35,906 nt of DNA from a virus (lineage: Duplodnaviria; Caudoviricetes), in the IMG/VR virus record IMGVR_UViG_3300028388_002774, positions 1 to 35,906 of that record. One strand, 5' to 3'. This document shows, piece by piece, positions 1-35,906 of this stretch (position 1 is its first letter; each line of letters begins with the position of its first letter). Under the pieces are notes generated by a model. It saw only the letters and a list, made by a program, of their open reading frames with translations. It was not told the origin of the DNA and made no database searches. Made by a program: the position numbers and the translations under genes.

Positions 1-238
1 CCTTCTCTCCAATACTAATTAGACGCGCCAGCAAGCGCTCAATAGTTCCAGATCCAGCCTTAGTACCAACAATGAGGCGAAAGGCACTCATCATCGCAGC
101 CCTTTCTGCTGCAGCTATTTCGGTTGCGGTCGTTACCGGAATTTTCTGAGATGCTTCATGGGCATCTCTAATAGCCATGGCGAGCCGAACCATGCCAGGG
201 GTCCAGTCGGTTACTGGCTTCTCGTTGATCTCAATCAT
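1..238 (-). CDS. hypothetical phage protein, runs off the left edge of the window
   Basis: ATG at 238, 2 nt after the stop of the upstream ORF; open frame MIEINEKPVTDWTPGMVRLAMAIRDAHEASQK... with no stop before position 1. Confidence 0.6.
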   Translation of the reverse strand, partial: MIEINEKPVTDWTPGMVRLAMAIRDAHEASQKIPVTTATEIAAAERAAMMSAFRLIVGTKAGSGTIERLLARLISIGEK

Positions 239-240
239 AA

Positions 241-438
241 TCAGCACCACTCGGGATCATACCCAGCCCAGGCGCGCAGCGCTTCGATATCGCTGAACGT
301 CGGGTAATCAATGTGTATGGTCAGATCGCGGCTCACCACGGTCTGTCGAACGGTGACGTTAAAGCCACCATTGTCGATCTGGCAGGACTCAACAAACCAG
401 GGGTGGCATGCTGCCCATCTTGCCTCTTGTAGTGTCAT
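241..438 (-). CDS. hypothetical phage protein (65 aa)
   Basis: AGGAG RBS upstream of the ATG; co-oriented with neighbours. Confidence 0.6.
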   Translation of the reverse strand: MTLQEARWAACHPWFVESCQIDNGGFNVTVRQTVVSRDLTIHIDYPTFSDIEALRAWAGYDPEWC

Positions 439-514
439 CTTGAACTCCTATTGTTGTTTGGCGGCATTGTCGGCGCCCCGATACAGAGCGCCTGCAATGG
501 CGTCAGTCTCCCAG

Positions 515-1117
515 TCACTGGCGGCATTTAGGTCGGCATGGGATGGACACCGAATCTTCGGCCTCATTACCGTAAACGTCCCACCCATCAGATGCGCCCC
601 TGCAAAACATTTCAAGCCGGGGCAAGTCGCCGACCAATTGGATTATCCTTTCTTTTACTACTCTTGGCTTTTCGCTGTGCCTAGATACCGGCTCGTCAAC
701 TATGCTGTGGACCGCGGCGCTAACCCGCTTCGGTTTTCCTTTTGTTGCCAATAGACACACTTCCGCGTTGGCGCGCGTCCAACGGCCCATCCCCCAAAAC
801 CAAGTTGGGCTTTTCCGATTGCGTTTGACCCAGGTAAAAGCGTTGGTTTTGTATTCAAAACCCCAATCTCTTATTAGCTCTAGGGCTTCCCCTATCTTAG
901 GAAACGTCGCCCACATAAATAGAATGGCGTCATCGTCCGTAATAGCGCCAATGTCAAGATCGCCCAGAATTTTATGATCGACTGTTCTGTAGTGGCGCTC
1001 CGCCCCTCCACGCTGCATGGCCTTGTCTTGATAAGACCATGGTGGATCCGCGTAAATGATTTTATATCTCATTGCGTGATATTCACGGCATTTCTTGTCC
1101 GGTACTGGTTCTGTCAT
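515..1117 (-). CDS. MT-A70 family DNA adenine methyltransferase (orphan)
   Basis: IIYADPPW catalytic motif, LFMWAT, WGFEYKT..FTWVK, GMGRWTRANAE, HSEKP and RLEMF motifs typical of MT-A70; GAGGA RBS. Confidence 0.9.
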   Translation of the reverse strand: MTEPVPDKKCREYHAMRYKIIYADPPWSYQDKAMQRGGAERHYRTVDHKILGDLDIGAITDDDAILFMWATFPKIGEALELIRDWGFEYKTNAFTWVKRNRKSPTWFWGMGRWTRANAEVCLLATKGKPKRVSAAVHSIVDEPVSRHSEKPRVVKERIIQLVGDLPRLEMFCRGASDGWDVYGNEAEDSVSIPCRPKCRQ

Positions 1118-1174
1118 CGTCTCAGTCCTCAGTTATGCCGCTGCGCGGCGTTATTTATTGCGATCGATATGCGC

Positions 1175-1202
1175 AATATATACGTTCATGTGCGAATAGC
1201 AA
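1175..1202 (-). promoter_or_regulatory. possible sigma70 promoter for the methylase
   Basis: TTGCTA-16 nt-TATATT on the minus strand, just downstream of a terminator. Confidence 0.35.
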
Positions 1203-1223
1203 GGTATTTTTGTATCGAAATGT

Positions 1224-1245
1224 AAAAGCCCGGACGAACCGGGCT
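1224..1245 (-). terminator. intrinsic terminator of the leftward early operon
   Basis: GCCCGG/CCGGGC stem, 5-nt loop, followed by TTTT on the minus strand, right after a stop codon. Confidence 0.7.
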
Positions 1246-1250
1246 ATGTA

Positions 1251-1376
1251 TTAGCAGCTACAGGGAAGGGATAAAACGCCGGCGATGAACGCGGAAGTGA
1301 GTGCGGCCAGTTTGAAAAACCAGCCGTCACGGATGACGAAAATAAAGGACAGAATAACAAGGGCGCCAGAAACCAT
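1251..1376 (-). CDS. small hydrophobic membrane peptide (41 aa), not in the ORF track
   Basis: MVSGALVILSFIFVIRDGWFFKLAALTSAFIAGVLSLPCSC; TAATG stop/start overlap with the upstream ORF, GGAGG RBS, ends just before the terminator. Confidence 0.6.
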   Translation of the reverse strand: MVSGALVILSFIFVIRDGWFFKLAALTSAFIAGVLSLPCSC

Positions 1377-1561
1377 TACAGATCCTCCAGGTTTTGCTCA
1401 CGCTCGATGCGCCGCATATCCAGGATCTCGTCGTGCCGATACCGGCGCCGAGTCAGCTCAGCGTTCGCTTGATACTGGCCGCGTTCTTTCTCTTCCGGCC
1501 GATCTGGGTCGTTATAAACCGATGCCCGGTGGATCGCGGCTGATTTTTTACTGACTGCCAT
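1376..1561 (-). CDS. hypothetical phage protein (61 aa)
   Basis: start re-assigned to ATG 1561 (MAVSKK), which overlaps the end of the upstream ORF. Confidence 0.55.
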   Translation of the reverse strand: MAVSKKSAAIHRASVYNDPDRPEEKERGQYQANAELTRRRYRHDEILDMRRIEREQNLEDL

Positions 1562-1940
1562 GGCGTTCACCCAACTCGATAGCCTTGTTGATCGTTTCCT
1601 GGACGGCATCTGATTCGTAACACTTCATGCCAGCGTACTCTTCGTCATCCATGATCAAAGCGTATTCTCCGGCATAGACAGACAATATCGCCATGGTCTG
1701 GACCACTTCACGAAATTGTTTCTTCAGCTCCAGGTAGTCGACTTTATCCATATCGGTCGCTGTGCGATTCCGAGACAGCTTTTCCTGATCGGCCTTAGCC
1801 GTCTTCAGTACCGACTCAAGGATATGCGCCGCATGAGAAAAGGATCTCCGCTGCGCAGGCGAATACGACAATTTCTGAGCGCGATCCCTTTGATCGTCGA
1901 TATGAGTTTCGATGACTGTTATCGTGTTCTGCATCTTCAC
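1548..1940 (-). CDS. hypothetical phage protein
   Basis: GTGA overlap with the upstream stop; 130-aa ORF in a tight operon. Confidence 0.65.
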   Translation of the reverse strand: MKMQNTITVIETHIDDQRDRAQKLSYSPAQRRSFSHAAHILESVLKTAKADQEKLSRNRTATDMDKVDYLELKKQFREVVQTMAILSVYAGEYALIMDDEEYAGMKCYESDAVQETINKAIELGERHGSQ

Positions 1941-2431
1941 GCCCCGCTTAACACGCAGCTTCGAAAGTATTCACCAGTTACCCAGAACATAGCCGGATCA
2001 TCATTAGGCTGAGGATTTAAGCCCCAACCGACAATATTACCCGGCTTTGTATTCTCCAAAATATCCTGGCCATCGCCGACACCAGCACCAGAAAGAACCG
2101 CATCCAGATCGCCGCCAATAACTCCGCTGCCAAAGCGGTTAAGGGAAAGCTCAAAGGTAATCTGCTGACGAATACGCCGAGCAATGAAATTCCACTGACC
2201 AGCGCTGCCGCCGGTCATGCAATTGTAAGGGCCGTGCTCTTCGAGCAGGAAATGAGCTGACTGGATTGCGCCTAGAATGAAGTAATCGCACTCATCCAGA
2301 TCGAAGCCATCTCGCTGAGCGCACAGCTCGGACAGATCACTCACAGTAATCGACTTCGAATGCGCGCCAGCTTGGACGGTTGATGCAACTGCAAAAATCA
2401 GCAGTGTGATAATCAGGTTTGAAATTTTCAT
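1937..2431 (-). CDS. exported protein resembling the Rap1a/Tai immunity-protein family, with a Gly/Asp-rich loop insertion
   Basis: GGAG RBS before MKISNL; signal peptide ending VQA; T..DL.ELC...C..FILG pattern and C-terminal PA...C, which I associate with Rap1a-like proteins. Confidence 0.55.
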   Translation of the reverse strand: MKISNLIITLLIFAVASTVQAGAHSKSITVSDLSELCAQRDGFDLDECDYFILGAIQSAHFLLEEHGPYNCMTGGSAGQWNFIARRIRQQITFELSLNRFGSGVIGGDLDAVLSGAGVGDGQDILENTKPGNIVGWGLNPQPNDDPAMFWVTGEYFRSCVLSGA

Positions 2432-2473
2432 CTCGATCTCCGTTCTCGTTTTTAGAATGCCGAACAATTTAGT

Positions 2474-2869
2474 TCAGCAGTGTAGTGGTTTGTCAACTGC
2501 TTTTTGGCAGCACGTTTGTTTTGCCTTCACCCCGCCCTTGTGAACGTGGTGGCCAACGATTTCATCGGACGGCGGCATGCCAGCGGCTACCGCCATCTCT
2601 TCGCACCGGGCGCAGACTATAAAGCCTTCCGGCGGCTCAGCCAGGAACTCGAAGATATCACGGCCATTGGCGCGACCGCCGCAATAGTAATCGACCGCCA
2701 TGTGTGCGCGCCCTTGACTGTACAGGATCCCCACCATCATTGGTCGATGAATCAACACTCCGCGCCGGTTAAGGACAAACGGCAAACAACTCGACCAGTG
2801 CCTTTTGCGAAGATAATTCGGGTTTATCCAGCCAGATTCAGGGACGATCTTCAGTGGCAGCTTAATCAT
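2474..2869 (-). CDS. hypothetical Cys/His-rich phage protein
   Basis: ATG 2869 overlaps the upstream stop; contains CARC, YYCGG and HHVH, possibly metal-binding. Confidence 0.65.
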   Translation of the reverse strand: MIKLPLKIVPESGWINPNYLRKRHWSSCLPFVLNRRGVLIHRPMMVGILYSQGRAHMAVDYYCGGRANGRDIFEFLAEPPEGFIVCARCEEMAVAAGMPPSDEIVGHHVHKGGVKAKQTCCQKAVDKPLHC

Positions 2870-3323
2870 CGCGCTCACCACATCCACCGGCCGCTTCAAA
2901 CAAGCGCCACGGCTTCCAGCCTTCAGGGCAATGGAATCCCCAGGACCGCTCCCAGGATCCAGTCATGAATAACGTCCAGGCTGGCTGGCCATTGATCAAT
3001 TCCAGGCGATGCGCTGACTGGGCATCCCGGTAAACGATGTCACCGGCATGCAACACCCGACTACCGTCAGGCAAAATCTCACGAATACTGCCGCGCAAGA
3101 TGATGCTGCAGGACTCCCAGGGATGATCGTGCAGCGCGCGGTCGTCATCACTGTGCAGGATGTGATGGAGATAGACATGACCTGCCTGGGTTTCATTGTC
3201 CCTCAGGATGTACCACCGGCGCATATACGGATCACCCGGGGTGCCGCCGATCTGCTGATCTGGCTCTCGGTTTGCATAAACCCGCTGGAGCATGTTCAGC
3301 ATGATTTCGGTCTGATTGATCAT
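2862..3323 (-). CDS. cupin-fold protein
   Basis: LHDHPW..CSIILRG..RE and GD..YR...AHRLEL...AWTLFMTG cupin motifs; ATGA overlap with the upstream gene. Confidence 0.75.
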   Translation of the reverse strand: MINQTEIMLNMLQRVYANREPDQQIGGTPGDPYMRRWYILRDNETQAGHVYLHHILHSDDDRALHDHPWESCSIILRGSIREILPDGSRVLHAGDIVYRDAQSAHRLELINGQPAWTLFMTGSWERSWGFHCPEGWKPWRLFEAAGGCGERDD

Positions 3324-3925
3324 GACGCCCTCCCCAGCTCGCGCTGCGCTTCCTCCCAAGCGACCAATACAGCATTAAATTCTTCCTCGGTGCCGCCGTA
3401 ATCAGGATGCGCCTGCTTCCGTCTTGACAGATACCGGCTGCGCGCTTCATTGGGATCATCACCACTGTAACCCAATACCGAGCGCCAACTTCCCTCGGAA
3501 GGTCCGGGCAGTGCCGTGAACCCGGTAAACGTCCGGTTCAGGATCTCACCACCGCCCCAGCGCTCGATGCCGCGCATGGCTTCGAGGGTTTTGCCGATGG
3601 CGTGAAGGTTATCTTCGATGCGGGTGTACTTATCCAGTGCGATCACGCGCTGCTCATCACCATCCTTCCACCAGACCGCGATACCCTGATCTTCCGGTGC
3701 CTTCTGGTTGCTGTACGGCAAACCATCCTGGCGCAGCTTCAGATCACTGCTGATGATCACGCTCCAGTTCGGAATACCCATCATGCGAAGCTGTTCCAGT
3801 ACAGCGCGAGTTGCACGGCCCAGCGTGACGTTCTGGCCGTTACGGCCGAAGCTGCTGCGGCGGCGGACTTTCGTTCTCTTCCAGCCCTGGGGCCAGCAGA
3901 GTGGGCTGCTCGTTATGCTGTCCAT
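3320..3925 (-). CDS. phage protein with a C-terminal DnaJ J-domain
   Basis: WRSVLG...Y..RRKQAHPDYGGTEEEF J-domain with HPD motif; N-terminal WPQGWKRT. Confidence 0.8.
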   Translation of the reverse strand: MDSITSSPLCWPQGWKRTKVRRRSSFGRNGQNVTLGRATRAVLEQLRMMGIPNWSVIISSDLKLRQDGLPYSNQKAPEDQGIAVWWKDGDEQRVIALDKYTRIEDNLHAIGKTLEAMRGIERWGGGEILNRTFTGFTALPGPSEGSWRSVLGYSGDDPNEARSRYLSRRKQAHPDYGGTEEEFNAVLVAWEEAQRELGRAS

Positions 3926-3926
3926 G

Positions 3927-4643
3927 TCAGTCTCCGTTATCGCTCAGCGGATCTTCGTGCTCAATGTCGATAGGCTCGCACCCGTCGACGATATGCAGCG
4001 GATCAACTTCTCGCAGCAGTGAGCGAATAATCCGGCCCTGACCATGCTCATCGCCGTTGTTGATTCGTTCAAAATCTATGCGACTGGTGATGCGCGCCAG
4101 CACCAAGGCCAGATCATCGGCACCAATGTGATAGCCGCGATGGAGGAATTTTCTGACGCGAAGCATCGAGCCACCGGCGTCTTCGTTGCGTTGCGGCATA
4201 GTGTAAGTAAGCCGGCGGGAGGCAAGATCAGGATAGAATCGGTCATCGATGAGGGAATCCCATTGCTTAAGCTCAGGATCCCAAAACACAGCAGCCTGGC
4301 AGACCGTGAAATCCAGGGACTGAATGACCAATAACGGATCGTCGTACAGCCAGCGCGTAATGAATTGGACTGTCGTTCTGGGCGGGTCAACGTGCGTGAT
4401 CGCGTTGTCAGTTTCAAGAATCCTGGCAGCCTTGTTGCGGCTGTGCCATATTTCGGTCGCCGCCAGCTTCAAGCGATCTTTGCTCGGACCAAACAGGTCG
4501 ATATCGCGTGGATCTTCGCCGGCCACAACCTCACGGATAAATCCGCCGGCCAGGAACAGCTCATGGTTTTTAATCAGCTCGCGGATGTCTTTCGGCGTCC
4601 GCGTCAGTACAGCATGTAAGTCTTGTTTGAGTAGCTTTTCCAT
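3927..4643 (-). CDS. minimal nucleotidyltransferase (poly(A) polymerase / CCA-adding head-like)
   Basis: FLAGGFIRE...PRDIDLF (GGxxR..DxD) and LDFTVCQ (DFTxN-like) motifs; no body or tail domains. Confidence 0.75.
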   Translation of the reverse strand: MEKLLKQDLHAVLTRTPKDIRELIKNHELFLAGGFIREVVAGEDPRDIDLFGPSKDRLKLAATEIWHSRNKAARILETDNAITHVDPPRTTVQFITRWLYDDPLLVIQSLDFTVCQAAVFWDPELKQWDSLIDDRFYPDLASRRLTYTMPQRNEDAGGSMLRVRKFLHRGYHIGADDLALVLARITSRIDFERINNGDEHGQGRIIRSLLREVDPLHIVDGCEPIDIEHEDPLSDNGD

Positions 4644-4661
4644 CTCGAACTCCTGTTTTTA

Positions 4662-5459
4662 TCACCAATCGGTGTCTTTGATATTTCTGATGCTTTCGCG
4701 CACTGCTTGGCGCTTAGCGCCAGGGCTATCAGGATCTGGCGGTTTACCAAACCTCTCGGCACTCCGGGTAATCCAGTTTCTAACCGCCGCTTTCCAATCG
4801 ACCATCTTCGTCTTGCCGCCGACTTTCCAGCCATTGGAATCGAAGTAATCAACAAACTTCTGGGCCTCGACCTTGGATCGCTGAACGTCCTCAGTCCTTT
4901 CGACAAAATACTCGAATACTTCCGTGATGCTGGGCTTAACAAACTTCGCCCTCGGTTTCTTCGCATTCGTCGGCGTGACTTCAGTCGCGCCCTGTTCTTT
5001 ATCTTGGTTATTGGTTAGTGGTTTATGGTTCTTGGTTCTTGGTTGTGTACGACTGCTCAACGCATGTTCATCATGTGTTGAATTCTGTTCACTCTCTTCC
5101 TTCCTTTTGAGTCTCCTTTCCTCTGCTTTTTTCTTCCTGGCTTCAGCGGAAGCCTTACCAGCTCTGGCTTTTGCGGTGTTCACCTCCCGATACTTATCGA
5201 TCTGCTCATCGCAATAATCATGGGTATAAACACTGCCTGTTTTTACGAAAAACTCGGATAGAACATAGTCCAGAGCGTCCTTTTCTTCCTGAGTTATGGC
5301 CATGACGCGACGCTGAAGTCGCTCTATTTCAACAGCATCCAACGGCTGTTCGGTGTCGTAGTACAGCTCTATTAAGTCTCTGTACAACGAACGTTCAACA
5401 CGTGTTAAATGCCTGGTCGCGTTATTAAAGGTTTTTATGTTGTGATTATAAGAGTGCAT
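4662..5459 (-). CDS. phage replication initiator, YdaU/DUF1376 family
   Basis: MHSYNHNI..F...TRHLTRVERSLYRDLIELYYDTEQPL N-domain, ARAGKASA linker, C-terminal FVKPS..EV...F.DYF.SNGWKVG...M.DWKAAVRNW. Confidence 0.85.
   Translation of the reverse strand: MHSYNHNIKTFNNATRHLTRVERSLYRDLIELYYDTEQPLDAVEIERLQRRVMAITQEEKDALDYVLSEFFVKTGSVYTHDYCDEQIDKYREVNTAKARAGKASAEARKKKAEERRLKRKEESEQNSTHDEHALSSRTQPRTKNHKPLTNNQDKEQGATEVTPTNAKKPRAKFVKPSITEVFEYFVERTEDVQRSKVEAQKFVDYFDSNGWKVGGKTKMVDWKAAVRNWITRSAERFGKPPDPDSPGAKRQAVRESIRNIKDTDW
5004..5045. repeat. six tandem heptamers NTGGTTN inside the replication gene (candidate origin element)
   Basis: ttggtta ttggtta gtggttt atggttc ttggttc ttggttg. Confidence 0.75.
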
Positions 5460-5467
5460 GACTGACC

Positions 5468-5782
5468 TTAGTCGTCGTATTCGTCATCAAGCCATACGTC
5501 GGGCGGCTCCCCAACCTGAGTGTCGGCAACCGGCGCCGCTTCAGGGTCAGCTTTGCTGGTCTTTAGATCAGCATCGGATGAAACATCCAGGTCATTACTC
5601 TCGGCAACCCAGGCGCGCAGGCTATCGATGTGATAGCGAACTGACTTCTTGCCGATCCGGCGGAACTTCGGTGCTTTGAGACCAGACAGCTGCCCGGTTG
5701 ATCTGGCGGTTTTCAGCGTTACCGGGCTGAACCCCAGATACTCAGCAGCCTCTGCTGTCGTGTACAACTCTTTTTCTGCCAT
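5468..5782 (-). CDS. helix-turn-helix DNA-binding protein (excisionase/AlpA-like) with an acidic tail
   Basis: LYTTAEAAEYLGFSPVTL...PKFRRIGKKSVRY...LRAW; AGGAG RBS. Confidence 0.8.
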   Translation of the reverse strand: MAEKELYTTAEAAEYLGFSPVTLKTARSTGQLSGLKAPKFRRIGKKSVRYHIDSLRAWVAESNDLDVSSDADLKTSKADPEAAPVADTQVGEPPDVWLDDEYDD

Positions 5783-5810
5783 TAGTTTTCTCCTGCCTTA
5801 GACGCAGTGA

Positions 5811-5839
5811 AAGCTATAGCAAGATTTTATCGTTGTAAA
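5811..5839 (-). promoter_or_regulatory. leftward sigma70 promoter
   Basis: TTTACA-17 nt-TAGCTT on the minus strand. Confidence 0.55.
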
Positions 5840-5850
5840 GGAAAAAAGGT

Positions 5851-5879
5851 TTGACAAGGTAGTTGGCGGTATTTATCTT
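5851..5879 (+). promoter_or_regulatory. rightward sigma70 promoter
   Basis: TTGACA-17 nt-TATCTT. Confidence 0.7.
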
Positions 5880-5893
5880 CATTCACCGAAGCG

Positions 5894-5918
5894 AAAAAAA
5901 CCCGGCGCTTGGCCGGGT
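5894..5918 (-). terminator. terminator-like hairpin in the bet leader, U-tract on the minus strand
   Basis: A7-CCCGGC gcttg GCCGGG-T. Confidence 0.5.
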
Positions 5919-5929
5919 AAATAACCCCG

Positions 5930-6823
5930 ATGAAGGAGTTCAAGATGAGTTCTGAGAATAACACTGCCTCTGCTGTCGTACAATGGGCGCAAAATAACCC
6001 TGTACTGGCTGATCGAGGTATTGATCAAGCTATCTGGAATGCTCTTAAAGCCTCAATTTTCCCTGGCGCCAAAGATGATTCAATCATTATGGCCTGGGAC
6101 TATTGCGCTGCCCGTAAAATGGACATTCTGATGAAGCCAGTCCATCTGGTGCCGATGTTTGTGACCGACAAACAAACCGGCGAAAAAGGCATGCGTGATG
6201 TGGTTATGCCAGGGATTGGAATGTATCGAATCCAGGCAGATCGATCTGGCGATTATGCAGGTGCTGATGCCCCTATATTTGGTAACGACATTACGCTCAA
6301 TTTAGATGGCGTATCAATAACAGTGCCTGAGTTTTGCACCTTTACTGTCTATAAGCTTGTTAAAAATCAGCGCGTTGCATACTCGGCCACTGAATATTGG
6401 GAAGAGAATTATGCGACAGCAGGTCGAGATACCCTGAAGCCAAATACCATGTGGTTGAAACGCAAACGCGGACAATTGGTTAAGTGTGCTGAGGCCCAGG
6501 CACTGCGTCGCGCATGGCCTGAAATTGGTCAGGATGCAACAGCCGAAGAAATGGAAGGCAAGTCTTATGAAATGAAGACTATCAACCCTATTGGCGTCGA
6601 AAGCAGTGGCGAAGATAGTGGTGAATCTGGCCTTAAAGATTTCCCTGAAAAAATCTTCAACCAACGAGTTGAAGGCTGGGCTGAAGGTATCAAGAACGGC
6701 GATATCTCTGTCGATCAGATTGAGACCTTTGCCGAAAACAAGGGTTACGCCCTAACCAAAGACCAGCGTAATAAGCTGGAAAACCCAACCCCGATTGATG
6801 GTGACACCAATGAAACTGCTTGA
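5930..6823 (+). CDS. bet: phage single-strand annealing protein Bet (RecT/Red-beta family)
   Basis: KPVHLVPM, MPGIGMYRIQADRSGDYAG and MWLKRKRGQLVKCAEAQALRRAWPE motifs; adjacent exonuclease; the start may be ATG 5945 after AAGGAG. Confidence 0.9.
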   Translation: MKEFKMSSENNTASAVVQWAQNNPVLADRGIDQAIWNALKASIFPGAKDDSIIMAWDYCAARKMDILMKPVHLVPMFVTDKQTGEKGMRDVVMPGIGMYRIQADRSGDYAGADAPIFGNDITLNLDGVSITVPEFCTFTVYKLVKNQRVAYSATEYWEENYATAGRDTLKPNTMWLKRKRGQLVKCAEAQALRRAWPEIGQDATAEEMEGKSYEMKTINPIGVESSGEDSGESGLKDFPEKIFNQRVEGWAEGIKNGDISVDQIETFAENKGYALTKDQRNKLENPTPIDGDTNETA

Positions 6824-8444
6824 CGTTAAACCGAATACCGATGAATGGCTGGCCGAGCGCGAGAAGCGTTTTTGTGCCAGCGACGCGCCAGCAATGATGG
6901 GCGTCTCGAAACACAAAAGCCGGACCCGCCTGCTCGATGAGAAAAAAGGCGCAGCGCCGGAAGAGATCAGCAACTTCAAGCAGAAGCTTTTTGATCGCGG
7001 CCACGCTGATGAAGATAAGGCGCGCGTTCTGGTTGAGCTGGAACTGATGATCGATATTCCGCCGGCTGTTGGTGTCAAGAAAGTGCGCGGAATCAAGACT
7101 GAGCTACTGGCGTCTCTTGATGGCTATAGCCCGGAGATCGATTTCAGCTGGGAATGCAAAAGCTCCAATAAGACGCTGATCGAGAATATTCAGAACTGCG
7201 TCCTGGAGCCTCACTACTACTGGCAGCTTGAGCATCAGTGCCTGGTCAGCGGCTTGAAAAAAGTGAAGTTTACCTGCTCCGATGGCACTGCCGATGGCAG
7301 CTACCACATGGAATATGAGTCAGATCCTGAGCGCCAGAAGGAGTTGATTGCCGCCTGGAAGCAGTTTGAAAAAGATCTGGATGAGCACGAAATTCAAGCC
7401 AAATCTGAAGCGGTTGAAGTTGAAACCCCGGATATGCCAGCGCTGACCTGTGAAGTCGATGGCGCTATGGTGGTGTCGAACCTGGCTGAAATCATCCCAA
7501 TCGCCAGAGAGTTGGCTAAGGTTGAGATGGATAAGCCGCTGGTTACCGATCTGGACTTTGGTCAAAAAGACGAGCTGATCAAAAAGGTGGTTAAGGCTCG
7601 GAAAGCCGTCAAGGAAAAGGTCGAGCAGGTTCGCAACGGCTTTGAGTCGTTCTCAGCCTTCGCCGACATGGCGGCTGAATTCGACTCGATCCTGCAGAAA
7701 TTGCAGTCTGCCAGCGAGAAAGCTGTTAAGACTGAGAAGGAAAAGCGCAAGAAACAGATCGCGGACACTGCTCAGGAAGAAGTGAACGCGGCGGTGCTGA
7801 GCTTAAATAAAGCCCTGGAGCCGGTATTACTCGGCGAGATCGTTGATACCCAGCCAGATTTTGCGGCAGCAATGAAGGGCAAGAGCAAACTTGACTCCAT
7901 GCAGGAGTCGGTCGATGCGGTCAAAGCTCACTGCTTGGCCCAGGTTCATGCTAAGGCGGAAGCCATTGAACCGAACGTCATGGCTTACAAAAATCTGCCT
8001 GAAGCCCACCAAAAATTGGTTCATGCTTCAGAGCTGGCCGGCCTGGTGGATCAATCACCGGAAGCGTTCACCGCTGTCATGGATAAGCGAATCGCTGAGT
8101 TTGAAAAAACGGTAAGCGAAGCGAAGCAGGCCGATCCAGCCCCGGTTCAGACCACGGTTGCAGCGCCAGTAGCTCAGCAGTCGATTACTCCGGCCCAGCC
8201 CAGTAATCCGACAGAAAGTATGCCGGTGCATGCGGCAGTATCGAACGCGGTGCCAGATGCGCAGGCCGAAAATCGACCAACGCTGTATTCGGCCAATGTC
8301 AACGGAAACGGTCAGCTGATGATAGTGTTTAGCGACCAGCGAGATTTTCATGTCACCTTCTCGCAAGACGACGGCCCGATCACCGTGGCCGAAAAACTCA
8401 GCCAGCTGGTTCACCACATTGCCAGCCAGTACAGCAAGGGATAA
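6810..8444 (+). CDS. YqaJ-like viral recombinase exonuclease with a long helical C-terminal extension
   Basis: EWLAERE..FCASDAPAMMG.S, RGH..E..AR, LASLDG, WECK and HYYWQLEHQ motifs. Confidence 0.88.
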   Translation: MKLLDVKPNTDEWLAEREKRFCASDAPAMMGVSKHKSRTRLLDEKKGAAPEEISNFKQKLFDRGHADEDKARVLVELELMIDIPPAVGVKKVRGIKTELLASLDGYSPEIDFSWECKSSNKTLIENIQNCVLEPHYYWQLEHQCLVSGLKKVKFTCSDGTADGSYHMEYESDPERQKELIAAWKQFEKDLDEHEIQAKSEAVEVETPDMPALTCEVDGAMVVSNLAEIIPIARELAKVEMDKPLVTDLDFGQKDELIKKVVKARKAVKEKVEQVRNGFESFSAFADMAAEFDSILQKLQSASEKAVKTEKEKRKKQIADTAQEEVNAAVLSLNKALEPVLLGEIVDTQPDFAAAMKGKSKLDSMQESVDAVKAHCLAQVHAKAEAIEPNVMAYKNLPEAHQKLVHASELAGLVDQSPEAFTAVMDKRIAEFEKTVSEAKQADPAPVQTTVAAPVAQQSITPAQPSNPTESMPVHAAVSNAVPDAQAENRPTLYSANVNGNGQLMIVFSDQRDFHVTFSQDDGPITVAEKLSQLVHHIASQYSKG

Positions 8445-8450
8445 GCCACC

Positions 8451-8798
8451 ATGTTTAACTTCCTGAATCCCCGGAAGAGCGGCATTTTGCTTTCAATTAT
8501 CCAGGCCCTGATGCCGTCGTATGGTCCGTCGAAGACCATGGCGAAGCGTCTGCCGCCCCAGAAGTCTCAGCGCTCAGCTGATCAGGTTGAGCAACTGAAA
8601 ATCGACGCCCAGGCGAAGCGTGACCGGAAGAATCACAAGCGTCGCCAGGATGATCTGGCCTGTCAGTTCTTCAATCGCGCCAAGCTGCCTCATGAAGGAC
8701 GGCCGTCGCAAAAGTTTTGTCGGTACAAGAAAGATGCTGACGGATTTATGGTTGCCATTGAGTATCCTGTTCGAGGCAACCAAAGAATCGCGGTCTGA
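8451..8798 (+). CDS. hypothetical basic protein
   Basis: ATG 6 nt after the upstream stop; contains AQAKRDRKN. Confidence 0.65.
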   Translation: MFNFLNPRKSGILLSIIQALMPSYGPSKTMAKRLPPQKSQRSADQVEQLKIDAQAKRDRKNHKRRQDDLACQFFNRAKLPHEGRPSQKFCRYKKDADGFMVAIEYPVRGNQRIAV

Positions 8799-8994
8799 AA
8801 GCCCTGGCCGCGTAGCGCTCAACACCTGGCAGAGGAATCCGTCTCGAACGGTAATGTGGGGCGCGGGCTGACAGGATCGAGGCTTTGATTGCTTCACCTC
8901 GTTTCTGGCGGCTGTAATCTGCAAGTAAAGGTTTTAACAGCCTTCGATACCGGTGGCCCGCCGGAGCGAAAAAGGGCAGCCGCTTCTATGAGGC

Positions 8995-9191
8995 GGCACT
9001 ATAGAGTGTCCTGACTTAGTATCGGTTTAGATTCTAAGAAAACGAAAACCGGCTCTCGCATGAGCGTAAGACGATGGGTGTGAGCTTGCTGGACAAAATA
9101 CTGGACCGCTTGAATTTTAAGCCTAACGGGAAACGTCCACTTCAGCACCTCCGGTTAAGACCGCAAGAACGGCAGGATACTCTATAGTGCC
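8995..9191 (+). ncRNA. candidate structured non-coding RNA of unknown family
   Basis: 19-nt arms 8995-9013 and 9173-9191 pair fully (18 Watson-Crick pairs plus one G-U on the + strand) and enclose several internal hairpins; no ORF. Confidence 0.55.
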
Positions 9192-9324
9192 ACCCTCGAA
9201 CGAGTAGCGCCTACGGGCGCTGAGTGCAAGCACCATGGTGGTATAGCGGACTATTCCGCGACCGGGCCAGCCAGCGGAGCAATACCTGGCTGGAGCTAAT
9301 TAAACCTTGATCGAGGAACTACAC

Positions 9325-9741
9325 ATGAGCAATGAAACTAAAGGCTTCAAGGCAGTAGATGTAGCGAACACCCGGACTGATATTGAGCATGTCCTGGACC
9401 ACATGAATGCAGGCGTATTCAAGGAAAAGCTTGAAATCGTTCTTAGCCATGTTGTCATGGGTGTTATCAATCACGGCAGCGGCAAGAAAAAAGGTCAGGT
9501 GACAGTTACGTTAGATATCAGCCAGCTGGGCGAAAACCAGCAGGTCGAGATCGAGCACACGCTGAAGTACAAGCAACCGACCAAGCGCGGCAACAAGGCG
9601 GAAATCGATTCCACCTCAACGTCGTTCCATGTCGGTCGCGGTGGCAAGCTGAGCTTCAACCAGCCGAAGGAAGACGATAACCGCCAGTACAGCCTGGAAC
9701 AGGAAACTGACGGTATCTTGGCTCGCGGCAATCAGCAGTAA
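9325..9741 (+). CDS. YfdP-like phage protein (usual partner of DUF2303)
   Basis: GAGG RBS; LDHMNAGVF..KL...LS.V..GV...KKGQVTVTLDI...HTLKYKQPTKRG; lies directly upstream of DUF2303. Confidence 0.65.
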   Translation: MSNETKGFKAVDVANTRTDIEHVLDHMNAGVFKEKLEIVLSHVVMGVINHGSGKKKGQVTVTLDISQLGENQQVEIEHTLKYKQPTKRGNKAEIDSTSTSFHVGRGGKLSFNQPKEDDNRQYSLEQETDGILARGNQQ

Positions 9742-9777
9742 CAGCCGCTAAATTCACTTTAAAATCAAAGGTTAAAC

Positions 9778-10611
9778 ATGACTATGGACAACACAGCAAT
9801 TAAGCAGATCCAGGAAAGCGCCAACATCGAAGCGGTTATGGCCGGTGTTCAGGCTGCAACTGCCGACAAGCCTTTTGTCGCAGTGCCCGAATCGATGAAC
9901 GTGAAGAACCTGGAAAACTACATGCCTCTGGCGTTGCGTCAGCGGGCGCAACTGACATCGGTATCACTGCAAAGCTTCGCGGAATATGTGAATGATCACG
10001 GTAATGAAAATTCCGTTCTGATGGTGGATGCCGAAGATCCTTTGCGCCTGTCTGCTAAAGCAGTCATCGATTTCGGCACAGTGGAAGAGCCGCTACACAA
10101 AGAGCATAGCTTCACACTGAACCTGCAGAAATCGGCCGCTTATCAGGCGTACATCCGAACCGGTGAGCGTAACGGCATGTCGCAGCGTGACGTCAGTGAC
10201 TTCATCGAAGACTGGGCGGATCACATCACGGCTTACGATGCCGACGGTGACCGCATGTCCCCAGCCCAGGCTGCCGATGCGTTACGCCGCATTACGATTG
10301 CTCGCGCGCGCGAAGCCAAGCGTGAAGTCGGCGACATGAGCGAGTCTGGAAGCTTGATGGAAAGCGTCGAAGCCCGCAGTCAAGAGCGGATTCCGGCCGT
10401 CATCATCTTCAAGTGTGTCCCGTTTGTTGGCTTCTCTGATCAGGACTTCGAGTATCGTGTCGGAATTCTGACAGCCAGCGATGAGCCGGTGATCAAGCTG
10501 CGCCCGGTGCGCCTGGAGATCATTCAGGAGAAGATCGCCCAGGAATTCGTCGAGCTGATCGATGAACAGGTGGCTGCCGAAGGCGTCAAGACTTACCTGG
10601 CCAGCGTCTAA
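9778..10611 (+). CDS. DUF2303 family protein (YfdQ-like)
   Basis: MDNTAIKQIQ, NLENYMP..LRQR, SQRD.SDFIEDW and FKCVPFVG motifs. Confidence 0.8.
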   Translation: MTMDNTAIKQIQESANIEAVMAGVQAATADKPFVAVPESMNVKNLENYMPLALRQRAQLTSVSLQSFAEYVNDHGNENSVLMVDAEDPLRLSAKAVIDFGTVEEPLHKEHSFTLNLQKSAAYQAYIRTGERNGMSQRDVSDFIEDWADHITAYDADGDRMSPAQAADALRRITIARAREAKREVGDMSESGSLMESVEARSQERIPAVIIFKCVPFVGFSDQDFEYRVGILTASDEPVIKLRPVRLEIIQEKIAQEFVELIDEQVAAEGVKTYLASV

Positions 10612-10641
10612 TCAACCACGATCAACCCTGATCGATGATAG

Positions 10642-10671
10642 AAAAGCCCGGCGATTGTCGGGCTTTTTTTG
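10642..10671 (+). terminator. intrinsic terminator, potentially bidirectional
   Basis: AAAAGCCCGGC gatt GTCGGGCTTTTTT. Confidence 0.8.
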
Positions 10672-10683
10672 TGCCTTTAAGGT

Positions 10684-10712
10684 TTGACTTGGTATATATA
10701 GGGATATATATT
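10684..10712 (+). promoter_or_regulatory. sigma70 promoter for the DUF1367-ninG operon
   Basis: TTGACT-17 nt-TATATT right after the terminator; TATATA-6-TATATA symmetry over the spacer and -10. Confidence 0.6.
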
Positions 10713-10733
10713 GATTTAACTTTGGAGGTGATC

Positions 10734-11174
10734 ATGAAAATCAACGTTATGAAAATGCACTCAGGCATTCTTGTGCCGGCCGACGATGATGGCGTTGATC
10801 GTATGAAGCGATTCAAGAATAACCAGGCCTACACTGTCGATATCAAGGAGTTCAGAAACTGGGAATTCCACAAGAAAGTGTTCAAATTCCTGCGCTTCTG
10901 CTTTGCTCACTGGGTTTCTGAGCATTCCGAGATCCAGGATGAAGAGAAGCAATTTCAGGTTTTTCGGGACAACATGACTGTGTTGGCCGGCTATTACGAC
11001 ACCTATTACAAGATCAACGGAGAGACCAGGGTCGAGGCCAGATCGATCTCATTCGACTCGATGGATCAAGAAGAGTTCGAGAAATATTACAGCGCCCTGA
11101 TCAACGTGGCCCTGAAGCACATCTTCAAGACCACCGACGAAAATACCTTCAACCAGCTGATGAGCTTTTTCTAA
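10734..11174 (+). CDS. DUF1367 family protein (nin-region)
   Basis: GGAGG RBS; GILVPA, RN.EFHKKVF..L.FCF.HW, LAGYYD and EARSISF.SMDQEEFE motifs. Confidence 0.8.
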   Translation: MKINVMKMHSGILVPADDDGVDRMKRFKNNQAYTVDIKEFRNWEFHKKVFKFLRFCFAHWVSEHSEIQDEEKQFQVFRDNMTVLAGYYDTYYKINGETRVEARSISFDSMDQEEFEKYYSALINVALKHIFKTTDENTFNQLMSFF

Positions 11175-11785
11175 TGGCCAACTCGAAGAAACGCTGCAAG
11201 CAGTGCAAAAAGTATTTCCCGGTCGACAGTATGGTCACCCTGCCTGGCGGGAATTTCTGCACCATGGATCACGCCCTGGATTTTGCCAATGAAGCGAAGC
11301 AGCGCCAGCAGGAAAAGGATCGCGCCGACCGTGAGGACTTCCATCGGCGCATCGATGCTGGTGAGTTCGAGAAAAGCGCCGGCGAGAAAGGCCGCTCCCA
11401 TTACGTTGAGAAGCTGGAGAATCTGGTCCGCCAGTGGGTTTTGAATGTTCGTGACGTCGGCGCGCCGTGCTGCACCTGCGGCGTACCGTACAAGTCGATC
11501 AAGTTTGATGCCGGTCATTACCGGACTGTCGGCGCCGTTCCAGAGCTGCGCCTGGAGCTGACCAATATCCATGCCCAGTGCCATATCTGTAACAGCCACG
11601 CATCCGGGCGCCGTGACGCTTACAACCTGTTTATCAAGCAGAAATACGGCCAGGATCATTACGACTGGCTGAACGGTCCCCATCCAGAACTCAGGGACCA
11701 ATACCCTCACATCGACGATCTGAAAAAAGAGATCCGCCGGTATCGAAAATTACTCAGAGAAGCAGGCCTGACGCCCAGGAGATGA
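11174..11785 (+). CDS. ninG: NinG/Rap-family recombination endonuclease
   Basis: N-terminal CxxC...FC, RD.G.PCCTCG, FDAGHYRTVGA.PELR and NIHAQC..CN motifs. Confidence 0.88.
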   Translation: MANSKKRCKQCKKYFPVDSMVTLPGGNFCTMDHALDFANEAKQRQQEKDRADREDFHRRIDAGEFEKSAGEKGRSHYVEKLENLVRQWVLNVRDVGAPCCTCGVPYKSIKFDAGHYRTVGAVPELRLELTNIHAQCHICNSHASGRRDAYNLFIKQKYGQDHYDWLNGPHPELRDQYPHIDDLKKEIRRYRKLLREAGLTPRR

Positions 11786-11928
11786 TCATGACCATAGAGA
11801 GCTTTGTTAAAGAAATCCGAGAATTTCAAACACCTGGCAGTGATGAACACGCATTATTCAATGCCGCTGCTGACGAAATCGAACGCCTCACCGCCCAGCA
11901 GCAGGGAGGCGATCATGGCACTGACTAA
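11782..11928 (+). CDS. small hypothetical protein (48 aa)
   Basis: ATGA overlap with the ninG stop; MIMTIESFVKEIRE...AADEIERLTAQQQGGDHGTD. Confidence 0.6.
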   Translation: MIMTIESFVKEIREFQTPGSDEHALFNAAADEIERLTAQQQGGDHGTD

Positions 11929-12097
11929 AAATCAGCGCGCCGAATTGCGCGAAATGTTCGGCGGCCGCTGCGCCTATTGCGGTTGTGAATTACCGGAAAA
12001 GGGCTGGCATGCCGATCACATTGAGCCGGTTCGGCGCGAGACAATCGTCGTGCGTGAAAACGGGGCTTTTAAAGGGTTTAAGAGGTTTTCTATTTTG
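11915..12097 (+). pseudogene. truncated HNH endonuclease, in frame with the next ORF
   Basis: FGGRCAYCG.EL...WHADHIEP is present but the downstream N..P.C..CN half is missing; similarity stops before the repeat at 12098. Confidence 0.65.
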
Positions 12098-12118
12098 AGC
12101 AGCAGGGAGGCGAATAGT

Positions 12119-12313
12119 ATGGACAGCATTCGTGAAAGTCAGATAGAGAACATGCGCAAGAAACTGAAACGCGCCGACGTTCTCATACGGAACGCACCAA
12201 ACGAGATATTGCTCCTGGATGCATGCCGTTACCGTGGCGCTATTCTTGAGCAATTACGTAAGCTGGGAGCCGACGAACAGCAGCAGGGAGGCGACCATGC
12301 AAACAATTCCTGA
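12119..12313 (+). CDS. small hypothetical protein (64 aa)
   Basis: own GGAGG RBS from the repeat; ends QQQGGDHANNS. Confidence 0.6.
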   Translation: MDSIRESQIENMRKKLKRADVLIRNAPNEILLLDACRYRGAILEQLRKLGADEQQQGGDHANNS

Positions 12314-12500
12314 ATATGGGCGCAAAGTTTCGGCAGAAGAGTTTGAAGAATGGGTCGATTGCGGAGCGATAATTTCAGACGACGGGACCGGATGTTGGGC
12401 GACTGAAACGGAAATGGACCCTAATGCAAGAGTCTTTAGAGGCATTACGCCAACTCAAAAACCAGACTGGGCGACCCATGCTGTCTGGTTCAATAAGTAA
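12297..12500 (+). CDS. small hypothetical protein (67 aa)
   Basis: GGAGG RBS from the repeat; MQTIPEYG...DDGTGCWAT...KPDWATHAVWFNK. Confidence 0.7.
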   Translation: MQTIPEYGRKVSAEEFEEWVDCGAIISDDGTGCWATETEMDPNARVFRGITPTQKPDWATHAVWFNK

Positions 12501-12514
12501 GAGAGGTGATAGCG

Positions 12515-12661
12515 ATGTTTGATGAAGACCAGAACGTCATGCGTGAGCAGTACGAATGCGAATGCGGCGGGACTATCAGTTTTATCCATCCAGACAAGTC
12601 TTGGCAGTGTGATTCGTGCGATTTCGACTCAGGTCAGCAGGGAGAGCGCGACGATGGCTGA
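12515..12661 (+). CDS. small zinc-ribbon-like protein (48 aa), not in the ORF track
   Basis: GAGGTG RBS; MFDEDQNVMREQYECECGG...WQCDSCDFDSGQQGERDDG. Confidence 0.65.
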   Translation: MFDEDQNVMREQYECECGGTISFIHPDKSWQCDSCDFDSGQQGERDDG

Positions 12662-12953
12662 GATCATAAAATATAGTGCTTGGCTGAGTGGCCTGAAGCA
12701 CGCCGAAGAGATCGTAAGAACTGAAGGCGCTACAACTGGTCTGGAATACATCACTGAACGGCATTCTGCTCGGTACACCGGATTCTCATGTGGCGCCATG
12801 GATTATTTGCTGACTCCAGCTTTCTGGCATAAAGCAGATGCCGAACAAAAAGAGATTGCTCTTAACTTGGCACTATTCGGATTTAGCCCAGTCCCGCCAA
12901 GCGATATCACGCTCACGGAGAAACCGCATGATCTCCCGGAGCCGCGCCGCTGA
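12654..12953 (+). CDS. hypothetical protein (99 aa), last gene of the rightward block
   Basis: GGAG RBS from the partial repeat; 3' end overlaps the convergent spanin gene. Confidence 0.55.
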   Translation: MAEIIKYSAWLSGLKHAEEIVRTEGATTGLEYITERHSARYTGFSCGAMDYLLTPAFWHKADAEQKEIALNLALFGFSPVPPSDITLTEKPHDLPEPRR

Positions 12954-13175
12954 TTCGGCATCCAAAGCAACGGCAGCTGCCGGATCGTCGGGCGATATGA
13001 ACTTAGGCAGTGCGCCCGGCGAATATGGCTCAGCCAGCCACTCAGGCGGCTCAGGCTTGACCGGATAAGGCACCTTAACTTCCACCGTCTCGGTGCGAAT
13101 AATTGGCTCAACCGGCTTACTGGCGCAGCCGGCCAGGCCAACCAATACGACGATCAAAACAATGATTCGAGCCAT
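12873..13175 (-). CDS. outer-membrane lipoprotein, o-spanin (Rz1-like)
   Basis: signal peptide with LAGC lipobox, Pro-rich segment, last gene of the lysis cassette. Confidence 0.75.
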   Translation of the reverse strand: MARIIVLIVVLVGLAGCASKPVEPIIRTETVEVKVPYPVKPEPPEWLAEPYSPGALPKFISPDDPAAAVALDAESAARLREIMRFLRERDIAWRDWAKSE

Positions 13176-13519
13176 TCGTTCATGCCCTCCGCGTTATCGT
13201 TCACCGCTCGATCTGCGGCAAGGTAGGCTTGCAAGCGGCGGTAAGCGTCGCCGGCGCGCTGCTCAGCACGTTCAGCCATCTTCTCAGCCTCAAGCCGCGC
13301 CTGGTCGATCTGGGCGTTCTGCTTCTCCAGAGCGGTCTCCAGGGTGTCTTCGTTCTGGCGACACTGCATCAGCTGCAGACTGAGCCGGTCGCGCTCGTCC
13401 TGCAGGCTGGCCAGATCCTCTTCCAGCGATCCGATTTCCCGGTGCAGACCGGCCACGTACCAAAGGGCAGCGGCCAGCACCACGCCGGCAGCGCCCAGAA
13501 AAATCTTATTCTTCAGCAT
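13154..13519 (-). CDS. i-spanin (Rz-like)
   Basis: N-terminal TM helix then coiled coil; GGAG RBS; lies between endolysin and lipoprotein. Confidence 0.75.
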   Translation of the reverse strand: MLKNKIFLGAAGVVLAAALWYVAGLHREIGSLEEDLASLQDERDRLSLQLMQCRQNEDTLETALEKQNAQIDQARLEAEKMAERAEQRAGDAYRRLQAYLAADRAVNDNAEGMNEWLESLF

Positions 13520-14075
13520 TTTGCATCTCCCCGTACCAGCGCCTGATGCGCTCAACGTAAGTCATGGTTTCCTGGCTGTGATGACCGGTGACCGCCGGCA
13601 AGCACTGAATGATCGCCGGATAAAGCCTGGCGCCATCGCACTTGCGCTGCGCCTTCAGGATGTTACCAAAGCCAGCATTGTAACTGGCCAGGGCCAGGTT
13701 GTGCCGGTCGACTTCAGGACGTTGCGATGACCAGCCACGGCGAAGGCCGCGCATATAGTAGGCGGCGGCACGGACGTTCGAGACGGGATTGAATGGCCCA
13801 GTGCGGATACCCAACTGAGACTGCATGTCGCGCCAGGTCGCTGGCATGAATTGGCAGAGTCCGGCGGCACCGACCGGGCTGACCGCAACCGGATCGAGCA
13901 GACTCTCCTGGTAGCACTGAGCCTTCAACAGGCGCCAGTCGATTTCCGGCAAATAGATCGCCGAGTACACGGCGAGCACATGATCAAATTGGCGGGGAAA
14001 CGATGAGGCCGACAAGCAGGGCGCCAGCCAGAATACGAAGGCCAAAATACAGAGCTTTCGAGCGATCATCAGCAT
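13506..14075 (-). CDS. lytic transglycosylase (SLT domain) endolysin
   Basis: AQCYQES, AVSPVGAAGLCQFMPATW, ALASYNAG and ET.TYV.RI motifs; hydrophobic N-terminus; exact start uncertain. Confidence 0.9.
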   Translation of the reverse strand: MLMIARKLCILAFVFWLAPCLSASSFPRQFDHVLAVYSAIYLPEIDWRLLKAQCYQESLLDPVAVSPVGAAGLCQFMPATWRDMQSQLGIRTGPFNPVSNVRAAAYYMRGLRRGWSSQRPEVDRHNLALASYNAGFGNILKAQRKCDGARLYPAIIQCLPAVTGHHSQETMTYVERIRRWYGEMQNAEE

Positions 14076-14214
14076 TAGCCATCCACTCCGAAAATTTATG
14101 CTTTGAGCTTCGATCCAAATACCGAAGCGCGGCGATCAGCATCATGAATGAAACAATCGCATAGCCAGCATTTACCGGTGCGCTGATAGCGACCAGACTC
14201 CAGAAATCATTCAT
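13984..14214 (-). CDS. two-TM membrane protein, holin/antiholin candidate
   Basis: two hydrophobic segments; overlaps the upstream stop and the endolysin 5' end. Confidence 0.55.
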   Translation of the reverse strand: MNDFWSLVAISAPVNAGYAIVSFMMLIAALRYLDRSSKHKFSEWMANADDRSKALYFGLRILAGALLVGLIVSPPI

Positions 14215-14491
14215 CGTCCTGTCTCCGCTTATGTTCTTTTTTACGCTCCCTGCGATAGAACCAATCCATGATCTGCTTCCAGATAACCGCAGCCGTTCCT
14301 AGCATGCCGAAACAGATACCCATGACGGTGAATAGCGGCAAATACTCGGCCGACGTCGTATTCAGCCACCCAACGGTATGAGCAAACCAAGTGGCTGAAG
14401 ATACGCCAAGCGTCGCCGGTGCTACCGCTTGCTGCGCGACATGGATGAGGTTTTGAATCATTAGATTGCGTCCTTGTGTTTGGCTAATCAT
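14207..14491 (-). CDS. holin-like membrane protein
   Basis: hydrophobic segments plus a highly charged C-terminus (RRERKKEHKRRQDDE); first gene of the lysis cassette. Confidence 0.6.
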   Translation of the reverse strand: MISQTQGRNLMIQNLIHVAQQAVAPATLGVSSATWFAHTVGWLNTTSAEYLPLFTVMGICFGMLGTAAVIWKQIMDWFYRRERKKEHKRRQDDE

Positions 14492-14500
14492 AGTAGGTCT

Positions 14501-14935
14501 TCAGATTTTGCATCGAACGTGGCCTATCTCCACGATATTCGAAATTGTTCCTGCAACAGTCAGAATAAGAGAGCCTATGATCGATGCGGCAACAAACTTT
14601 CCTCTTACCAATCCGGTCATGGAAGATGCTGAAATTGGTGTCTGACTGTCTATGCTGGCAGTGATTGTTCCGGCGTTCGATTCCACAAAAATTTCTACCG
14701 TATAGGTAGCGCCAGGAACAAGCCTGAGCGGACCAAAAGTAAGGACCGTAGAAGTCACTCCTATTATTATCTGAAGCGATCCATTGCTGACAGTAGGTGT
14801 TCCGCCGCCAGTAAGATCAAGACCACCGCCGTCATCAAATGGCTCAGATAAAATAATTCTTGGCCCAAGCCTAAGAACAGGCATCTTTATTGCCGAGCTG
14901 TTTTGTCTGATAACAGCTTTAGGTGTTGAACTCAT
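14501..14935 (-). CDS. hypothetical beta-rich protein (carbohydrate-binding-like)
   Basis: LVPGATYTVEI-type beta-sandwich pattern; lies in the tail-accessory region. Confidence 0.55.
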   Translation of the reverse strand: MSSTPKAVIRQNSSAIKMPVLRLGPRIILSEPFDDGGGLDLTGGGTPTVSNGSLQIIIGVTSTVLTFGPLRLVPGATYTVEIFVESNAGTITASIDSQTPISASSMTGLVRGKFVAASIIGSLILTVAGTISNIVEIGHVRCKI

Positions 14936-14942
14936 AATGGAA

Positions 14943-15242
14943 TTACCGACTCATCCAATAGATGCCATCACGCTCAGCCCACGCATTGATATTGGCATCG
15001 GTCGAGTCTGCCAGGCGCAGGCGAGCATCAAACCTGGGAGCTTCCAGTGTTATCATCAATGGCTCAGTTATTTCGCTGCCATTGACCTTAACCCAAGTGG
15101 TGCCATCCGGCGCAAGAGACTCAACCGTCACCGTTCCGCCGCCAAGATCGCCAGAGACCCAGATGTTTACGAGTTCATCGGCGCGCTGAACTCTGAATAT
15201 CTCGCTAACCCCATCTTCCGTTTGGCCATTAAATATTTGCAT
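14943..15242 (-). CDS. hypothetical beta-rich virion-associated protein
   Basis: GAGG RBS; VSGDLGGGTVTVESLAPDGTTWV. Confidence 0.65.
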   Translation of the reverse strand: MQIFNGQTEDGVSEIFRVQRADELVNIWVSGDLGGGTVTVESLAPDGTTWVKVNGSEITEPLMITLEAPRFDARLRLADSTDANINAWAERDGIYWMSR

Positions 15243-15268
15243 CTCTACACCCTCAGCTTTAGTACGAT

Positions 15269-15358
15269 TTATTTATTGATAACTGTAACCAACGAACACA
15301 ATGTCACCGCAACCATCGACCACAACATCGTTACCCAAGCGATAATTTTCTCAAGCAT
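15269..15358 (-). CDS. 29-aa single-TM peptide, not in the ORF track
   Basis: AAGGA RBS; MLEKIIAWVTMLWSMVAVTLCSLVTVINK fills the intergenic gap. Confidence 0.45.
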   Translation of the reverse strand: MLEKIIAWVTMLWSMVAVTLCSLVTVINK

Positions 15359-15368
15359 ATCCGTGTCC

Positions 15369-16319
15369 TTAAAACAGAGAACTCGCGTCATATACTAAAA
15401 CCCGATTTAACTCCGGGTCACCGGAGTGAAATTCCGCGTCATTGCAAATATAAATTTTCCCGTTGTGGTAGACGACTCCTTCTATCGCATCCGAACCTGT
15501 CAGCGTAAATTCTCGCTCCCTGATCGGGGTCTGGCCGCTAGAGTCAATCTGAACAACAACCCCATCTGATCCGTTATCACCAAAAGTCAGGAGTGACTTA
15601 CCGCCGCCAAGATTAAAAATATGGTCGGGGTTTGAATAGTACGCTACGGACTTCTGCCCATAAAATAGGGACCCATCAGATAAATTCCAGCGAGATATAT
15701 TCCCAAGATCAGTTAGCAAAATAAACTGCCCAATGTCGGGGTAAACCGCAATACCGTTAGCTTCACCATCGATAGTATACGATGCTGTCACCATTTCCGT
15801 GTCTAGTGACATTGAAAAAATGATATGCCCGGCATCGCCCGCGCCTGCGGTGTTTTTAGCCACAACCCACACTGATCGAGCAGAGTTATCTACCGCGACA
15901 CCCTGAACTGAGAACTCGTCACCGCCAATGTTTAAATCTGCCAGGGTGTATCTAGCCTGTTCAACCCACGAATCATTATAGTAAATAACGCCGGCGTCGT
16001 GCGTCGGGTCAGACTCACTGTCGCGGCCATCGTCGCCAACCAGCCAACCGCCGTCCGGATGCCTGGCTAATCCAGTACACACTGGCGTACGTGCACCGCC
16101 ACTAATAACGGGAAGCGTGACAGCGCTTTCCATTGCCAGAGTGAACTCAGGTAGGTACGGAGCGACTAGCGTAAGTTCATCACCAGAAATTGACGGGAGT
16201 AATGGCGTATTCGGATCGGTCATAGAGCTAATGGCTGACGTATACTCACTTTCTGTAATCTCAATGAATTCATCGCCACCAACAGTACTTACCACTCCAT
16301 AAGTCGCAAAAAATGGCAT
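15369..16319 (-). CDS. tail-fibre-associated protein: assembly-chaperone-like N-terminus plus beta-propeller
   Basis: IEITESEY..AI N-terminal motif; repeated blades CTGLA, VQGVAVD, ANGIAV and IEGVVY..GKIYICND; TAATG coupling to the fibre gene. Confidence 0.6.
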   Translation of the reverse strand: MPFFATYGVVSTVGGDEFIEITESEYTSAISSMTDPNTPLLPSISGDELTLVAPYLPEFTLAMESAVTLPVISGGARTPVCTGLARHPDGGWLVGDDGRDSESDPTHDAGVIYYNDSWVEQARYTLADLNIGGDEFSVQGVAVDNSARSVWVVAKNTAGAGDAGHIIFSMSLDTEMVTASYTIDGEANGIAVYPDIGQFILLTDLGNISRWNLSDGSLFYGQKSVAYYSNPDHIFNLGGGKSLLTFGDNGSDGVVVQIDSSGQTPIREREFTLTGSDAIEGVVYHNGKIYICNDAEFHSGDPELNRVLVYDASSLF

Positions 16320-17848
16320 TATTTTATCCTCACGTAATAGGTCGCGGATATATCCTTATCGTTATTCTCTAAACCTTGGCGCGGGACCCCATTTGACCCG
16401 TCGTCCATGGCTTTTAACATTTTAGTGTCGCCCTGCTCGACTGTTCTGAATTGAGCTAAACCATACCCGGAATCGGCTGAACCGTTTGCTCTTGAATCCC
16501 TGGTCCCCATTACGCCCCAGTAGTCTCTATCGCCCGTCGCGTCTTCTTCGGCACCAAGCTGCCATCCTTGGGATTGATCTTGCCGAACAACGCCCGAGGT
16601 AGCTCCTGCAACTAGTTTTCTGCCCTCGGTATTCATTAAGCGCAAAGTACCCTGCAAGGTGCTACCGGGTAGCGTTATCACAGCGGTGGCTTGAACGTTT
16701 GGGTAGCTTCCACTTACCGACTCACTGCCTATAAGGCCTTCGTTGTACTGGCCTGCACCTGTTAACCCGGCGGTCAACTTGACGAACTTTGCGTCACCAT
16801 CGTTTGATGGTATATCCGCCCCTGTTAGATGGTCCCATACAGGAAAAGGCTTTCCGATTGGCTCGTTAGAATAAGGCTGACCCAACACAACCCGTTCGTC
16901 CAGCGCATCACTCAATGTCTGGGTGCCGGTGGAGCTACTAACCCCAACCGACGGCTTAACAACCCCTAGAAGAGCACGTAAATCCTCAACACTGGTTATG
17001 TTATCTGCGTCAGCAACAACCTTGGCTAGCCGGATATTTCCCGCCGAAACTGATGGTGAAGGGTCATCGGTCGGAACCTCGGAAAAGCTGAACGTGCCGT
17101 CACTGGCCAAATCAACATAGGTGTCAACGCTTGCTGAGTAGGTGTGAGGAGTGACACTGGCTTTGGTTACGCGGACTCCAGAAACATAAGCGCCACCGGC
17201 GCTGATGTTACTGGTCAGGTCCACCGACGTGGCCGGAAGCAGACCTGATACCACGAAGTCTTCAAAAAGATCGGCGTATTGAACGCCTCCGAATTCTTCA
17301 AGATAGCCTTTCGCTTCCTCGGCGTAGGCTTGAGCTTGTGAGATTTCATCTGCAGTCGGACCAGGAATAAAACGATCACCACCAGAATTGGTCATGATGG
17401 TTATGTTTGACTGACCGGAAATCGAGGACGGCAGAGTGGTATCAAAGTCCGTGACGGTCTCGGGGAAACTCAGGATATTTCCACTTAAACGGTTGTACAG
17501 ACGAGAAACCAACCGGGTCAGTTTATCGAAGGCGCGCTCATGCAAGCTGGCAGAGAAGTTACCCTGGTTTCCGAATGGGGTTTCCTGGCTGACCTGAACG
17601 TTATCAATCAGCGTAATAAACGGATAATCCGTCAGGTCGGCGCTGACGGCAATCGAGCCGCCATCGGGATCTCCGACGCCACTGACCGTATAATCAGTGT
17701 TTAGCGTCAGATTATAATCAACGCCATCATCGTCGGTTACTGTGACCAGCAGTTCGCTTTCCAGCAGGATCACGAAGGGATAATCGAAGACAGTGCTTCC
17801 GCTCGTTGAGTATCGTGCTGATGACTGTTCGCCGGCAGGAATGGTCAT
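16319..17848 (-). CDS. tail fibre protein
   Basis: T7 gp17-like N-terminal anchor (TVFDYPF...ELLV...LTLNTDYTVSGVG...HERAFDKLT); C-terminal PIGKPFPVWDHL collar-like region. Confidence 0.85.
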   Translation of the reverse strand: MTIPAGEQSSARYSTSGSTVFDYPFVILLESELLVTVTDDDGVDYNLTLNTDYTVSGVGDPDGGSIAVSADLTDYPFITLIDNVQVSQETPFGNQGNFSASLHERAFDKLTRLVSRLYNRLSGNILSFPETVTDFDTTLPSSISGQSNITIMTNSGGDRFIPGPTADEISQAQAYAEEAKGYLEEFGGVQYADLFEDFVVSGLLPATSVDLTSNISAGGAYVSGVRVTKASVTPHTYSASVDTYVDLASDGTFSFSEVPTDDPSPSVSAGNIRLAKVVADADNITSVEDLRALLGVVKPSVGVSSSTGTQTLSDALDERVVLGQPYSNEPIGKPFPVWDHLTGADIPSNDGDAKFVKLTAGLTGAGQYNEGLIGSESVSGSYPNVQATAVITLPGSTLQGTLRLMNTEGRKLVAGATSGVVRQDQSQGWQLGAEEDATGDRDYWGVMGTRDSRANGSADSGYGLAQFRTVEQGDTKMLKAMDDGSNGVPRQGLENNDKDISATYYVRIK

Positions 17849-17860
17849 TATTAAATCCCT

Positions 17861-20800
17861 CTATCGCTCTGGGCCAAAAATGGCCTGTTTTGCTATTTTA
17901 CCAGCGCTATCGCCTTCTTCGATACCCTTCCAGGTGCCAAATACTGTGCGATTAAACTGAGTTGACGGAAGGCCAGTGGCTAGACCAATAACTTCAATAA
18001 CTGATTTCAATGCGGTTTTATCCGCCTCGCCCTGCTGCATCTGCTTGACCATCTGCCCGACCTTACTGATCAGGGCTGTACCCTGCGGCCCGGAGTAGTC
18101 GAAGCCACTCACGGCGCCGCTGAACTGGGCTGACAGCGGGTTCATCGACAACAGGAATGACAGCTGCTCACGGATCGCTCGATCCCATAATGGCTGCTCG
18201 TCGTCGTCACCAGCAACAAAGTCACCCAGCAGCGCAGTCATGATTGCCGGCAACGACAGCGCCACCATGGTATTGATTGCGTGATCGACGACTGTGATCC
18301 GGCCCAGTTTCATCTCGCCTTTGCTTTGCTGGTACAGCGAGTTGGTAGTCATCATGTACGTGAGGAAGTTGGTAAACAGGCGCTGCCAGGCGCCGCCACG
18401 CATTGACTCAGCGGTATCGACCACCGAGCCACCGCCCTGGGCATCTCGAACAGCCTGATCGGCCAGGTTTATGGCCATATCCTCGGCAACGCCTTTCTCA
18501 ATCTGGTAGTCATAGGTCGACAGCCAAAGCGGAGCATCGACGGTATAGAACTGCATTTTCTGGATCGGCACCATGGACAGCTCGGTCAGCTTGGTCAAGC
18601 CGCCCCGGCGTCGGATCTTCTGGGTAATCCGGTTGATCGCAACGCTCATGACTTTTTCACGCTGCTGCATGTACTTCGATTTTTCTTTGATCTTGTCGGT
18701 GTACTCAACCGGCGACATTGAGAATTTACCGTAACCGGTCAACAGCCGGCGAGTACCCATGCCATTGAGGCGCGCGCGAACGAGGCTGTTTGTGATACCG
18801 AAAGGCTGCAGAATCACGGTTCTGATCGAGAAACCAAGCATAGCCAGGGTGGCATTGTTCCGCGCCCACTGAACCTGGCGGTCCATGATTGAGCGCACCG
18901 GGTCGGCACCCTCTTTGATCTCGCGCACCATATTCACCAGCGACTTGTAAATGTGATCGCCGAAATTATCCTGGATACCGGCCTTGATCCGGCTATCGCT
19001 CAGAATGCGGCCGACGTCGTAAAGCGCGCGGTCGTGGGTTGTTGAATGGATAACATCGGTTAAATGACCAAACACAACCTGAGTAACATCCGTCTTGATC
19101 GCCCGGTTCACTTTGGTCATGCGCTGCTTGTTTGATCCAAGGTTTCGGCGGGCGCCCAGGGACTGAACGACCGCCTCAGAATCCTTGCGCAGCTGATTCT
19201 GCTCAGCCTTCACTGATTCGATGGGATCGTATTGAATCGGGAAATAGCCGCCGGTTACTTTGCCGTACTTCGTCATGAATGGCTCAGGCTCAACCTGGTC
19301 CGGCGTAAAGCCAAACATATCGCGGTGCAGGTCAAAGGCTGGCTTGCGATAGGTGTCCAGGTACGCCCACATCGCTTCAGCGAAGTCGACATCCTTCTGT
19401 TCGATGTGGCTGTCAAACAGGCTCATCACTTCCGCTTCGGTAACATTGAAGCCATCCAGAACACGCTGGCGATTCTGTTTATTACCCCAGTTCAGGAAGA
19501 TCGAGATGACGCCCTGCTTGGTGATCCGGCGACCGCCAGGGTACTGCCCGGGCAGATACTCATCCCACTGGGCCAGCTCTTTTTTCGAGTAGGCTGAAAA
19601 AATCTCTTCGAGATCGCGGTTGGCTTTGTCAAGCATCAGCGTTTCTTCAGCGGCCGCATCCTGAAGTGGCTGGCCGATCAGCTTCCAGGCGTCGCCGCCA
19701 TCTTCATACCCATCAAGCATGCGGATCAGTGAGCTTGGCGTCCGGCTCATGTCCAGCATCTCTTTGACTTTGGCTTTGGTGCGCTCACCCTTCGGCACAT
19801 TGCTGCCGATGGTTTTGACTTTCGGGTTGTTGGCGTTCTTTTCAAAAGCGCTTTCAAGCGCATCGACCCACTCATCCAGCTGGCGCTGATCCTTCTGCGT
19901 CAGCAGATGGTTTTTCAGCTGAGCCAGATGGTAGACCGACTGCAGCATATCGTTGACTTCAGCAATCTGCTCAGGCGTCAAATCGCGGTAATTCACGCGG
20001 CGAGTGGTGGCCATCATCTCTTCGGTGACGCCAAATTTCGGGCTTAGACGCTGCTCATCGTCTGAGATCGATTCCTCGCGCGCTGCCTTCTCGGCTTCGG
20101 TCATACCTTCGCCGCTGTGCTTGGGATCGCCGGCGCCGGCCTGGTCCATCTGGGCGTTGATCCAGTCGGTCATGGACTGGCGGCGATCCAGTTCAGCATT
20201 GGTTACCTGGCGGATCTCCAGCCAACCAAGAATCGAGTTGACTTGCTCCAGGTACGAATCGCCGGCGCGCTGCAGCGTCTTCAGTCGATTGCCTCTCATC
20301 AGGCCCCGGCCAAACTTATAAAACTTCCCGGCCGCATCCGTTGCCTGGCGCGCCTCACGGTACAGGTAATGCTGGCGCAGTGCTCGATCCTGCTGGATGG
20401 CTGATTCCTTCAGGTCGCCTTTCTCAGCGGCACGGATGGCGGCGGTACGCGCGGTACGCTCTTGACGCTCATAAACATGCGGTTTGATGTTTTTCAGCGG
20501 CATGGCAGCAATGGCCTGGCGCGCTGACTCGCGATAGATGGTGCGCTTGACCGTGCGTCGACCGATCTTCGCGTTCACATACTCCAGTTCTTTATGCAGC
20601 AAATCAGACTGCTTGCCGTTGTGAATCGCCTTCTCTGCCAGCTGGGCCAGGCTGCCATCGGTCATGCTGTCACCATGACGCTGGCGCATCCGAGTTTCAG
20701 CCTCGGCCTTGATGTACGCCTCTCGGTCGGCCTTGTTACGGCTGTTCATCAGATCTTCGACCAGCGTCATACCGTCCTGATAGCCGAACATTTGGGCCAG

Positions 20801-20978
20801 CATATTCGGGTGCATGCCGTCTTCCGCTGTCATGCGGCTGAAAGCCCTGGCGTAGCTCTTAAAATTCTGCTGGATGAAGGCGCTTTGCATCTTCAGGCCA
20901 GGGTAATCTTCGAGTGGACGGTCGCCGGTAAGTGCATCGCGAAGACGGTAAACGCGGGAGGCGTCGACCTCAGCACGA
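17861..20978 (-). CDS. large internal virion/DNA-ejection protein, C-terminal part (no credible start of its own; continues the upstream ORF after a +1 frame change)
   Basis: >1000-aa helical ORF in the T7 gp16-equivalent position; GGYFPIQYDP; the nominal N-terminal residues look like off-frame read-through. Confidence 0.75.
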
Positions 20979-23900
20979 AAGCTCTTCCATGACCTGCGAG
21001 GTGGCCTGGCGCATCGTCTCTTCTTCGGCCTCAGCCAACATGCGCTCATACTCCAGCGCCTCTTCCATGGTCAGGCCCAGCGCCTGGGAGAAACGCGGAC
21101 CCATGCCGGCTTCGGCCCGGGCGATCTCGATCTCATCTTTGGTAGCCAGCATCCGATCCATGACGTCGCGCACTTCATCAGACAACTCGACGCCGGCCAG
21201 GTTGTTGGCGCGGAAAGGTCCGGTGATCGCGCGATAGATCTCGGTCAGCCAGATACGGAACCGGTTAAAGATCGGCTGCAGCTCAGGTGTCGGCGCCTTG
21301 CCTTCCATCGAATACGTCTCGAACCCGGAAGCAAACATCTCATGGACGTCGGTGTCGTTCTGGGCGCCCTGGCTCTGCGCCCAGCGCTCAATGGTGTCCA
21401 GTTCATCACGGATCTGAGGTGACTGGTCGGCGTATGAGCGCATCACTTCGAGGAAAAAGTGAGACGATTCGTGCACGAATGTGGAGTAATTAGCACGTTT
21501 CGTGAACGTGATGCGGTTATTCGTGCGGTTGAAGTAGCCGCGCACGATGTTTTCGTCGGTGTCGCCTTGCTCTAAGATGTTCGGAGATTCCGGGTCAAAG
21601 GTGCCACGGTTTCCGATGGCACTTTTTATCTGATCTGGAGAAAATACAGCCCACTGATCTGATGGTGTCATTCCTTGAGACTCAACCACTCCAATTATTT
21701 TCAAGCTGTCATATCCGCCAGCTTTAGCAGCATCCACAGCAGCTATCATTTCCTCTTGCAGGAAATAACCCTGATCGTCGATGACGCTTGAAAAATCTAT
21801 CTCCATTGGGTTTTTAGCGGCAATATAAACAGGCATTACACGCGAATTATCTTCAGTGGCAGCAAAGAGGTTTGCAACATCAGGATCTTCAGCAAAATAA
21901 GCGGCGTCAGCTGTTATTCCGTCCATGTCAAAAACATCAAAATCCTCTCCTGTTCCGTGATACACAACCAGCGGATCACCATTCTCATCGACCACCTTGC
22001 TGTCACCAAACCATTCTTTAAATGCCTCAGTCTCCGTGACCGGAACATCTTCTTGAGTAAGAACATCATCTGGGTTTGCATTGGGAATACTCAGCGCTTC
22101 ACGGATCTGGTCGTTACTCATCTCGGCGAGATCAAGGCCGGATTGATCAAGAAGCTGCTGGAGCTGATCCATATCCATGCGAGTATTCAGAAGATCCTGG
22201 TTCTCCATACCTGAGCGATATGCTGGGTTTCCGGCCAGATCCGCATCGATCAGCGCCAGCAAGTCATCGATGTTTCGTTCCTGAAGATAACCTTCCTCGA
22301 CGGCGCGCTCTGCCAGCTCATCCAAGGTTTTTCCGGTGTTCTGGCGAATCAGGTTATCGGCATCGCGCGCAGCAAGTTCACCGCCGTCATCGATGGCACC
22401 GCCTTCCTTACGAATGAACTGGGTGATCGAGTCCCCGAATATTTCCTGATCAGTTGGCACCTGGCCTTCGCGTAGCATGTCCAGAGTCGCATCCATTCGA
22501 TCCAGGCGACGAGCTTGCGCGCGCAATTCTGGATCTACTTCATATCCCATGCTTGGCGCAGCGCGGCGGAATATCTCAATAGGCGACTCAGAAACGCCGC
22601 CCTTTCGGCTCATGGTTCTGAAAAATGCCTCCCAGTAGAGCGCATCCATTTCGGCCTGGTCCTGGTCGACACCCATCGCCAGGCGCATACCCAGAACCTC
22701 ATCGAATACCTCGCGGCTCTCAGACTGCTCCTGCTCTATCATGCCGCGCAGAACTTCGATCTCTGACTGGACATCGGCATCAGCCTGTTGCGCCGGTGAC
22801 AGCGCATCGATGTCGGATGTCATATATTGCTGGGCAGCGCGCGCGGCGCCGTTCTGAACAAGCTCAGGGAGATCTGCCAGCGGGATCTTGATCTTGCTGC
22901 CGTTTCGCTTGGCATCATCAACCTGATCAAGGATGGATCGCATAGCCGGCGTATCGAGAGCGGCCGGATCATTTACGCTCTGAAATAGAACGTCAGCGCC
23001 TTCTGGGTCGACATAAAGCGTGTCGCTGCCAGTTTCATCACCCAGAGCTTCCAGGTATTGGCGCGCCAGATCCCGATTGCGGCCGGCCAGGCGAGAGATC
23101 TCGATGGCCGACATGGTTTCATTGATCTTCGCCGCATCACCCTCAGACGCCAGGCGGCGACGGCCAGCACCAGTGGCGATGATGATCCCACGCAGGATAC
23201 CACCGGCAATACCGCCAAGCTGGGCGTTTGGTGCGACGTCCTGGAAGATCTCGGCGTCAGGGTTGTAATAGGCGTACTCGATCAGGTTCTGGCCAGCAGC
23301 CTCGACGCCCTCCATAAAACCTTCAACACCGGCAGTGCTGGTAATATCGATGATCTTGCGAGCCATGCGATGCTTTACTGCTTGCGGAACCTTGTCGATG
23401 ATTCGTTCGATACCCAGCCGCTCAACAACCATTTGGAACGCGGCACCGCTAAGGATTGCCGCATCGGTATTATTATTTTCACCAAAAACATCAAGGTCGC
23501 GCTGGCGCTCCGCCTGCTCATCGGCGCCCATGCCGAACAGCAATGTGCCTCCGGTTGTCGGGCTTAGCGCAGTAACCAGAGCAAGGGAGGCTGTACCACT
23601 AACGGCGCCAGCAATGTCGGCCACATAGCTTTCTTGATCAGGATCAATATCAAATACCTCATTATATTCGTTGATCAACGTTGAGGCCGCCCCGGCCTGA
23701 TAGAAAGGGTTAGTGGCAGTTGCCAGCGTCCGCCAGCCAGGGCTGAGATCCGAGACGTCTGAATAAATAATATCGTCAGCCGATTCTGGCAGCACCGCAT
23801 CAGCACCACGCAGCACCATGCGGGTTAAAGCGTTAGCACTCTCGTTCACCCCGGACAGGCCAGCGGCAAGGTATTGGCCAGGCGCACCCAGAATCGCCTT

Positions 23901-24266
23901 GCCGACGCCGACCGACTTCCTCCAAGCGTTTTCAATAGCGCTAAGGTTCTCGATATCGTCGTTCGCCTGCTTTGCGTTTTCTGGATCCGATAGGAACTCA
24001 GCGGCAGTCGGCGACTCATTCAGCAAACGCAGAACGTCAACACCCTCGAACGTGACCGCCTCGCGCGCCTTGTCCGGGTTGCGCTGCACATAGCCGCGCG
24101 GCAGCCCGGACTGCTCAGACAACTTAACCTGCTCGGCCTCTTGGTCTGGGTTGGCGCCCATGGAAATGGAGAGACTGTTTCTTAGCCGGCGCTCACGTTC
24201 ACTGGATGCCCCGGTCAATCCGCCGCTGCGAAAATACTCTTCTGCTACCGCTGAAAACTCATTCAT
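20970..24266 (-). CDS. large internal virion/DNA-ejection polyvalent protein, N-terminal part, with ART-PolyVal-like and HExxH domains
   Basis: Gly/Ala-rich hydrophobic segments; FKEWFGDSKVVDENG.PLVVYHGT...QIKSAIGNRGTFD domain; STFVHESSHFF. Confidence 0.8.
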   Translation of the reverse strand: MNEFSAVAEEYFRSGGLTGASSERERRLRNSLSISMGANPDQEAEQVKLSEQSGLPRGYVQRNPDKAREAVTFEGVDVLRLLNESPTAAEFLSDPENAKQANDDIENLSAIENAWRKSVGVGKAILGAPGQYLAAGLSGVNESANALTRMVLRGADAVLPESADDIIYSDVSDLSPGWRTLATATNPFYQAGAASTLINEYNEVFDIDPDQESYVADIAGAVSGTASLALVTALSPTTGGTLLFGMGADEQAERQRDLDVFGENNNTDAAILSGAAFQMVVERLGIERIIDKVPQAVKHRMARKIIDITSTAGVEGFMEGVEAAGQNLIEYAYYNPDAEIFQDVAPNAQLGGIAGGILRGIIIATGAGRRRLASEGDAAKINETMSAIEISRLAGRNRDLARQYLEALGDETGSDTLYVDPEGADVLFQSVNDPAALDTPAMRSILDQVDDAKRNGSKIKIPLADLPELVQNGAARAAQQYMTSDIDALSPAQQADADVQSEIEVLRGMIEQEQSESREVFDEVLGMRLAMGVDQDQAEMDALYWEAFFRTMSRKGGVSESPIEIFRRAAPSMGYEVDPELRAQARRLDRMDATLDMLREGQVPTDQEIFGDSITQFIRKEGGAIDDGGELAARDADNLIRQNTGKTLDELAERAVEEGYLQERNIDDLLALIDADLAGNPAYRSGMENQDLLNTRMDMDQLQQLLDQSGLDLAEMSNDQIREALSIPNANPDDVLTQEDVPVTETEAFKEWFGDSKVVDENGDPLVVYHGTGEDFDVFDMDGITADAAYFAEDPDVANLFAATEDNSRVMPVYIAAKNPMEIDFSSVIDDQGYFLQEEMIAAVDAAKAGGYDSLKIIGVVESQGMTPSDQWAVFSPDQIKSAIGNRGTFDPESPNILEQGDTDENIVRGYFNRTNNRITFTKRANYSTFVHESSHFFLEVMRSYADQSPQIRDELDTIERWAQSQGAQNDTDVHEMFASGFETYSMEGKAPTPELQPIFNRFRIWLTEIYRAITGPFRANNLAGVELSDEVRDVMDRMLATKDEIEIARAEAGMGPRFSQALGLTMEEALEYERMLAEAEEETMRQATSQVMEELSC

Positions 24267-26032
24267 TCGACTGGAACCCTGTCTTTAAGCTGGATGATGG
24301 AGATGACGTCACGCAATGTTATCTGTCGTGTACCAATAGCACCATCCTCGATGGCTCGCTGCTGAAGCTCTTCCAGGGCATTAAGGGCTTCACGAACGCG
24401 CGGACTGGTCAGATCGATATCGTACTTCATGACCAGATTGGCATCGTCCGGCGTCAGCGGAATACCCAGATCATCAAAGCCCTGCTGCAGTGATCGCTGC
24501 AGGTCGATATTGAGGTCGTAGAACGGAACCTCTCTGTCAAACCAGAAGGCACCACCATCACGGCTGGTATATTCCTCGGTCATGGAATCCAGGAGGTTCC
24601 GGCGATCTTCGCGGGTCATGTCCTGGGTCAGGCCATTGGCATACATACCCAGCAGGATATTCCGGCGCTCATTCCATACGCGACGATCATTGACTTGGGA
24701 AGTTTTGCTTCCGGTAGGCTCGCTACCCACGGTAGCTTCAATCCAATCATCGAATTGGCGCTGAGCATTGGCATCGAGCAGACCGGCCGAAGATCCCGCA
24801 TCTTTCTTCCAGATCGCGTTATTGAATTCCTGGAAATCGGTCTGACTGAACATGGTGTTGGCGTTGGCCATCAGGAAAGTGCGCGCCGCATCCCACTCGC
24901 CCTGAGCGATCAGGCCGTTCATGTAGTCGTATGCCTGGTAATTGGTCCGAACGTCGCTGTCGGTACTCAGCGCAGAGCGGATAGCCTTCTGGTGACCAGA
25001 ATCCATGGCGCCCCAGACGTCAGGGTATCGATTCTGAAATTCAGAAAGCGTCATGTCGCGCTGGTTTACCAGTACGTCATAAGCCTGTTCGTGTGCCTCA
25101 TACGAAGCCTCTTGCTCGGCCAGCCGCTCCTGCTGCAAGTCGTAAGTGATCTGATCACGAAGCAGGTTCAGTTTCTCAGTATCGTCGCCAGCCATCTCCC
25201 GCGCGCGCTCCATGCGTTCAGATCGGCTGCCACCTTCAATGCGAAGCTCTTGAGCGCGTGATTCAACCCAGTCAACGTTTTCGCGCTGGGTGATTTTCTC
25301 CTGAATGTCGTCGTGGAATGTGCCATTGATCTTGTCTTTATTGGCCTCAAAGTATTCACCGGCCAGCACCGGATCTCTTTCAAGCAGGTTATTCACCGCC
25401 TCCATGTGCATGGTGGTCAGTGATTCGTCCAGTTTCTGTGCGCGCTCTTCCGGTGACCAGCCGTTTCGCTGACCCAGGGTGTTGATCGTGGCTTCGATCT
25501 GCATCGCCTGATCTTCGTTATTGAAGTAACGCAGAGCGCCATCGGTCTGAGCCTGATTGATGATCGCCTCATCCTGGCCATTCAGCCAGTCGACGCGCTC
25601 ACGGCTGGAATGGACCGCCATTTGGTTCAACTCAGAGGTGATCGAGTCATCCATCAACTGGGCGAACGCCTGCTGCTGACGCGGACTCAGGCCATCCATG
25701 TAACGAGACTTGACCTCTTCCAGCGTGGCGCCCATGTCGTTGTACGACTCATAAGCATCCTGGCCGCGCCGGTTGTAATAGGCATCGTCACCCAGGTACA
25801 GCAGCTCGTTCATCTCGCGATGGCTTTCTGTCAGGCGCTGCTTAACCCGCGCCTGCTCATCTTCGCGGCGCATTTTGATGGCATTCTGAGAGACCGCCTG
25901 CCCGATCTGGCTGACCACCTGGCCAGACTGAGCGCCGAAATCATTCGGCGTAAAGCTTGGCTGGCGAGTCGGCGCATTAAGGCGCTGCTGGCCTACCTGC
26001 TGTCTGTTATAAACGTTCTTAACCGTTGGCAT
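24263..26032 (-). CDS. internal virion (ejection) protein, gp15-equivalent position
   Basis: start re-assigned to MPTVKN, which overlaps the upstream gene; helical and Q/E-rich; position in the operon. Confidence 0.7.
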   Translation of the reverse strand: MPTVKNVYNRQQVGQQRLNAPTRQPSFTPNDFGAQSGQVVSQIGQAVSQNAIKMRREDEQARVKQRLTESHREMNELLYLGDDAYYNRRGQDAYESYNDMGATLEEVKSRYMDGLSPRQQQAFAQLMDDSITSELNQMAVHSSRERVDWLNGQDEAIINQAQTDGALRYFNNEDQAMQIEATINTLGQRNGWSPEERAQKLDESLTTMHMEAVNNLLERDPVLAGEYFEANKDKINGTFHDDIQEKITQRENVDWVESRAQELRIEGGSRSERMERAREMAGDDTEKLNLLRDQITYDLQQERLAEQEASYEAHEQAYDVLVNQRDMTLSEFQNRYPDVWGAMDSGHQKAIRSALSTDSDVRTNYQAYDYMNGLIAQGEWDAARTFLMANANTMFSQTDFQEFNNAIWKKDAGSSAGLLDANAQRQFDDWIEATVGSEPTGSKTSQVNDRRVWNERRNILLGMYANGLTQDMTREDRRNLLDSMTEEYTSRDGGAFWFDREVPFYDLNIDLQRSLQQGFDDLGIPLTPDDANLVMKYDIDLTSPRVREALNALEELQQRAIEDGAIGTRQITLRDVISIIQLKDRVPVE

Positions 26033-26501
26033 AGTTAAACCAATTCCCCGCAACCTGCGCTGCACCACCCAATATCGTCGCATTGGCACTGGTGCCGCCA
26101 CCGGCCGCTGCTGCGTCCGCGTTTAGTAGGTCAATGTCCGCCTGCTTATTCAGCTGCCAAGCTTCCATCTGAGCATTGCGTCGAATAGTCAGCGCATCCA
26201 GTTCACCGTAGAAATCGGTATCGTCCAGGATCCGAGAATTCGAGCCGGTCAGGGCCTGGCCACCGGCCAGCATACGTGCTTTTTGATCGCTCTTTATGGC
26301 TGCTACATCCATCCTTTGCTGAGCTTCCGCAGTGTCTCCACGCTGCAAAGCGTCGCGCGCCATGATGCGACGAACAGCAGCGTTTTCGCGGAGCACTCGC
26401 GCATTGGCTCGGCCAGACTTGCGTTGCGCACTCGCCTGCTTCCCGCTGCCCATTAGCTGCAGGCCGCTGCCTACAATCATTGCCCCAGTGACCGGGTCCA
26501 T
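26019..26501 (-). CDS. virion core protein, T7 gp14-like
   Basis: MDPVTGAMIVGSGL...DALQRG...ELDALTIRRNA pattern; GGAG RBS. Confidence 0.75.
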   Translation of the reverse strand: MDPVTGAMIVGSGLQLMGSGKQASAQRKSGRANARVLRENAAVRRIMARDALQRGDTAEAQQRMDVAAIKSDQKARMLAGGQALTGSNSRILDDTDFYGELDALTIRRNAQMEAWQLNKQADIDLLNADAAAAGGGTSANATILGGAAQVAGNWFNYANG

Positions 26502-26502
26502 A

Positions 26503-29037
26503 TCAATCTCCGCCTAATTCGATTTCTGGTGTCATGCTCAGCACAGTGGCTGGCAATGGGTAGCCCTGCTTGATCCAGATCCTAGATCCAGACTCTTGCC
26601 AGGTGATATCGACTTGATATTCGCGGATGCCGGTAAAGCTCGGTATCTGGCCGTAATTATAAGCCGGAATGCGCTCATCAAATTCATAGAGACTGTCTTC
26701 CGCCTCGCCGGCCGAAACACCTCTTGATTCTCTCATAAGCAGGCCGACGCGCGGAACTGCTGTCTTCCTTGTGCGCAATGTCTGATCTGGAATGGTCAGG
26801 TCAAGACTCTGCATCAGGCAGTCATAAGGCAGGCCGATATGGACAACCTCAGCCTCGTATGGAAGCGTCACCTCACCATTGCTGACGGTCAGGTTTTCCA
26901 TGATCACCTGGCCATCCGCCAGGGCAACAAGATCCAGCCCCTCAAGATGCTCCAGGCCGATGATTCGATCAGTAGAAGCTCCGTCGTAAGTCAGGCCGGC
27001 ATCGACACAAAATGCGTCATTGATATCGGTGAAGCGACGTTCGTGCATCCGCTCGACATAACGACGGGTGACGCCGCCGACCTCCCGGCGAATGACGGCA
27101 TAAAGGATGTCTTCGTTGCCTTCCGATATCGATTCGACCGATTCAACAAAACCATTGGTTTCGTGCTGAGACCAGCCCCAAACGTCCTGCTCTTTGAGAT
27201 AGGCCAGGCTTAGCAGAACACCATCGGATCGGACGCACCAAACGAGGGAATTCGGCTCTTCGCAATAGCACCAATCCAAGATCTGATAACTGTAAAATAG
27301 GTGTTCTGCGTAGATAGTGAGATCATTGCCGGTATATTTATCGGTCTCAAACTCATACGCCAGGTCGCGAATCTTGCCCGACAGGTTCTGAATAAACAGA
27401 ACGGTATCGCCAACAATGACCGGCTCAATATCGGAGCATCCTCGACCGCCCTGGAATTTCGTGTTGATCGCGGTAGGCGTAATCACGCCGTCGGCATCAC
27501 CATCGATCCGCCAAGGACCGCCGGATGTCAGGGCGATCAACGGGCCGATTGAAACCAAGTGACGGATCTGGTTCACCTCTCGCGTCGCCAGGGTTGTCTC
27601 GATGGAGTCATCAGAGCGCACCGGGTTGGACAGATCGAAGTTTTTCGACGCAAAGATCGTTTGCGGCGATAGTCGGACGCCACCGAACCACAGCCGCTGC
27701 TGGTGATAGGTGGTGCAGAACGGGTTGTTTTCTTCGCCGTCGACCTCGAACGGGTTGTTGTTGGTCGGCGGCGTGACGCTCATATCCGGGCCAAGGTTGA
27801 AGTCGGTGAATTCACCGGTGTCGGACTGGCCGATGTAGCCGTAGATATTGGTGGCTACCGAGTTGAGCTTGTAGACGTTGAAAAATCCGTTTTTCGGTTT
27901 GGCATAACCGCCGGATGAGTACGCAGTAAAGCCGGTGCCGTCGATGGATGTGTACGTCTCAAGGCCATCATCTTCATACAGCCCGAAGGTGTCTTCGTCG
28001 ATCACCTGCACTTTGTAATTATTGCCGTTCAGCTCAGTCATTCCGGCGATGCCGTCGATAGATATCTGATCGAGATCCGAATAGCCATGATCGGCAATAG
28101 TGATGACTACCGGGTCAGCCTGGGTCGCACCGGTGATCTGATTCCAGACCAGCTTCGCGCCAAACGTTGAAGACTGGGCATCCATCGTGATTGTCTGGGC
28201 ATTGCTGGCGACGCTTTCGGAGCCGTTTGCAGAGACTGCCGTCACCACATAGCCATAAGTTTTGTCATCAGCAGTGCTGGCAGTTCCAGATGTGGTCACA
28301 GTTCCCTGTATTGGCGGGCGGGCGGTAGATCCAAAGTCGATTTCCTGCAGCGTCCACTGAGAGCTTGGCTCGCCGGCAGTACGCAGCAGCTCATACGGCG
28401 GGAAGTCAGGATGAGTCAGGATCATGACGTCGGCTGACTGGGTATATTTCAGCTTGGTGAGATCGTCAGAGACGCCATAAGGCGTTGAGATCTGGTACAG
28501 CGCAGCAGCGTTACCAGAGGAAAATGCGGTGTAGTTGGTGCTATCGACGTCGCGCAGCTCAAAGGTGTCAGTGGTGACAGCGCCGACGATCAGCAAGCGA
28601 TCATTCAGCTCGACCATTCCGGTGATGTCAGACAAATAAACCTCATCACCCTCGACATAGCCGTGGCCGGTCACCTCGACGACGGCCGGGTCAGCCTGGG
28701 TGATGCTGACGATGGTCTGTTCAGCCTCCAGAACAAACTCGCCGTTGCGGATAACGCGCATCTGCTCATCACCAAAGCAGAGGATATAGTTCTGCTCAGT
28801 GTTGAACTGGAATTTGATCAGGCGAACGAAGGATGAATCGGTGTTGCCAGCCAGACCGACGTCACTGGCATTGCCAATGTACTCGAATCCAGCCCGGGTG
28901 CTGGCGCCGCCATGAACACGCGGGAACCAGTTTTTCATCAAGGCAACCGATGACTGGTATTTCCTGATGTCAGTACGCCCATACAAAGCGGGCGAGATTT
29001 CCCCGCCCGAAAAAGATCGTTGTTCCATGCGTGGCAT
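26503..29037 (-). CDS. tail tubular protein B (nozzle) with two E1-FCCH-like insertions
   Basis: QRSFSGGEISP.LYGRTD, FQFNTEQ.Y.L.FG, YTQSADV, HQQRLWFGG and GWSQHET motifs. Confidence 0.88.
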   Translation of the reverse strand: MPRMEQRSFSGGEISPALYGRTDIRKYQSSVALMKNWFPRVHGGASTRAGFEYIGNASDVGLAGNTDSSFVRLIKFQFNTEQNYILCFGDEQMRVIRNGEFVLEAEQTIVSITQADPAVVEVTGHGYVEGDEVYLSDITGMVELNDRLLIVGAVTTDTFELRDVDSTNYTAFSSGNAAALYQISTPYGVSDDLTKLKYTQSADVMILTHPDFPPYELLRTAGEPSSQWTLQEIDFGSTARPPIQGTVTTSGTASTADDKTYGYVVTAVSANGSESVASNAQTITMDAQSSTFGAKLVWNQITGATQADPVVITIADHGYSDLDQISIDGIAGMTELNGNNYKVQVIDEDTFGLYEDDGLETYTSIDGTGFTAYSSGGYAKPKNGFFNVYKLNSVATNIYGYIGQSDTGEFTDFNLGPDMSVTPPTNNNPFEVDGEENNPFCTTYHQQRLWFGGVRLSPQTIFASKNFDLSNPVRSDDSIETTLATREVNQIRHLVSIGPLIALTSGGPWRIDGDADGVITPTAINTKFQGGRGCSDIEPVIVGDTVLFIQNLSGKIRDLAYEFETDKYTGNDLTIYAEHLFYSYQILDWCYCEEPNSLVWCVRSDGVLLSLAYLKEQDVWGWSQHETNGFVESVESISEGNEDILYAVIRREVGGVTRRYVERMHERRFTDINDAFCVDAGLTYDGASTDRIIGLEHLEGLDLVALADGQVIMENLTVSNGEVTLPYEAEVVHIGLPYDCLMQSLDLTIPDQTLRTRKTAVPRVGLLMRESRGVSAGEAEDSLYEFDERIPAYNYGQIPSFTGIREYQVDITWQESGSRIWIKQGYPLPATVLSMTPEIELGGD

Positions 29038-29039
29038 GA

Positions 29040-29720
29040 TCAGAACCTCGGATCGTAAGCTGAACGCGGCCGAGTAGATCGAGCGCGAACACTGCGCGGT
29101 AGTTGCTGTTTCTGGCGAGGACTGGCCTGGTTCGAATACATCGCCGAAGCTTCGCTCTTCAGCTTCTCAAATTCTCTGCTGGCGTTATCGCGATAGCTTC
29201 GACCGGCATCACCACCGAACACAATGGCCAGATCCTTAGCCATTCGCCATGCGATCAACTCAGTGACCATGTGACCAAAGGTGCTGACGGTCTCGATATC
29301 AACCGAGTAGATCACCATCGCCTCGTCCTGGTTGGTGCTGATGATCTTTGTATCGTCTTCGCCCAGCTCAACCTCGAAATCGGCGGTGTACTCATCAAAG
29401 TCGACAAAGCGATTATCGAGGTATCGGGTACTGCTGCTGTTCAGCGGAAGCTCGCTGGGGATCACCTTGCGAACCATCAGGCAGTCAGACGGGTATGCGT
29501 AAGCATATTGCCACTGAGCTGGCTTAAAGGTTTTCTTGGCGAGGGACCGGGTTTTCTTATTGAACGGCCACCAGACCGAAGACAGAACCATTTTCCGGGC
29601 TTCCGGGTAATAGATCCGACACTTCTCGGCCTGGGGACTTTGGTCAGTCAGCGCGCCGATACTGTTGGCACGTACTCGAGCCAGCGCGAGGTTGCAAATA
29701 TCGACAACGCTATTGGCCAT
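29040..29720 (-). CDS. tail tubular protein A (head-tail adaptor)
   Basis: SVVDICNLALARV, W.F..KT..LA and WQYAYAYPSDCL motifs. Confidence 0.85.
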   Translation of the reverse strand: MANSVVDICNLALARVRANSIGALTDQSPQAEKCRIYYPEARKMVLSSVWWPFNKKTRSLAKKTFKPAQWQYAYAYPSDCLMVRKVIPSELPLNSSSTRYLDNRFVDFDEYTADFEVELGEDDTKIISTNQDEAMVIYSVDIETVSTFGHMVTELIAWRMAKDLAIVFGGDAGRSYRDNASREFEKLKSEASAMYSNQASPRQKQQLPRSVRARSTRPRSAYDPRF

Positions 29721-30046
29721 CAGTCATCCGCTCCATACATCGTGGCAGCGCGCTCAGAGTCGGACTTCTTCGGCTCCATCAGCTCCATATCACTGATCTG
29801 CAGATCAACTGACTCATGACCTTCGGAGCCTTCGCGCTGTGACTTACTCAATGACTTGACGTAAGCCTTGGCTTTGATTTCAACAACATCACCGATATCG
29901 AAATCCTCGATACCCTTACCCAGCTTTTCCAGCGAGTCTTCATCGAGATAGATACACAGGCCATACGGATAATCCGGGCCGGTGTATTCATCCATCTCGA
30001 CTTTATCCTCAGCTTTCTCAGCTGGTGTTCGCTTCATGTCAACCAT
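29720..30046 (-). CDS. capsid staple protein (epsilon15 gp10-like)
   Basis: MVDMKR...YPYGLCIYLD..SLEKLG...VDLQISDM...A.TMYG. Confidence 0.7.
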   Translation of the reverse strand: MVDMKRTPAEKAEDKVEMDEYTGPDYPYGLCIYLDEDSLEKLGKGIEDFDIGDVVEIKAKAYVKSLSKSQREGSEGHESVDLQISDMELMEPKKSDSERAATMYGADD

Positions 30047-30058
30047 GATGGCGCTCCG

Positions 30059-30481
30059 TTATTGCGGGTTTACCTGGCTACCGCTCTCGACCTTCATGGC
30101 AGTGCCGGCACCGGACGGGTTCGATGTGTCCTGGCTCTTGGCGTTGGCTTCCTGAATGGACAGGATGGCCATCACGCGCGCCGGCTGATCCAGGTCGGTA
30201 TAATTATCGATCTGCAGTTTTTTGCAGATCTTACCCAGGTCGCTCTGGCTCATGCCGTTCAGCTGCTCTTCGGTGTAATCACCGGTGGCAGATTTCTGGG
30301 ATTTACCGCCGCCGGACTTCTTGCCGCTTTCGGCATCAGCACCCTTGGCATCAACTTCTTCCAGAGAGCTAGGCACCTTTTTCTTCGGATCATCGAAGAA
30401 ATCAGTGGTGAATTTTGCGCCTTCAGGAATGATCTTGTCGTCGATATAGCGCTTTTCCAGTGCAATGAATGTGCGTGGCAT
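30059..30481 (-). CDS. hypothetical virion-associated protein
   Basis: GGAG RBS; contains a helix-extension-helix-like segment YTEEQLNGMSQSDLGKICKKLQI. Confidence 0.7.
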   Translation of the reverse strand: MPRTFIALEKRYIDDKIIPEGAKFTTDFFDDPKKKVPSSLEEVDAKGADAESGKKSGGGKSQKSATGDYTEEQLNGMSQSDLGKICKKLQIDNYTDLDQPARVMAILSIQEANAKSQDTSNPSGAGTAMKVESGSQVNPQ

Positions 30482-30495
30482 TGTCTTGATCTCCC

Positions 30496-30528
30496 AAAAA
30501 AAAGGGCCAGGCCGAGGCCCAGCCCTTT
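30496..30528 (-). terminator. intrinsic terminator after the capsid and cement genes
   Basis: AAAGGGCTGGGCC tc GGCCTGGCCC followed by T8 on the minus strand. Confidence 0.75.
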
Positions 30529-30552
30529 CGATTATGCCGGCAATGCCGACGA

Positions 30553-30981
30553 TTAATTGATGTTGGTTTGACGACCCATGCTGATGCCAGCGTAGATCTG
30601 ACCGGTAGTCGGATCTGTGCCGTTGACGTTGTAGAACAAGCGCAGGTAACGCTCATCGACACCGTTCGGCAGGAACTGGATCGGAATGGTGTAACCAACA
30701 ACCAGGCTGGCCAGCGGCACGTTGATAGTCAGCACGGTCTTCGCGGACGAAAACGAGGTGTTGTCATCAACCTGAACCTGGATATCCAGTGACGTCAGCG
30801 TATTAAACGCCTCAGTCACAATGGCTTCCAGATGAACCGGTTGGCCTTTACCAATATCGCGCACCAGCTGGTTACCCAGGGGCGGAGTGCCGGTGGCACC
30901 CAGATCGATATAGTTGGTTGATGCAGCATCGCCAGTGATCGCCTGGTTCTTACTGAAGAGCTGCTGTTCTGAAACGATCAT
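30553..30981 (-). CDS. capsid cement protein (Bbp16-like)
   Basis: LFSKNQAIT..AASTNYIDLG, VTEAFNTLTSL and RYLRLFYNV.G motifs; follows the MCP. Confidence 0.85.
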   Translation of the reverse strand: MIVSEQQLFSKNQAITGDAASTNYIDLGATGTPPLGNQLVRDIGKGQPVHLEAIVTEAFNTLTSLDIQVQVDDNTSFSSAKTVLTINVPLASLVVGYTIPIQFLPNGVDERYLRLFYNVNGTDPTTGQIYAGISMGRQTNIN

Positions 30982-31016
30982 CGGTTTCTCTCCTTTGTTG
31001 AGCGAGAAAGCTCCGC

Positions 31017-32030
31017 TTACGCGAAGCTGATCGCAGATTCAGTGTTGAGCAGGGCGTCGGTCTCGCGAATCGGAATACCGCGATAGGACATCACTTCTTC
31101 ACCCTGGATTTCCATCGGACGCAAGCGAATGAAGTTATCGCTGGCACCGGCGTTAGTGGCCAGGGCGTCCAGGGCTTCCAGGATGTCCGTATTCATGTAA
31201 ATACAGGACTTGCCTTTGAAGCCTGAGCGGCGACCTTCGTGCTGGTAGTAGGCTTTGCGCAGCAGGCCATACAGATCAACTGAGCCAGCTTCGACGTCAG
31301 AGATGTCGATGTTCGCGATGCGAACGACATAACGCCAGTCGCGCACAGTCAGACCGATGTGATGGGTGAACATCTCTTCCATCGCAAAGTAAGGGTTGCC
31401 GTCGCCATCGAGAACACGCTGCTCACCCTTGTCTTTACGCTGGATACCAGAGCTGATGCCATCACCGTCAGGGTGGATCAGGTGGCACTGGTTATCACCC
31501 CAGGTGACGAACCAGATAGAGGTGTTGTCGCTGTCTTCACCACCGCCATCGATGATCTGACTGCCATTCGGTGCAGACGGATCATTAAAACGAGGGGCCA
31601 GACCCATGAACTGATCCGGGTTGGTAACAGAGTTACCATAGATCAGTTTTTCCTGAGCTTCCTGCTCCATGGCTTCCATGTAAGCCTTCGCTTCAGAGAG
31701 ACGCACAGCGCCACGGTTCGGAGACAGATCAAGCAGACGGCTGTCGATGGTGGACAGGGCTTCAACGAAACCAGTCACATCTTCAACCTGAGCCTTGGTT
31801 GACTTGCCTTGAACAATACCGCGATACAGCGCACCCCATGCAACCGGCGGCAAGCCAGTGCGGATTGTGGTGCGGTGCTTGGTGCCGTTGTTGCAGGGTA
31901 CGCTATAGGCGTCCTTCAACATCGGGTTGAGTTCCATCAGCATCTCGATCACATCGGCAATCGAGCCATCCGGGTTTCGGGACTTTTCGAGATCGATCAA
32001 GTCCAGATAAGTGCCACCGATACCAGCCAT
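31017..32030 (-). CDS. major capsid protein (BPP-1/epsilon15 type)
   Basis: TTIRTGLP, RLSEA, FMGLAPRFN, NTSIWFVTWG, GLTVRDWRYVVRIANID and GIPIRETDALLNTE motifs. Confidence 0.93.
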   Translation of the reverse strand: MAGIGGTYLDLIDLEKSRNPDGSIADVIEMLMELNPMLKDAYSVPCNNGTKHRTTIRTGLPPVAWGALYRGIVQGKSTKAQVEDVTGFVEALSTIDSRLLDLSPNRGAVRLSEAKAYMEAMEQEAQEKLIYGNSVTNPDQFMGLAPRFNDPSAPNGSQIIDGGGEDSDNTSIWFVTWGDNQCHLIHPDGDGISSGIQRKDKGEQRVLDGDGNPYFAMEEMFTHHIGLTVRDWRYVVRIANIDISDVEAGSVDLYGLLRKAYYQHEGRRSGFKGKSCIYMNTDILEALDALATNAGASDNFIRLRPMEIQGEEVMSYRGIPIRETDALLNTESAISFA

Positions 32031-32053
32031 AATTTATCTCCTGTTAAGCTGAT

Positions 32054-32749
32054 TTAGTCGTTCGGGTACATCCGCTTTTCGCGAGATGTTTCACCGCGAG
32101 GCGCAGGATTGCCGCCAGCCGGGTTGTCTTCACCAGTTGGGAACTGCTTGCTCAAGTGGTGAACGTACTTGACCAGCGCTGGGTGAGATCCGAGACCGGT
32201 CTCATTCAGGGTGCTGATCAGATCTTCCTTGAGATCGTCGGGGACAGTCGCTTGAATGAATTGCGACACCTGGGCCGCATTCTTCTCGTAATTGTCACCG
32301 CCGAATTTCTCGTCCTCTTTGAGCGACTTCTCCCACTGCTCACGCGCATCAGCCACCATGCCTTCGTCATCGCCACCGCGTTCACTCATGAACTCGGTGT
32401 ACTTGTCGACCAGCTTGTTGGCCTGTTCCTGGCTAAGGCCAAGCTCCTTCATGATTGGAGCGACGGCATCGATCAGCTCGTTGTCGTACTCCACTCCTTC
32501 AGGTGCTTCGAAGGTGTACTCATCCGGCGCACCTTCAGCGGGCTTATCACCCTCTTTTGGTTTGTCGCCATCACCGTCTTCGTCCGGTTTGTCGCCGGTG
32601 GCTTCCTCGCCTGGTTTTGGGGTTTCGCTACCATCAACAACCGGCTGCTCTTCAGCGCCGCTGGTGGTTTGCTGCTCCCCGGTACTGACTTCGCTTTCTG
32701 TGCCGGTATCGGTGTTTGTGCTTCCAGCCACAGTTTCTTGCTCAGCCAT
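32054..32749 (-). CDS. capsid scaffolding protein
   Basis: acidic disordered N-terminus, APDEYTF..PEG, ELGLSQEQA.KL, TGLGSHP; lies upstream of the MCP. Confidence 0.8.
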   Translation of the reverse strand: MAEQETVAGSTNTDTGTESEVSTGEQQTTSGAEEQPVVDGSETPKPGEEATGDKPDEDGDGDKPKEGDKPAEGAPDEYTFEAPEGVEYDNELIDAVAPIMKELGLSQEQANKLVDKYTEFMSERGGDDEGMVADAREQWEKSLKEDEKFGGDNYEKNAAQVSQFIQATVPDDLKEDLISTLNETGLGSHPALVKYVHHLSKQFPTGEDNPAGGNPAPRGETSREKRMYPND

Positions 32750-33066
32750 CAGTCATTCTCCTGCTTGGGTAATAAAAGTTCGAGCGCCACCTTGTTGTTC
32801 ACGCTGGCGAGGCTCGCCCAGATCTTTCTTGTGAAATCTTGCTGACCGGAGTTGTAAAACGTCTGCGAGTTACCAGTCATCACGCTGCGCATTATTCCGC
32901 CGTCCTCCAGAACACTGCCGATGAACCGACGAAACTCTGGCCGACCCAGTAAAAACTGGATATCTGATATTCGCTCAGCCTGAGCAACCTTATCGGCCTG
33001 AGCCGCAGCCAGCCTGGCTTCATCATTTCCCTGTCGGGTCTTCCGGTCAGCTCTATCAGTAGTCAT
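32749..33066 (-). CDS. Bbp19-like head protein
   Basis: DIQFLL..PEFRRFI..VLE..G...TFYNSG; lies between portal and scaffold. Confidence 0.7.
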   Translation of the reverse strand: MTTDRADRKTRQGNDEARLAAAQADKVAQAERISDIQFLLGRPEFRRFIGSVLEDGGIMRSVMTGNSQTFYNSGQQDFTRKIWASLASVNNKVALELLLPKQEND

Positions 33067-33090
33067 TTAAATTGTCCACCGTGATTACGA

Positions 33091-34794
33091 TTAAGTCAAA
33101 CTATCGAGTACGCCCTCCAGGGCGTTGCCGTCACCAACCTGGGTATCGCTCAGCGTCTTGGCTGACTCGGCTGCGGCCGCCATGCGTTCACGTTCTTGCT
33201 GCGCCTGGATGGCTGCAGCGCGCTGCTCGCGAATGGCGGCAGCCTGGTCATTGGTTCTGATAATCGACGGCGGCGCACCTTTGGCGCGGGCATACTCATC
33301 GATCAGCTCATCAGTATTCAGCTTATCCAGGGCGTCCGGGCTGAACTGCGACAGGTTGGTCACGAACGCCGTGGTGATGTCCATGCTGTCGGTGCTGACG
33401 GCTTTCTGGGCTTTGGCCAGGACAGACACGTACTCGACTCGCAGCTTGACGTTCTCCAGTTCAGGCGGCGGCGGCGGGATCAAGCCCTTGCGGTTCATGA
33501 TCTCGAACACGCGGTCGATGATCAGGTCCAGCGCTTCGTCGTTGATGCGCTCCAGCACCGGGCCAAGCATCAGCAGCTTCTCTTCTTTGCGCTCGATAAT
33601 CTCCGTGGCGGTGATCTGGGCGCGATCCATCTGCTGCAGCATCAGGAACAGATCGGCATAGAAGGCGCGTTCGATACGGCCTTCCTTCTCCTGAATATCC
33701 AAACGCAGGTGGTCGATGTTCGGATTGACGTTATAGACCGGTGACAGGCCAGGCTTGCCGCTCATGGCCATATTCGGAACAAAGGTAACGCCGCCGGCAA
33801 TCAGGTCGACGCCGGCGTTCTGGAGGTACTGGTCACCCACCAGCGGCGGATTGTGTTGCTTCTCGATGGCCGTGGCCTTGTCCAGCTCTTCAACCTGCAG
33901 CGACTTATTGGACCCCATCGCATTGAAGGCTGGATAGCTGGTGGCATAGATATCCTTGCCGAGCACGGTCCAGCGTGGCGCGAAGAATGGCTGCTCATTG
34001 AAGCCAGACCACTGAAGCATCGGCGATCCACCGGTGTTTTCCTGGTCCGCTTCCATATAAGCAGAGCGCCAAGGCATCTCAGATGACGCCGGTGAGTTCG
34101 GGTTTCGGCCTTCGTTGCGCTCAATGACATGGAGGATATTGATCAGACTCTCCATCTCATTGTTGTCGTACATCTTCCGGTATGACTGACTCAGGTTCTC
34201 CAGGCCAAATTTGGTGACGGCTTCGCGCACCGTCATGTTGAATTCGTTGTAGAACCGGTCGACGCGGCCGTTGCCATCCTGAGCCAGCTTGTAGCTGCCG
34301 ATCTCATACGTCTCGAATCGGACGACATCCTCAAAGTCTTCGTAGCAGGTCACCGGGCACTGACCAAACGTCCCCATGTGCATATACATCTGGTACATCA
34401 CGCGGTAGAAGTTGGAGCCGGCCAGCACTGCCATCATTCGTTCTTCGACAACGTTCAGCCATTCCTTGATCGGCTGAGAGTTCATCATATCCTTGTCCGG
34501 CGTCGCCAACTCGAACCACTTGCGCGCTGGGCTGGTAATGCCAGCCATCATCCCGGAGGCCAGAATATTGGCCGAACTCATTGCGGTTTCGTTCATCAGG
34601 AATTCGTTGCGCAAGCGCTTGCGGCGGTCTGACGGCGGATGGGATAGCAAGGATCGAGGCGTGTAACCCAGAACGAAATCAGCAGAGTCGATCCACTCAT
34701 CGATGTATTCGTTGCGAATATCATCCAGCCGCTTGTTGCGAGCCATTATCTGCTTTTTGACTTCCTGCATCCGATCTCTGTTGACCATGATCAC
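33091..34794 (-). CDS. portal protein (head-to-tail connector, T7 gp8/Bbp21 type)
   Basis: LASGMMAGITSPARKWFEL, SNFY, FYADLFLML and TATEI.ERKEEKLLMLGPVLER motifs. Confidence 0.95.
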   Translation of the reverse strand: MIMVNRDRMQEVKKQIMARNKRLDDIRNEYIDEWIDSADFVLGYTPRSLLSHPPSDRRKRLRNEFLMNETAMSSANILASGMMAGITSPARKWFELATPDKDMMNSQPIKEWLNVVEERMMAVLAGSNFYRVMYQMYMHMGTFGQCPVTCYEDFEDVVRFETYEIGSYKLAQDGNGRVDRFYNEFNMTVREAVTKFGLENLSQSYRKMYDNNEMESLINILHVIERNEGRNPNSPASSEMPWRSAYMEADQENTGGSPMLQWSGFNEQPFFAPRWTVLGKDIYATSYPAFNAMGSNKSLQVEELDKATAIEKQHNPPLVGDQYLQNAGVDLIAGGVTFVPNMAMSGKPGLSPVYNVNPNIDHLRLDIQEKEGRIERAFYADLFLMLQQMDRAQITATEIIERKEEKLLMLGPVLERINDEALDLIIDRVFEIMNRKGLIPPPPPELENVKLRVEYVSVLAKAQKAVSTDSMDITTAFVTNLSQFSPDALDKLNTDELIDEYARAKGAPPSIIRTNDQAAAIREQRAAAIQAQQERERMAAAAESAKTLSDTQVGDGNALEGVLDSLT

Positions 34795-35351
34795 GATCCC
34801 AATAGTGTTTTGCCGGTGCTTTCATCACCGATACCGGCGGGGCCGGTGAGGATTGTTGCGCCATAACCGGCACGACGACGACGGCGCTTACTGGCATCGA
34901 CATCAATGGATGCGGCCGCATCGGCATAGGTCACCTGCTCTGGTGCATCGTTGGTGCCGCCGGAATCTGAGCTGTCGGCTGAAGTGCCGCCGCCAGAAGA
35001 GCTTGAGCTTGAGCTGGACGGCCTGGACGAAGGGTCTTTGGCTGGCTCGGTCGGCTGCATTGGGGTTGTGCCCCAATCAGGGAAGGTGCCTTCACCGCCG
35101 CCACTATCAGGGCGATTGCTCGGCTTGGTGGTCTCTAGGATGTCGTCTCCAGCGCCGGCGCCAGCCTGACCCAGGATATCGTCGACAGTTCCACCCAGCG
35201 GGGTATAACCCTGGTCTTGCTGTGTATTTGGCTTTGGCTTGCTGCTGCCACCGCTACCGCCCTTGCCACCACCACCGCCTGATGGCTTGCTAGGCTTGCT
35301 GGGCTTGTTGTTGCCACCGCCACTGCCGTTTCCGCTGCTGCCGCCGGTCAT
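34791..35351 (-). CDS. Gly/Ser-rich virion protein upstream of the portal (T7 gp7.3-like position)
   Basis: C-terminal RRRRRAGYGATILTG...KTLLG, typical of the small pre-portal protein; long low-complexity N-terminal extension. Confidence 0.7.
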   Translation of the reverse strand: MTGGSSGNGSGGGNNKPSKPSKPSGGGGGKGGSGGSSKPKPNTQQDQGYTPLGGTVDDILGQAGAGAGDDILETTKPSNRPDSGGGEGTFPDWGTTPMQPTEPAKDPSSRPSSSSSSSSGGGTSADSSDSGGTNDAPEQVTYADAAASIDVDASKRRRRRAGYGATILTGPAGIGDESTGKTLLGS

Positions 35352-35354
35352 GAT

Positions 35355-35894
35355 TCAGTCTCCGATAGTCTTAGCATATATGGTCGTCACCTTTTGATAG
35401 CGAAGTTTGACCAATAAATTGCTGAAGTCAACTGACGGGGTTACGCCCTGGAATACGGTTTTGACGCCGATGCTGGCCAGGTGATCCTCGATAAACTGGA
35501 TAAACTTGAATCCGGCCAGGCCGCGCCGATAGGGCTTCTCGATGTAGAGCGCATCTTGGTGCCCGCAGAGCGTCCCGTTGCGGTGATTATCTAAAAGCAG
35601 AAATATACTGCCATATCCCACCAACACCTTCGAGTCTTTATCTCTGGCAGTAAATAGAACCATATCGCCGTCTGATTGCGTCTGGTTGTAATGGTCGACA
35701 TCAACCTCAGCCTTGACCGGGCCGCGCACAAAAACGGCCGGCTCGACTGCGGCCAATGCAAAAAATACACGGCGGTATCGATCAATGCGCAGACGGCCAA
35801 CGGGCCAAGTTGCGCCGGAAGTAAGATCGCAACATTCACCCCGATAGAAACTTTCTGAAAGATGCGAGTTATGTGCCGATGCAATAGCATCCAC
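35355..35894 (-). CDS. GNAT-like acetyltransferase; 5' part uncertain
   Basis: LFTARD...LVGY, QDALYIEKPYRRGLAGFKFIQFIE..L...GV motif A; the sequence beyond ~35720 does not look like the usual N-terminus. Confidence 0.65.
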   Translation of the reverse strand: MDAIASAHNSHLSESFYRGECCDLTSGATWPVGRLRIDRYRRVFFALAAVEPAVFVRGPVKAEVDVDHYNQTQSDGDMVLFTARDKDSKVLVGYGSIFLLLDNHRNGTLCGHQDALYIEKPYRRGLAGFKFIQFIEDHLASIGVKTVFQGVTPSVDFSNLLVKLRYQKVTTIYAKTIGD

Positions 35895-35906
35895 AGGACC
35901 CTGTGC

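Follow-up and report, generated by a model that had tools for sequence, protein, structure and literature searches.

In phage P22, superinfection exclusion by SieA is aimed at the ejection proteins, and this envelope protein of the phage has been proposed to block DNA injection through the ejection-protein conduit or its host partner (10.1101/2023.08.15.553423). In phage T4, Spackle, a small periplasmic early protein, is reported to exclude superinfection by binding a virion protein, the gp5 lysozyme, which it inhibits; the abstract of that work makes no mention of mimicry (PMC7677548). On the virion side, T7 gp7.3 has been described as an ejected protein located in the tail channel, and cellular proteases break down both gp7.3 and gp6.7 once they have been ejected (PMC11784390), and the unstructured middle of gp7.3 tolerates deletions (PMC12798971). 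A related description exists for gp34 of phage Ar-KM, an assembly wedge of the ejectosome, in a preprint that regards pre-portal ORFs as likely functional orthologs, recognized as short ORFs with a low-complexity centre and basic termini (10.64898/2026.05.18.726046).

The locus described here encodes a small protein, predicted to be exported, that shares one segment with a pre-portal virion protein and a second one with a giant ejection protein of the same phage. The explanation we tentatively prefer, with somewhat less than even confidence, is that this protein works in the periplasm as a decoy bearing tags from two ejected proteins and would jam the ejection conduit of incoming siblings. Such a decoy would act like SieA or Spackle, outside both families. 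Unlike SieA, the exported protein is predicted to be soluble in the periplasm and bears two copied segments; unlike the Spackle case, neither a lysozyme nor an SLT domain was detected in the ejection proteins of this phage.

The window analysed, 35,906 nucleotides, is the whole record of a linear virus contig with an estimated completeness of 82%. Gene content and sequence similarity indicate that it is an epsilon15/Carin1-type podophage, and the closest relative found shows 52% identity in the portal and 64% in the capsid. The main genes under discussion are the following:

1937..2431, minus strand: exported protein of 164 aa with cysteines 37, 48, 71 and 159 and a weak Rap1a-like fold; candidate decoy
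2369..2431, minus strand: predicted Sec signal peptide, with a basic N-terminus, a hydrophobic core and a VQA cleavage site
17861..24266, minus strand: giant ejection gene of the gp16-like type, split over two overlapping frames that each match phrog_9880
20970-24266, minus strand: frame 1 of the giant gene, with LPD22 and ART-PolyVal domains (phrog_9880)
17861-21049, minus strand: frame 2 of the giant gene (phrog_9880)
24263..26501, minus strand: internal virion genes, one at the gp15 position and one of the T7 gp14 family; candidate decoy targets
33091..34794, minus strand: portal (PF12236), 43-44% identical to epsilon15-type portals
34791..35351, minus strand: pre-portal virion protein of the epsilon15 gp3 type, 186 aa, matching phrog_831 at residues 138-186

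The minus strand also carries the capsid, adaptor and nozzle genes, and RecT/RecE, NinB and NinG lie on the plus strand. A leftward unit headed by an HTH gene and a DUF1376 replication gene contains the exported-protein gene and is read as an early/middle unit. The words "early" and "exported", applied to this protein in the original prediction, derive from this gene position and from the signal peptide, called by eye and with a hydropathy rule. Among the 45 ORFs of the window none matched a terminase, an integrase or a repressor; in particular, there is no repressor at the divergent junction (5782-5930) and no integrase after the recombination block (12953-13154). The layout resembles that of Cobetia phage Carin1, and the stretch 5851-5918 contains a hairpin resembling a terminator together with a strong sigma-70-like site. 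The exported-protein and pre-portal genes lie on the same minus strand at opposite ends of the contig. If the absent part of the genome holds the terminase, as in relatives, the two would be separated by about 2.5 kb plus about 8 kb of absent sequence, so the distance of 33 kb originally given probably arises only because the record is linear, 82% complete and without a terminase.

Other features of the window can be recorded here. The pre-portal gene is directly preceded by a GNAT acetyltransferase (35355-35894); near the exported-protein gene lies a cupin similar to a cysteine dioxygenase-like PHROG (2862-3359). A 22-nt sequence occurs three times at 11896-12299 (77-100% identical, spacings of 201 and 181 nt) around an HNH-like ORF, two of the three copies ending at an ATG. 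A 35-nt inverted repeat with a 133-nt spacer, in a long intergenic stretch (8992-9194), may form a structured RNA.

The starting observation was a 27-aa motif claimed to be common to the exported and the pre-portal proteins, and the translations bear it out, with 16 of 27 residues identical in a gap-free alignment:

2036..2116, minus strand: motif copy 1, residues 106-132 of the exported protein
35115..35195, minus strand: motif copy 2, residues 53-79 of the pre-portal protein
1994..2119, minus strand: extended shared segment of the exported protein, residues 105-146, similar in length to the surplus of its last cysteine gap
35031-35198, minus strand: extended shared segment of the pre-portal protein, from the BLASTP alignment

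Pairwise BLASTP with compositional adjustment gives 33.5 bits (E 4e-7) and extends the match to about 42 aa; the similar WG..P tails noted after the motif fall inside this alignment, which joins residues 105-146 to residues 52-107. Among the 45 ORFs of the window this is the top off-diagonal pair, with E values of 2.5e-5 unmasked and 1.4e-5 after SEG, the runner-up being at 0.021. The local score of 93 was never reached in 5,000 global, 5,000 window-10 and 5,000 window-5 shuffles (maxima of 61, 72 and 77), and the similarity withstands low-complexity masking. At the DNA level the two copies agree at 49 of 81 positions, and the same codon is used at 6 of the 16 identical residues, against 6.4 expected from the codon use of the genome. 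Synonymous sites are therefore saturated, in a protein segment that remains 59% identical, as had been proposed when the conservation was ascribed to the protein level rather than to a recent DNA duplication; both copies are therefore probably under selection. Two short helices are predicted with low confidence in the exported copy. A likeness of the motif to a conserved segment of the gp14 family was also considered and ruled out, since a profile of 123 homologs gave no score.

The pre-portal protein can be assigned to its family through its C-terminus. The phrog_831 match (E 2.8e-9) comes with both marks of that family, a site upstream of the portal and a conserved C-terminus (RRRR, TILTG, KTLLG), and the last 49 aa also match epsilon15 gp3 and Carin1 gp47 (68-69 aa). 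The N-terminal extension of about 117 aa is of low complexity and private to this phage. We collected 135 distinct family members from 227 of 261 loci, with a median of about 70 aa and a single one above 186 aa, and 42 further sequences of 54-127 aa from 49 of 73 loci; the motif is absent from all 135 and from all 42. In this phage it thus forms an island of its own within the low-complexity extension, and its insertion-like placement on this side holds as first described. In the closest relative the pre-portal protein has only 67 aa, and the motif is therefore not required for ejection in the family. Like T7 gp7.3, Ar-KM gp34 and epsilon15 gp3, the protein comes from a small ORF that immediately precedes the portal, and it shows a low-complexity middle and a basic C-terminal cluster (PMC11784390; 10.64898/2026.05.18.726046), but it is longer than its relatives (186 aa against about 70), its extension and motif are its own, and it has no positive sequence link to T7 gp7.3. 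We infer from position and architecture that it is gp7.3-like; position, low complexity and basic clusters agree with the type, whereas the predicted high helicity of that type does not (Atlas pLDDT 0.45). In three Maridesulfovibrio/Desulfovibrio prophages (L250, L257, L261) two tandem pre-portal paralogs precede the portal, one of which has 159 aa and an N-terminal domain rich in aromatic residues.

The two motif genes are also linked at the DNA level by an exact 16-nt repeat overlooked in the original prediction, one of three repeats of at least 16 nt in the window:

2204..2219, no strand assigned: repeat copy 1, codons 72-76 (MTGGS) of the exported-protein gene
35337..35352, no strand assigned: repeat copy 2, covering the pre-portal start codon

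Repeats of at least 15 nt arise in 5 of 1,000 synonymous resamplings and in 1 of 3,000 codon shuffles. This one may be due to chance, to later recombination or to a third copied tag.

The exported-protein gene has a GGAGA site upstream of its ATG, and its product is an orphan: no homolog appeared in any search of protein sets, contigs or the phage collection, and no match was obtained in Pfam, PHROG, NCBIfam or PDB sequences, known exclusion families included. The closest resemblance found, which is weak both in profile and in fold, is to the Rap1a/Tai4 immunity proteins of T6SS amidases (PF18602; PDB 3ZFI, 6IJE), with which it shares a predicted signal peptide, a four-cysteine pattern and the helical order. 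Its cysteines 37, 48, 71 and 159 align with those of the Rap1a family, and the gap between the third and the fourth is 88 residues, against 42-49 in 17 of 18 Rap1a-family proteins, an excess of 44 that equals the size of the shared segment. Atlas ranks Rap1a clusters first (features 0.87, TM 0.51/0.62), our own profile of 18 members scores 6.8 bits, exceeded by 1 of 500 shuffles, and hhalign gives 13%. A model built from the Rap1a alignment, and hence circular, has a pLDDT of 54 and places Rap1a tied first (Z 5.1, rmsd 3.0, 79 aligned residues); with a single-sequence model Rap1a is not among the fold matches, and Foldseek searches returned nothing at E<=0.001. Neither the whole protein nor its parts match the PF18602 profile (cut-off 27.7 bits), and MAFFT puts the insertion elsewhere than the shared segment. 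The protein thus differs from Rap1a/Tai4 in falling under every family threshold, in its roughly 44 extra residues and in having no adjacent amidase effector, its neighbours being phage genes without amidase matches. A Rap1a-like protein enlarged by an insertion of about 44 residues is a plausible reading. The proposed insertion of the motif into a Rap1a-like loop agrees with the widened cysteine gap, but the name "Rap1a-like" is only a lead.

A second shared segment joins the C-terminus of the exported protein to the N-terminus of the giant ejection protein:

1940..1981, minus strand: C-terminal tail of the exported protein, residues 151-164, with 9 of 14 residues identical to the giant head
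24207..24248, minus strand: head tag of the giant ejection protein, residues 7-20, before the LPD22 domain

Taken alone, this match has a BLAST E value of 0.14-0.8. A single one of 20,000 shuffles reached it, and the match ranks first among the 1,980 tail-head pairs in the window. Of the 128 own-genome pairs this one alone attained its score of 38, as did 1 of 2,528 cross-genome controls, and the remaining 127 own-genome pairs, from 21 genomes, all stayed below 25; three genomes without a giant protein above 1,000 aa were left out of this count, and the test was framed, and its windows chosen, after the match had been seen. The tail is also compatible with the final helix and cysteine of Rap1a. 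All BLAST hits of the exported protein at E<1 fall on the pre-portal or the giant ejection ORFs (beyond the motif, three with BLOSUM62, and three with PAM30). Weak likenesses to the giant protein were also seen for residues 85-108 (against residues 957-984 of its C-terminal half, E about 0.1) and 73-98 (against residues 14-39 of its head, E 9.6) of the exported protein (window 2132-2179 and 2138-2215). The giant gene itself is split at 20970-21049 into frames of 1,098 and 1,062 aa, consecutive parts of phrog_9880, and is a single ORF of 2,000-3,400 aa in relatives; either an assembly error or a real frameshift accounts for the split. Residues 760-890 of its first frame (21597-21989) form an ART-PolyVal ADP-ribosyltransferase domain (E 1e-24).

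Both proteins proved to be confined to this phage in every collection searched. Each retrieved only itself from a set of 5.8 billion proteins (40 and 7,985 candidates), and a two-copy motif profile recovered only the two copies among 1,943 longer candidates; three matches among 1.84 billion representatives were false and inflated by repeats. Viral, metagenome and genome contigs and a phage collection yielded no homolog, a degenerate DNA pattern of the motif hit 15 stretches with no homolog among them, and no sequencing run was matched. The motif profile found no match in 64,190 frames from 261 loci, in 14,443 frames from 73 loci or, in a search without a positive control, in 48 whole records. 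Co-occurrence in relatives thus came out empty, with neither protein nor motif in any of them and both copies known from one genome. We also screened 247 loci (6,052 ORFs) for exported proteins that share segments with their own genome, which gave 47 pairs and 6 after filtering; the only credible one is the exported/pre-portal pair, the rest being repeats or spurious frames. No comparable copy appeared in the 246 related loci or in 23 related phage and prophage sequences (24 screened with this phage), with a crude signal-peptide rule and a crude ORF filter, which may pass over small or antisense morons. Rap1a-family morons occur in or beside three related prophages (L273:1498-1944, L280:1429-1785 and L262), one next to the repressor (G019), one directly behind the final ejection gene (G075) and one at the edge of its prophage (G018), and none of the three proteins carries a copied tag. 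A further candidate from G019 with a head-like peptide turned out to be a spanin-type gene.

Several explanations compete for these matches. Coincidence, or compositional convergence of Gly/Asp-rich stretches, would fit a Gly-rich motif from a single genome, and rare matches are to be expected when very many windows are compared; we hold it to be very improbable, given an E value of about 1e-5 that survives masking and compositional adjustment, none of 15,000 shuffles at that score, no equivalent among the ORFs of the 247 loci and two more links between the same genes or module. A recombination relic deserves more attention, although we deem it unlikely: a piece of one gene would have entered the other and persisted for structural or unrelated reasons, and the exported protein would be a Rap1a/Tai4-like moron, perhaps an inhibitor of cell-wall hydrolases like Spackle. 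The exact repeat joining the same two genes, rare under both nulls, the recombination genes RecT/RecE, NinB and NinG, and the ordinary untagged Rap1a morons of relatives all speak for such an origin. However, 59% identity with saturated synonymous sites in a low-complexity extension implies purifying selection on both copies, the tail-to-head match is left unexplained, and the hydrolase-inhibitor form finds no lysozyme or SLT domain to act upon in the ejection proteins of this phage.

Two further readings give the motif a host partner. It may bind, in both proteins, a host envelope component needed for entry, which the exported copy would occupy and so exclude superinfection. This was the form of mimicry first proposed, and it agrees with the periplasm as the place where both copies would meet, with a lineage-specific motif suited to a host-specific partner and with the alternative model of the SieA work, occlusion of a host component (10.1101/2023.08.15.553423). 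We nevertheless regard it as improbable: the idea of mimicry has gained a second match, and a second tag, taken from another ejected protein, is explained more simply if it mimics sites where phage proteins dock on each other, which makes the incoming conduit a somewhat likelier partner than the host envelope. Alternatively, the motif could inhibit or saturate a periplasmic host defence or protease, with a first dose from the virion sustained by the exported protein. The proteolysis of T7 gp7.3 and gp6.7 after ejection (PMC11784390), the early/middle position of the gene and the apparent lack of an integrase are in keeping with this role, but it leaves the giant-protein tag without explanation, and we find it quite improbable.

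Our preferred reading, the periplasmic decoy with two tags, draws on what is seen in one genome: two matching segments, synonymous sites that are saturated and a lineage-specific extension. The SieA precedent and the Rap1a-family morons of related prophages speak in its favour. The exported protein would reach the periplasm as a soluble product, its tags carried by a Rap1a-like, disulfide-bonded scaffold. By analogy with T7 gp7.3, the pre-portal protein would be packed in the tail channel and ejected first, and both tag sources, this protein and the giant one, are probably delivered into the envelope. The two segments would be docking tags for the assembly of the trans-envelope conduit, and the exported copy would compete for the docking sites on the ejected proteins of a superinfecting virion. 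Against this stand the single genome, the lack of such a copy in the related loci and prophages screened, the short pre-portal protein of the closest relative, the absence of integrase and repressor from the window, the post hoc framing of the tail test and the alternative fit of the tail to Rap1a. A more specific version, which we consider rather doubtful, is a multivalent decoy that joins tags of the first-out tail-channel factor and of the last-out giant protein on a scaffold of the T6SS-immunity type, poisons the sibling conduit at two steps and, through its copied segments, maps the docking sites of the ejectosome. A literature search that covered few subscription journals found no published exclusion based on mimicry or decoys, the nearest reports being SieA, a vesicle study and reviews, and nothing on phage Rap1a proteins that described a tag-bearing decoy.

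The field has yet to explain how the ejection proteins of podophages meet on their way across the envelope and what role gp7.3-type proteins take on once ejected. Although its value is limited by the single genome, the two-tag decoy, if true, would represent superinfection exclusion by self-mimicry, in which the decoy itself pinpoints the peptides that matter.
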